Assembly (NCBI GenBank): GCA_964635635.1
Contig: CAZWPE010000006.1
Coordinates: 42,488-106,487 of the forward strand
Source: an uncultured Myxococcaceae bacterium
GTDB taxonomy: Bacteria > Myxococcota > UBA727 > JABDBI01
Direction of reading: 5' to 3'
DNA: 64,000 nucleotides
Shown here: in pieces, positions 1 to 64,000 of the stretch
How positions within the stretch are numbered: position 1 is the first letter of the stretch
Layout of the letters: each line of letters starts with the position of its first letter
Translations under genes and position numbers: made by a program
Notes under the pieces: generated by a model
Databases searched by the model: none
What the model was told of the DNA's origin: nothing
The model's input: the letters and a program-made list of their open reading frames with translations, nothing else

Positions 1-74
1 TCAATGCTTACTGCCTCAAACCCGAACTGGTTCGGCCTAATTATGGCTTAGAATCGACAATTGGGGGACGCTAA
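1..74 (+). CDS. 3' end of a gene truncated by the window start (…NAYCLKPELVRPNYGLESTIGGR*)
   Basis: Open frame from position 3 to TAA at 72-74; too short to assign a family. Confidence 0.3.
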   Translation, partial: NAYCLKPELVRPNYGLESTIGGR

Positions 75-224
75 CTCATTATTAAGGCACCGTCTTCCCT
101 GTTTTCGTCGGATTGAGCATACTACCAATCCCATTAACGGTTGCATCCCGTTTTCCGAGTTGCCCAGGGATATGAACATAATATCCGGGTGCTTGTGGTA
201 TAATGACCATAGAAAGGGGTAGGC

Positions 225-725
225 ATGAATATTCTTCATACTGTTGGGAGTGCAATACGTTCTCTTTGGTCTGGCAATACAGAGGAGAGTCGACCTCGGA
301 CAATAGAAGGAGCGCACGATCATTTTGTGCAAAGCACAGATGCTATTGGAAAGCTTAATCCCGAAGATCCCAAAACACATAGCAAACTAGCCGATTATTT
401 CAATGACCCTGAGCGCCATGTACGCTGGGCAGCGGTCAAAGCTATTGCTAAGAATCCTGAAAAAATTGTAGACCCAGAAGTCATCCGTGCAACAATCTCA
501 CTGTTAAACGATGCCGATTCAGAAGTAAAGGCAACGTCACTAAAAGTTCTTAACAAAATTCCGCAAGGAACCCTCAAAGAAGCCATAAGTGGCATCAAAA
601 ATTTTGCAACAATCAATGAAACTATCAATAGCTTTTCAAGCAATGACCGCTCATCTGTCGTTAGGCAATTACTTCAACATCGTGCTGCAGAAATTGAGAA
701 CATGATAGACTCTGCCTTGCACTAA
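225..725 (+). CDS. HEAT-repeat protein
   Basis: Two HEAT-like units (FNDPERHVRWAAVKAIAK; LNDADSEVKATSLKVLNKI); SD-like AGGGGTAGGC upstream; no signal peptide. Confidence 0.65.
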   Translation: MNILHTVGSAIRSLWSGNTEESRPRTIEGAHDHFVQSTDAIGKLNPEDPKTHSKLADYFNDPERHVRWAAVKAIAKNPEKIVDPEVIRATISLLNDADSEVKATSLKVLNKIPQGTLKEAISGIKNFATINETINSFSSNDRSSVVRQLLQHRAAEIENMIDSALH

Positions 726-1522
726 TCTACTTGAAGACGAGAGTGGGCTCTACTAAAATCGTACCCATAGACCCATTCCAAATGTCCCAACATTTGACCC
801 AGGAGTCTAGGCTCTTCTTTGATGTCTTTAACAACAGCAAAATTATTATCACAATACGGGTCACTCCCATGTCCCTGGTGAATATAGAAGTTATGAAGAA
901 TATCTGTTTCCGGATACCAGACCGCAAAATAGTCATCCAACTTGGCAGGTATATTGTAGTGTCTTCCCAGGAGCTCACCTCTCCCTAATGAACCATTCGT
1001 ATGAAAAATTGAGTCCCTAGAGAACCCCTTAGAAGTTCTTTTGTGCCAGATACCAGAGGAAAGTCTATATCTATCCTTACCTTCTGGTTCAAATAAGAAA
1101 AAGTCCAAATGCGGCCTCTTAGGATCATCTTTAAAGTAAATTTGGGGAATAGTATCACTGTTAGGATGCTCATTTTTGCCAACAATCTTGTAACCCTTAC
1201 GCTCCAAGCTTTGAAATAGAGCAGTTCTATGCGCTTCATAGTCTTCTCTGAGGATTCCTAAATCAGCATCATCATCAAATGGCATGTGAGAACCAAATCT
1301 ATACGCCCCTATTAAGGTTCCGCTGTCTAACCAGTAGGTAATCTTATGTTCATTAAGACTATCCACAACATCTTCTGTGATTTTCTTGATATCTCTGAGC
1401 ACGTTTGGATGGGTTCTACAGCGTTCAAAATATTCTTCTGCAGACGTTTGTTTGAGTTGTTTACAACTGGAGGCACTCAACAATGCCGCTAATAAGGACA
1501 GAATTGCATATTTATTTATCAT
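722..1522 (-). CDS. LicD-family phosphotransferase with lipoprotein signal
   Basis: YWLDSGTLIGAYR…MPFDDDADLG is the LicD/fukutin NTase motif; HLDFFLF; N-terminus MINKYAILSLLAALLSASSC (start placed at Met19 of the ORF track). Confidence 0.85.
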   Translation of the reverse strand: MINKYAILSLLAALLSASSCKQLKQTSAEEYFERCRTHPNVLRDIKKITEDVVDSLNEHKITYWLDSGTLIGAYRFGSHMPFDDDADLGILREDYEAHRTALFQSLERKGYKIVGKNEHPNSDTIPQIYFKDDPKRPHLDFFLFEPEGKDRYRLSSGIWHKRTSKGFSRDSIFHTNGSLGRGELLGRHYNIPAKLDDYFAVWYPETDILHNFYIHQGHGSDPYCDNNFAVVKDIKEEPRLLGQMLGHLEWVYGYDFSRAHSRLQVD

Positions 1523-1624
1523 GTCTTTATTGTCTCTCAATAGGGCGTTTGCTGTCAACTCTAGAGAAAAAAACACAAGCAGAACAATTAGCTGATTTGA
1601 AAGAACTTTTTCTATTAATACGGC

Positions 1625-2542
1625 TTAAATCGAAAGTTTTTCAAAGCACTTTCGATACTTATATTCATTATCACTTTGCAAGTGCAGCGCATCTGCTGAT
1701 TCTTCCCCATGCTTAAAGGGGAGCAAATTAGCTGTGTATTGATTGTGAACCTTGAGGCGCTGAACTCCAGTAACAGCTAAAACATAAGAGATGGTGAGAT
1801 CATCTGACCCCCGGCAGCCCGGCTTCCTGGCCATTTCTTGCATAAGCCCAATCCTGATACGTTCGACCGGATACGCAATTCCTTGCCACCCTTCTACCAT
1901 ATCGCAATGCGATATGCCTGAATGTTGACAGGCTGAACGGCTGTGGGGAAAATCCTTAATCCCGAAAGCAGACCCATCGGCTCCTGCTCCACTCACGGCA
2001 GCATCAGGATATTTGGCAACTAGCAATAGAAGTTGCTCCGGAAGTCCCGCTGGGTAACCGATATCATCATCAAATGTGACTAAAATATGGCGCAATGTGT
2101 CAGCAGGTAACTTCTGCACTTCTTCTGCTGCTGGGAGTAATTTCATAATAGGGCCCAAATCACGTTTGGGACGTAGGATTTCTATCTTAGCAGAATACTG
2201 TTTGAGTTTTTCGATTTCTGCAGGCTCATAAGGTTCTTTATCTTTGTAGAGCTCAGGTATTGCGATGAAGACTTTTTCTGGGACTGATAAGTCAAGCGTA
2301 TCCAAGGTATAATGCAAAAGTGGCAATCTCTTAGGCGAGGTGGTTATTGAGTAAAATATCCTGCTGTTTTTTCGCATCTCTAAGAATGCTGGCGAGTTTT
2401 CTTTGGGAAGACGCCTGAGGCATTGGACTTGCTCTTCAATGGTTCCATGGTCACATGGATTTTTTTGGCAAGCCATTAGGCCCAAAAGAGACACGGCTAG
2501 CAATCCAAAAACAATATTCATAGCACAAAGTTTAGCACTCAA
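1625..2542 (-). CDS. GT-A-fold glycosyltransferase-like lipoprotein
   Basis: SITTSPKRL, GPIMKLLP, VTFDDDIGYP (DxD), SDDLTISY motifs; lipobox LGLMA-C; paralog of 2539..3576. Confidence 0.6.
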   Translation of the reverse strand: MSAKLCAMNIVFGLLAVSLLGLMACQKNPCDHGTIEEQVQCLRRLPKENSPAFLEMRKNSRIFYSITTSPKRLPLLHYTLDTLDLSVPEKVFIAIPELYKDKEPYEPAEIEKLKQYSAKIEILRPKRDLGPIMKLLPAAEEVQKLPADTLRHILVTFDDDIGYPAGLPEQLLLLVAKYPDAAVSGAGADGSAFGIKDFPHSRSACQHSGISHCDMVEGWQGIAYPVERIRIGLMQEMARKPGCRGSDDLTISYVLAVTGVQRLKVHNQYTANLLPFKHGEESADALHLQSDNEYKYRKCFEKLSI

Positions 2543-3576
2543 TCATGAAGCTTTGAAAGTGTTTCATTGTAGCATTTTTGGTATTTTGCTTCATGTTGAT
2601 GCGAATCGGTAACGTTACCCTGTGAATCAAGCTTATGAAGGCCTTTCTTCAATCCTGCTTGAAGCTGTATGATTGAATTCTTGGTAAACTTATTCTCAAT
2701 TTGAAACCTTGGGGTACCATGCGCAGCATGAACATATGAAATCACTAAGTCATCCGAGAGGCGACATGGCTGTTTTGGGGGTGCAGCAACTTTTTTAATC
2801 TGTTCGCTATTTACCAGATGCAATGGGTAAGCAACTGAATAAAAACCTTCGACAACGTCACAATTTGAGATTGATGCACTATGACATTTGATATCCGACA
2901 TCTGTCTACCTGGGAAATTTTTGATACCCCAAAAAGTAGAGGGTCGCCCACAACCACCTGCAACAACCGAATTGTGCTTCGAAACAACAAACTTTATGAG
3001 TTGAGCCGGTAAAGCTGGTGAGTAGACTGTGTCATCATCAAAAGTCAGCACCATTGCGCGTTTTTGTTCTTCGGGGGATAGGTGCTCTTTAAGATGATCT
3101 ACAGCAGACAGAAGTTTTGATGCAGGACCGTAATCAAAATCTTTCCTTAGAATCTGAATCCTTGGGTCCATTTTTTCTATCTTATCAATCTGTTTTTGAG
3201 AATAAGTCAGCTCAGGATCATTGCGATAGTTATGCGGAATCGAAATAAAAATCTTTTTAGGCACCCCTGGGATACCTGTATCTGCCAGCAAAGTTTTTAA
3301 AACATACGGCAATTCACTGGTTAATCGATCTGGATCCGTCGTCAATGAATAATAAACATCATATTTTGAAATATTTTCAAGTGTTTCTTCAGAGAGCCGC
3401 TCTTTAGCATACGAAAGGACTAACTCAGCAGCCTCTTCATTTGTTAGATCGGGACGACTTAAGGGGTTACTCTGCGGACAAGAGATAATCAGGAGACCAA
3501 CGGTAAAAACAAATAGTCTTCTGAGTGCGATAATATTCATGCGTGCAAGCATAACATAAACAGCCCATTTTGACAA
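2539..3576 (-). CDS. GT-A-fold glycosyltransferase-like lipoprotein (paralog)
   Basis: SLTTDPDRL, GPASKLLS, LTFDDDTVYS, SDDLVISY motifs align with the neighbour; lipobox-like LLIIS-C. Confidence 0.6.
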   Translation of the reverse strand: MSKWAVYVMLARMNIIALRRLFVFTVGLLIISCPQSNPLSRPDLTNEEAAELVLSYAKERLSEETLENISKYDVYYSLTTDPDRLTSELPYVLKTLLADTGIPGVPKKIFISIPHNYRNDPELTYSQKQIDKIEKMDPRIQILRKDFDYGPASKLLSAVDHLKEHLSPEEQKRAMVLTFDDDTVYSPALPAQLIKFVVSKHNSVVAGGCGRPSTFWGIKNFPGRQMSDIKCHSASISNCDVVEGFYSVAYPLHLVNSEQIKKVAAPPKQPCRLSDDLVISYVHAAHGTPRFQIENKFTKNSIIQLQAGLKKGLHKLDSQGNVTDSHQHEAKYQKCYNETLSKLHD

Positions 3577-3676
3577 AATCTTGTCCTAGTTCTAGCCAAG
3601 AAAAGTGTTACTATAATCATTCGCCAGTGAATCAACATCAGGCCCCCTTATCAAACCTCGATACCGCCAGCCAAAT

Positions 3677-5023
3677 CTAGTAATGACACAGCGCCATCCC
3701 CTTATGCATTTCTAACGAGTTGTAAGCTTTTTTCAGAGAGGATGTTGGAACATTTGCCTTCTCAAAAATTGAGATCAAGGCCCGATAATCTTCATGCCCA
3801 TCAATGCAACCAAACCAGTATTTAAAGTACATTTTTCTTGCCTCTATCTTCTTCTGGTCCTTTTTACTAAGCGCTTCTTCCACAGCAGCAACCAGATCCA
3901 CATTGAATTCATTCTGTAGAATAGTTGTTTCTTCTCCTAAAACAAGGCCTTTGTTAGCCGAAGCAGCCTGGGATATCTTGTGAACCTTATTCCACGAAAT
4001 TGTTGGGCGTAGAAATACTATCGGTAGCTCAGGTTTTGAAGTGGCGGCCGTAGTAGCGCCCGATATATTTCCAATTACCACATCTGAAATTTCATACAAT
4101 GGGACAAAAGACGGAAACTGAACCGGAGATGCTATCCGGAAATTTTTTAATACTTTTTCGTCTACTCGGGAACCCAATATTCCTGGATGCGTTCTCAGTA
4201 TAATATTATACTTTTTTTTCAATTCAATAAGATCATCCAGAACCCTTTCAAACACAGGGCACTCAGGGTCGAGAAATTCGAAGTCTCCAACCGGGGCGGT
4301 CCCAACATATAAGATGGTTTTTTTGGCAGAATCCAACCCATAGAAACGTTCAAATTCTTGCTTCGCCCTCGAGTTGACCATGTCATTAAATCTTGTAAAC
4401 ATAAGACTCATTGCAGGGTAAGGCATCTTATCGGGACTCAACAGTTTCTGCTCGCCATAAAAAACCTTATCCTCATCGACTCCATGCATAACACTCACAT
4501 AAAGACCCGGAGAATAGGAATGAAACATGTCTTGATCCGTAATCAGAATCCTTCTTTCTTGAGACAAATAAGAAGCACGAAATTCATCTTTCTCTGAAAA
4601 TAAGAACATCAAATCCCTAGCATAGCCGTGATCCAACAAGCGTCTCACAACATGTTTAACCATAGGGTCTTCTGCCTCCCCACAAAATGGCGCTGGGAAC
4701 ACATGAAATAAGGGCAACAAATGAACCAGAAAACAATCTCTTGATTTCAATTCATAGCATATTGAAACGCTATACTCTTTTGCCACTCTCTGAAGCTCTG
4801 CAGACAATCTAGTCTCTGCCGCTGTATGCTGATAGCCATGAGATTTCAATAAATCAGGAGCCATAGAGGGCTCAAATTTCCAGGCTAGCATCTCCTTAAG
4901 AAGCTTACTCCCCGGCTCTACTGCAGATTCAGGTGCTGCAGATTCAGGTGCTGCAGATTCGCCACACCGCACAAGCATAATGGTCATTACAAAAGTAAAA
5001 ATACCAGTCAAGAATCGGCCCAT
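3677..5023 (-). CDS. CDP-glycerol glycerophosphotransferase (TagB/TagF-like) family protein with lipoprotein signal
   Basis: C-terminal motifs KKTILYVGTAP, NIILRTHP, ISDVVIGNISG resemble the Glyphos_transf family; N-terminal hydrophobic stretch ending LVR-C. Confidence 0.6.
   Translation of the reverse strand: MGRFLTGIFTFVMTIMLVRCGESAAPESAAPESAVEPGSKLLKEMLAWKFEPSMAPDLLKSHGYQHTAAETRLSAELQRVAKEYSVSICYELKSRDCFLVHLLPLFHVFPAPFCGEAEDPMVKHVVRRLLDHGYARDLMFLFSEKDEFRASYLSQERRILITDQDMFHSYSPGLYVSVMHGVDEDKVFYGEQKLLSPDKMPYPAMSLMFTRFNDMVNSRAKQEFERFYGLDSAKKTILYVGTAPVGDFEFLDPECPVFERVLDDLIELKKKYNIILRTHPGILGSRVDEKVLKNFRIASPVQFPSFVPLYEISDVVIGNISGATTAATSKPELPIVFLRPTISWNKVHKISQAASANKGLVLGEETTILQNEFNVDLVAAVEEALSKKDQKKIEARKMYFKYWFGCIDGHEDYRALISIFEKANVPTSSLKKAYNSLEMHKGMALCHY
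4921..4960. repeat. 15-bp tandem repeat, about 2.7 copies (ESAAP peptide repeat)
   Basis: ctgcagattcaggtg twice plus ctgcagattc; encodes ESAAP-ESAAP-ESA just after the lipobox Cys. Confidence 0.95.
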
Positions 5024-5044
5024 AAAAACTCCCCTTTATAAGTG

Positions 5045-5638
5045 CTAAATTTTTTCTCGCTCTAACAAGATTAAAACCTGCCTAACCGCCTCTTTCTCAG
5101 CGCAGTTTACCGAGTTTTTTTCTAGTAAAGCCTCCAGAGTTAACTTTGTGGCCCTTTTGGTGATCTGTGTGGTTGAAATTCCATCTTCATATGGATAAGT
5201 TTTAAACTTGCCAACCTCCGAAAGCCCTGGATAATACTTTTGAATTTTTTCTTCTGTGTAGTCATCGCCATGCATAACCAAATCAATTTTGTAACGCTCT
5301 AGATAGTTAACATTAAAAACAAGGTCGGTTCCTTCAATGACTTCATCCACACCTTTAAAGCTTCTAATTTGATTCGCCCGTTGCTCCAAGTTCATGGCAG
5401 GCTCTCGTTTATAGGACTTAATATCACCGCCATTGACCCCCACCACTACCTTGATAGCTTCTGGATGAACATTAAAATGCTCCGCAGCTGCATTCCTGGC
5501 CTTCTCAAAAGATCTCTGGTGTCCATAATGTGCCATATCATAGATACCATCCACCCAAACACGGTATTCATTAAGAGACCCCGCAAAAACTGAGCCGCCA
5601 CTCAAAAAATACAGGATAAAAAATTTGAAAAAAATCAT
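5045..5638 (-). CDS. Cytidylyltransferase (choline/ethanolamine/glycerol-phosphate CTase-like) with N-terminal signal peptide
   Basis: RVWVDGIYDMAHYGH (HxGH), VDEVI, MHGDD, EDGISTTQI; N-terminus MIFFKFFILYFLSGGSVFA|GS (start placed at Met13 of the ORF track). Confidence 0.85.
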   Translation of the reverse strand: MIFFKFFILYFLSGGSVFAGSLNEYRVWVDGIYDMAHYGHQRSFEKARNAAAEHFNVHPEAIKVVVGVNGGDIKSYKREPAMNLEQRANQIRSFKGVDEVIEGTDLVFNVNYLERYKIDLVMHGDDYTEEKIQKYYPGLSEVGKFKTYPYEDGISTTQITKRATKLTLEALLEKNSVNCAEKEAVRQVLILLEREKI

Positions 5639-5840
5639 ATTTTTTAATATTATACGAGAAAAACACACTGTCAACAGGGTTAAGAACTTATAATCATCAC
5701 AATTAACGCAGCTTTCAAGCCATTTAGAGCCATGAAGCGCTCACTGAACAATGTCTCAAAGTTTCAACAGGATACACACAGCAAAAAATTAATTTGCTCA
5801 GCAGCTGCTTTCAAACGATGAAAAGGCATATGTTCACTGT

Positions 5841-6713
5841 ATGTCTTTTCTGAAAACACTCATTTTTTTGTTTGTATTCTCAGGCTGCTCTCCTGACTCA
5901 GGAAACAACAAAAACTTGGTGATCATCTTTGGAGTGGATGGTTTAGGAAGTCATAACTTATGGCGAGGAATTGAGAATGGTGTCTCTGCTCCTGTGGTCC
6001 CCAATATCGAGCAAATGAAAGAGACAGGAATATGGACTTCTAAGGCTGCTATTGATGAACTCAATTTCAGTGGACCCAATTGGATGGGGATGCTGACAGG
6101 TGCACCTAGTGCTGTTCACGGAGTTCAGACTAATAACTGTGAACGCGGCAACAACCTTGAAACAATTTTTGGCGCTCTCCGACGACAATTCAGGGATCTT
6201 CCAATATTTTTAGTGCATGAATGGGATATATTCGCCTGTTATCCCGAGCCAGGCAGTATCACCAAGTTTTTACACACGCGAAACACAACTGAATCTGCAC
6301 AAAAAACAGTGGATTTACTTACTCAACAAGCTTCAGGTGTTATTTTTATTGATTTTGATGAAGTAGATGCTGCAGGTCATCGTTCCGGAGGAAGCAGCCA
6401 AGACTACAAAAATGCCGTAGAGGCCGTAGATCGTGCGATTGGGATTATTCACCTTGCTGCTAGTAATCTGAAATTACTAGATCGTACCTATTTCGTTTTA
6501 ATTGCTGACCATGGACATTTAGCCAATGGCGGAGGGCATTCTTCATCGCAATTTCCTGTTCCCTTCATTGTTCAAGGACCCACAATTCACTCAGCAGAAA
6601 TTATTGAATCTATTTCGAATAATCAACTAGCTCCAGTTATCAGCACTCTACTCAACGCCACCCCTTCATTAGATTGGATTGCTCGATTATCACCATTTGA
6701 ATCCTATTTCTGA
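5841..6713 (+). CDS. Alkaline phosphatase superfamily (NPP/phosphodiesterase-like) lipoprotein
   Basis: IFGVDGLG metal motif, FSGPNW..MLTG nucleophile region, EVDAAGH, IADHG; lipobox FSG-C. Confidence 0.85.
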   Translation: MSFLKTLIFLFVFSGCSPDSGNNKNLVIIFGVDGLGSHNLWRGIENGVSAPVVPNIEQMKETGIWTSKAAIDELNFSGPNWMGMLTGAPSAVHGVQTNNCERGNNLETIFGALRRQFRDLPIFLVHEWDIFACYPEPGSITKFLHTRNTTESAQKTVDLLTQQASGVIFIDFDEVDAAGHRSGGSSQDYKNAVEAVDRAIGIIHLAASNLKLLDRTYFVLIADHGHLANGGGHSSSQFPVPFIVQGPTIHSAEIIESISNNQLAPVISTLLNATPSLDWIARLSPFESYF

Positions 6714-6778
6714 AATAGGCGAAATAGGCGTCTGGCACCCACATCTATACAAGTCAGCTCAAAATCTCTTACAAAATG

Positions 6779-6920
6779 GTTACTTTTCGCCACCTAGACT
6801 CCAGCGATGCTCTACGTAGACACACCGAAGAAAATCCCGCTCATTTAACCAAACACTTAGACTCGAACGCTGAAGTTCATGCCCTCCTAATCACTGGGAA
6901 ACGCAAACATAAAGCAGATT
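6779..6920 (+). pseudogene. Degenerate copy of the 5' part of hpf
   Basis: gttacttttcgccacctagactccagcgatgc… matches hpf from 11523 (gttacttttcgccacctggactccagcgatgc…) and stays similar to about aaagcaga; no start codon, interrupted. Confidence 0.85.
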
Positions 6921-6927
6921 GTGGTGA

Positions 6928-7236
6928 AGACACCTAACACTACAAGTTGAGAGGTTCGCAATCAATCCCAGGTTTCACCAAAATCCTGTCAAATTTCATG
7001 ATGCAGCAGAGCAAATCGAGGATTGGCTTGCATTGGATAATGTTTGGGTTCCAGAGCCAACCAATCGTCATCTGGCAGCTTTCAAGCTCGTACTAGGAAA
7101 TCACACCCAGGATCCAAATCTTATCCCTGATGCCCATCTAGCAGCCTTAGCGGTAGAACATGGTCTAACCGTTTACAGCGCTGACCAAGATTTTGGGAAA
7201 TTTCAGGGTATTAAATGGAAAAATCCGCTGTCCTGA
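6928..7236 (+). pseudogene. 5'-truncated VapC/PIN toxin
   Basis: Open frame INPRFHQNPVKFHDAAEQIEDWLALDNVWVPEP…NLIPDAHLAALAVEHGLTVYSADQDFGKFQGIKWKNPL resembles the VapC C-terminal half; the N-terminal catalytic Asp segment and the antitoxin are absent; in-frame stops upstream. Confidence 0.8.
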
Positions 7237-7265
7237 CAGGTCTACCGCAAATCAACGACCTCCAG

Positions 7266-7309
7266 TTGACCTCACTCGGAAATAAGCGTATTATTTCCGA
7301 GTGAGGTCA
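7266..7309 (+). promoter_or_regulatory. Sigma70-like promoter inside a perfect 19-bp inverted repeat (putative operator)
   Basis: tgacctcactcggaaataa-gcgta-ttatttccgagtgaggtca (7267-7309); TTGACC(7266)-17 bp-TATTAT(7289); ATG at 7314. Confidence 0.8.
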
Positions 7310-7313
7310 GCAA

Positions 7314-8477
7314 ATGTACGATCGTCTGGTTAAGCTGCCAAAAAATAAGAGTTTTTTTCTTTTTGGAGCGAGAGGGGCCGGCAAGTCAACCTTGCTCAAG
7401 TCAGCCTTTCAAGATGCAAAACCTATGGTGTTCGACCTATTAGACGTGGAATTGGTTGATGAACTGAGTCTGTACCCCAAGCGATTTGTCGACCGCATTG
7501 GCAAAAACAGCAATACTGTAATTGTTGATGAAATTCAAAAACTACCCAAGTTACTAGATTATGTTCATGCTCTGATTGAAGAAAAAAAACTCCAATTTAT
7601 TTTGACAGGCTCTAGCGCCAGAAGACTCAAACAAAAAGGCACCAACTTACTGGCAGGACGAGCTCTGGTCAGAGAACTCTATCCATTTTCAACTTTTGAG
7701 CTCCAAGGACATTTTGACCTCACGAAGGCACTTCAGCGCGGGGGACTTCCCGAAAGTTATCTGGCTTCTAGCGACGAAGAATCCAACGATTACTTGCGTT
7801 CCTATACATTAACTTACTTAGAGAAAGAGATTCAGCAGGAGCAATGGGTAAGAAAGCTTGAACCATTTCGAAGATTCCTCATGATTGCAGCACAGATGAA
7901 TGGCAAAATCATCAATCGCTCTATCATCGCCAGGGACTTAGGAGTCGACGATATGACTGTTGAATCCTATTTTGAAATTCTAGAAGATACTTATATTGGC
8001 TTCAGGCTACCAGCATTTCACCGTTCACCTCGTAAGCAAATGAAGCAATCGCCTAAATTTTACTTAATCGACCCAGGCTTAAAAAGAAGTCTGGAGCGAA
8101 CAACACGCGTGCCCTTGTTACCTCAAACCAGTGCTTTTGGAGATGCTTTTGAGCATTGGGTGATTTTAGAATTTTTGAAACTATCAAAATATTTGGCGTT
8201 GGACTGGGAGCTCTTTTACGCTCAAACCAAAGAGGGTGCGGAAATTGATTTGGTCATTACCCGGCCAGGTCAACCACTCTTACTGGTAGAAATCAAATCA
8301 AAAGAAGTCGTTACGAAAGAAGACGCCAAAACCTTAGAAACTTTAGGGAACGAATACCAAGAAGCCACTGAAAAATGGCTTTTATCTCGAGATCCTGTTT
8401 CACAAGAATTTGGAAGCACACAAGCAATGCACTGGTTGGATGCTTTAAAAGGTCGCATCTTACAAGCTTCAAATTAG
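7314..8477 (+). CDS. AAA_14 + DUF4143 ATP-binding protein (copy 1)
   Basis: Walker A GARGAGKS, Walker B IVDEIQ, LTGSSAR, LAGRA, PKFYLID, C-terminal EIDLV…LVEIKS PD-(D/E)xK-like motif. Confidence 0.9.
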   Translation: MYDRLVKLPKNKSFFLFGARGAGKSTLLKSAFQDAKPMVFDLLDVELVDELSLYPKRFVDRIGKNSNTVIVDEIQKLPKLLDYVHALIEEKKLQFILTGSSARRLKQKGTNLLAGRALVRELYPFSTFELQGHFDLTKALQRGGLPESYLASSDEESNDYLRSYTLTYLEKEIQQEQWVRKLEPFRRFLMIAAQMNGKIINRSIIARDLGVDDMTVESYFEILEDTYIGFRLPAFHRSPRKQMKQSPKFYLIDPGLKRSLERTTRVPLLPQTSAFGDAFEHWVILEFLKLSKYLALDWELFYAQTKEGAEIDLVITRPGQPLLLVEIKSKEVVTKEDAKTLETLGNEYQEATEKWLLSRDPVSQEFGSTQAMHWLDALKGRILQASN

Positions 8478-8498
8478 TTTTGATTTTAAAACCTTAAA

Positions 8499-8561
<63 letters not shown>

Positions 8562-8610
8562 CAAGCACCAGTAGGCCGTGAATCGGCCGTTAAAAATCAA
8601 GTCACAACAC

Positions 8611-8700
8611 TTGACCTATCAAGGACTTATGCTGTACAAAATTAGATATGAACTTCGATTTTGTCCAACAATTGCGCCATATCACTTCGGATTTGTCACA
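8611..8700 (+). promoter_or_regulatory. Putative promoter and imperfect direct repeats upstream of ATPase copy 2
   Basis: TTGACC(8611)-18 bp-TACAAA(8635); atatgaacttcgattttgtccaacaat and atatcacttcggatttgtcacaat are imperfect direct repeats ending at the ATG. Confidence 0.45.
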
Positions 8701-9867
8701 ATGATTCCTCGTTTGTTAGAGCTTCCGAGAGATTATAGCATACTGCTATTTGGGCCCAGAGGTTGCGGTAAGAGCACCCTTGTTCAATCTATTTTTTCGA
8801 GCAGCGCAGCGTATCGCATCGACCTATTGGAAGCCAGAGTAGAGCAAGAGTATGCATCCAACCCTGATGAGTTAATACCCGTCATACGGGCCCTTCATCC
8901 AAACATTAGCCACGTAATCATTGACGAAGTCCAAAAGGTCCCAAAGCTTCTGGACGTTGTTCATAAGCTTATCGAGGAAAAGGTCCCTCAGCAGTTTGTC
9001 TTAACCGGCTCGAGCGCCCGCAAACTAAAACGAGGCGGAGCAAATCTGCTCGCAGGAAGAGCCTTTGTTTATCACCTTCACCCATTTAGTTTTCTCGAGC
9101 AAGGAACCAATTTCAACCTGAGGATAGCCCTTGAGTTCGGACAGCTCCCGCGCGTTACACAGCTCCCGAATGCAGCTTCAAAAACGCGGCTACTGCAGAC
9201 CTATGTTAGCACGTACCTTAAAGAAGAAATAGCTGCCGAACAGCTGGTGAAGAATCTGGCGCCTTTTCGGAAGTTTTTAGAAGTTGCCGCACAAAGCAAT
9301 GGCAAAATTGTCAATTTTTCGAATATTGCCAACGACACAGGAATCAGTGACCGCACCGTCAAAGAATACTTTTCGATCCTAGAAGATACCCTAGTTGGCT
9401 TCTTTTTGGAGCCCTATGCGGGCTCTTTCAGAAAGCGCCTCGGGCAGAAACCTAAATTCTATCTATTTGATTTGGGCGTAGCTCGCGCTCTCAATCGAAC
9501 GCTCCCTGTAGCGCTTCTACCCCAAACAAAAGCCTATGGCGATGCCTTTGAGCACTTCGTGATTTTAGAGATTCACCGCCTGGTTTCATACTTTCTGCCC
9601 GACTATCGTTTGTCATATCTGCACACCAAAGATGATGAAGAAATTGACCTTATTGTCGATCGACCTGGTCAACCTCTGCTCTGTATTGAAATCAAGAGCG
9701 CGACAGATCTCACAGAAGACAATTTGAATAAGTTCGCCTCTCTGGTTAGCGGTCTTCCCGGCTCCGAGGCTGTCTGTCTATACAACGGTCAGGTTGAAAA
9801 GTTATATGGATCCATTAGAGTTATCCCGTGGGCCGAAGGTATCAAGCGATACTTTTTTCGATCATGA
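8701..9867 (+). CDS. AAA_14 + DUF4143 ATP-binding protein (copy 2)
   Basis: GPRGCGKS, IIDEVQ, LTGSSARKL, LAGRA, PKFYLFD, EEIDLI…IEIKS; start moved to MIPRLL by alignment with the paralogs. Confidence 0.9.
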   Translation: MIPRLLELPRDYSILLFGPRGCGKSTLVQSIFSSSAAYRIDLLEARVEQEYASNPDELIPVIRALHPNISHVIIDEVQKVPKLLDVVHKLIEEKVPQQFVLTGSSARKLKRGGANLLAGRAFVYHLHPFSFLEQGTNFNLRIALEFGQLPRVTQLPNAASKTRLLQTYVSTYLKEEIAAEQLVKNLAPFRKFLEVAAQSNGKIVNFSNIANDTGISDRTVKEYFSILEDTLVGFFLEPYAGSFRKRLGQKPKFYLFDLGVARALNRTLPVALLPQTKAYGDAFEHFVILEIHRLVSYFLPDYRLSYLHTKDDEEIDLIVDRPGQPLLCIEIKSATDLTEDNLNKFASLVSGLPGSEAVCLYNGQVEKLYGSIRVIPWAEGIKRYFFRS

Positions 9868-9901
9868 CTCTAAAGCGCTGTTTTGATTTTAAAACCTTAA
9901 A

Positions 9902-9978
<77 letters not shown>

Positions 9979-10090
9979 TTTCATTTGAAAGGGGGAGTTG
10001 CCCTTGTAGGCGTATTCAGTGAAGGTACCCGGCACTACAGGTTAACAGGCTTGTACTAACAACCAGTTCGGCATTTTTAATGGCTCTCGC

Positions 10091-10127
10091 TTGCCAATAG
10101 CGTGAAAACATAATAATGTTATTATGT
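10091..10127 (+). promoter_or_regulatory. Putative promoter with 9-bp inverted repeat over the -10 element
   Basis: TTGCCA(10091)-17 bp-TAATGT(10114); acataataa-tg-ttattatgt (10108-10127). Confidence 0.55.
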
Positions 10128-10158
10128 CGTGCATTTTAACATTATGCTTTGGTGAGCC

Positions 10159-11334
10159 ATGAAAAATCTTAATCGCCTATTAACACCCCCGACTGATTCC
10201 TTTTTCCTGTTTGGCCCAAGAGGTGTAGGCAAAACAACTTGGGTTCAAGAGCATTTTTCAAATAGTTTACGGCTGGATCTATTGGATAGTCGACTCTTTT
10301 TAAAGCTTTCGAAGGAACCCGCTCTTCTATCTGCCATTATCGGAAACCTGCCTAAAAACTCCTGGGTCTGCATTGATGAAATCCAGCGTGTCCCCATGTT
10401 GCTCAATGAAGTACAGCGTCTCATGACAGAAAAATCTTTCCGATTTGTACTGACAGGTTCATCGGCTCGCAAATTAAAAAGACAGGGTGCGAATCTGTTG
10501 GGTGGGAGAGCCCTCGTTGCCAACATGGAAGGACTTAGCTGCCAAGAATTAGGGGCCCATGCGAACATTAACTCTCTCATAACCATGGGCACCTTACCTT
10601 TGGTTGTTAATAAACCTGATCTGGCTAAAGATATTTTGGATGCCTATCTTTCAACCTACATCAAAGAAGAAATCCGCGAAGAAGGTATTATTCGCAAGGT
10701 AGAGCCATTCCTAAGATTTATAGAGATTGCCGGAGCAATGAATGCGCAAAAAGTGAACCACCAAAATATCGCGAGAGACGCAATGGTGCCCGGAAGTAAT
10801 GTCCAGAATTATTTCAGCATTTTGGTGGATACATTGGTGGGCCATTTCCTTCCGGCATATCGGCCTGCCCTTAAAGTTCGTGAAGTTAGTCATCCCAAAT
10901 TTTATTGGTTCGACCCCGGCGTGGCCCGGGCTGCAGCAGGGATGATGCGCGAAGAGATTGAGCCCGTTAGTCTTGGCTATGCATTGGAAACGCTTGTATA
11001 TCATGAACTCAGGGTATTTAATCAAACCCACAATAAGCATAGAAATATTTATTTTTATGAAACCGGAGCCGGATCTGAGATTGATTTTGTGATTGAAAAC
11101 CGCAAAAAAACGCACTCTCAGAAAGCCTCCCTGGTATGTATTGAGGTTAAGAATTCAAAAACCTGGAACAGTAGTTGGGAATCAGCTATTCGAAGCGTTC
11201 AAAAAGAAAATAAAGTAATTGTCGAAAAAGCCATCGGGATTTACCGTGGCCATGAAAAGCTCGAGTTTGAAAACTTTACTGTCTATCCAGTTGAGCAGTT
11301 CATAAGATTTCTGTACCAGGGAGCAATTTTTTAG
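10159..11334 (+). CDS. AAA_14 + DUF4143 ATP-binding protein (copy 3)
   Basis: GPRGVGKT, CIDEIQ, LTGSSARKL, LGGRA, PKFYWFD, EIDFVI…IEVKN. Confidence 0.9.
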   Translation: MKNLNRLLTPPTDSFFLFGPRGVGKTTWVQEHFSNSLRLDLLDSRLFLKLSKEPALLSAIIGNLPKNSWVCIDEIQRVPMLLNEVQRLMTEKSFRFVLTGSSARKLKRQGANLLGGRALVANMEGLSCQELGAHANINSLITMGTLPLVVNKPDLAKDILDAYLSTYIKEEIREEGIIRKVEPFLRFIEIAGAMNAQKVNHQNIARDAMVPGSNVQNYFSILVDTLVGHFLPAYRPALKVREVSHPKFYWFDPGVARAAAGMMREEIEPVSLGYALETLVYHELRVFNQTHNKHRNIYFYETGAGSEIDFVIENRKKTHSQKASLVCIEVKNSKTWNSSWESAIRSVQKENKVIVEKAIGIYRGHEKLEFENFTVYPVEQFIRFLYQGAIF

Positions 11335-11359
11335 AATTGTTTTGATTGCCAACCTTAAA

Positions 11360-11436
<77 letters not shown>

Positions 11437-11510
11437 CTTATGCACTTAAAAGGAGGAGTTGCCCTTGTAGGCCGATTCAGTTAAACCCGTCAATAGAGGA
11501 GTTTTCGATT

Positions 11511-12053
11511 ATGCAAATTTCAGTTACTTTTCGCCACCTGGACTCCAGCGATGCCCTGCGCCAACACGCAGAAAACAAGCTCGCTCACTTGACCAAGTAC
11601 TTAGATCCGGCTGCCGAAGCTCATGTTGTTCTGAGTGTTGGGAAACACAGTCAAAAAGCGGACATCCAAGTCTCTTCACATGGCATGTTCATGCGCGGTA
11701 AAGAAGAGTCCGGAGACATGTACAACTCGATCGAAAGAGCGGTCGAAAAACTCGAAAAGCAGGTTAAACGCTACAAAGACAAGCTGGTTGGTCACAAACC
11801 GCGCGAAGGTGCCAAACTCAAAGTTAAGTTCAACACAATCGCCGAACACGAAGTTGAGACTGCACCTGCAATGCCTAAAGACATTCTAGAGACCAAAGAA
11901 GTCTTTGCTAGGCCCATGGGTGTTGATGAAGCCGTCATGCAAATGGACCTTTTGGGCAGTGAAATTTTGGTATTCCTCAATGCTAAAACCGAGCACCTCA
12001 ACATCATCTACCGCAAAAAAGGCCGCGGTTATGGCCTAATCGAAACCCTGTGA
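11511..12053 (+). CDS. hpf: Ribosome hibernation promoting factor (long HPF)
   Basis: MQISVTFRHLDSSDALRQHAENKL…DMYNSIERAVEKLEKQVKRYK; C-terminal RPMGVDEAVMQMDLL…NIIYRKK. Confidence 0.95.
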   Translation: MQISVTFRHLDSSDALRQHAENKLAHLTKYLDPAAEAHVVLSVGKHSQKADIQVSSHGMFMRGKEESGDMYNSIERAVEKLEKQVKRYKDKLVGHKPREGAKLKVKFNTIAEHEVETAPAMPKDILETKEVFARPMGVDEAVMQMDLLGSEILVFLNAKTEHLNIIYRKKGRGYGLIETL

Positions 12054-12877
12054 TTGCCATTACTGGACTATCCGGCGCCGGGAAATCCACCGCCGCCAAA
12101 GTTTTGGAAGATGCTGGCTACTTTGTCGTAGACAATTTGCCGGCAGAACTCCTCACGCAGTACATGCGTCTTGAAGAGCATGGGGCTCATAAAAAGCCCC
12201 TGGCCTTTGTGATTGATTCCCGAGAAGCCGAGCACCTCAAGGAGTTTTGCGACCGCTGGCTGAGCTATTCGCATGGGTCTTTATGGTTTTTTGAAGCCTC
12301 AAATGCCACCATCATTAAGCGCTTTCAAGAAACTCGAAGGCCCCACCCCTTAGATGCAAACGGCCAGGGTGTCCAAGAGGGTATTGAAGCCGAGCGTGAG
12401 GTACTCGAACCGCTCAAGGCTCTGGCTGACCAGGTAATTACGACCGATGCCTTTGGGCCTCATGATTTAAAAGCCCATATTAAAGGGCTATTAGATAAGC
12501 CCCACGGCCTTAATATCACCCTTCTGAGTTTTGGCTTCAAGCACGGGATCCCGGAAGAGCTCGACCTGTGTTTCGATGTCAGATTCTTGAAAAACCCCTA
12601 TTTTGTTGAAGGACTTCGAAGTCTCACGGGTCTTGAAAAGGCGGTGCAAGAATATGTTCTATCGTTTCCAGATGCTGGTGCATTTTTAGAAAAAACCGCT
12701 GAGTTGCTGGGGTTCTTGATCCCGCGCTATGAGGCAGAAAACAAAACCTACCTAACCATTGCGATTGGGTGCACCGGCGGGAAACACCGCTCTGTCGTTC
12801 TATCCAGAGAACTTTCGCGCCGGCTAGAAGCTTTGGGATATGCGCTTCGAGTCAAGCATCGGGATATTGTCAAATGA
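12050..12877 (+). CDS. rapZ: RNase adapter RapZ (YvcJ family)
   Basis: ITGLSGAGKS, VDNLP, RFQETRRPHPL, SFGFKHG, FDVRFL.NPYF, IGCTGGKHRSV. Confidence 0.95.
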   Translation: MIAITGLSGAGKSTAAKVLEDAGYFVVDNLPAELLTQYMRLEEHGAHKKPLAFVIDSREAEHLKEFCDRWLSYSHGSLWFFEASNATIIKRFQETRRPHPLDANGQGVQEGIEAEREVLEPLKALADQVITTDAFGPHDLKAHIKGLLDKPHGLNITLLSFGFKHGIPEELDLCFDVRFLKNPYFVEGLRSLTGLEKAVQEYVLSFPDAGAFLEKTAELLGFLIPRYEAENKTYLTIAIGCTGGKHRSVVLSRELSRRLEALGYALRVKHRDIVK

Positions 12878-13566
12878 GGTACCTCGCTCTCGCTTTGCTT
12901 CTTGCCTGCGCACCAAAGCCCGAACCCAAACCAACTTACATTCAAGCTGAAAAGCTCTTTGAGAAACAAGACTTCATTGCCAGCGCCACCATGCTCTCTA
13001 AATTGTTAGATGAAGAGCCCAAACTCCCAAGAGCTCGCAATTTACTGGCCCGATGCTTCTTCTTCTTGGGTAATCCAGACCGCAGCATCGAAGAGCTATC
13101 GCTGGTCTTAAACTATACTCCCGTTGCCAGTGAAGAAAGCCTAGATGCCCTATTTTTGCTAGGAGCTGTCAGTTTAGAAGCTCCTCAGCTGTCTGAAAAA
13201 AACCGCCTCAAAGGCCAGAAAGCCTGGGAGTTCTATCTCAAAGTAGCCCCAAAGAGTCAGCTCAAAGATCAAGTGACTCAAGGCCTCGCTGAAATGCGAG
13301 CTCTGAAAAACCCAGCAAAAGCAACCGAGCTAGCAAGAGCTTATGTTCAAAAAAGTCAGCCTGGCAAAGCTCTTTCAATCTTTGAGCGCATTACACGATC
13401 GAATCCTAATTATGTTCCGGCATGGCACTACCAAGGTATGGCGCATATTATGTCCGGAAATCCAAAAGCCGCTGTCCAAAGCTGGCAAGAGGTCTTACGC
13501 AAAGATCCTGTTTATGCCAAGAAATTTAAGCTAGATGAGCGCATTCGCGTGGCGGAGAATTTATGA
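12874..13566 (+). CDS. TPR-repeat lipoprotein
   Basis: MRYLALALLLA-C lipobox; helical TPR-like units (AWHYQGMAHIMSGNPKAAVQSWQEVL). Confidence 0.75.
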   Translation: MRYLALALLLACAPKPEPKPTYIQAEKLFEKQDFIASATMLSKLLDEEPKLPRARNLLARCFFFLGNPDRSIEELSLVLNYTPVASEESLDALFLLGAVSLEAPQLSEKNRLKGQKAWEFYLKVAPKSQLKDQVTQGLAEMRALKNPAKATELARAYVQKSQPGKALSIFERITRSNPNYVPAWHYQGMAHIMSGNPKAAVQSWQEVLRKDPVYAKKFKLDERIRVAENL

Positions 13567-14306
13567 CTGAAGTTTTAGAAACCCTGGAAGGCTGGTACAT
13601 TTCTCATGATTTTAGATACTTTGATTGGGCTGCTTGGGGTGAGCTTTCAGAACGAGAAAAGCAAGAAATCTTAGAAAACTTCAGAGCCACTTATCATGCG
13701 GCCGATGCCCACAATACACATCGCTCCGGCTCTTTCGGAATGTATGAAATTTTGGGTGCTAAAGCGGATTATCTCTTCCTAAACTTACGCTCCAGCTTGG
13801 AAGAGTTGGCGGACGCAGAACGCGCATTTTCAAAAACCACTTTGTCACAGTTTATGCCCAAGTCTTATGCTTACACGGCTGTGGCTGAGTTGAGCAATTA
13901 CGTGCACAGCACAGAGACTCGAACCCCTGAAGCCCAGGCGATGATTGATAAACGTTTAAAGCCTGCTTTGCCTGAGTTTAATCACGTTTGCTTTTACCCC
14001 ATGAACAAGCGCCGCGGTGAGACCGAAAACTGGTACACGCAAAACTTAGAAGAACGTAAGCGCATGATGCGCGACCACGGGATGACTGGGCGAAAATATG
14101 CGGGCAAAATCGTCCAAATGATCGGCGGTTCAATTGGGTTTGATGACTGGGAGTGGGGCGTAACTCTTTTCGCTAACGAAGCACTCGATATCAAACATAT
14201 TGTGACTGAGATGCGTTTTGATGAAGTCAGCGCCCGTTTTGCAGAGTTTGGACCCTTTTACCTGGGAAACCGTGTGACTCTTGAGCATCTGAGGAACTTA
14301 ATTTGA
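13563..14306 (+). CDS. chdC: Coproheme decarboxylase (HemQ/ChdC, chlorite dismutase superfamily)
   Basis: CFYPMNKRR, NWY, MMRDHGMTGRKYAG, GSIGFDDWEWGVTLF, MRFDEVSARFAEFGPFY. Confidence 0.85.
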   Translation: MTEVLETLEGWYISHDFRYFDWAAWGELSEREKQEILENFRATYHAADAHNTHRSGSFGMYEILGAKADYLFLNLRSSLEELADAERAFSKTTLSQFMPKSYAYTAVAELSNYVHSTETRTPEAQAMIDKRLKPALPEFNHVCFYPMNKRRGETENWYTQNLEERKRMMRDHGMTGRKYAGKIVQMIGGSIGFDDWEWGVTLFANEALDIKHIVTEMRFDEVSARFAEFGPFYLGNRVTLEHLRNLI

Positions 14307-15079
14307 CACGGGTTGTGGTCAAAATTGGCAGCCAGACCATTGTAGACAATTCTGGTGCTCTCAATGTATCATGGCTGTCGGACTTGATGCGCCAAATCAC
14401 AGAGCTTAAACAAGCCGGTTTTGATATCGTACTCGTGAGTTCTGGCGCTGTTGCTTCAGGATCTGGACTCACATCCACCCATAAGCCTTTGTCTTGCAAC
14501 TCAGAGGTCGCTAAAAGACAAATTCTGGCAAGCCTTGGGCAAGCTAAGTTAATCGAGACCTATAATGGCTTACTCCTGAAGCATGGCCTACTGGCGTCAC
14601 AAATCCTACTCACCAAGCAAGATTTCAAGACCAAAGAGCATTACCACAACATCACACTGCTCTTTTTGGAGCTCCTGGCTCAAAATCATATTTTACCAAT
14701 CGTCAATGAGAACGACACGGTGGCTATCACAGAGCTCATGTTTACCGACAATGATGAACTAGCAGGTCTTGTGGCCACACTCGTGCGCGCAGAAGCTCTG
14801 GTGATTCTAACTAATGTGGCCGGTATTTATGATAGAAATCCGAGTGACCCTGATGCACGAGTGATTCGATCGATTAATGCCCAAAAAAATAAATGGCCCA
14901 AAATCACAGCATCCAAAAGCGAACTTGGTCGAGGAGGTATGCAGAGCAAGCTAGCAACCGCAAAACGTATGGCTAAAGCAGGCATTCGAACCCATATCGC
15001 GAGCGCTAGCGAACCTGATTGCCTCACTGGACTGCTTCGCCATGCTCGCAGTGACGTTGGAACTACTATTCTGCCATGA
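14303..15079 (+). CDS. proB: Glutamate 5-kinase (no PUA domain)
   Basis: VVVKIGS, LVSSGAVA, PIVNENDTV, DNDELA, GGMQSKL. Confidence 0.95.
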   Translation: MTRVVVKIGSQTIVDNSGALNVSWLSDLMRQITELKQAGFDIVLVSSGAVASGSGLTSTHKPLSCNSEVAKRQILASLGQAKLIETYNGLLLKHGLLASQILLTKQDFKTKEHYHNITLLFLELLAQNHILPIVNENDTVAITELMFTDNDELAGLVATLVRAEALVILTNVAGIYDRNPSDPDARVIRSINAQKNKWPKITASKSELGRGGMQSKLATAKRMAKAGIRTHIASASEPDCLTGLLRHARSDVGTTILP

Positions 15080-16248
15080 CAAATTTATTTGAGAAAGCTC
15101 AAGGTGCAAGCCGAACCCTGGCCGGGCTATCAGAAGAAACCAATCAAAACGTTCTATTAGATTTTGCAAAACGTTTACGTGTACATCAAGCTGATTTGCT
15201 GGCCGCGAATCGTTTGGATTTAAAGGCGATGCCTGAATCAGACCCTCGGTATGACCGATTGCTCTTAAATAACTCTCGCATCGAAGCAATGGCTGAGGCA
15301 GTTGAAGCTGTGGCGCACCTGCCCTCCCCTTGTAGTGTGATCCTCGAAGAAAATACACGTCCCAATGGTCTTTTAATTCAACGCATGAGTGTTCCTCTCG
15401 GTGTTGTAGGCATGATTTATGAAGCCAGGCCCAATGTGACAGCTGATGCATTTGCTTTGTGCTTTCGCTCTTTAAACGCTTGTGTTTTGAAGGGTGGCAG
15501 CGAAGCACAACACTCAAACGAAGCCATCATCAAGCTAATTCACCAAGCACTAGAGACGTTTGGCCTGGATAAGCACTGCGCTGTTTTATTGCCTGCAGAG
15601 CGCTCAGCAACGCAGGCCTTGCTGGAAGCAGATAAGTTTGTGGATGTTATTATCCCCAGAGGAAGTCAGCAATTAATCGACTATGTTCGAAAAAACGCCC
15701 GGGTACCCGTGATTGAAACCGGTGCAGGTGTCGTTCATACTTACTTCGATAAATATGGCGACATCACCAAAGGCAAAGCGATTATCGACAATGCCAAAAC
15801 CAGGCGGGTCAGTGTTTGCAATGCTTTGGACACACTTTTGATTCATCAAGACCGTCTAGAAGACCTCCCAGCGTTGCTAAAACCCTTGCGAGATAAAGGC
15901 GTAGAAATTTGCGAAGAATACGGCCAAGAATTTCTTTCCATGAAAATGTCTATTCGGGTGGTGGCTAATTTAGAAGAAACCCTAGAGCACATCCAACGCT
16001 ATGGGTCCAAACACAGCGAAGCGATTATCACTGAAGACCAAGAAACCTCAGAACGGTTCTTAAAACAAGTTGATGCGGCAGCTGTCTATGTAAACGCCTC
16101 TACTGCATTTACCGATGGTGGAGAGTTCGGACTAGGCGCTGAAATAGGAATTAGCACCCAGAAACTCCATGCCCGAGGGCCTTTTGCTCTCAAGGCCCTC
16201 ACAAGCTATAAGTGGCTGATTAGAGGACAGGGTCAGACACGCCCCTGA
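15076..16248 (+). CDS. proA: Gamma-glutamyl phosphate reductase
   Basis: PLGVVGMIYEARPNVT, LKGGSE, IIPRG, VCNALDTLL, GAEIGISTQKLHARGP. Confidence 0.95.
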   Translation: MTNLFEKAQGASRTLAGLSEETNQNVLLDFAKRLRVHQADLLAANRLDLKAMPESDPRYDRLLLNNSRIEAMAEAVEAVAHLPSPCSVILEENTRPNGLLIQRMSVPLGVVGMIYEARPNVTADAFALCFRSLNACVLKGGSEAQHSNEAIIKLIHQALETFGLDKHCAVLLPAERSATQALLEADKFVDVIIPRGSQQLIDYVRKNARVPVIETGAGVVHTYFDKYGDITKGKAIIDNAKTRRVSVCNALDTLLIHQDRLEDLPALLKPLRDKGVEICEEYGQEFLSMKMSIRVVANLEETLEHIQRYGSKHSEAIITEDQETSERFLKQVDAAAVYVNASTAFTDGGEFGLGAEIGISTQKLHARGPFALKALTSYKWLIRGQGQTRP

Positions 16249-17296
16249 TATCCCCAGCGCAAACTTCAAAAACTTGGCTAGGCATCCAACCATTAGGCAA
16301 CATTGACAAATGCGTTGTCGTCACCAAAGTTTGAGCTTCCAAATGCGTCACCGTTTCTAAAAGCCTCGCCGCATAATTAGGGTCGAGTTCTCCAACAATA
16401 TCATCCAGCAACAATACAGGTTTAAGACCACGTCTAGCATATACTGCTTGGAGTTGAGCAATTTTGAACGCAAGCACAATCAATCTTGCTTGACCCCTGG
16501 AAGCTGTAAATCGTGCTGGGTGGCCATTTAAATTGACATCCAAGTCGTCCAGATGTGGACCTCGAAGTGTCGTTTTACGTGCACGCTCCTCGCCTAGAAT
16601 CTTTGCTAAAGCAGTTTTCAGATCGCCAGCACTGGTTGGAGCATAATCCAGACTAGCCAACAGTTGGCCATCTGAAAGTTGCTGCATAGCCTCAGTAAAA
16701 TAGGGTTTCATGATATCGAGAGCCTCAAAACGCAGGCGTTCTAATTCACGAGCAATCCCAGACAAAACTTCGGTGAAAGATTCTAGTTCTTTAAGATCTA
16801 CGATGGGCTGCTTGAGCAAACGGTTGCGCTGAGCCAAAACTCGATCGTACTGACGATAATAGAGAACATAGTTAGGACTCAAACTTGCGCTAGCTTGGTC
16901 CAAGAGCCGCCGCCGCAACGCAGCACCTCCTAGAATCGCACCTAAATCTTCCGGCACAAAAGATACCACAGATACTTTTTCAGCTAATGCCTGGCTGTCG
17001 CGCGTCGGCTTTCCATTAATTTTAACTTTTTTGCCATCAGGCGTAAGATCTATTTGAACCTGTGTATTCTCAAACTCAGCCTGTATACGCGCATGTGTTT
17101 CGCCAAATTGAATCAAATCACTGGTATGCCGAACAGCTCGCAAGGGTCTCAGTTGGAGTGCTAACGAAATTGCGTCCAGCAAATTAGTTTTGCCTTGGCC
17201 GTTAGCGCCAACAAATACAGTCATACCCGGGCCGAGAGAAGCCATAATAGATGCCAGGTTTCTAAAACAAGTAACTTTGATCGATTTAAGATTCAC
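16220..17296 (-). CDS. recF: DNA replication/repair protein RecF
   Basis: FRNL, GANGQGKTNLLDAI, GPHLDDL, ASRGQ, PVLLLDDIVGELD. Confidence 0.93.
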   Translation of the reverse strand: MNLKSIKVTCFRNLASIMASLGPGMTVFVGANGQGKTNLLDAISLALQLRPLRAVRHTSDLIQFGETHARIQAEFENTQVQIDLTPDGKKVKINGKPTRDSQALAEKVSVVSFVPEDLGAILGGAALRRRLLDQASASLSPNYVLYYRQYDRVLAQRNRLLKQPIVDLKELESFTEVLSGIARELERLRFEALDIMKPYFTEAMQQLSDGQLLASLDYAPTSAGDLKTALAKILGEERARKTTLRGPHLDDLDVNLNGHPARFTASRGQARLIVLAFKIAQLQAVYARRGLKPVLLLDDIVGELDPNYAARLLETVTHLEAQTLVTTTHLSMLPNGWMPSQVFEVCAGDIRGVSDPVL

Positions 17297-17801
17297 GCTC
17301 TTTTAGTGCTGCTTCGAGTCTGAGCTGATAATCTGCTTTAAGTTTTTTGTCTGTCTCAGCACTCACCAAGCTTTGCAACACTTCGATACGTTGTTCATCA
17401 GTTTTTGCAATAGCTGGCTTTGATGCATTCTGCTCACGCATAAATGTACTCAAATAATCGAGAGCAAGTGCCTTGAGAGGCATTTCGGAGTCTTCAGCCA
17501 CCAGACGCTTAAGCATGTTGATTGAATTGTCGAACTGCCCACCAGCCCACAGCATCAGACCATAAGTCAGTCGCGCTTGAGCTCTAGCTTCACAATCCAC
17601 CGTGCAAACCGCTAGCTTGGAGAAAATTGCCTTTGCGCCTTCTAAATCATGCTGCTCATGAAGCATAAAAAGCGCTGTTCGATACAGCGCATTGACTGAG
17701 TCAGCAGAGTCTCTAGACAAACTCAGAACTGCTTTCTTAGCTTTTTCAACTTCAGCCAAGGCTCGTTCTAGATTCGAAAGCAGTTCTGCAGGTGTAGCCA
17801 T
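17286..17801 (-). CDS. Helical TPR-like hypothetical protein
   Basis: All-helical with TPR-like segments (ALYRTALFML…; ARLTYGLMLWAGGQFDNSINMLKRL). Confidence 0.55.
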   Translation of the reverse strand: MATPAELLSNLERALAEVEKAKKAVLSLSRDSADSVNALYRTALFMLHEQHDLEGAKAIFSKLAVCTVDCEARAQARLTYGLMLWAGGQFDNSINMLKRLVAEDSEMPLKALALDYLSTFMREQNASKPAIAKTDEQRIEVLQSLVSAETDKKLKADYQLRLEAALKERES

Positions 17802-17821
17802 AGTATCTAGTGTTATGACAT

Positions 17822-18217
17822 TTAAACGGTCTTGTTTGCAACCTGTCTGCGGCGCCAAATTGCTCCGCCTGCCATCATTGCCAGCACAGCAGCAAAAACA
17901 GCTATGTTCGCAGGAGTTCCTGTTGAGTTGTTTTTACAGTTCTGAAGTTTGGATGTATCAATCTGACAGCCCAGCGTTATGCCTGCTGGTCCCGGGATTT
18001 CGACGCAAAACCCGATGCTCACAGAACCACCTTGAAATTCAATGGTACAGTTAGCACCTACAGATTTACCATCGCAAGCCTCAGCTTGAGCGCGGTAAAA
18101 GCTTGGAACATCCTTAACAATTGTCTTACCGGTACCTTTGGAGGTATCGCCCGCGAAGGACATACTCGAAACGAGAGCCAACCCCAGGACTAAAAGCTTA
18201 TTCTTAAACTTGCGCAT
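17822..18217 (-). CDS. Small secreted Cys-rich protein with MYXO-CTERM-like anchor
   Basis: Signal peptide; ACDGKSVGANC…GFC Cys module; tail C-x-hydrophobic helix-WRRR. Confidence 0.65.
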   Translation of the reverse strand: MRKFKNKLLVLGLALVSSMSFAGDTSKGTGKTIVKDVPSFYRAQAEACDGKSVGANCTIEFQGGSVSIGFCVEIPGPAGITLGCQIDTSKLQNCKNNSTGTPANIAVFAAVLAMMAGGAIWRRRQVANKTV

Positions 18218-18276
18218 ATTTTCTCCTCTCAAAGAGTGATATGCGCTCACAGAACATATTGGCTTAGATGATCACT

Positions 18277-21200
18277 TTATAACCCCTCTACGGCATCTCC
18301 TACCATTCGAAGCAGTTCGATTAACATCATACGCTCGCGGACATCCTCTTTTGAAGCCAGATTCCTGGTGTCATTAAGTATTAAATATCCTGGCGAAAGC
18401 TCTACCGAATCAAGGATCGAAGCTCTGTACTTCAGGTGACTACTTGGGTCCTCAAACAACACCTGCTTGTCTGCGGCGCTACGGCTTGGATCCTGTTTGC
18501 TACCAGCGAGGGTAATACGTGCACGTTTAGCGAAATCCAACTGACCATCCATTGGGCTTGTGAAATTAACCATTGGCATCAGTAGTCCATAATGGCGCAT
18601 TGCCCAGGAACTGCTCGATTTGATGCGCGGATAAGCCTCATTCTTTTTAGACAGTGTTACCAAAGGTCGATATTTAATCGTTGCCTTACCCTCCTCAACA
18701 ACCACCTCTGGGGAGTTTTCAAAATTTTTATCCAATACAAGATTAGTAAACAACCCAATCATCTCTGGCGCAAAAACCCTGTAATAACCTATCGAAAATG
18801 CTCCACGATTAAATTGGTCTGAAAAGTCTCGCATAAACCTGGCTCGACTATCCGTCAGTGCCTGCATTGCTAGAAGCTTGTCATACATATGACCAATGTT
18901 ATTTGGTTTGAAGAAGAAACCTTGGCTGTAATGAGTATCATAATATCTGCCTTGGTCTAAACCAATCTCGATTGGCTCTAAGCATTCCGAAACTTCTGAC
19001 TCTGGGACATAAAGCTTTTCTTTTGTAAGACAGTATTTTCCTGGTTCAACACTCTGCAATACTTTTCCAAAGAAGTTTAGCCCTTTATATGCCGCTGCAG
19101 ACCAATCTTGAACAAGCGGCCAAATACTCATGGACGTTTTGTGATAGTAGTACAGATACCTAAATGGGTTAAGCATAGGCCTATAGGTTCGGTCATACAG
19201 CCTAGCCATATAGTTTTCGGGACTGATAGAAATTCGATCTCGTCTAAAGCTATTAAGCCAGTAGTAGTTTTCATAAAGTTCAGCAGCATTGTCGACGATT
19301 TCTTCTGAAGAAGCCCCCATATCCCATCGATTGCAATTTAAAGACACGCCAGAAGCATAAGCATCTGAACAGTACTGATAAGGAACCTCAAAAAGGATTG
19401 GCTGACCTTTTTTACCAAAAAGCTTTCGTCCACTTGAAACATAAAGCTCTTGAAATGAGACATCTTTACGTTTGTAAAGATTTTCAGGTTTCGGCTCGAC
19501 ACCCAGGGACCTCACATCTACTACAGCATTCTCACCACGGTCATAAGCATCTTTGATATCTTGATAATGCGCTTTAAGACTCTCATTCACTCCCTGACCC
19601 GCATAGAGGTATGGCAGATCCTTATAGTGGAATAGTTTACTGTTGCTTGCCCAGTACGCTGGAACAAAGTCACCTCCAGACTGGTCAAACACCTCTACTT
19701 TATCACCGTAGCCGAATTTAATTGCAGCGCGGTCGTACAAACCAATGCCCGCAAAATCACTATTAAAGCGCTGCATATAATCCATGATTGATGAGTACTG
19801 GAGTTCTGATTTACGCTTCACGCCAGCCTTCCAGAAATCTGGAAAGAAATTCATTGCATCATATGAGCCCATGAAATTGTGTCTTAGACCTAATGTATGT
19901 CCTATCTCATGTGCAACAACGCCTTTGAATATGCTGGCCCTAATGTAGTGGTAGGCTTCCATCCATGACTTATCTCTCAGCTGTTCAGCTAAATCAGCGA
20001 CTTGAGGCTCCAAGATCTCAGCTGAGTAACATGCATTGTGCTTGCCCCAAAAATCCAGCTTCTGCTCAAAGGCATTCTGTTTAGCCTCCCACGCAGAAGG
20101 TATGAACTCCTTCAGAAGATACTTATTCTCGAGACCCAGTGGTTTTAAAAGCTCCCAGTTGCTTGGTGTTCCGTCAGGAATTTGAACCAAAAAATCTTCT
20201 TTTTTAAGATGCGCAGTTCTACTGCCTACTAAATTTTTAAAATCCTTGGCGACTTGAACAGAAACTGCCTTGGGGTCATCCCTCGTTAATTCGGCAAAGT
20301 TTGTTTTGCCATTAAGACCATAGACAATGTCTGCACCCATGCTTGCATAGGTATCCAAACTTGGACCATATAGATTAACAGAGGCCTGAATAATTTCTCC
20401 TGTGAGAGGGTCTGCAAAACTTGGGCCATACCCTAAAGGACCGGCTAATTCAGCCTTGTTGGTGTAGTTAATAATGCTGTACCGGACATCGCCCAATTGC
20501 TCCCAAGCAAATACTTTTGGAAGTTTGCGATCCAGGGAAATCCATTCCAGAACAGCGCAGATCTCTTCTAGATTGCCAACATCTATTTGTTCAACACCAT
20601 AGCGTTTCATCTCAGAATGAATGCCATTCTCTTCAACAAACTTCGAAATGTTCTGAGCATTACAAGTATTGCGACGAATCTGGAACATATCATCCACACC
20701 CGTCACAGCTTTAAATGCCGAGCTCCAATCCTTAGCAACCTCTTCAGCAGAAGAAATCAAATCTTCAGGGAATTGAACATTCAGATAGTAAATGATTGGT
20801 TTTGGTTTTGTCTTCTCTGCATCTCCCCATAGGTTCCAGCGATTGATGAGTTGTTCGCGTCCCGCAAGAGTAAACCCATGCTGACGATCAAAACGAAACT
20901 TCTCAGTTCTGAAATAACCAAACCGAGAAAAAACTGGGATCTGGTGTTGTTTACATTCATCTATGTTGTGACGAGAAGGGTCACAGATTTCTGTTCCAGA
21001 AGGCCCAGAATATGTCCAGAGTTCCTGCGTATTAACACAACCTTCTTCTCCTTTAACGCACAGCTCCTTGCCCTTTTGGCCATATTCCAAAGGAACAAAA
21101 TCTGGATACGACTTTTGTTCATAGGTACTTGGTTCAACCTTGCGAAATGACATTTTCATTTTCACGCGAGAGGCTGCGCAATTCCATTCACCAACAGCAT

Positions 21201-21798
21201 GACAAGCCGACTCGCTAGGTTTAACCAACGCTTCTTCTGTCAGCTCAATATAGTCTTTGCTCACACGGGCCCTGTAAGGCTCCCTCGGATTGGTATCCCG
21301 TCTTATTTGCGCAAAGCTCTGAGCAGTAAACCAGTCATTGCAATTAACATCTGGTGCTAGGTTTTTTGACCAATCAACAGACATGTATCGCCGCTGATGC
21401 CATTTTTTATCAAAATCGTTTTCAGAGATAACGTTGCTTTCTGCACCCGTTAGTTCATTGTACTCGCGCTTTGGCTCAAAATGCTTGCTGATTCGAAATG
21501 CCGCAAGCATATGCTGACTACCCGGATTACTTCCTTCTGTCCCCGGAACTTTTTCGTATGAACGATACGCATAAAGCATTTTCTCTGTGACTTCAAAACG
21601 AATGCGGTCATTTAAACAGGCACTACCAATAAATGAACTTGCATTATGATACTGCTTATCGACAATCGAAGTCCCAAGATACCATTCGCCCTTCAAAGCT
21701 TCCTTATCAACATATCCACCGCCAACACGGTTAATATCTTTCGCTACCTGACAGGAGCTAAGAACTAAGATCAAAGATGTAATACCCAATATTCTCAT
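18277..21798 (-). CDS. Zinc-dependent metalloprotease (Met-zincin) lipoprotein
   Basis: Lipobox LSS-C; HEIGHTLGLRH zinc motif; SSIMDY Met-turn. Confidence 0.85.
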   Translation of the reverse strand: MRILGITSLILVLSSCQVAKDINRVGGGYVDKEALKGEWYLGTSIVDKQYHNASSFIGSACLNDRIRFEVTEKMLYAYRSYEKVPGTEGSNPGSQHMLAAFRISKHFEPKREYNELTGAESNVISENDFDKKWHQRRYMSVDWSKNLAPDVNCNDWFTAQSFAQIRRDTNPREPYRARVSKDYIELTEEALVKPSESACHAVGEWNCAASRVKMKMSFRKVEPSTYEQKSYPDFVPLEYGQKGKELCVKGEEGCVNTQELWTYSGPSGTEICDPSRHNIDECKQHQIPVFSRFGYFRTEKFRFDRQHGFTLAGREQLINRWNLWGDAEKTKPKPIIYYLNVQFPEDLISSAEEVAKDWSSAFKAVTGVDDMFQIRRNTCNAQNISKFVEENGIHSEMKRYGVEQIDVGNLEEICAVLEWISLDRKLPKVFAWEQLGDVRYSIINYTNKAELAGPLGYGPSFADPLTGEIIQASVNLYGPSLDTYASMGADIVYGLNGKTNFAELTRDDPKAVSVQVAKDFKNLVGSRTAHLKKEDFLVQIPDGTPSNWELLKPLGLENKYLLKEFIPSAWEAKQNAFEQKLDFWGKHNACYSAEILEPQVADLAEQLRDKSWMEAYHYIRASIFKGVVAHEIGHTLGLRHNFMGSYDAMNFFPDFWKAGVKRKSELQYSSIMDYMQRFNSDFAGIGLYDRAAIKFGYGDKVEVFDQSGGDFVPAYWASNSKLFHYKDLPYLYAGQGVNESLKAHYQDIKDAYDRGENAVVDVRSLGVEPKPENLYKRKDVSFQELYVSSGRKLFGKKGQPILFEVPYQYCSDAYASGVSLNCNRWDMGASSEEIVDNAAELYENYYWLNSFRRDRISISPENYMARLYDRTYRPMLNPFRYLYYYHKTSMSIWPLVQDWSAAAYKGLNFFGKVLQSVEPGKYCLTKEKLYVPESEVSECLEPIEIGLDQGRYYDTHYSQGFFFKPNNIGHMYDKLLAMQALTDSRARFMRDFSDQFNRGAFSIGYYRVFAPEMIGLFTNLVLDKNFENSPEVVVEEGKATIKYRPLVTLSKKNEAYPRIKSSSSWAMRHYGLLMPMVNFTSPMDGQLDFAKRARITLAGSKQDPSRSAADKQVLFEDPSSHLKYRASILDSVELSPGYLILNDTRNLASKEDVRERMMLIELLRMVGDAVEGL

Positions 21799-21808
21799 TT
21801 CTATGCTC

Positions 21809-24800
21809 CTAGTTCAAAGAAGTGTACCGATGATAAAATCTTCGGATATCATCCACAAACCCAACCGCGTTTTCAAGTTCTACTCGTTTATCGTCAATTT
21901 TGAGTTTAAGTTCTCTTGCTGAACACTCTTGGTAGAATGGCTCTTTACATTTAGCATTCGAAGCAGAACAACAGTCTCCATCCACTGACCGAACAATACA
22001 CTTACAAGACTGCTGTGCTTTTTTATACTCAGCGTCATCGCTACACTTTTGAAGAACCCCTAATTCATCCTTGATTTGGTTTAGTTTTTTCAAATAGTCG
22101 TAGGCAGTTGATGAATAGCCTGACTTAATAGCCCAATAACTGTGATTGCTATACGGATGCACGAAAGTTATTTTAGCGCTGTCACTCGTAATATAATCTC
22201 CTCGAATATCGTCAGAATCTCCTTCCATGCCAATGCGAAGTGAGTGGATGGGGTTGAGCTCAGTTCCTTGCTGGACTGACAGTAAAGCCGTTTGGTAAAA
22301 GAGAGCTCTATAAGAAAGCATATTTGCAGTAGCAGGCATAACCGGCACAAATCCTGCATAGTCAGCCTTCTTCAAAGTGTTGACTTCAAGAATATTGCGA
22401 TGGGTTAAATCACCTTTCGAATCCATAAGTGGCCCCAAAGCTTCCCAATCTGAACGAATCATTTTGGAAAAAATATCTGAGACTTCGGCAGGGAAGAGAC
22501 GATACCAGCTCATTTTGAAGAGACGGTTATCTTTAAGGTTGTCTACTCTTGGGAAGACACTTCCAGCAGGTGTCGACAAGAAGTAGCTGGCATACATTTT
22601 CGCATAGAAACTTCCAACGTAGTTTAAATGGTACTCTTCGTAGTCATTGTTCAAGCCAAAAGAAAATGGTCTACCATCTCCTAAAAAGACAGTTCCATAG
22701 CTATGCCCAGGTACCGCACTCAACTCTTTCTTTGAATTCTCAACTGTCACATTTTCGAGAGTACAGTCATCAAGATCATCAACCGGCCGCATGATACCGG
22801 GCTTGTCATGTGTTGTTAGATGAGCACCAGAAACAGGGTGACCTAACACATGCGAATAATGGTTAAGGCCTGTTGCCACAGCAGCGAGGTAGTCTTTGCC
22901 TGCATCGGATTCTTTGAACCCTGGGTAGGTCAAGCTGTAATATCCATACCAACGCATAATCTGATTAAAGTCTTCAAAGATTCCAAGATCTCTGGAAACA
23001 ACATTCGACATGTCTGTATCGAGATTCCAAATACGATTCCGAGCAAAGTGAGTCAGATAATAGTGCGTCCAGTATTCTGTTCGATTTCTTGCAGCTCTTC
23101 CGCGCATGTCAGCACCAAAATCGAATGCTCTACAAATACTGTCAAACGTTCCACTTGAATCAATACAGAACCTATAAGGTACCCGGTCTGCAATCTGAGC
23201 CCCACGTTCATATTTCACCCATTCTCGTTTGTTAATTGAATCTTCATTAGGCACGAATCCTTTGGGAATTTTTTTCCAATCATTCAAGAATAGCCAGCGC
23301 TTCGTATCTTTCTTTGCCTCGGTTGAAAGCGACCCAGCAGGAAATTTCTCAACGAGTTGACCATATCCAAAGAAAATTGCGGCTTTGTCATATTTCCCCA
23401 AACCAGCCAAATCTGCATTCCACGAAGGTAAATAGTCCATGATTGAGGAATACATAAACTCTGGTTGCCTCAGACAATCTTGCGTTGAGATCAATCCACC
23501 GAAAGCGGCTTTTGAATCTTGTGCACACGAACGAAGAGCTTTGATGAGCGCAGAATCCTCATCCAGCACAACACCCGCGAGAGCAAGAGCATCCGGAATC
23601 TTCGGAGGCAACTTCTGGCCTCTCCAAAAATCAGGATGATAGTTGAGCGGATCTGCTGAACCAGCCATATTATGAGTTAAGCCCATATTATGCCCCACTT
23701 CGTGAAGCATCGTTGCCATATAAATTGACTCTCGAATCTTCATGAATCTAGATTTTGATGACTCATTCTTGTACTGAAACGCCATTCCAATCGCCAAATT
23801 ATCTACAAATTCGGGAGGGTCAGACACAGTCATTGCTTGTTTGTGGAAACGAGACTCTCGCTTAAAATAGTCTTTAAGCGGATCTATTTTTTCAAGATGC
23901 AACTTGCTTACCAAAGGCGTGTGATTAACTGCCGCGAGTCTTGAATCTACTTCTTCTGAAGACATGCGTTCCACAGACTGTTTTGCCAAATGCCGATTGA
24001 TTTTTTGCATTGCGTCATCATTTGGCAACATCATTTCATCGTGTTTGATCCTTGAAACCGTTTGTGCCACATGACGCTGAACATCAGACCCTAAAATGAG
24101 GTCCCTGAACTTTGCCTTACCCATCATCAGATCAATCAGTTCAGACGCTTGTTGAGCTCGCCTATCGATGTACCAAAGATTCACATTTGCTTGAGACTGA
24201 ATAATCTCACCCGTCTCCATATCCGCAAACATCGGGCCCAAACCACTCCAGTTGGTAAAAACACGCTTACTAACAAGATTCAGAAGATTGTATCGAAGAT
24301 CACCCGAGCGTTGGTATCTAAATGGCGTCTTACTATCTTTTGTTTCGTATTCCAGTGCGGCACACATGCTTTCAAGATCTTCGAGTGCTGCTGTCTCAAT
24401 TTGATGATTTTCAGAAAACGACTTATCCGAGCTCATATTATTGGCTAAATCAATTCTCTTACGAATATCGCCCAAGCTTTTCTTAGATAAATCTTCGACT
24501 CTAGATTTTAAATCACCTTGCAGAATTTCCTCAAGATTTTCCAATCGACAATCATTCTCTCGCAGAATCCACATATTTGGAACTTCATCAAGTTTTTTGA
24601 ACTTTTCTCGTTTCATTTGGAACACAAGTTCACGAAACACTTTGTTCCACTCTGATTCAACACGACGAGATGCGTTCAACAAAGACTTTGGATGCGTAAC
24701 ACTTGTGTAATAAATGATTGGTTTCGGAGAACCATCATCATTCCAGATATTAAATCTTGTAACACTCTTGTTCTTATTTTTCTCAAGTGACCCGCGTTGA

Positions 24801-25657
24801 TTGTCCCATTTCTGTTGGCCATAAAATGACGTTCTATAGAAACCAAACTGGTCAAACAAATCATCTTCGTAGTTGAGAGCCTGATAATTAGATTTCTCAG
24901 GTTTCTTCATAAATGAGTAGCGAATATCGAATACTGGAGCTGCTTCATCCATTTGGAACGGCTCCCCATAGTAACTGTAGTACTGTAGGACATCGACTTT
25001 CACACCCTGGCGCGTGGTGATTTCAAAGTATCCATCTTCAAACCTAGAGCGCTTTGGATTTGACGGGTTGTTTTGATCAATTGCGAAAGCGTTATCCCTG
25101 TCAATATGATCTGAGCTCCAAAAACTATAAGTCTCATCGGATCGTTTCAAGTCTTCCACCACGTTTTGACTGAAATCAATCTTCATGAACCTGCGCTTGT
25201 ACCAAGAACGATCACTCGTATTTTCAACGATCAGATTTCCCTTAGCGCTTGTCATAGGGTCATAGTTTTTACCGATATCTAGATGGCTCAGGATTTTAAA
25301 GGCAACAATCGGAGCGCCTCGATACACCTCTTTCCCACCTGCGCTAAGCTCTCCCTCGCTTCCGGGAACAGAAGAGTGAGCCCGCCAGCCAATTAGATAT
25401 TTTTCAGTAATATCCCAACGAATAACTTCGGGGTGTAGCCATGTCCCTTCCGCCATTGACAACGCTTGTGATGCCGCTGGAGTATCCACAACGGTCATTC
25501 GGTAATACCACTCAGGACTCAATTTTCCGCTCTCCCAGTTTGGATTAAACTGAGACTTGTCATAAAAGTTATCAACGACACGATTAATGGGGCTGTTGCG
25601 TTTAGAACACGACAACACAAGCAGTATTAAAAGCAAAGTCCATTTTACATGCTTCAT
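21809..25657 (-). CDS. Zinc-dependent metalloprotease (Met-zincin) lipoprotein, paralog
   Basis: Lipobox VLS-C; HEVGHNMGLTH; SSIMDY; shared GDLRY and N-terminal YYRMTVVD architecture. Confidence 0.85.
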   Translation of the reverse strand: MKHVKWTLLLILLVLSCSKRNSPINRVVDNFYDKSQFNPNWESGKLSPEWYYRMTVVDTPAASQALSMAEGTWLHPEVIRWDITEKYLIGWRAHSSVPGSEGELSAGGKEVYRGAPIVAFKILSHLDIGKNYDPMTSAKGNLIVENTSDRSWYKRRFMKIDFSQNVVEDLKRSDETYSFWSSDHIDRDNAFAIDQNNPSNPKRSRFEDGYFEITTRQGVKVDVLQYYSYYGEPFQMDEAAPVFDIRYSFMKKPEKSNYQALNYEDDLFDQFGFYRTSFYGQQKWDNQRGSLEKNKNKSVTRFNIWNDDGSPKPIIYYTSVTHPKSLLNASRRVESEWNKVFRELVFQMKREKFKKLDEVPNMWILRENDCRLENLEEILQGDLKSRVEDLSKKSLGDIRKRIDLANNMSSDKSFSENHQIETAALEDLESMCAALEYETKDSKTPFRYQRSGDLRYNLLNLVSKRVFTNWSGLGPMFADMETGEIIQSQANVNLWYIDRRAQQASELIDLMMGKAKFRDLILGSDVQRHVAQTVSRIKHDEMMLPNDDAMQKINRHLAKQSVERMSSEEVDSRLAAVNHTPLVSKLHLEKIDPLKDYFKRESRFHKQAMTVSDPPEFVDNLAIGMAFQYKNESSKSRFMKIRESIYMATMLHEVGHNMGLTHNMAGSADPLNYHPDFWRGQKLPPKIPDALALAGVVLDEDSALIKALRSCAQDSKAAFGGLISTQDCLRQPEFMYSSIMDYLPSWNADLAGLGKYDKAAIFFGYGQLVEKFPAGSLSTEAKKDTKRWLFLNDWKKIPKGFVPNEDSINKREWVKYERGAQIADRVPYRFCIDSSGTFDSICRAFDFGADMRGRAARNRTEYWTHYYLTHFARNRIWNLDTDMSNVVSRDLGIFEDFNQIMRWYGYYSLTYPGFKESDAGKDYLAAVATGLNHYSHVLGHPVSGAHLTTHDKPGIMRPVDDLDDCTLENVTVENSKKELSAVPGHSYGTVFLGDGRPFSFGLNNDYEEYHLNYVGSFYAKMYASYFLSTPAGSVFPRVDNLKDNRLFKMSWYRLFPAEVSDIFSKMIRSDWEALGPLMDSKGDLTHRNILEVNTLKKADYAGFVPVMPATANMLSYRALFYQTALLSVQQGTELNPIHSLRIGMEGDSDDIRGDYITSDSAKITFVHPYSNHSYWAIKSGYSSTAYDYLKKLNQIKDELGVLQKCSDDAEYKKAQQSCKCIVRSVDGDCCSASNAKCKEPFYQECSARELKLKIDDKRVELENAVGFVDDIRRFYHRYTSLN

Positions 25658-25658
25658 C

Positions 25659-26687
25659 TTAAATCCCTACGGTTGCTTGGAGAAAAAACTGGGTTTGATT
25701 GTTGCTCGGTGTCGCGAAATCAAAGAATGGAAATGCTAAATCTCCACTCCGAGTATAAGCTGCCTGCATGCTCATCACGCCGGCTGACAACGATAAGTCT
25801 GTTTGAATAGGTACGCGGTACCCATATGAAATACGCCCTAAGGTTGCCTCGGTAAAACTTTGGCTCGACGAATTATCTGCATGAAGCTGTGGTTTATCTG
25901 CCAACGGCCTTAAGAAGTTGATAAACCAACCGAGGCCCAAACCCACAGAGTGTGTTTTGTTCGACCAACCCAAAGACCACATATTGTTGAGGCCCAACAT
26001 CGTTTGACGACCAGCGATTCGGCATGTCCCATTACCCAAGTCATCCTCATAATTTTTAACAATCGCCAATCCCTGGATCACTTGACCAACATCTTGTTCA
26101 ATATTTTGTGGATTAATGACGGTTCCAGGAAGTTTTTCACATGGTGCGCTGATCGAACTATCCGAATATATCCAACCTGTTAGCGACGGTGTCCAGCCTG
26201 CTGAAAATCCCCATTTAGACCATCGCATCGGGATATTAAAACCAAGCCCCATCACCCGATTAATCTTCTGTGACAAATACGACACCGGTGCGTTCAGCGT
26301 TACCCCAGCACCAAAAGATAAGCCTGTCTGCTCATGTCTTAAAATTGTCGGCATAAATGCTTCAAGATTGAGATCCGAGAGTGAAATCCGGTTATCAAAA
26401 TCAGAAGCAGTCGTATTGTAGGAGCTTAACCACCAAAAACCAATTATCTCTGAAGCTGAAAGCGTAATCTCTGGCATCCCCCAGAATTTCGGCAGCCTAT
26501 AAGTTGGATTAATTGCAATCGAGGTCGACCATGATGGCTCATTTGAGTAACCGGCCACAAATGTTCCAATGCCTACCGAGTTCCCCAGTGAACTCGATAA
26601 GCCCCAGCGTTTCTCTAACTCCTCATCCTGGGCATACAGAATCCCAGAAACCGACAAAGCTAGAAACAATCGAGATAATAAGACCAT
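25659..26687 (-). CDS. Putative outer-membrane beta-barrel protein
   Basis: Signal peptide …GILYA|QD; alternating amphipathic strands; C-terminal FFLQATVGI; start uncertain (ORF extends to 26744). Confidence 0.5.
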   Translation of the reverse strand: MVLLSRLFLALSVSGILYAQDEELEKRWGLSSSLGNSVGIGTFVAGYSNEPSWSTSIAINPTYRLPKFWGMPEITLSASEIIGFWWLSSYNTTASDFDNRISLSDLNLEAFMPTILRHEQTGLSFGAGVTLNAPVSYLSQKINRVMGLGFNIPMRWSKWGFSAGWTPSLTGWIYSDSSISAPCEKLPGTVINPQNIEQDVGQVIQGLAIVKNYEDDLGNGTCRIAGRQTMLGLNNMWSLGWSNKTHSVGLGLGWFINFLRPLADKPQLHADNSSSQSFTEATLGRISYGYRVPIQTDLSLSAGVMSMQAAYTRSGDLAFPFFDFATPSNNQTQFFLQATVGI

Positions 26688-26771
26688 CAACGGGTTCCAA
26701 CAACCAAAGAGCCCGCCGTATTCCTTTCCAAAAATACTTGTCAAACGCTATAACAACACTGAGGTGATTAG

Positions 26772-27392
26772 ATGACACAACCTACTCCATCAGAAGCTCT
26801 CGAACGATTAAAAGAAGGCAATAAGCGTTTTACCAGCGGTGTAAAATCCGTAGAGTCACTACTCGCCTATTCCAAAATGGCAGAACTTGCCGAAAAAGGA
26901 CAAACTCCTTTTGCCATTATTCTGACCTGTTCAGATTCGCGAAGCCCAGTCGAGCTGATATTCGATGAAGGTCTTGGAGATCTATTTGTTGTACGCGTTG
27001 CAGGGAATGTCGTGGCACCGAGTTTAATTGCAAGCATGGAATTTGCGGTCGCAAACTTTCATTCCGCTGTTGTTGTTGTTCTTGGACACACCAAATGCGG
27101 TGCTGTAGATGCATGCGTCAAGCACGTTGAAAATCCAGGACAAGAACTCCCTTCAGTGCATCTAGAAGAGCTGGTTGGCAGGATTAGACCTGCGGTAGAA
27201 AAAACACTGGCCCGAGTTAAAACAAACCACAAAGAAAAAGTAGAAAGTTCGATTATAGAGAATATTTTTAGAAGTCGAACTCTTTTACTTGATCAAAGCA
27301 AAATTATCCGAGATGCAGTCGCGAGCAAAAAGCTTTTAGTAGAACCAGCTGTCCTAGACATTCAAACAGGGATTGTTAAGTTTTTATCTTAG
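26772..27392 (+). CDS. Beta-class carbonic anhydrase
   Basis: LTCSDSR, RVAGN, LGHTKCGAV zinc ligands. Confidence 0.95.
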   Translation: MTQPTPSEALERLKEGNKRFTSGVKSVESLLAYSKMAELAEKGQTPFAIILTCSDSRSPVELIFDEGLGDLFVVRVAGNVVAPSLIASMEFAVANFHSAVVVVLGHTKCGAVDACVKHVENPGQELPSVHLEELVGRIRPAVEKTLARVKTNHKEKVESSIIENIFRSRTLLLDQSKIIRDAVASKKLLVEPAVLDIQTGIVKFLS

Positions 27393-27394
27393 AG

Positions 27395-28156
27395 ATGACT
27401 ATGTACCGATTAGACCGCGAAAAATTTACAGCCAAGCCTTATGTATTCTTATGGGCACTTTTAGGATTCCAAGCTGGTTTCATTAACGCCTTTGGTTTTC
27501 TTTCTTGTGGTCGTTACGTTTCTCATGTCACTGGCTTTGGAACGCAAATCGGTGTTTCACTCGCGAGCTCACATTTTTGGTTTGCTCTGGAGCTCTTAGG
27601 CTTTCCTTTGTCCTTTATATTGGGAGCATTTACAAGCGGAGTGTTAACCATTGCTCGGATTGAACGTCAACAAAGACCCCATTTTGAGCTTTTAATCGCC
27701 GCAATGCCAGTCATTATACTTTTTTTGGTTTTTTTAGGAACCACAGGGTTATTTGGTCCTTTTGGAGAGCATTTGGTAAGTATCCGTGATTTCGTTTTGC
27801 TCTTTTCTCTCTCGTTTCTATGCGGACTTCAAAATGCCTGTTTTGCAATTATGACCAGAGGACAAATTCGCACAACACATTTAACTGGCATCAGCACCGA
27901 TATTGGTTCTGAACTTGCGCGCATTCACCTCGGAAAACTGAGCGGAAAAGAGCTTGAAATTAGTCAGAGAGCCAACTTCTCTCGGATAGCAACATTCGTT
28001 GCCTTTGCAAGCGGTTCAATTATCTCTGTAATTGTGTGTCAAAGAATCAATTATCTTGGCCTGCTTGTACCATTTTGCACTTCGATTGTTGTCTTGTTCT
28101 CAGTGCGACTTGTCACCCGATTTCTGGACATGCAAGAACTCAACGGGAAATCGTAG
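27395..28156 (+). CDS. YoaK/DUF1275 family membrane protein
   Basis: AGFINAFGFL, SHVTG, GLQNA, RTTHLTG motifs; multiple TM segments. Confidence 0.85.
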   Translation: MTMYRLDREKFTAKPYVFLWALLGFQAGFINAFGFLSCGRYVSHVTGFGTQIGVSLASSHFWFALELLGFPLSFILGAFTSGVLTIARIERQQRPHFELLIAAMPVIILFLVFLGTTGLFGPFGEHLVSIRDFVLLFSLSFLCGLQNACFAIMTRGQIRTTHLTGISTDIGSELARIHLGKLSGKELEISQRANFSRIATFVAFASGSIISVIVCQRINYLGLLVPFCTSIVVLFSVRLVTRFLDMQELNGKS

Positions 28157-28967
28157 CAATATCTTGGTGAATCTGGTTTTTTAACGCCTCAGCTGACTCG
28201 AACTTCATTTCAGGACGAATAAAACTTAGCAGTTCAATCTCAATGTGCTTTCCATAGATATCTTCTGCGAAGTCCAAGAAGTGCGTTTCTACAAAAGTCT
28301 GAGCGTCTCCACCAAACGTGGGCCGATGTCCAATATTGGTCACGCCTTTAACGCTCCCCCAACGGACTTCATAAACCCCGCAAGGTGGTAAAACTTCCTG
28401 TTCAACTGCTAAATTCGCCGTAGGAAAGCCAAGTTGATGCCCACGCTTAGAACCATGTGTCACAATACCCGTGAGAGAGAATGGACGTCCCAGGAACTGG
28501 GACGCCTTCACCAGATCACCGTTCTTGATTGCCTCACGAATCGCACTTGATGAACAAAGCTCACCATCAACCATCACCGGCTCTATAATATGAGCCTTGA
28601 TCTTGCTTTCTGCTTTGAGTGTATCGATGTTGCCTGATGCTTTGAAGCCAAATGCAAAATCTGGGCCCACAAAAACATGTTCCGCCCTCAAATCTCGAAC
28701 TAAAATCTGATCCATAAACTCCTGTGGAGTCCGTGCAGCAAACTCAGGTGTAAATTCTTGAAATACCACCCGGTCAATTCCGAGTCTAAGGATGCCTTGT
28801 TTTTTGAACTGGTCAGACATCAACCGCGGCGCATTTCTAGGATGGGGTGTAAATGTAAAAGCCACCGACTCAACACCCAAATTTTGGGCTAAGTCAGCGG
28901 CTTTTTTCAACAAAACCTGATGGCCTAAATGAAGACCATCAAAGTTTCCAATCGCAACAACGCTCAA
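28140..28967 (-). CDS. ribF: Riboflavin kinase / FAD synthetase
   Basis: [48 protein letters not shown]. Confidence 0.95.
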
Positions 28968-29173
28968 GGTGTACCTTTCATGGGGACACGTTTTTCACGT
29001 TTGCGAGCACGAGCCTCAGCGGCGCGGGCTTTAAGCTTTTTCTTCACGGAGGGTTTGACGTAGTGTTCACGCTTTCTGACTTCTTTGAGAACGCCAGATT
29101 GCTCTACTTTACGTTTAAAACGCTTCAAGGCTCGTTCAATGGACTCGCCTTCTTTTACAGCTACTTTGGTCAA
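28964..29173 (-). CDS. rpsU: 30S ribosomal protein S21
   Basis: [16 protein letters not shown]…KREHYVKPS; TTG start after GGAGGTG SD. Confidence 0.95.
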
Positions 29174-29250
29174 GATTATCACCTCCTTTTTAGACCCTAG
29201 TCATCTAACAAAGGCACCCAGTCTTGGCAAGAGCCTGATCGAAATAAAAT

Positions 29251-29280
29251 TTGACCAAATAAGTACTTTTATGGTACATT
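29251..29280 (+). promoter_or_regulatory. yefM-yoeB promoter with two GTAC-core palindromes
   Basis: TTGACC…TACATT; GTAC cores at 29263 and 29274, reminiscent of the TGTACA operator cores of E. coli yefM-yoeB. Confidence 0.5.
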
Positions 29281-29286
29281 TCTAGC

Positions 29287-29541
29287 ATGGATGCAATAAC
29301 CTATACTCAAGCCAGACAGAACTTCAGGAAGGCAATGAAAAAAGTCTGCGATGACCATGCACCCATGATCATCACCCGTCAGAGTGAACCTCCTGTGGTG
29401 ATGATGTCACTTGAAGATTTTAATGCTTGGGAAGAAACCATGTATCTACTGAGAAGTCCTGCCAATGCAACCAAGTTATTGAAGGCCATTGATGATGTTC
29501 GAAAAGGCAAGGTAGAAGCACATGATCTTATTCCATCCTGA
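29287..29541 (+). CDS. yefM: YefM/Phd antitoxin
   Basis: ITYTQARQNF, IITRQ, VMMSLEDFNAWEETMYLLRSPANA. Confidence 0.95.
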   Translation: MDAITYTQARQNFRKAMKKVCDDHAPMIITRQSEPPVVMMSLEDFNAWEETMYLLRSPANATKLLKAIDDVRKGKVEAHDLIPS

Positions 29542-29773
29542 TGCCTGGGAAGCTTACCTGTACTGGCAAAAAATCGACAAACAAATGCTAAAACGCCTGA
29601 ATAATCTCATTAAAGAGTGCCTTCGGACACCATTTTCAGGAACCGGAAAACCAGAACCCCTTAAAGGTGATTTACGAGGTTTTTGGTCAAGACGGATTGA
29701 TGAAGAGCACCGCCTTGTATATTCTTATGAAAATGGCAATCTAACGATTGTATCCTGCAGATATCACTATTAA
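29522..29773 (+). CDS. yoeB: Txe/YoeB toxin
   Basis: AWEAYLYWQ, PFSGTGKPEPLKGDL.GFWSRRIDEEHRLVY, SCRYHY. Confidence 0.95.
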   Translation: MILFHPDAWEAYLYWQKIDKQMLKRLNNLIKECLRTPFSGTGKPEPLKGDLRGFWSRRIDEEHRLVYSYENGNLTIVSCRYHY

Positions 29774-29776
29774 TTT

Positions 29777-31129
29777 ATGACTCAAAGACAACTATTTGGA
29801 ACAGATGGCATCCGGGGACAGGCCAATGTTTACCCCATTACAGTTGAGCTGATGCTCGCTTTGGGCCGTGCTTTGGGTCGTGGCGGCAAGACCGTTGTAA
29901 TTGGAAAAGACACCCGTTTGTCAGGTTATGCTCTTGAACAAGCCATCGCTGCAGGAATTTGCTCGATGGGCGGCGATGTCCGTCTGACCGGTCCGCTCCC
30001 AACCCCAGCCATCGCCTATCTTACAAAGACCCAAAAAGCTGACTATGGAGTGGTGATTTCGGCTAGCCACAACCCATTCCAAGATAATGGAGTCAAGATT
30101 TTCGGACCCGATGGATTTAAGTTGTCTGATGCTGCAGAACTTGAACTTGAACGACAAATCTTGCGACCAGATTTCGAAAACCCACTTTATGACAAAATCG
30201 GCAAAGCCAAGCGTATTACCGATGCAGCCAAAAGATACGTCTCTCACCTGCGCGAACTTGTACCAACGAACTTTAGTCTGAAGGGGATGCGGATTGTCCT
30301 CGATTGTGCCAACGGCGCTGGTTACAAAGTAGGGCCTGAGCTGTTTTTGGGTCTAGGCGCTGATTTATTTACGCTGGGTGAAAGACCCAATGGGCTCAAT
30401 ATCAACCAAGGTGTTGGTTCACTTGAGCCCAGATCTGCACAGGATTTGGTTAACCTTATCAAAGCAGATGTTGGGATCGTTCTAGATGGCGATGCGGATC
30501 GCGTTGTCATGATTGATGAAAAAGGCGAAGTTGTCTCGGGCGATGCATTACTGGCACTCACTGCCTCCTACCTCAAAACTCAAAATCGCCTAAGCAATGA
30601 CACGCTCGTCTGCACTGATATGAGCAATCTTGCACTCGAGAACTGTCTCGCCCCACAAGGAATCCGAGTTGAGCGCGCTTCGGTCGGTGACCGCTATGTG
30701 ATGGAACGCTTGCGTTCAGGTGAGCACACTTTTGGCGGCGAAGAGTCGGGGCATCTTATACTTCTGACCCACAGCACCACAGGTGATGGTCTCGCAGGGG
30801 CACTTCTGACTCTTGCTATTATGAAGGCTGAAAATAAGCCTCTGTCTGAGCTTAAAAACATCTTTAGGCCACTCCCAAGGGCCATTGAGAATCGGGTCGT
30901 TCCGGCCAAAATTCCTTTCGAACAACTACCGCAAACCAGTGCTCTCATGCAAACGATTGAGAGCTCACTAGGCAAGTCAGGTCGACTGTTTGTGCGTTAC
31001 AGCGGGACAGAAAGAAAGCTTCGTATTTTGATCGAAGGTCCTGACGCAACGCGCATCAAAGAAATGGCAAGCAAGCTTGCCGAGACCGCGCTGGCCGAAA
31101 TCGGAAACCTCACCCGCTTCACTGCGTGA
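29777..31129 (+). CDS. glmM: Phosphoglucosamine mutase
   Basis: LFGTDGIRG, GKDTRLSG, ISASHNP, DGDADR, GGEESGH, VRYSGTE; the last codons overlap a repeat. Confidence 0.95.
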   Translation: MTQRQLFGTDGIRGQANVYPITVELMLALGRALGRGGKTVVIGKDTRLSGYALEQAIAAGICSMGGDVRLTGPLPTPAIAYLTKTQKADYGVVISASHNPFQDNGVKIFGPDGFKLSDAAELELERQILRPDFENPLYDKIGKAKRITDAAKRYVSHLRELVPTNFSLKGMRIVLDCANGAGYKVGPELFLGLGADLFTLGERPNGLNINQGVGSLEPRSAQDLVNLIKADVGIVLDGDADRVVMIDEKGEVVSGDALLALTASYLKTQNRLSNDTLVCTDMSNLALENCLAPQGIRVERASVGDRYVMERLRSGEHTFGGEESGHLILLTHSTTGDGLAGALLTLAIMKAENKPLSELKNIFRPLPRAIENRVVPAKIPFEQLPQTSALMQTIESSLGKSGRLFVRYSGTERKLRILIEGPDATRIKEMASKLAETALAEIGNLTRFTA

Positions 31130-31171
31130 AGCACCCTCTCCACCCGTGGAGAGGGCCCCTGCCAAATCAAG
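31102..31171. repeat. REP-like 70-bp palindromic element (CCCTCTCC-N-GGAGAGGG family)
   Basis: cggaaacctcacccgcttc…gaagcaccctctccacccgtggagagggcccctgccaaatcaag; near-identical to 35382-35451. Confidence 0.9.
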
Positions 31172-31174
31172 AGC

Positions 31175-34162
31175 TCAAAACCTCAATCTAAACCCTAGCT
31201 GCGTACTAAACGGTGCCTGGAATGCGACCGCTTTGCCATAGTTCGGATTTTTCGTGATTGGATTTCCATCCACGTTGGTCGCATAGTCTAACTGATCCAT
31301 CCCGCCTCCCACAATCGGCCTAACAAAGTCATAGGTGTATGTGTCGTCGTAAGCGGTTGGATCTTGATTATTGGTCAGGTTATAGAATGCCGCAAAGAAC
31401 TCAGCATTAACATCTTCCGTAATATCATACCCTAATCCCAAGCTTAGATCGATTGACCAAGTCCAAGGGGTACGTCCACCTGAGCCTCGTGGGAGAATAA
31501 AGATTTCATCATTACCATAGATCTGATCTGCACCCAGAACTTCATAAGGTCGACCACTCTGGACCACTCCAGATAGACCAATATTAAAAGTCAAAGGGAG
31601 ACTCGAGCCGAAATCTTTAAATGACGCATTATAAAATCCACTTAACTTAATGCGGTGACGTTGATCTTGAGGCAAATAACCATCACGGTTTACAATCAGC
31701 TGAGGCAAATCAAACTGACTGCTTAAGTTTGGATCTAGCTGACCATTGGTTGCAGAATACAGACCTGGATAATTACCCTTAGCCCAAGACAATACATAGG
31801 TTGCCAAGATCAAGAAGTGATTCGAAAGTTTTTTGTCTAGCCTAAATTGAAGCTGCCAAATTTCACGTGTCGCCTTTGGAACGCTTGAGAACTCACCAAA
31901 ACCTGGGTTGCCAAACTTGTAAGTATTACCACCATCCGTGGACATATCCTCAATCACGCGGCCCAAATTACGATACACTCCAGCGATACCAAACACCCAC
32001 GATGGAAACGGTTCATAGTCACTGCTTAAAATAAACTCATCCGAATATTGTCCCTTCAAGTTCGACGCCAGTTGAGCCGGTTCACCACCTAGAATTGTTG
32101 GTTCACCGAAAGCACCACAAGAACTATTGGGGTCTGAACTATTGCATTTAGCAAATCTAATACGGCTACCTTCTCCGCCAAATGCTCTATCATTCAAATC
32201 AAGCGGTATAGATTCAAAATAACGACCATAATTAAATCTAATAACACCTTTACCATTGCTTAAGAAATCCCAAACGACCCCTGCCCTGGGAGCGAAGTTA
32301 TCTAGAATCGAAAATTTCTTTTCGAGACTTAAATCGCTAAGTTTCATGCTTGGATTCTTGACACCGTAGAAATCTTGGCCTTCCCATCGGAAACCATAGT
32401 TCAACGTCAGCTGAGGGATTGGATTCCAGCTATCTCCGATAAATGCGCCCCAATTAAGTGTTTGCGACAACGAAGGGATTTTGAAATCGTTGTCCGCACC
32501 AACAGAGCCAATCCCTCTGACGTAATATTCAGTCGATTTGATTTGAGTAGGATATCTCTGATAGAAGATTCCACCGGTGTAACCATGTTCTTTAGACCCT
32601 CGAAGCTGTTCAAAATCAAGACCATATTTCAACTGATGCAAGCCTACAAAATCAAACAAATTTGTAAGCATCAGTCGCTCTGAGAATCTGGTCAAACTTC
32701 CATCACTAAAGGTACCTATGCCTCCCTTAGAGTAATTTCGCACGGTGCATTTTGGCGTTGCGCCAAGAACACCTTTGCACTCTTCAGGGATTACGCCATC
32801 CCAAACTGTATCCAATCCTAAGTTATAAACGTATGCTGTTCTTGGATCAGATTTTTTGCTCACCGTCGGAGACCAGTGGCTTTCTTGATGATGAATCCCT
32901 AATGTTCCATCAAGCTTAAGCTTGTCTCCGAAGTATTTTCCCGCATAGTTATAGATACCCGTCACAACGTTTCCACCAGATTGTTTAAACTGGAATGTGC
33001 TTGGATCTCCATTTAAACTCAAACTTGGCGCTTCTGTATCGAATGGTGTCCCCACTGAACCATTAAAAATTGTGGGCGCACCTCGAACAGCTAAACTATG
33101 GCGATTATCATCATCAATATTATGGGTTAACTTAAACGTATATTGGTGAGTTTGTGCAAATCCCGCCCAACGATCACTGTAAACACTTGGGCCAAATCTA
33201 AGTTGCCCAAAATCATCTCGTGCCGCATTCCCTGATGAATCTGCTAGCACTGGATGGATATCTCGATACCAGTAATCATGTTGAAATTCTGGCGAATAAC
33301 CTGCATGGAACCACAGCTTGTCCTTAATAATTGGCCCACCCAATTCAGCACCAACGTTCAGATAATAATCAAGCTTGTTACGACGGAATAACGAATCATC
33401 TGCGCGCTCAATTAATCTTGGCTTTGCCTGTAGGAATCCTGGCCTATAATAAGTGAAGACACTTCCATGAAAGTCATTGCCGCCGCTCTTCGTTGCAGCA
33501 TTCACCACACCGCCCGTTGCTCGGCCAAATTCAGGACCGTAACCACCCTCTTTAACATCAAACTGGTCCACAAATTCCATCACCATACGGGTACCACTTA
33601 AGCCCGTAGAAGGGTCACTCGCATTCATTCCATCAACCACAAATACGTTTTCTGGGGAAGTGGCACCACCCACAGACTGACCATAGGCATCAGCTCCCGA
33701 ACTCGGAAGCGCATTCATGGCGTTGGTGAAGTTTCTATCGCGTCCCAATGGAACGTTCTTAATATAATCTTTAGTCAAACTAACACCAACCGTACTCGAT
33801 GCTACGTCAATATGATTAGCTTTTTCTGTGATCTGATAGACCTCACCTTTTGCTTCATTCAAAGGCAAAGCCATATCGCCATTCACGGTTCTCTCGATAT
33901 AAACTTCAACGCCTCTTTTTTCACTCGCTGCTTCAGCAAACATCGCTTTCAGCGTGTAAATACCGGGCGGGAGGTTTGATATAACGAATAAGCCTTTGTC
34001 GTCTGTCATCACTACTTGTTCACCAATCAGTGCTGGTGAAGTCGCCACCACAGTGACACCGCCAATAGGCTCATTCTTCTCATCTCTAACAACGCCTTTA
34101 ATATTACCCGTCGTTCCAGCCAGAAGAGAAATCGAAAACAGTGCTAAAAATAAAATACGCAT
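31175..34162 (-). CDS. TonB-dependent receptor, Oar-like, with carboxypeptidase-regulatory N-domain
   Basis: GNIKGVV…TDDKGLF..NLPPGIY; ENVFVVDG; GGYGPEFGRATGGVVN; C-terminal QLGFRLRF. Confidence 0.88.
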   Translation of the reverse strand: MRILFLALFSISLLAGTTGNIKGVVRDEKNEPIGGVTVVATSPALIGEQVVMTDDKGLFVISNLPPGIYTLKAMFAEAASEKRGVEVYIERTVNGDMALPLNEAKGEVYQITEKANHIDVASSTVGVSLTKDYIKNVPLGRDRNFTNAMNALPSSGADAYGQSVGGATSPENVFVVDGMNASDPSTGLSGTRMVMEFVDQFDVKEGGYGPEFGRATGGVVNAATKSGGNDFHGSVFTYYRPGFLQAKPRLIERADDSLFRRNKLDYYLNVGAELGGPIIKDKLWFHAGYSPEFQHDYWYRDIHPVLADSSGNAARDDFGQLRFGPSVYSDRWAGFAQTHQYTFKLTHNIDDDNRHSLAVRGAPTIFNGSVGTPFDTEAPSLSLNGDPSTFQFKQSGGNVVTGIYNYAGKYFGDKLKLDGTLGIHHQESHWSPTVSKKSDPRTAYVYNLGLDTVWDGVIPEECKGVLGATPKCTVRNYSKGGIGTFSDGSLTRFSERLMLTNLFDFVGLHQLKYGLDFEQLRGSKEHGYTGGIFYQRYPTQIKSTEYYVRGIGSVGADNDFKIPSLSQTLNWGAFIGDSWNPIPQLTLNYGFRWEGQDFYGVKNPSMKLSDLSLEKKFSILDNFAPRAGVVWDFLSNGKGVIRFNYGRYFESIPLDLNDRAFGGEGSRIRFAKCNSSDPNSSCGAFGEPTILGGEPAQLASNLKGQYSDEFILSSDYEPFPSWVFGIAGVYRNLGRVIEDMSTDGGNTYKFGNPGFGEFSSVPKATREIWQLQFRLDKKLSNHFLILATYVLSWAKGNYPGLYSATNGQLDPNLSSQFDLPQLIVNRDGYLPQDQRHRIKLSGFYNASFKDFGSSLPLTFNIGLSGVVQSGRPYEVLGADQIYGNDEIFILPRGSGGRTPWTWSIDLSLGLGYDITEDVNAEFFAAFYNLTNNQDPTAYDDTYTYDFVRPIVGGGMDQLDYATNVDGNPITKNPNYGKAVAFQAPFSTQLGFRLRF

Positions 34163-34171
34163 GACTCTCTC

Positions 34172-34717
34172 CTATTTAGCCTTTAGCGATACGAAACCCG
34201 TGCCAACAGAAACCCCATCAGCTCCCACTACGGCTTGATCTTTCAGCGTCACAACGATTTGCTGTCCACTTGTGGCGACTCCAGCAGGCAACTGGACTGC
34301 AATGGCCGGTTTTGGGAAATTATCTGCAGCGGTGTCAGGAGGGGGGACATAGCCTCCATCAGGACGATACTGAACTGTATGCCCAGTATAAGAACTTCCA
34401 GCGACCTTCACAGAAACAATCCCTGAAACCGGGGAAAAACCTGAAACTGCTTGAGTAGTTGGATTTCGATTAATAAGCTCTACAGAATCACCTCTCAACA
34501 AATTGGAGAATGTGAGCAGAACAACACCACCTTTACTGAGATCAATCACAGGATCGCTGCTTTGGTTGTTCAGATTCAGCGCAGTTGCCGCTTGAGAGTC
34601 TGAACCCGTGTTCACAAACAAACCACCCGTCAACGCAGTTGGCTTGGAAGTTTCTGAACCACCACAAGTTGTTACTAAAAGTACGCTGAGTAACAGGGCA
34701 ACTTTTTTCATCGTCAC
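34172..34717 (-). CDS. Hypothetical lipoprotein upstream of the TBDR
   Basis: MKKVALLLSVLLVTT-C; beta-rich; 9 bp from the receptor start. Confidence 0.6.
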   Translation of the reverse strand: MTMKKVALLLSVLLVTTCGGSETSKPTALTGGLFVNTGSDSQAATALNLNNQSSDPVIDLSKGGVVLLTFSNLLRGDSVELINRNPTTQAVSGFSPVSGIVSVKVAGSSYTGHTVQYRPDGGYVPPPDTAADNFPKPAIAVQLPAGVATSGQQIVVTLKDQAVVGADGVSVGTGFVSLKAK

Positions 34718-34796
34718 ATTTTTCTATCTAGCCAACAACGATGACACATCCGTCAAATGCCGGAGTATTTCTGTAAAATTATTTGTTTTAGTATTA

Positions 34797-35375
34797 ATGA
34801 AGCTGATTTTAATCGTTTTTCTCTGCTCAACTTCAATTTTCGCTCAAAATATAACGTTCTCAAAACCTCTGTCATGTCATCTCGCTGATGGTTCTAGAAC
34901 ACTGCTGCAAGGCTCTATCGTCACAGGCTCTGTCGTCTTGTCTTATATCAATGCTGTATTACCAATCATCGCTGAAATTGTTGTTGCGGCCATTATGCAC
35001 AAACTGACTTCGAAGTCCCCAGGAGATACCACGGGAGGGGGAGGTAATTCTGGAGGTGGGGATGGTTCAGGAGGAGATGGTGGCTCAGGAAGTGTCGTCG
35101 TTCCAGTAGAAAACCATCCGTTAACTTCAAGCGCAGCTGATCTGTTAACCTGGTATGACCGCATGGGACTAACCCTATTCGCAGCTCACGCAACGACAAG
35201 CCTCCCTAGGGTTTCTCAGGTATTTGGAAATGCTTTTGCCAAAGCAGGCCCAGAAACTGGCTCCACCGCACCAAGTGCAACCACCATTCTAACAGTAGGC
35301 AGCGCTGTTGTTGCAGTGATCGCAGGCGCTGGTTACCCCATGATCAGTGGGTGGTGTGAGTATGAAAAATCATGA
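34797..35375 (+). CDS. Hypothetical exported/membrane protein with Gly-rich linker
   Basis: Signal peptide MKLILIVFLCSTSIFA; hydrophobic helices flanking GGGGNSGGGDGSGGDGGSG. Confidence 0.55.
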   Translation: MKLILIVFLCSTSIFAQNITFSKPLSCHLADGSRTLLQGSIVTGSVVLSYINAVLPIIAEIVVAAIMHKLTSKSPGDTTGGGGNSGGGDGSGGDGGSGSVVVPVENHPLTSSAADLLTWYDRMGLTLFAAHATTSLPRVSQVFGNAFAKAGPETGSTAPSATTILTVGSAVVAVIAGAGYPMISGWCEYEKS

Positions 35376-35381
35376 TTCTAT

Positions 35382-35619
35382 CGGGAACCTCACCCGCTTC
35401 GCGCTGCGAAGCACCCTCTCCACAAGTGGAGAGGGCCCCTGCCAAATCAAGGCGATGATTCTTCGTGAAGCAAGGGGCTTCGAGTGGCACTGTCCCTCTC
35501 CGCAAGCGGAGAGGGATTAAGGGTGAGGTTTCCGAAGCTGGATCCCGGCTCGGAGGCCGGGATGACAGGCTAGGGGCCTGCCCGCCGAAGCCTTGGCGTA
35601 GGCGGGTGAGGTCTCCGAA
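35382..35619. repeat. Mosaic cluster of REP-like palindromes (BIME-like)
   Basis: 35382-35451 CCCTCTCC family; inverted copy 35494-35537; ctggatcccggctcggaggccgggatgaca 35538-35567; cctgcccgccgaagccttggcgtaggcggg from 35577. Confidence 0.85.
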
Positions 35620-35620
35620 A

Positions 35621-36235
35621 CTATAGCGACTCAGCGCGCGACTTTAGGTTTCTATGAATGGTTCGCGCCATTTCATAACCATCAAACCCGCCAATCCCGA
35701 AAAATCCATCTGAGCACAGACTCGTAAGTTCGATTTTTCCATATTGAACGACGTCTGTTTTATTAGCGTCCCCTTCAACTGGAAGCGTCCGCCAAAAACC
35801 AACCGTATCCATCACGCAATCTTGAGATCTGCTATGATCTGTTGCCCAAGTGGCCCAGTCCTTCATCGGAAAACGGTTTCTCACATAATAGTGCTTGCTT
35901 AAGCGATCCGTCATGAAGTCGATGTACATCACATCAGATCCTTCACGTTTATAAATCTGGGCATCACCAACTTTATATGACCAATCTGGATATTTATTGA
36001 AGTCGGCTAATACGCGCCAGATTTTGTCTTGGCTTGCGTTCACTCTAAACGCAACTGAACCTTCTTTGATCAAGCCTCTTTGTTTATCAATTAAGTAAAC
36101 CAACTGACCTGAAGCTACTTTGGCTTTTTGTTCAGCCGTCATAGTTACCATGGGTGGCTCACCCTCAAATGGCTGAAACGCAGCAAATAAATTGAATACA
36201 GAAAACAGGCTCAGTGAAAATAAAATCTTTCGCAT
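35621..36235 (-). CDS. Secreted SRPBCC/START-like protein
   Basis: Signal peptide; VNASQDKIWRVLADFNKYPDWSYKV helix-grip motif. Confidence 0.7.
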   Translation of the reverse strand: MRKILFSLSLFSVFNLFAAFQPFEGEPPMVTMTAEQKAKVASGQLVYLIDKQRGLIKEGSVAFRVNASQDKIWRVLADFNKYPDWSYKVGDAQIYKREGSDVMYIDFMTDRLSKHYYVRNRFPMKDWATWATDHSRSQDCVMDTVGFWRTLPVEGDANKTDVVQYGKIELTSLCSDGFFGIGGFDGYEMARTIHRNLKSRAESL

Positions 36236-36271
36236 GACGAAGAGACCTCCTCTTCGTCATAGACTTTCTAT

Positions 36272-36907
36272 TTATTTTTTGGAGGTTCGTTTTCGAATTT
36301 CATTGCAGGTCTGTTTAGCCATGTCTTGACCGTTGAACCCGCCAATACCAAGAAATCCTTTCGCACACTTACGGGACAGGACTACTTTTCCTGCAAAGTA
36401 AACATTGCTTTGATCTGGGTGATTCTTCACTGGCTCTACATGCCACATGCCAGCAGTATCTTCGACGCATTCACTTTTCTTCTCTTTGTCTGTCTGAAAG
36501 AAAACAAAGCCTTTGTCTTTTTTGCCTGCGTCACTGATGGTGTAATACTTATCCCCAACAATTTGGGCTTTAAACTCAACGAAGTGCTTCGTGCCCTCTG
36601 CAGGTTTGTACTCTTTTGTCCCGCCAACCTTATAAGCCCAATCAGGGTACTTGCTGAAATCTTGAATCACTTCCCAAATGGCTTCAGGCTTTGCGTTTAC
36701 CCGAAAACCAGCAATACCTTCTCGGTAAAACTTCTTTCCTGGAAGGTCTTCTTTGGTTTCGTTGAATACCAATTCACCATTCTCGAATTTACTTCGTTGC
36801 TCAGGCGAAAATTCAAATTTGAAGCTCTCCGTATACGGCTCCAGAACTTTTGCCTCTGCATATACACCCAAAGAAACAAACAACCCTAAAACAAGATATT
36901 TTGCCAT
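36272..36907 (-). CDS. Secreted SRPBCC/START-like protein (paralog)
   Basis: VNAKPEAIWEVIQDFSKYPDWAYKV; shared C..GF.GIGGF.G..MA tail. Confidence 0.7.
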   Translation of the reverse strand: MAKYLVLGLFVSLGVYAEAKVLEPYTESFKFEFSPEQRSKFENGELVFNETKEDLPGKKFYREGIAGFRVNAKPEAIWEVIQDFSKYPDWAYKVGGTKEYKPAEGTKHFVEFKAQIVGDKYYTISDAGKKDKGFVFFQTDKEKKSECVEDTAGMWHVEPVKNHPDQSNVYFAGKVVLSRKCAKGFLGIGGFNGQDMAKQTCNEIRKRTSKK

Positions 36908-36976
36908 AGACCAAGCACGCTAGCCCAAAAAATGCCACAGGGGAAGCATTCATGCTCCCCGAACGTTCTGCCCCAC

Positions 36977-38233
36977 ATGAAGTTTTTGAGCCTCCTGAGC
37001 CTTGTTGCTTTTACCCTGTCTGCCAATAGTGAGTTATTACAAACTCTCCGAAACTCGTGTGCGGACTGTCACACGCCTGGTGCGATGCGCAAGCCGTTTT
37101 ATTATAATTTCCCTATCGCTAAACAGATCATTGATGCTGACGTGGAAGACGCCCTCAACAATTGGGAACTCAGCCCAGACAAACTTGCCGGAACAAGCCA
37201 GCTCACCCCAGCAGATCTCACACAAATCAAAGAAGTTCTTGAAGAGGGGGAAATGCCCCCTCTCAAATACAAAATTTTGCACTGGGACTCCTGGCTGGGT
37301 GCTACTCAAAAAGAACAGCTCCTAGCAACCATCAATTCCCTACTTAAAGAACCTTTGCTGGTTCCTTTGACCCCAGACCATATCCCTCAAGCGAACCCAA
37401 GCAAAGCAGCTCTCGGCAAAGATTTGTATTTCGACAAGCGCTTATCAGGTGACAACACGGTTTCATGTGCATCCTGCCATGCCCTTGATAAAGGCGGAAC
37501 CGACCAAACACAGGTTGCCGATGGGATTCGGGGTCAAAAGGGTCCCATTAACACCCCTACGGTCTTCAACTCGTCCTTAAACTTCCACCAATTTTGGGAT
37601 GGCCGGGCGAAAGACTTGCACGAACAAGCTGGCGGCCCAGTTACAAATCCCAAAGAAATGGGTGCCCAGTGGCCCGACGTAATCGCTAAATTAAACAAAG
37701 ACATGGCGTTTACCAAACGCTTCAAAGCAGTTTACCCCGAAGGCTACTCGGATAAAAACATCACTGAAGCCATCGCAGAATATGAAAAAACGCTGGTTAC
37801 CCCCCATTCGCCTTATGACCGTTACTTGCTAGGCGACAAATCGGCACTCACTGCCTCCCAGATTCATGGCATGGAGTTATTCAAATCCAACAACTGCACC
37901 AGTTGCCACTTTGGGGCGAATTTGGGCGGTCAAAGCTTTGAAAAAATGGGCCGCAAAAGCAACTATTTCGTCAAGCGCGGCGGCGATATGACAGAAGCCG
38001 ATTTAGGCAGATATAACGTCACCAAACTTACCCATGACAAGCATAAGTTTAAAGTCCCAACCCTTCGCAACGTGGCACAGACCTACCCATACTTTCACGA
38101 TGGCTCTGTCAGTGACTTAACCGAAGCTGTGCAAATCATGGCCGAGTTCCAACTCGGCAAGAAGCTTGCAGAAAAGGACGCCAAAGATATTGCAAGTTTC
38201 CTAGAGTCCACGACTGGAAAGCCAGCCCAATAA
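36977..38233 (+). CDS. Tri-heme cytochrome c peroxidase (N-terminal heme-binding domain + MauG/CCP)
   Basis: Three CxxCH motifs (CADCH, CASCH, CTSCH); NTPTVFNS, QFWDGRA, FKVPTLRNV, PYFHDGS. Confidence 0.92.
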   Translation: MKFLSLLSLVAFTLSANSELLQTLRNSCADCHTPGAMRKPFYYNFPIAKQIIDADVEDALNNWELSPDKLAGTSQLTPADLTQIKEVLEEGEMPPLKYKILHWDSWLGATQKEQLLATINSLLKEPLLVPLTPDHIPQANPSKAALGKDLYFDKRLSGDNTVSCASCHALDKGGTDQTQVADGIRGQKGPINTPTVFNSSLNFHQFWDGRAKDLHEQAGGPVTNPKEMGAQWPDVIAKLNKDMAFTKRFKAVYPEGYSDKNITEAIAEYEKTLVTPHSPYDRYLLGDKSALTASQIHGMELFKSNNCTSCHFGANLGGQSFEKMGRKSNYFVKRGGDMTEADLGRYNVTKLTHDKHKFKVPTLRNVAQTYPYFHDGSVSDLTEAVQIMAEFQLGKKLAEKDAKDIASFLESTTGKPAQ

Positions 38234-38497
38234 ATAAACGCTTATCTGTCCTACCAGATACCCAGCAAAACTTCCCGCCATCGTTAATATAGTTATAGGG
38301 ACAGATAAAAGCGCAAGGTTTGCATTGGTCGGTTCCATGTTCGAACCACCAGCTAATCCAAGCGCTGCCCCAACCAGACCGCCCGCGCTTGCTGTTACCA
38401 CTGGTATACCATCAGCTATTTTGTCCACAATCCCAGCCGAAAATGCGGCGTTCGACAGTGTAAGAACTAAAATCGCAGCAGCAAAAAATATTTTCAT
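38201..38497 (-). CDS. Small hypothetical membrane protein
   Basis: Signal peptide plus Gly/Ala-rich hydrophobic helices. Confidence 0.45.
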   Translation of the reverse strand: MKIFFAAAILVLTLSNAAFSAGIVDKIADGIPVVTASAGGLVGAALGLAGGSNMEPTNANLALLSVPITILTMAGSFAGYLVGQISVYLLGWLSSRGL

Positions 38498-38568
38498 GAT
38501 AACCAAGTCAAATCATCGATTATTCTACTGCTGTCAAGTTGCAGTAAACATGATAGCGCTTAGGGGTT

Positions 38569-41337
38569 ATGGACCCAAAGTACGATGCACAGTCGGTAGA
38601 GACCAAATGGCAAAAAACATTTGATGCACCTGGTTTCTTTGCTCCTGAAAAGTCAGGCAAAGATCCTTATGTCATCATTATGCCCCCGCCCAATGTGACA
38701 GGCGTACTTCACAATGGCCACGCGCTTTTTATCACGCTTCAAGATATTTTAACCCGGTTTCATCGTCTCAAAGGACGCAAAACTTTATGGCTTCCAGGAA
38801 CAGACCATGCGGGGATTGCCACCCAAACTGTGGTCGAACGTGAACTTAAGAAATCTGAGGGTAAATCTCGTCATGAAATTGGGCGTGAAAGCTTTTTAAA
38901 GCGTACTTGGGATTACGTCACCCAAAATGGCTCAACGATTATCAGCCAAATGAAACACCTAGGCGCTTCCGCAGACTGGAGTCGTCAAAAGTTTACTTTG
39001 GATCCAGACTGCGCACACGCTGTTCGAGAAGCCTTTGTCCGTTTGTGGAACGAGGGGCTTATTTATCGCGGTGAGCGGCTGGTAAACTGGGACCCTGGCA
39101 CAGGAACAGCCCTCAGTGATGAAGAAGTCGAACACGTCACTCGCTCTGGCGAACTCTTCAAATTTGCCTACAAGCTCAAAGATTCTGATGAAGAAATCAT
39201 TGTAGCCACAACCCGGCCTGAAACCATGCTGGGAGATACTGCGATTGCTGTTCACCCAGATGATGAACGTTATAAGCACCTCCATGGCAAACACGTTCAT
39301 CACCCATTCTTCCCTGACCGCTCTATTCCTATCATTGCCGATACGATGGTAGATCCAACCTTTGGAACCGGCGCAGTTAAAATCACGCCTGCCCATGACC
39401 CAGCCGACTTTGCCACCGGCGAGCGTCACGGCCTTGAGCGCATCTCTATCTTCAACTTTTCTGCCCAAATCAACTCCAATGGTGGACCTTATGCTGGACT
39501 CTCACGTGCAGATGCCCGAAAACAGATCCGTTACGACTTAGAAGCCCTAGGGCTTACCCGAGGCGTAGAGCCTATTTCACACAACGTCAGCGTGTCTTCG
39601 CGCTCCGGTGAAGACATTGAGCCCATGCTCAGCAAACAGTACTTTGTTAAAACCCAAAGTATGGCCAGGGCCGCTTATGACGCCGTGGAGTCAGGTCAAA
39701 CACGGATTATCCCCGCAAGTTGGAAGAAAACTTACGACCACTTCATGCTGAACAACCAAGATTGGTGCATTTCGCGCCAACTCTGGTGGGGACATCGTAT
39801 CCCTGTTTTCTATGATCTAGAGAAACTCGCAGGCCGCGATATCAACACACTCTCTGACCAAGAAGTTCGGGATTTATCCATCGCCAGCACAGAAGACCTT
39901 ATAGCGAAATTTGGCTCTGAGAAATACGCCCAAGAAGAAGATGTCTTGGACACCTGGTTTTCCTCAGCTCTCTGGCCATTTTCAACTTTGGGTTGGCCAA
40001 ACCAAACTGAAGATCTGAAGATGTTTTACCCATCAGCAGTCCTTGAAACAGGCTTCGATATTCTGTTCTTCTGGGTTGCCCGCATGATGATGTTTGGCAT
40101 TCATTTCATGAAGCAGCCACCTTTCAAAGACATCTACCTGCACGCGATGGTTCGTGATGCGCACGGCAAAAAAATGTCTAAATCACTCGGCAACGCGATT
40201 GACCCGATTGATGTTGTGGATGGGATTTCTCTTGAGGCACTCTTAGAGAAAACTAAAACTTACCCCGTACCCGTCAAATTACTGCCTCAAGTGTTAGAAG
40301 GCCTTAAAAAAGACTACCCCGAAGGCATCCCCGCTTCAGGCGCAGATGGTCTGCGCTTAAGCCTTGCCATGCTTTCTGGCGGTGGTCGCGATGTCAAACT
40401 GGCTATCCCCAGAGTTTCTGGATACCGCGCATTTTTGAACAAGATCTGGAACGCAACTCGATTTGCATTAATGCGTTTGGGCGATGAACCAATCCCAGAG
40501 CTCTCCAAAGTGGACCTTCAACTTGAAGACAAGTATATCTTGTCGCGTCTTCAACAAGTTGTTCGAGAGACAGACCAAAAGATCTCAAACTATGAATTCG
40601 CAGCAGCATCCGAACTGATTTATCAGTTCTTCTGGACTGAACTGTGCGACTGGTACATTGAACTTGCCAAGCTGCGCATTGAACAGCCAGCCGTCCGCGC
40701 AACACTGGTTGAATTGCTTTCTGTCAGTGTTCGTTTGCTGCACCCATTCTGTCCTTTTGTCACCGAAGAAATCTGGGCCAATTTGCCTGGCCATAGTGGC
40801 TACTGCTCCTATGCTGAATTCCCAAGAGTAAACGAAGCCTTAATTGATATAAATGCAGAGCGTGATTTCGTTAAACTTCAAGATGTTGTTGTCATGCTGC
40901 GTAATGCCAAGCAAGAGTCCGGGATTCCTGCGCAGAAAAAACTGCCTGGCGTAATTTTAGGCGCTTCTCAAGCAGACCTTGATTTACTTGCACCTTACTC
41001 TGACGCCATCATGCGTTTGGCTTTGCTTGAGTCACTTGAACTACGCCTACGCAATGAAACAAAAACCCCTAAGCTTTCAGCCGTTAATTCCAATGCCAAC
41101 TATGATGCTGTGCTTGTATTAGAGGGCCTACTTGACCCTGAAGCTGAAAAGCAACGCCTTGCCAAAGAGCTCACCAAAGTGACCCAGGAAATGAGTGGAC
41201 TTGAAGGACGCCTGAACAACGCTGGCTTTGTGGCTAAAGCACCGCCAGAGGTGCTTGAGCAGCATCGCACCCAGCTTGAAGCACTGGTTCAAAAAAGAGA
41301 GCGGCTCGAGGCTAGTCTTACAAGACTCAATTCTTGA
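38569..41337 (+). CDS. valS: Valine--tRNA ligase
   Basis: PPPNVTGVLHNGH, DHAGIATQ, WCISRQLWWGHRIP, KMSKSLGN, C-terminal coiled coil. Confidence 0.98.
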   Translation: MDPKYDAQSVETKWQKTFDAPGFFAPEKSGKDPYVIIMPPPNVTGVLHNGHALFITLQDILTRFHRLKGRKTLWLPGTDHAGIATQTVVERELKKSEGKSRHEIGRESFLKRTWDYVTQNGSTIISQMKHLGASADWSRQKFTLDPDCAHAVREAFVRLWNEGLIYRGERLVNWDPGTGTALSDEEVEHVTRSGELFKFAYKLKDSDEEIIVATTRPETMLGDTAIAVHPDDERYKHLHGKHVHHPFFPDRSIPIIADTMVDPTFGTGAVKITPAHDPADFATGERHGLERISIFNFSAQINSNGGPYAGLSRADARKQIRYDLEALGLTRGVEPISHNVSVSSRSGEDIEPMLSKQYFVKTQSMARAAYDAVESGQTRIIPASWKKTYDHFMLNNQDWCISRQLWWGHRIPVFYDLEKLAGRDINTLSDQEVRDLSIASTEDLIAKFGSEKYAQEEDVLDTWFSSALWPFSTLGWPNQTEDLKMFYPSAVLETGFDILFFWVARMMMFGIHFMKQPPFKDIYLHAMVRDAHGKKMSKSLGNAIDPIDVVDGISLEALLEKTKTYPVPVKLLPQVLEGLKKDYPEGIPASGADGLRLSLAMLSGGGRDVKLAIPRVSGYRAFLNKIWNATRFALMRLGDEPIPELSKVDLQLEDKYILSRLQQVVRETDQKISNYEFAAASELIYQFFWTELCDWYIELAKLRIEQPAVRATLVELLSVSVRLLHPFCPFVTEEIWANLPGHSGYCSYAEFPRVNEALIDINAERDFVKLQDVVVMLRNAKQESGIPAQKKLPGVILGASQADLDLLAPYSDAIMRLALLESLELRLRNETKTPKLSAVNSNANYDAVLVLEGLLDPEAEKQRLAKELTKVTQEMSGLEGRLNNAGFVAKAPPEVLEQHRTQLEALVQKRERLEASLTRLNS

Positions 41338-41379
41338 GAAGAGCTGGAATAGAGCTTTCTGTTCTTCGGTTCAACGAAA

Positions 41380-41835
41380 ATGAAGTTCTCAATATTTTGT
41401 TCATCTCTTCTAATACTCTTCACTCAAGCCATCCATGCTACTGGCAACCAAGAAGAAGAAGGACAGGAGACTTCTCCTCTGGCAAAACCACTGGAACGTC
41501 AGGGGAAATTTCATCTTCCACAAAAGAAGTCTGAGCAGAACAATCTTCCACCGCGCAAATGGAGCATGGAAATGTTTACGTCACATGAGGGTTCACCCAC
41601 TTCACCCGAGGAACCCAATTGGAGGCGTATTCATGAACCTCTTTTAGATGCAGTCAAATCTGGCGAGCATGCTGTTTCCGCGCTAGCGATTCAGTATAAA
41701 ACCCGAATCATTGTGAATAAAAACATAGAGGGTGATTTCTTCCCACTATTTAAGGCCCAGCCAGAAGGCGTGAAAAGACTTGTTTTTTTGATCATCTGTA
41801 GTACTGGGGCAACGTCGTGGAGCTTTACCGAATGA
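41380..41835 (+). CDS. Hypothetical secreted protein, Ser/Pro/Glu-rich N-half
   Basis: Signal peptide …QAIHA|TG; stop overlaps the pepA start. Confidence 0.5.
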   Translation: MKFSIFCSSLLILFTQAIHATGNQEEEGQETSPLAKPLERQGKFHLPQKKSEQNNLPPRKWSMEMFTSHEGSPTSPEEPNWRRIHEPLLDAVKSGEHAVSALAIQYKTRIIVNKNIEGDFFPLFKAQPEGVKRLVFLIICSTGATSWSFTE

Positions 41836-43277
41836 AACTTAGCACATCACTTTCTAAAAACACACAATCCGATAAACTCGATCTCTTAGTGTATGCCGTT
41901 CATGATGCCAAAGACGCTCACGAACTTCTAAAAGGCCAAATCGAAAAAAAAGCCAAAGCTGAAGGCTTCAAAGGCAAGCCTGGTGAAGCTTTTTTCACAC
42001 ACACTTTTAGCGAGAAAGGCCCACAAGCAATTGCGCTAATTGGTCTTGGTGAAAAAGCAAAAACCACTCAAGATTCCTATCGCCGAGCAGCCGCAAGTGC
42101 TTACAAGCTCTCAAATGCCAAGAAATTTGCCAAAGTCGGCTTTCATGCTGAAGGCAAACACTGGGTTAAATCGGCCGCTGAAGGCTCCGTTCTGGCCTCC
42201 TACAAATTCGATCGACACATCAGCGAAAAAGATGAGCGCTCAGTCAAAGAGTTTTGTTTTTATACAGACGACAAAGATGCCAAAGACAGCATTAAGCAGG
42301 CAGAAATCATTGCGCATGCAGTTTGCCTCGCCCGCGATTTAATCAACGAAGGCCCCACAGTGATGAACCCAGAAGGGGTAGCCAAAGCAGCAAAACATGA
42401 AGCAAAAGCACATGGTCTTGATTGCACTGTCCTGGACGAAAAGGCTCTGGAAAAAGAACGCTTCGGCCTACTTCTAGCTGTTGGCAGAGGCTCAAGTGAT
42501 TTTGCCCCGCCGCGCGTGATTCGCTTGGCTTACAGGCCTAAGAAAAAAGCTAAAAAACATATTTGCATTGTGGGCAAGGGTGTCACCTTTGACTCAGGCG
42601 GTTTAGATATTAAGCCTTCAGATGGCATGCTTCATATGAAGACAGATATGTCCGGCGCAGCAAATGTGGTGGCCATTATGTCCGCCATTGCTCAACTAAA
42701 GCCAGATATTGCTGTGACGGGTTATATGGGCTGTGTTGAAAATGGCGTGGATTCGAAGTCCTATCACCCCGGTGACATCATCAAGTCTCGCAAAGGTCTC
42801 AACGTTGAAATTAACAACACAGATGCTGAAGGACGCTTGGTGCTAGCAGATGTGCTGGACTATGCTCAGGAAAAAGATAAGCCAGATACAATTATTGATA
42901 TGGCTACTTTGACCGGAGCCTGCATGGTGGCCCTTGGACCCAATACCGCAGGTCTTTTTTCAAACCACGATGCATTGGCCAATAAGGTTATGGCCGGCGT
43001 GAAAGATACAGGAGAGCAATTCTGGCGCCTGCCATTGCAAGATGATTTGTTTGACCAACTCAAAACCCCTATTGCAGATATGAAAAATACGGGTGAAAGG
43101 TACGGAGGTGCCATTACGGCCGCTCTCTTCCTGCAAAAGTTTATTGAATCTGGTGTTCATTGGGCACATTTAGACATTGCAGGACCTGCCCGAAATGAGA
43201 AAGACCAGCCCTACATAGGGGTTGGAGGTTCAGGCTTCGGGGTGAGGACCATGATAGAGCTGCTGATGGCCGAATAG
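41832..43277 (+). CDS. pepA: Leucyl aminopeptidase (M17)
   Basis: [38 protein letters not shown]. Confidence 0.96.
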
Positions 43278-43290
43278 GAGCCATTCGTTC

Positions 43291-44646
43291 ATGAACGAAC
43301 CACGACGTAGACATCGTCCAAATCACCACAATCGCGAAAGACATCCCGGACCTTCGGCTCCGGTTGTTTTGCCCGAGATTAATCCTGAAGTCGAGACGAT
43401 GGATTTGTCTCAACTAAAACATGCCAAGATTGAAGAACTTCAATCCCGGGCCTCTGCTCTTGCTGTCGATTTTGACGCTTTGCTCAGAAAGCAAGATATG
43501 GTTTTCGCTTTGCTCAAGTGGCAAGCAGAACGCCAGGGCGCGATTTTTGGCGAAGGAACTCTGGAGACCTTCCCTGAAGGGTATGGTTTCTTGCGTGAGC
43601 CAGCTTATAACTACGAGCCTTCGGCGGATGATATTTACGTCGCTCCATCGCAGATTCGTGCTTACAGTCTACGCCAAGGCGATACGGTTCGAGGACAAAT
43701 TCGTCCGCCAGGCGAAAAAGAGCGTTACTACTCTTTGCTGAAGCTTGAGACCATCAATGGTATTACTCATGCTGAGCACCGAAACAAAGTCTCATTTGAC
43801 AACTTGACCCCGCTCTACCCAAACCAGCGGTTCAAGCTCGAAAATGTTCCAACCAACTACTCAACCCGTATTATTGACTTGTTTTGCCCCATCGGTAAGG
43901 GGCAGCGTGCTTTGGTGGTTGCGCCTCCAAGGGCCGGTAAAACCGTTTTAATGCAAGAAATTGCGAATGCGATTACCACCAATCATCCAGAAGTAACCTT
44001 GTTGGTTCTTCTGATTGATGAGCGGCCCGAAGAAGTGACAGATATGCGTCGCCACATTAAGGGTGAAGTTGTCGCCTCAACCTTTGATGAGCCCGCTCAG
44101 CGTCACGTCCAAGTGGCCGAAATGGTCATTGAAAAGGCCAAGCGCCTGGTTGAAATGAAAAAAGACGTCGTGATTTTGCTCGACAACATCACCCGTTTGG
44201 GTCGTGCATATAACACGGTCGTCCCAGCTTCTGGCAAAATTTTGTCTGGTGGTGTGGACTCGAATGCCCTTCACAAACCAAAGCGCTTTTTTGGTGCTGC
44301 TCGTAATGTTGAAGAGGGTGGTTCGCTGACCATCATTAGTACCGCGCTGATCGATACGGGAAGCCGTATGGATGAAGTGATCTTCGAAGAGTTCAAAGGA
44401 ACCGGTAACGCTGAAATCGTTCTGGACCGTAAACTCATGGAGAAGCGAATCTTCCCATGTATGGACATTAATAAGTCCGGTACACGTAAAGAAGAGTTCT
44501 TGCTCGATAAAGATGTGATCAATCGTGTCTGGGTACTTAGACAACTGCTGCACCCATTAAACGTAATTGATTCAATGGAATTCTTGCTGAGCCGCATGAA
44601 AGGCACCAAGAGCAACGCTGAATTTATTGCCTCCATGAGTAATTAA
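43291..44646 (+). CDS. rho: Transcription termination factor Rho
   Basis: [44 protein letters not shown]. Confidence 0.98.
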
Positions 44647-44656
44647 AACCCTGCAA

Positions 44657-44677
44657 CCCTCTCCCCCTGGGAGAGGG
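44657..44677. repeat. Short CCCTCTCC-family hairpin after rho
   Basis: ccctctccccctgggagaggg. Confidence 0.75.
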
Positions 44678-44686
44678 CTAACCACT

Positions 44687-45439
44687 ATGAAAAAACTACC
44701 CCCAGCAGAAACCGCCATTGTTTTAGGCTCCGGCCTTGGAAGCTTTGCAGACCGTTTGTCTAACAAACAAACGCTTTCTTACCGTGAAATTCAAGACTTT
44801 CCTGTGCCCACCGTAGATGGTCATGCAGGGCAGTTTGTTCATGGTTTTCTGGGTGAAAAGCCAGTACTTTTAATGCAAGGGCGTGTGCACCGTTATGAGG
44901 GCTACTCGCCTCAGCAGGTGATTTTTCCGATTCGGCTAATGCATAGCTGGGGCGTTAAAAATCTTATCGTTACGAACGTCTCTGGCGGCATTAACACAAA
45001 CTATCAGGTGGGTGATTTGATGTTAATCACTGACCACCTTAACTTAACAGGCGATAACCCTCTCGTGGGACCTAATGACTCCAAACTAGGCCCAAGATTT
45101 CCAGACATGACCGAAGCCTACTCTAAGACATGGTGTGAGAAGGCGAAGAAAGCTGACTTAGCTCTTAAAGAAGGTGTCTATGCAGGAGTTTTGGGCCCTT
45201 GCTACGAAACCCCCGCAGAGATTCGAATGCTGCGGACTCTGGGAGCCGATGCCGTTGGCATGAGCACTGTCTACGAGGTTATTGCTGCACGCCATATGGG
45301 GATGCAGGTTCTTGGTGTTTCTTGTATTGCTAATATGGCTTCTGGCTTAAGCAAAACAAAGCTCTCACACGAAGAAGTCACTCAGGCAGGTTTAGACGCT
45401 TCTCAACGCCTTGGAGATTTGCTAGAACAAATTGTTTGA
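44687..45439 (+). CDS. punA: Purine-nucleoside phosphorylase (trimeric type)
   Basis: VLGSGLG, GRVHRYEG, GPCYETPAE, GADAVGMSTV, HEEV. Confidence 0.95.
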   Translation: MKKLPPAETAIVLGSGLGSFADRLSNKQTLSYREIQDFPVPTVDGHAGQFVHGFLGEKPVLLMQGRVHRYEGYSPQQVIFPIRLMHSWGVKNLIVTNVSGGINTNYQVGDLMLITDHLNLTGDNPLVGPNDSKLGPRFPDMTEAYSKTWCEKAKKADLALKEGVYAGVLGPCYETPAEIRMLRTLGADAVGMSTVYEVIAARHMGMQVLGVSCIANMASGLSKTKLSHEEVTQAGLDASQRLGDLLEQIV

Positions 45440-45445
45440 GAAAAA

Positions 45446-46210
45446 ATGAGGTCGATATTTTTAAGCTGCGCTATTTTAATTTTGTTAAGCGCCTGTGGAT
45501 CTCCCGTAAAATCTGAAGCTGTGGCTTACGTGACCCTGTCTGGGAGCGCCAGCATACAGGATGAGATCAAAATACGCTTAATCGACTCCGTCACTTCAAC
45601 CTGTGCATTTACAACGGATTCTGGGACAGCCAATACTGCCAACACCAAAGTCCAAATCGTGACAGGCGCCTCACCCAGTTTGAATTCTTGTGCCAATAAA
45701 AACGCCTGTATCTTGTGTACCACAGCCGCATCAGGCAGCAATTGCAGCATTGCTTGTACCGGTACCATCCCGTCCAATACCGCCACCGCTGCAGACACTT
45801 TTAACATTTATGTAACCCACACAGCGACAATTACTTCGGCCGTGCCAAACACACTGACAGGTGTTGTTCGAACCGACGGCAGTATCACTAATTGGAGTGA
45901 GTTCGCCTTCAATGGCCAGCCATCTGCACCACTCTACTCGAGCAACATGACCCAGTGCACAGCGCCGTACATGACCTTTAATACCAATAATACTTTGGGG
46001 ATTGCTCAAACCAGTGCCAGCAGTTTCAATCTCAATGGACGCTTGACGGGGGCTGGTTCCGGTGGAACCGCAGGAACTTGTACTTTTAGCTATTCTTTTA
46101 GAGCCACTATGGGCTTTACTGGAGCCGCAACACCTGGGACTGCGATCAATTTAAGCCGTGGCAGTTTGAATATGACTACCAAAATCTGTGAGACATCCTT
46201 AGGCTGTTAA
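45446..46210 (+). CDS. Cys-rich, Ser/Thr-rich lipoprotein A
   Basis: Lipobox LSA-C; 10 further Cys; paralog of 46207..47094. Confidence 0.75.
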   Translation: MRSIFLSCAILILLSACGSPVKSEAVAYVTLSGSASIQDEIKIRLIDSVTSTCAFTTDSGTANTANTKVQIVTGASPSLNSCANKNACILCTTAASGSNCSIACTGTIPSNTATAADTFNIYVTHTATITSAVPNTLTGVVRTDGSITNWSEFAFNGQPSAPLYSSNMTQCTAPYMTFNTNNTLGIAQTSASSFNLNGRLTGAGSGGTAGTCTFSYSFRATMGFTGAATPGTAINLSRGSLNMTTKICETSLGC

Positions 46211-47094
46211 GTACACGTAGCTGAACTTTGCACGTTGCAAATCTTGCTCGTTAGACTGATACTACCACGCGTCAAACTCACTGTAGCTCCTGGGGTAGCT
46301 GCTCCTGTCAGAGGCATGCTGGCCTTGAATTGGTGACTGAGGGTACAAGTCCCATTACCAACACTCAAGATTGCAGGATCCTGAATAAAAGATGTCGCAC
46401 CCGAGGTAGCAATACTTAAAGCATCTCCAACAGCCCCTGAGCCCGTATAAGCCGACAAGCTAGAACCTCCGTCTTTGCATCCTGAGTAAACAGCACTGGC
46501 TGCGTTGTAAGTAGGACTGTTTGTTTGGCCATTAAAAGCAAACTCGCTCCAGCTCGAAATCGAACCTGACACTCGAAGCATACCACCAACATATCCCATA
46601 TTTGTGGTCAAGGTTGAGGTATAGGTCACATAAACATTAAACGAATCACTCGCAGTTGCCGAGTTTGATGGAATTGTCCCAGTGCAAGCAATGCTACAGT
46701 TGTTTCCAGAAGTCGCTGTGGTGCACAAAATACACGCATTTCTATTAGTGCATGAACTGGCACTTGGCGCTGCACCGGTTACTATCTGGATACCCGTGCT
46801 TGAAGTGTTCACGGTTCCAGAATCTGTTGTGAATGCACAAGAGATCGATACACTGTCATTCACACTGGTGGCATTTCCTGAACCCGCCCCTGAAGCAGCA
46901 GAAGTTCCACTGGCATCATAATATTGGGCTCTGACAGCAGCAGCTAGAGCCTCACCACGGCCACTCATTTTAACAGTTGCAGAAGCCTCAGATCCTGAAG
47001 AATCAGAGTCTGAGATCTGTTTTTCGGGGCAACACCCAGAAAACATCAATAGAGCTAAGCAGTTAATACAGAATGTATTTATTCTAATGCACAT
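46207..47094 (-). CDS. Cys-rich, Ser/Thr-rich lipoprotein B (convergent paralog)
   Basis: Lipobox FSG-C; shares CAFTTDSGT, NACILCTTA.SG.NCSIACTGTIPSN, WSEFAFNGQ and TGAATPG with A. Confidence 0.75.
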   Translation of the reverse strand: MCIRINTFCINCLALLMFSGCCPEKQISDSDSSGSEASATVKMSGRGEALAAAVRAQYYDASGTSAASGAGSGNATSVNDSVSISCAFTTDSGTVNTSSTGIQIVTGAAPSASSCTNRNACILCTTATSGNNCSIACTGTIPSNSATASDSFNVYVTYTSTLTTNMGYVGGMLRVSGSISSWSEFAFNGQTNSPTYNAASAVYSGCKDGGSSLSAYTGSGAVGDALSIATSGATSFIQDPAILSVGNGTCTLSHQFKASMPLTGAATPGATVSLTRGSISLTSKICNVQSSATCT

Positions 47095-47159
47095 TATAAA
47101 TAATATAAGTAAAACCGCTTACCTATTGCAAGTGAACTCACCGATTATTACATATTCAT

Positions 47160-47777
47160 GTGAATAATTTGAAGCATCTAAGCATATTGGGACTGGTTGT
47201 TGTCCTTGGTTGTTCGGGGGGGAGCGAAGCTATTTCGAGCACAGCGCACTCTTTCCAAAGCCTCGAGGTTTCTGACCTTGCCACCGAGCTCAAGGGTGCT
47301 CTTGAAATCCCACCTCAGATGGTTCTGGAATCTCAGGCTACGGATCAACTTTTCCTTGCCTCAGAGTTGTCCGACCGCCCAATAAGTACATTGGAAGCTG
47401 ATCTGAAGGTGAATTATGGGGGTCTTATTGGAAGCTTGGAGGAATCCGGTGTGCTTATCCGCTATTGCGAGGACTCTGCTAGTGCTCTTTGCGACTCATC
47501 TTATCAATTGATATTCTGGGACCCCGCCCTCAAAGGCATTCGGGTCAAACTCAGCGGAGCTAATCCCTCGAAACTCCGTGGTTTTTTTGAATTAATCCCC
47601 CTTGCCCGCTTACCAAAACATTTTGATTCTTCGGCTTCATCTGTCGGCACGGGATCTGGCTCTGGAGAATCACTGGTTACAACGATAGCAACAAGCGTTG
47701 CAACAGGTTCCGAATCTCTGGAGGGCTTAGTAGTTGGGAAACCACTTCGTATTCAGGTTGAGATTTTGTTGCCTTGA
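47160..47777 (+). CDS. Hypothetical lipoprotein
   Basis: Lipobox VLG-C; Cys pair YCEDSASALC; Ser/Gly/Thr-rich tail. Confidence 0.6.
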   Translation: MNNLKHLSILGLVVVLGCSGGSEAISSTAHSFQSLEVSDLATELKGALEIPPQMVLESQATDQLFLASELSDRPISTLEADLKVNYGGLIGSLEESGVLIRYCEDSASALCDSSYQLIFWDPALKGIRVKLSGANPSKLRGFFELIPLARLPKHFDSSASSVGTGSGSGESLVTTIATSVATGSESLEGLVVGKPLRIQVEILLP

Positions 47778-47876
47778 GACTTGATTTGGACCAGTGGCTC
47801 TTGAGGTTTCGAGGGTATGAATGCTCTAAGCACTCCATATGCTGCTAAAGCAATAATCCCAAGCACAATAACTAAC

Positions 47877-49613
47877 TCAGTATCCAAGAGCGCTCCCTGC
47901 TTGGAACACTAGAAATGAAGCCAGCCAGGCCACAAAGGTCATAGAACCTAGCTGCAACAATGGCCAACGCCAGGTGCCAGTTTCTCGCCGCATCACAACA
48001 AGGGTACTGGTGCACTGCATGGCAAGCGCAAAGAAAACAAGCAGCGACAGAGCCTGCAACGGCGAGTAACTTAAGACCCAATCTTTGTCCGCGCCATGTA
48101 TAATACCCAGGGTTGAGACCATCACCTCACGTGCGCTGAAGCTTGCCAAAAGACCAATCCCAATTTTCCAATCAAACCCCAGCGGGGCTATCACTGGCTC
48201 TAGCAATTTGCCTAGCAAACCTGCGTAGCTATTCTCAATCTCAGCCCCTCTAGGGAAATGGAACAAAGCCCACATCAAAATACTCATGCATAGAATCAAT
48301 GTTCCAGCTTGTTTCAAAAAAGAAGCCACTTGCCGGCCAACACTCTGGGCCAAAAGCCAAACTCTTGGGACTCTGTAGCTTGGCAATTCTAAGATCAACT
48401 CATCCGCCACAGCATGAAACCAAAATCGTTTTAATAAATACCCAAAACATAACGCCATCAATAGCCCAAGGACATACAGTCCAAGCATCACGCTGGCGCC
48501 AACCCATGGACTAAAAAATGCAGCTGTCAATAGTGCATACAATGGAAGTCTTGCTGAGCAAGACAAAAAGGGTATCACCAGCATAGCAATCAATCGACCA
48601 TGCTTCGAGCGGATAACTCGCGTCGACATAATGGCAGGAATCGCACAAGCATAGCCTGACATCAGCGGCACAAATGCCCTGCCTGACAAGCCAGCCTTTG
48701 ACATCATGCGATCCAGCAAAAAGGTTGCCCGGGCCAAGTAACCACTTTGCTCCAAAATACCAAGCAACAAAAATAAAAGCCCAATCAAAGGAACAAAAGC
48801 CACGAGCGTCCCAACTCCAGCAATAATACCGTCTACAGCAAGAGAGCCTATCAGAGGATAACCCTCGAACATCAACAAGAGCTGACCACCAAAAACATCA
48901 AACGTCGCTTCAAGGTAATCGGCGATAGGTTTTCCTACCCCGAATAATATCGCAAAAAGGGCACCGAAAATAAACAGCATCGAAACACTGCCTAAAATAG
49001 GATGTAGAAAGATGCTGTCCCAATCGAATCTGCGCACAGGCTTGGTTTCGGTAACACCGTCAATTAATGCGTCAATCCGAGTATAAATAGCAGCCGGATC
49101 TCCCTCTGCAGAAACCTCTCCCCCGACTCCTTTCCACCCTGTAGAGAGGGGGAAATTAAGTTCAAGCTCTTGAAGTCCTTCGCCTGTTTTGGCTGAAACA
49201 GGGATGACGGTTAGAGCCAATCTCTGGGCCAAAGACTGAGCATCAATGCTCATCCCAAGCTCATGGGCTAAATCGATTTGAGTCAACGCAACGAGCGGCT
49301 TATATCCAGCATCGATTAATTCCAGAAGTAAGTACAGATTTCGTCTTAATTGGCTCGCGTCAAGGACAAACAGGAGCGCCCCAGAACTAAGCAAATCAAG
49401 CGTTAACTGCTCCTCTTCAGAGTAAGGAGTCAGACTATACAAACCCGGCAAGTCCACAAGCTCGATCACACGGCCATCAGGAAGCGTGTAATCTGTTTCC
49501 TGTTTTTCAATCGTCACCCCTGCATGGTTTGCAATCTGGGCATGCATGCCAGTCAAAGCATGAAAGAGTGAGCTTTTCCCAGAATTTGGATTTCCAACCA
49601 GCAAGATGCGCAT
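47877..49613 (-). CDS. feoB: Ferrous iron transporter B
   Basis: GNPNSGKS, GVTIE, DLPGLYSL; membrane region with CAIPA, CSARLP, PLGFDW. Confidence 0.95.
   Translation of the reverse strand: MRILLVGNPNSGKSSLFHALTGMHAQIANHAGVTIEKQETDYTLPDGRVIELVDLPGLYSLTPYSEEEQLTLDLLSSGALLFVLDASQLRRNLYLLLELIDAGYKPLVALTQIDLAHELGMSIDAQSLAQRLALTVIPVSAKTGEGLQELELNFPLSTGWKGVGGEVSAEGDPAAIYTRIDALIDGVTETKPVRRFDWDSIFLHPILGSVSMLFIFGALFAILFGVGKPIADYLEATFDVFGGQLLLMFEGYPLIGSLAVDGIIAGVGTLVAFVPLIGLLFLLLGILEQSGYLARATFLLDRMMSKAGLSGRAFVPLMSGYACAIPAIMSTRVIRSKHGRLIAMLVIPFLSCSARLPLYALLTAAFFSPWVGASVMLGLYVLGLLMALCFGYLLKRFWFHAVADELILELPSYRVPRVWLLAQSVGRQVASFLKQAGTLILCMSILMWALFHFPRGAEIENSYAGLLGKLLEPVIAPLGFDWKIGIGLLASFSAREVMVSTLGIIHGADKDWVLSYSPLQALSLLVFFALAMQCTSTLVVMRRETGTWRWPLLQLGSMTFVAWLASFLVFQAGSALGY
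49111..49157. repeat. Degenerate CCCTCTCC-family repeat in frame within feoB
   Basis: gaaacctctcccccgactcctttccaccctgtagagaggggg resembles 59924-59969; reads NFPLSTGWKGVGGEVS. Confidence 0.6.
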
Positions 49614-49825
49614 CAGACAATCACCTCAAAAAGTTTGGCATCCTCAGCCCTGATCGCAATTTTAGTTCCACTGACCCAAAATAGAAGGGGGGTTCCCAAA
49701 AATCCTCTTTGAATCAGTTTAACTTCTGCGCCCACGACGAAACCCAGCTCTTCAAGCCGTTTAAGATTTTGCGGCGTTTTAACAAGCCTGGCTGTCTGGC
49801 CAGGCTCAAGTTGATCAAGGCGCAT
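49613..49825 (-). CDS. feoA: Ferrous iron transport protein A
   Basis: RLEELGFVVGAEV…LGTPL…IAIRAEDA. Confidence 0.9.
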   Translation of the reverse strand: MRLDQLEPGQTARLVKTPQNLKRLEELGFVVGAEVKLIQRGFLGTPLLFWVSGTKIAIRAEDAKLFEVIV

Positions 49826-49876
49826 GAAAGGAAACCTCTAACAGGTCTCCCATAAATGTTCTAGACTGCTTGGCAA

Positions 49877-64000: not shown

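What the first reader, a model, noticed from the sequence alone, without database searches (positions are those of the whole stretch)
722..6713. Fully exported CDP-alcohol phosphotransfer / glycosylation module
Six adjacent enzymes form a coherent chemistry: cytidylyltransferase, LicD, TagF-like phosphotransferase, two GT-A proteins and an alkaline-phosphatase-family enzyme. All six have N-terminal export signals (five lipobox-like, one cleavable). In established pathways (Lic phosphocholine, Tag teichoic acid) the CTP-consuming and TagF steps are cytoplasmic. An exported set therefore implies a non-canonical location: periplasm/surface, vesicles, or a host or prey compartment where CTP is available. 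The signals and motifs are seen in the sequence; the host-directed or extracytoplasmic role is inference.
Basis: partly seen in the sequence, partly recalled or inferred. Interest (0 to 1): 0.75.

Follow-up and report, generated by a model that had tools for sequence, protein, structure and literature searches.

The report
Exported sugar and phospho-alcohol decorating enzymes
A small-genome bacterium that appears to live inside host cells puts export signals on a whole set of enzymes that normally work in the cytoplasm using CTP and nucleotide-sugars. This suggests it decorates its envelope outside its own cytoplasm, using host-supplied building blocks.

Summary
Window 722-6713 carries six genes: a LicD-family phosphotransferase, two paralogous GT-A glycosyltransferases, a TagF-like GT-B enzyme, an ECT/CCT-type cytidylyltransferase (CT) and an NPP-type phosphodiesterase.

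All six start with an export signal. Four fit the PROSITE lipobox rule, against 5% of ORFs genome-wide. The TagF-like protein has a non-canonical lipobox (LVRC), but its Cys aligns with canonical lipoboxes in homologues. The CT has a cleavable A-x-A-type signal.

The signals are conserved in relatives:
- 18 of 18 CT homologues
- 9 of 10 GT-A homologues
- most LicD and TagF-like homologues

A second module on another contig of the same genome, and related metagenome contigs, repeat the pattern. Those contigs add lipobox-bearing SAM-methyltransferases and GT90, GT1 and PLOD-type glycosyltransferases. In one relative the CT is fused to a domain that elsewhere is a separate secreted protein.

The 1.8-Mb genome encodes a full-length TLC nucleotide translocase, as do 20 of 21 genomes of its family (0.3-3.4 Mb). 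Host nucleotides must therefore cross its periplasm.

My best reading (about 0.5) is an extracytoplasmic envelope-decoration pathway that runs on host CTP and nucleotide-sugars. Location and substrates are inferred, not shown. I class it as a new variant of a known kind. This scan had not noted the module on other DNA.

The parts
1..74 (+). 3' end of a GT25-like lipoprotein gene (G000:C6:41758-42561, signal LFLSAC|S). A small OMP-like signal-peptide protein (C6:41212-41748) lies just upstream. Both genes lie mostly outside the window.
   Evidence: Glyco_transf_25 scores 23.9 bits against a cut-off of 24. OMP_b-brl E 9e-4, below its cut-off.
225..725 (+). HEAT-repeat protein without a signal. 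It converges on LicD and overlaps it by 4 nt. Whether it belongs to the module is unknown.
   Evidence: HEAT_2 32.7 bits; no hydrophobic N-terminus
722..1522 (-). LicD/FKRP-like phosphotransferase lipoprotein. Signal MINKYAILSLLAALLSASS|C; DDDxD motif.
1625..2542 (-). GT-A glycosyltransferase lipoprotein 1 (signal ...LLGLMA|C). Its TTG start overlaps the upstream stop by 4 nt.
2539..3540 (-). GT-A glycosyltransferase lipoprotein 2 (signal MNIIALRRLFVFTVGLLIIS|C). Invariant DDD and SDD motifs; conserved Cys.
3548..3576 (-). Promoter-like site, TTGTCA-17-TATGCT with an upstream TG, 8 nt before the ATG at 3540
   Evidence: consensus match only
3677..5023 (-). TagF-like GT-B enzyme with signal MGRFLTGIFTFVMTIMLVR|C and an AAPES repeat linker. 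Invariant HGxD and RxHP motifs.
5045..5638 (-). ECT/CCT-type cytidylyltransferase with a cleavable signal MIFFKFFILYFLSGGSVFA|G. HYGH motif present.
5647..5674 (-). Promoter-like site, TTGACA-16-TAATAT, 9 nt before the CT ATG. The 'TTG start' at 5674 is its -35 box.
   Evidence: consensus match only
5841..6713 (+). NPP-type (alkaline-phosphatase superfamily) phosphodiesterase lipoprotein, signal MSFLKTLIFLFVFSG|C. Divergently transcribed.

Best explanation
The cluster encodes an envelope-decoration pathway that works outside the cytoplasmic membrane, in the periplasm or on the cell surface.

Export (predicted from sequence):
- The Sec system exports all six proteins.
- Lgt and LspA lipidate four or five of them.
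- The cytidylyltransferase is released as a soluble protein.

Proposed chemistry (inferred):
- The ECT/CCT-type cytidylyltransferase uses CTP and a phospho-alcohol, most likely phosphoethanolamine or phosphocholine, to make a CDP-alcohol.
- The LicD/FKRP-like and TagF-like enzymes transfer the phospho-alcohol from it.
- The GT-A enzymes add sugars from nucleotide-sugars.
- The acceptor is an envelope glycan, lipid or outer-membrane protein.
- The NPP enzyme may release phospho-alcohol from host phosphodiesters or trim the product. This is the weakest step.

Why it could work outside the cytoplasm:
- The organism looks like an energy parasite living inside a host cell.
- Host nucleotides must already pass its outer membrane and periplasm to reach the TLC translocase in its inner membrane.

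Shown: the enzyme families or folds, intact catalytic motifs, conserved export signals, recurrence of the module, and TLC across the family. Inferred: the actual location, the donor and acceptor identities, and the host origin of the substrates.
For: Export signals are conserved:
- CT: 17 of 17 database homologues plus the NORP243 homologue have a short hydrophobic region and an A/V-x-A/G/S cleavage site.
- GT-A: 9 of 10 members in alignment A2 have the lipobox Cys. So do those in six further genomes of the family.
- TagF-like: five of the six closest homologues have a Cys aligned with the window protein's, four of them in a canonical lipobox.
- LicD: lipobox in P0088, P0090, both L005 copies and L006.
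- More distant homologues lack the leader. This holds for the Chloroflexota CTs and for most giant-virus GT-A relatives, so the signal is a trait of this lineage.

The pattern recurs:
- The second module on C4.
- L005, where every cluster protein has a lipobox or a signal-peptidase I signal.
- L042 and L003, which add lipobox-bearing SAM-methyltransferases and a GT1 enzyme.
- L006, which adds a PLOD-type GT lipoprotein.

Other support:
- In NORP243 the CT is fused to a domain that is a separate signal-peptide protein elsewhere, E 1e-32 to 1e-34.
- Cys residues in the mature GT-A and LicD domains are conserved.
- Catalytic motifs are kept: HYGH, DDD, DDDxD, HGxD/RxHP.
- TLC scores 621 bits in this genome. 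It is found in 20 of 21 family genomes and 0 of 14 controls.
- Lgt, LspA and Omp85 are present.
- Precedent: Chlamydia exports glycogen enzymes that use host UDP-glucose in the inclusion lumen (PMC4829429), and NTPs are present in that lumen (PMC12102696).
Against: - There are no localisation or expression data.
- Signal calls rest on the PROSITE rule and inspection, not on SignalP or LipoP.
- The TagF-like lipobox has R at -1.
- The CT has PYExGISTT where ECT and CCT have RTxGISTT, so its activity or substrate may differ.
- The organism makes its own CTP, since pyrG is present. Host CTP is therefore not forced by metabolism.
- No choline or ethanolamine kinase above threshold, and none with a signal, was found.
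- Outer-membrane permeability to CTP and nucleotide-sugars is assumed, not shown.
- The intracellular lifestyle is inferred from TLC and genome size only.
Confidence: 0.5

Rival explanations
1. The enzymes are exported but act on the host, not on the bacterium. They would be released by vesicles, by lysis, or as surface-exposed lipoproteins, and would modify host proteins, glycans or lipids using host CDP-alcohols and nucleotide-sugars.
For: - The families have a eukaryotic secretory-pathway flavour. FKRP is the best PDB hit for LicD. GT90, DUF3431 and PLOD-GT appear in related clusters.
- GT-A relatives occur in giant-virus contigs.
- Ankyrin and HEAT repeat genes lie nearby.
- From general knowledge, Legionella effectors use host UDP-glucose and CDP-choline.
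Against: - Lipoboxes tether proteins to bacterial membranes.
- The modules are tightly linked to small OMP-like barrel genes. One CT is fused to such a secreted domain. Both point to the bacterial envelope.
- No dedicated effector secretion signal or machinery was examined.
Confidence: 0.2
2. The pathway is a conventional cytoplasmic one. The N-terminal hydrophobic segments are uncleaved membrane anchors that hold the enzymes on the cytoplasmic face, or the true starts differ.
For: - All characterised LicD, TagF, TagD and CCT steps in bacteria are cytoplasmic (general knowledge).
- pyrG is present.
- A distant GT-A homologue (P0023) and a distant LicD homologue (P0092) have long TM-like anchors rather than lipoboxes.
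Against: - The hydrophobic regions are 10-14 residues long, too short to span a membrane, and are followed by a conserved lipobox Cys or A-x-A site.
- The N-terminus is positively charged, which favours an N-in, C-out orientation.
- Cys residues in the mature domains are conserved.
- One CT is fused to a secreted domain.
- No downstream start preserves the conserved blocks.
Confidence: 0.12
3. The proteins are exported but do not use nucleotide-activated donors. They would have been re-purposed as hydrolases, binding proteins or scavengers of host CDP-choline or CDP-ethanolamine, with the CT running in reverse or as a pyrophosphatase and the NPP degrading nucleotides for uptake.
For: - The RTxGISTT motif is altered in the CT.
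- An NPP nucleotide pyrophosphatase/phosphodiesterase is co-located.
- The TLC-bearing parasite benefits from nucleotide salvage.
Against: - HxGH, DXD, DDDxD and the two TagF-type His motifs are invariant across each family. That conservation fits retained transferase chemistry.
- The CT, LicD and GT-A genes travel together as a module, as in biosynthetic pathways.
Confidence: 0.1

Closest known systems
Lic phosphocholine pathway (LicA/B/C/D of Haemophilus and Streptococcus pneumoniae)
   Same: A LicD-family transferase sits next to a cytidylyltransferase that would make the CDP-alcohol donor. The result would be decoration of surface glycans with a phospho-alcohol.
   Different: - The CT here is the ECT/CCT type (PF01467), not LicC.
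- No LicA-type kinase was found above threshold. LicB was not looked for.
- All proteins carry export signals, whereas the Lic enzymes act in the cytoplasm.
Wall teichoic acid and TagF-like capsule polymerases (TagD/TagF, TarL, Cps3D)
   Same: The TagF-like GT-B fold is the best structural match. A PF01467 cytidylyltransferase lies in the same operon.
   Different: - The window protein does not reach Pfam Glyphos_transf.
- The CT is far closer to ECT and CCT than to TagD.
- The protein is a lipoprotein.
- The host is diderm, with Omp85.
Eukaryotic ER/Golgi-lumenal glycan enzymes (FKRP and fukutin, GT90/POGLUT, PLOD-GT, COLGALT/GT25) plus cytosolic ECT/CCT
   Same: - The best solved-structure relatives are human FKRP and human ECT.
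- Related clusters carry GT90, DUF3431 and PLOD-GT domains.
- The enzymes sit in the topological equivalent of the secretory lumen and have N-terminal signals.
   Different: - These are bacterial lipoproteins with lipoboxes.
- The cytidylyltransferase itself is exported here, whereas it is cytosolic in eukaryotes.
- No nucleotide-sugar transporter is implied.
Chlamydia trachomatis glycogen enzymes secreted into the inclusion lumen (PMC4829429; bioRxiv 10.1101/2020.10.11.335026)
   Same: An intracellular bacterium places cytoplasmic-type, nucleotide-sugar-dependent enzymes outside its cytoplasm and runs them on host-derived activated substrates.
   Different: - Chlamydia uses type III secretion signals, not Sec or lipoprotein signals.
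- The chemistry is different (glycogen).
- The Chlamydia case is shown experimentally, whereas this one is predicted.

Membership tests
LicD family (Pfam PF04991) | Profile match above the gathering score, and the acidic DxD-type motif (WLDxGTLLG...PxDDDxD) | tested here: met
   48.6 bits against a cut-off of 22.6, though only profile positions 2-42 align. W64, L65, G72, R75 and D83-D85, D87 are invariant in A4. FKRP 1.4e-7.
LicD family (Pfam PF04991) | Acts on the cytoplasmic face, as the characterised bacterial LicD enzymes do (general knowledge) | tested here: not met
   A lipobox is predicted and conserved in close homologues. This is a prediction only.
ECT/CCT-type cytidylyltransferase (Pfam PF01467) | Profile match above cut-off and the HxGH motif | tested here: met
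   63.7 bits against 21. H37-Y-G-H40 is invariant. ECT 6.8e-38 and CCT 7e-24.
ECT/CCT-type cytidylyltransferase (Pfam PF01467) | RTxGISTT signature motif | tested here: inconclusive
   It aligns to an invariant PYExGIS(T)T. GIST is kept but R-T is replaced.
Glycerol-3-phosphate cytidylyltransferase TagD (NCBIfam TIGR01518) | Equivalog score at or above 165.4 bits | tested here: not met
   28.6 bits. TagD structures score only about 1e-6 against the family profile.
TagF / CDP-glycerol glycerophosphotransferase (Pfam PF04464) | Profile match above the gathering score | tested here: not met
   No hit at E <= 0.01 for the window protein. Six of 15 family members hit weakly, best 3.7e-5.
TagF / CDP-glycerol glycerophosphotransferase (Pfam PF04464) | TagF-type GT-B fold with two conserved His | tested here: inconclusive
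   The best Foldseek matches are TagF 3l7j (3.2e-7, TM 0.43-0.46), TarL and Cps3D, but UDP-GlcNAc 2-epimerase scores similarly. H180 and H279 are invariant. Their equivalence to the TagF catalytic His residues was not checked residue by residue.
GT-A glycosyltransferase (GT2-like) | Pfam Glycos_transf_2 above cut-off | tested here: not met
   19.1 bits against 23.3 for the 345-aa protein. Nothing for the 305-aa protein.
GT-A glycosyltransferase (GT2-like) | GT-A fold with a DXD motif | tested here: met
   Model pLDDT 86, pTM 0.85. SpsA, GlfT2, GalNAc-T and KfiA match at E 1e-7 to 1e-6, TM 0.42-0.47. D168-D170 are invariant.
NPP / type I phosphodiesterase (Pfam PF01663) | Profile match above cut-off; metal-ligand and nucleophile motifs | tested here: met
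   53.4 bits against 23. Xanthomonas NPP 3.5e-8 and ENPP7 5e-5. The motifs GVDGLG, SGPN, DxxGH and DHGH were read in the sequence; residue equivalence is by eye.
Bacterial lipoprotein (PROSITE PS51257-type lipobox) | K/R in the first 7 residues, an uncharged hydrophobic region, and [LIVMFWSTAG]2-[LIVMFYSTAGCQ]-[AGS]-C at position 15-35 | tested here: met
   Met by LicD, both GT-A proteins and NPP. Not met by the TagF-like protein (LVRC), although homologues have a canonical box at the aligned Cys. Lgt and LspA are present.
Sec signal peptide cleaved by signal peptidase I (the CT) | Short hydrophobic region and small residues at -3 and -1 | tested here: met
   SVFA|G, and the pattern is conserved in 18 of 18 homologues. 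Judged by inspection; SignalP was not available.

The most novel reading that the evidence does not exclude
A lineage of TLC-bearing, host-cell-dwelling bacteria, probably reduced Myxococcota, has moved a whole toolbox of enzymes across its inner membrane as lipoproteins. The toolbox includes cytidylyltransferase, LicD/FKRP-like, TagF-like, GT-A, GT25, GT90, GT1 and PLOD-type glycosyltransferases, and SAM-methyltransferases. These enzymes depend on nucleotides, nucleotide-sugars or SAM. The periplasm or surface would then work like a Golgi lumen fuelled directly by host cytosolic metabolites. Parts of the toolbox would be shared by gene transfer with giant viruses and eukaryotes.
Probability: 0.35. 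Interest if true: 0.85.

Novelty: new variant of a known kind. Interest (0 to 1): 0.72.

Why it matters
Textbook bacterial glycobiology holds that steps needing CTP, nucleotide-sugars or SAM happen in the cytoplasm. Periplasmic steps use lipid-linked donors, because activated nucleotides are absent outside.

A conserved, Sec- and lipoprotein-exported set of such enzymes would be an exception to that rule. If the location is confirmed, it would have several consequences:
- It shows a new way for intracellular bacteria to exploit host metabolites: building their surface outside their own cytoplasm.
- It gives a testable marker of host-cytosol access.
- It defines several very rare protein families. 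Only 17 CT, 6 GT-A and 7 LicD homologues turned up among 5.8 billion clusters, and 63 TagF-like representatives among 1.84 billion.
- It links intracellular bacteria, giant viruses and eukaryotic secretory-pathway enzymes.

Surface phosphocholine- or phosphoethanolamine-type decoration is also relevant to immune recognition of such organisms.

Tried and rejected
- **Mis-called starts.** Rejected. Every in-frame start was listed. None downstream of the hydrophobic segments keeps the conserved N-terminal blocks, and homologues conserve the leaders.
- **Chance clustering of lipoboxes.** Rejected. The genome-wide rate is 5% against 4 of 6 here, and the pattern recurs in other loci.
- **Sequence searches for the unknowns against PDB.** Single sequences and profiles gave nothing useful. 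Only fold prediction and Foldseek resolved them.
- **Looking for a lic operon.** The choline-kinase hits are weak, APH-like and without signals, so they were not used.
- **Dependence on host CTP through loss of pyrG.** Rejected, because pyrG is present.
- **Is the C-terminal extension of the NORP243 CT the same as the adjacent 225-aa OMP-like protein?** No similarity. It matches a different secreted family.
- **CT relatives in viral contigs.** None found.
- **Organism name.** Not available. The genome-contig scan leaves out the own genome. The Pajaroellobacter abortibovis paper (PMC5295582) gives a similar size (1.82 Mb), but identity with this genome was not tested.
- **The scan's earlier notes.** Searches by sequence and by words found no prior report of this module.

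Full report
**1. What is there**

Five lie on the minus strand, closely spaced or overlapping:
- CT, 5045-5638
- TagF-like, 3677-5023
- GT-A, 2539-3540
- GT-A, 1625-2542
- LicD, 722-1522

One is divergent on the plus strand: NPP, 5841-6713.

Pfam places three of them above the curated cut-offs: LicD at 48.6 bits, CTP_transf_like at 63.7 bits and Phosphodiest at 53.4 bits.

The two 'GT-A' proteins are paralogues, 34% identical, and have no significant Pfam hit. An AlphaFold2 model built on ten family members has pLDDT 86 and pTM 0.85. It matches GT-A enzymes such as SpsA, GlfT2, GalNAc-T, KfiA and heparosan synthase at E about 1e-7. The DDD (DXD) motif is invariant.

The 448-aa protein does not reach Pfam Glyphos_transf itself. 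Six of 15 family members hit it weakly. The model (pLDDT 86) has the teichoic-acid polymerase TagF as its best structural match at 3.2e-7, followed by TarL and a TagF-like capsule polymerase. UDP-GlcNAc 2-epimerases score close by.

The CT family profile scores as follows against solved structures:

| Structure | E-value |
|---|---|
| Human ethanolamine-phosphate CT (ECT) | 6.8e-38 |
| Choline-phosphate CTs (CCT) | about 1e-23 |
| Phosphonate-type CT domain | 3e-13 |
| TagD | about 1e-6 |

It is therefore an ECT/CCT-type enzyme. HYGH is intact, but PYExGISTT stands where those enzymes have RTxGISTT. LicD's best solved relative is human FKRP. The NPP protein is closest to bacterial NPP and to ENPP7 and ENPP3.

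**2. The export signals are real**

I listed every in-frame start. No start downstream of the hydrophobic segment preserves the conserved N-terminal blocks of any of the families.

The TagF-like ATG has a strong Shine-Dalgarno sequence. The nominal TTG 'starts' of the CT (5674) and of the 345-aa GT-A (3576) coincide with the -35 hexamers of promoter-like sites. Those sites end 8-9 nt before the ATGs that begin the signal peptides. These are consensus matches only.

With a PROSITE-type lipobox rule, 84 of 1694 (5%) ORFs in my crude gene set for this genome qualify. Here four of six do. The TagF-like protein has LVRC, with R at -1.

Conservation is the main argument:
- All 17 CT homologues found among 5.8 billion clusters have a 10-14-residue hydrophobic region ending in FA|, FG| or FS|. 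So does the homologue in the relative NORP243.
- The more distant Chloroflexota CTs (30-37% identity) have no leader at all.
- Nine of ten GT-A family members have the lipobox Cys in one alignment column. Copies in six further genomes of the family do too.
- Five of the six closest TagF-like homologues have a Cys at the column of the window protein's Cys, four of them in a canonical lipobox.
- The close LicD homologues with complete N-termini have lipoboxes.
- The mature GT-A and LicD domains carry conserved Cys residues, as expected for oxidised extracytoplasmic proteins.

The genome has Lgt, LspA and Omp85. It is therefore a diderm with a working lipoprotein pathway.

**3. The pattern is a property of a lineage, not of one locus**

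- **Second module in this genome.** It lies on another contig, C4:184.4-188.1 kb. It comprises a small OMP-like signal-peptide protein, a LicD lipoprotein, a CT with signal peptide (57% identical), a second OMP-like protein and a GT-A lipoprotein.
- **Left of the window.** The cluster continues with an OMP-like protein and a GT25-like lipoprotein.
- **Metagenome contig L005.** It carries CT, a LicD+DUF3431 fusion, GT90, two GT-A proteins, LicD and a second CT. Every one has a lipobox or a signal-peptidase I signal.
- **Contigs of one NCBI MAG (L003, L042, L043).** They add SAM-dependent methyltransferases and a 705-aa GT1 enzyme, all with lipoboxes.
- **NORP243 (L006, same family).** It has a PLOD-type GT lipoprotein. 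Its CT is fused at the C-terminus to a beta-rich domain. In two other genomes that domain is a stand-alone signal-peptide protein next to GT-A genes, at E 1e-32 to 1e-34. This fusion argues independently that the CT works in the exported compartment.

Outside the family the module was not found. There were 0 convincing CT hits in 40 genomes of the same order or phylum. The GT-A family occurs in 8 of 21 family genomes. The TagF-like gene occurs only in this one.

**4. Why it could work**

The genome is 1.81 Mb and 99.6% complete. It encodes a full-length TLC nucleotide translocase at 621 bits.

TLC is present in 20 of 21 genomes of the family, which range from 0.3 to 3.4 Mb, and in none of the 14 control genomes. 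From general knowledge, TLC proteins are the hallmark of bacteria that import host ATP and other NTPs. NTPs, including CTP, are present around intracellular chlamydiae (PMC12102696).

If host NTPs reach an inner-membrane translocase, they necessarily pass the outer membrane and the periplasm. An exported CT, LicD, TagF-like and GT-A set would then have its co-substrates available. The closest experimentally shown parallel is Chlamydia trachomatis. It secretes glycogen enzymes into the inclusion lumen, where they use host UDP-glucose (PMC4829429).

The organism can also make CTP itself, because pyrG is present. The argument is therefore about access, not necessity.

An earlier agent called this genome an uncultured myxobacterium. 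The nearest named relative is labelled 'Deltaproteobacteria'. An intracellular myxobacterium of similar genome size is known (PMC5295582). I did not test whether it is the same organism.

**5. Mechanism proposed**

Predicted from sequence:
- Sec exports all six proteins, and four or five are lipidated.
- The catalytic motifs are intact.

Inferred:
- The CT makes a CDP-alcohol, most likely CDP-ethanolamine or CDP-choline given the ECT/CCT affinity. The lipobox methyltransferases in related clusters would fit a phosphoethanolamine-to-phosphocholine step.
- LicD and the TagF-like enzyme transfer or polymerise the phospho-alcohol.
- The GT-A and GT25-like enzymes add sugars.
- The acceptor is an envelope component, possibly the co-encoded small barrel proteins.
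- The NPP enzyme supplies or trims phosphodiesters.

Confidence is about 0.5. The rivals are:
- host-directed action, 0.2
- cytoplasm-facing anchors, 0.12
- re-purposed, non-transferase roles, 0.1

**6. Origin**

The region has lower G+C (0.40-0.42) than the genome's main contigs (0.45-0.47).

The best solved relatives are eukaryotic (ECT, FKRP). Related clusters carry GT90, DUF3431 and PLOD-GT domains, which are typical of the eukaryotic secretory pathway.

The GT-A family has relatives of 28-32% identity in giant-virus MAG contigs, mostly without leaders. This points to gene exchange inside eukaryotic, probably protist, hosts. The direction of transfer was not tested.

**7. Verdict**

The enzyme families are known. 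What is new is the conserved extracytoplasmic placement of the whole module in a TLC-bearing lineage. I classify it as a new variant of a known kind, with high interest. Location and substrates still have to be shown experimentally.

Noticed in passing
G000:C4:184398-188085 (outside the window): A second, smaller paralogous module: an OMP-like protein, a LicD lipoprotein, a CT with signal peptide (57% identical), a second OMP-like protein and a GT-A lipoprotein, next to a MiaB-like gene. It is syntenic with NCBI MAG contig L003 and with NORP243 contig L006.
   Followed up: partly
G000:C2:155062-156507 and C5:61517-62746 (outside the window): A full-length TLC nucleotide translocase and a second, more distant TLC-like transporter. 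TLC is found in 20 of 21 genomes of the family (0.3-3.4 Mb).
   Followed up: partly
L042:850-1548 and 3344-4114; L003:7271-7972: SAM-dependent methyltransferases (Methyltransf_11/25) with lipoboxes and a conserved WFEDEATHCDADKLHHCSAWRY block sit in related clusters. They could be exported phosphoethanolamine methyltransferases. This genome has no homologue.
   Followed up: partly
L006:1990-3003: The CT of NORP243 is fused to a ~145-aa beta-rich C-terminal domain ending ...AVGYAW. The domain is homologous to stand-alone signal-peptide proteins beside GT-A genes in two other genomes of the family (L050:3031-3591, L052:894-1460).
   Followed up: partly
L056-L070 (IMG/VR giant-virus MAG contigs): The otherwise very rare GT-A lipoprotein family has relatives of 28-32% identity in giant-virus contigs of up to 296 kb. 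Most lack a leader; some have an N-terminal TM anchor or a signal.
   Followed up: partly
window 5647-5674 and 3548-3576 (minus strand): Two promoter-like sites end 8-9 nt before the ATGs of the CT and of the 345-aa GT-A. This suggests leaderless or near-leaderless mRNAs. The ORF-finder's upstream TTG 'starts' are the -35 boxes.
   Followed up: no
window 4927-4962 (minus strand), residues 21-32 of the TagF-like protein: A short tandem AAPES-AAPES linker follows the lipobox Cys directly. It is disordered in the model (pLDDT below 50 at residues 21-35).
   Followed up: no
window 7314-11436; L005:7316-8473: The AAA_14/DUF4143 ATPase genes that follow the cluster here (three copies with tRNA-Asp) also follow the related cluster in metagenome contig L005. 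The adjacency is therefore conserved.
   Followed up: no
ENA/NCBI contig of P0023 (no DNA held): A distant GT-A homologue (29% identity, with an N-terminal TM anchor) occurs as three tandem paralogues directly upstream of a type IV pilin gene and pilB-pilC-pilD-coaE. This hints at a role in pilin or surface-protein glycosylation.
   Followed up: no
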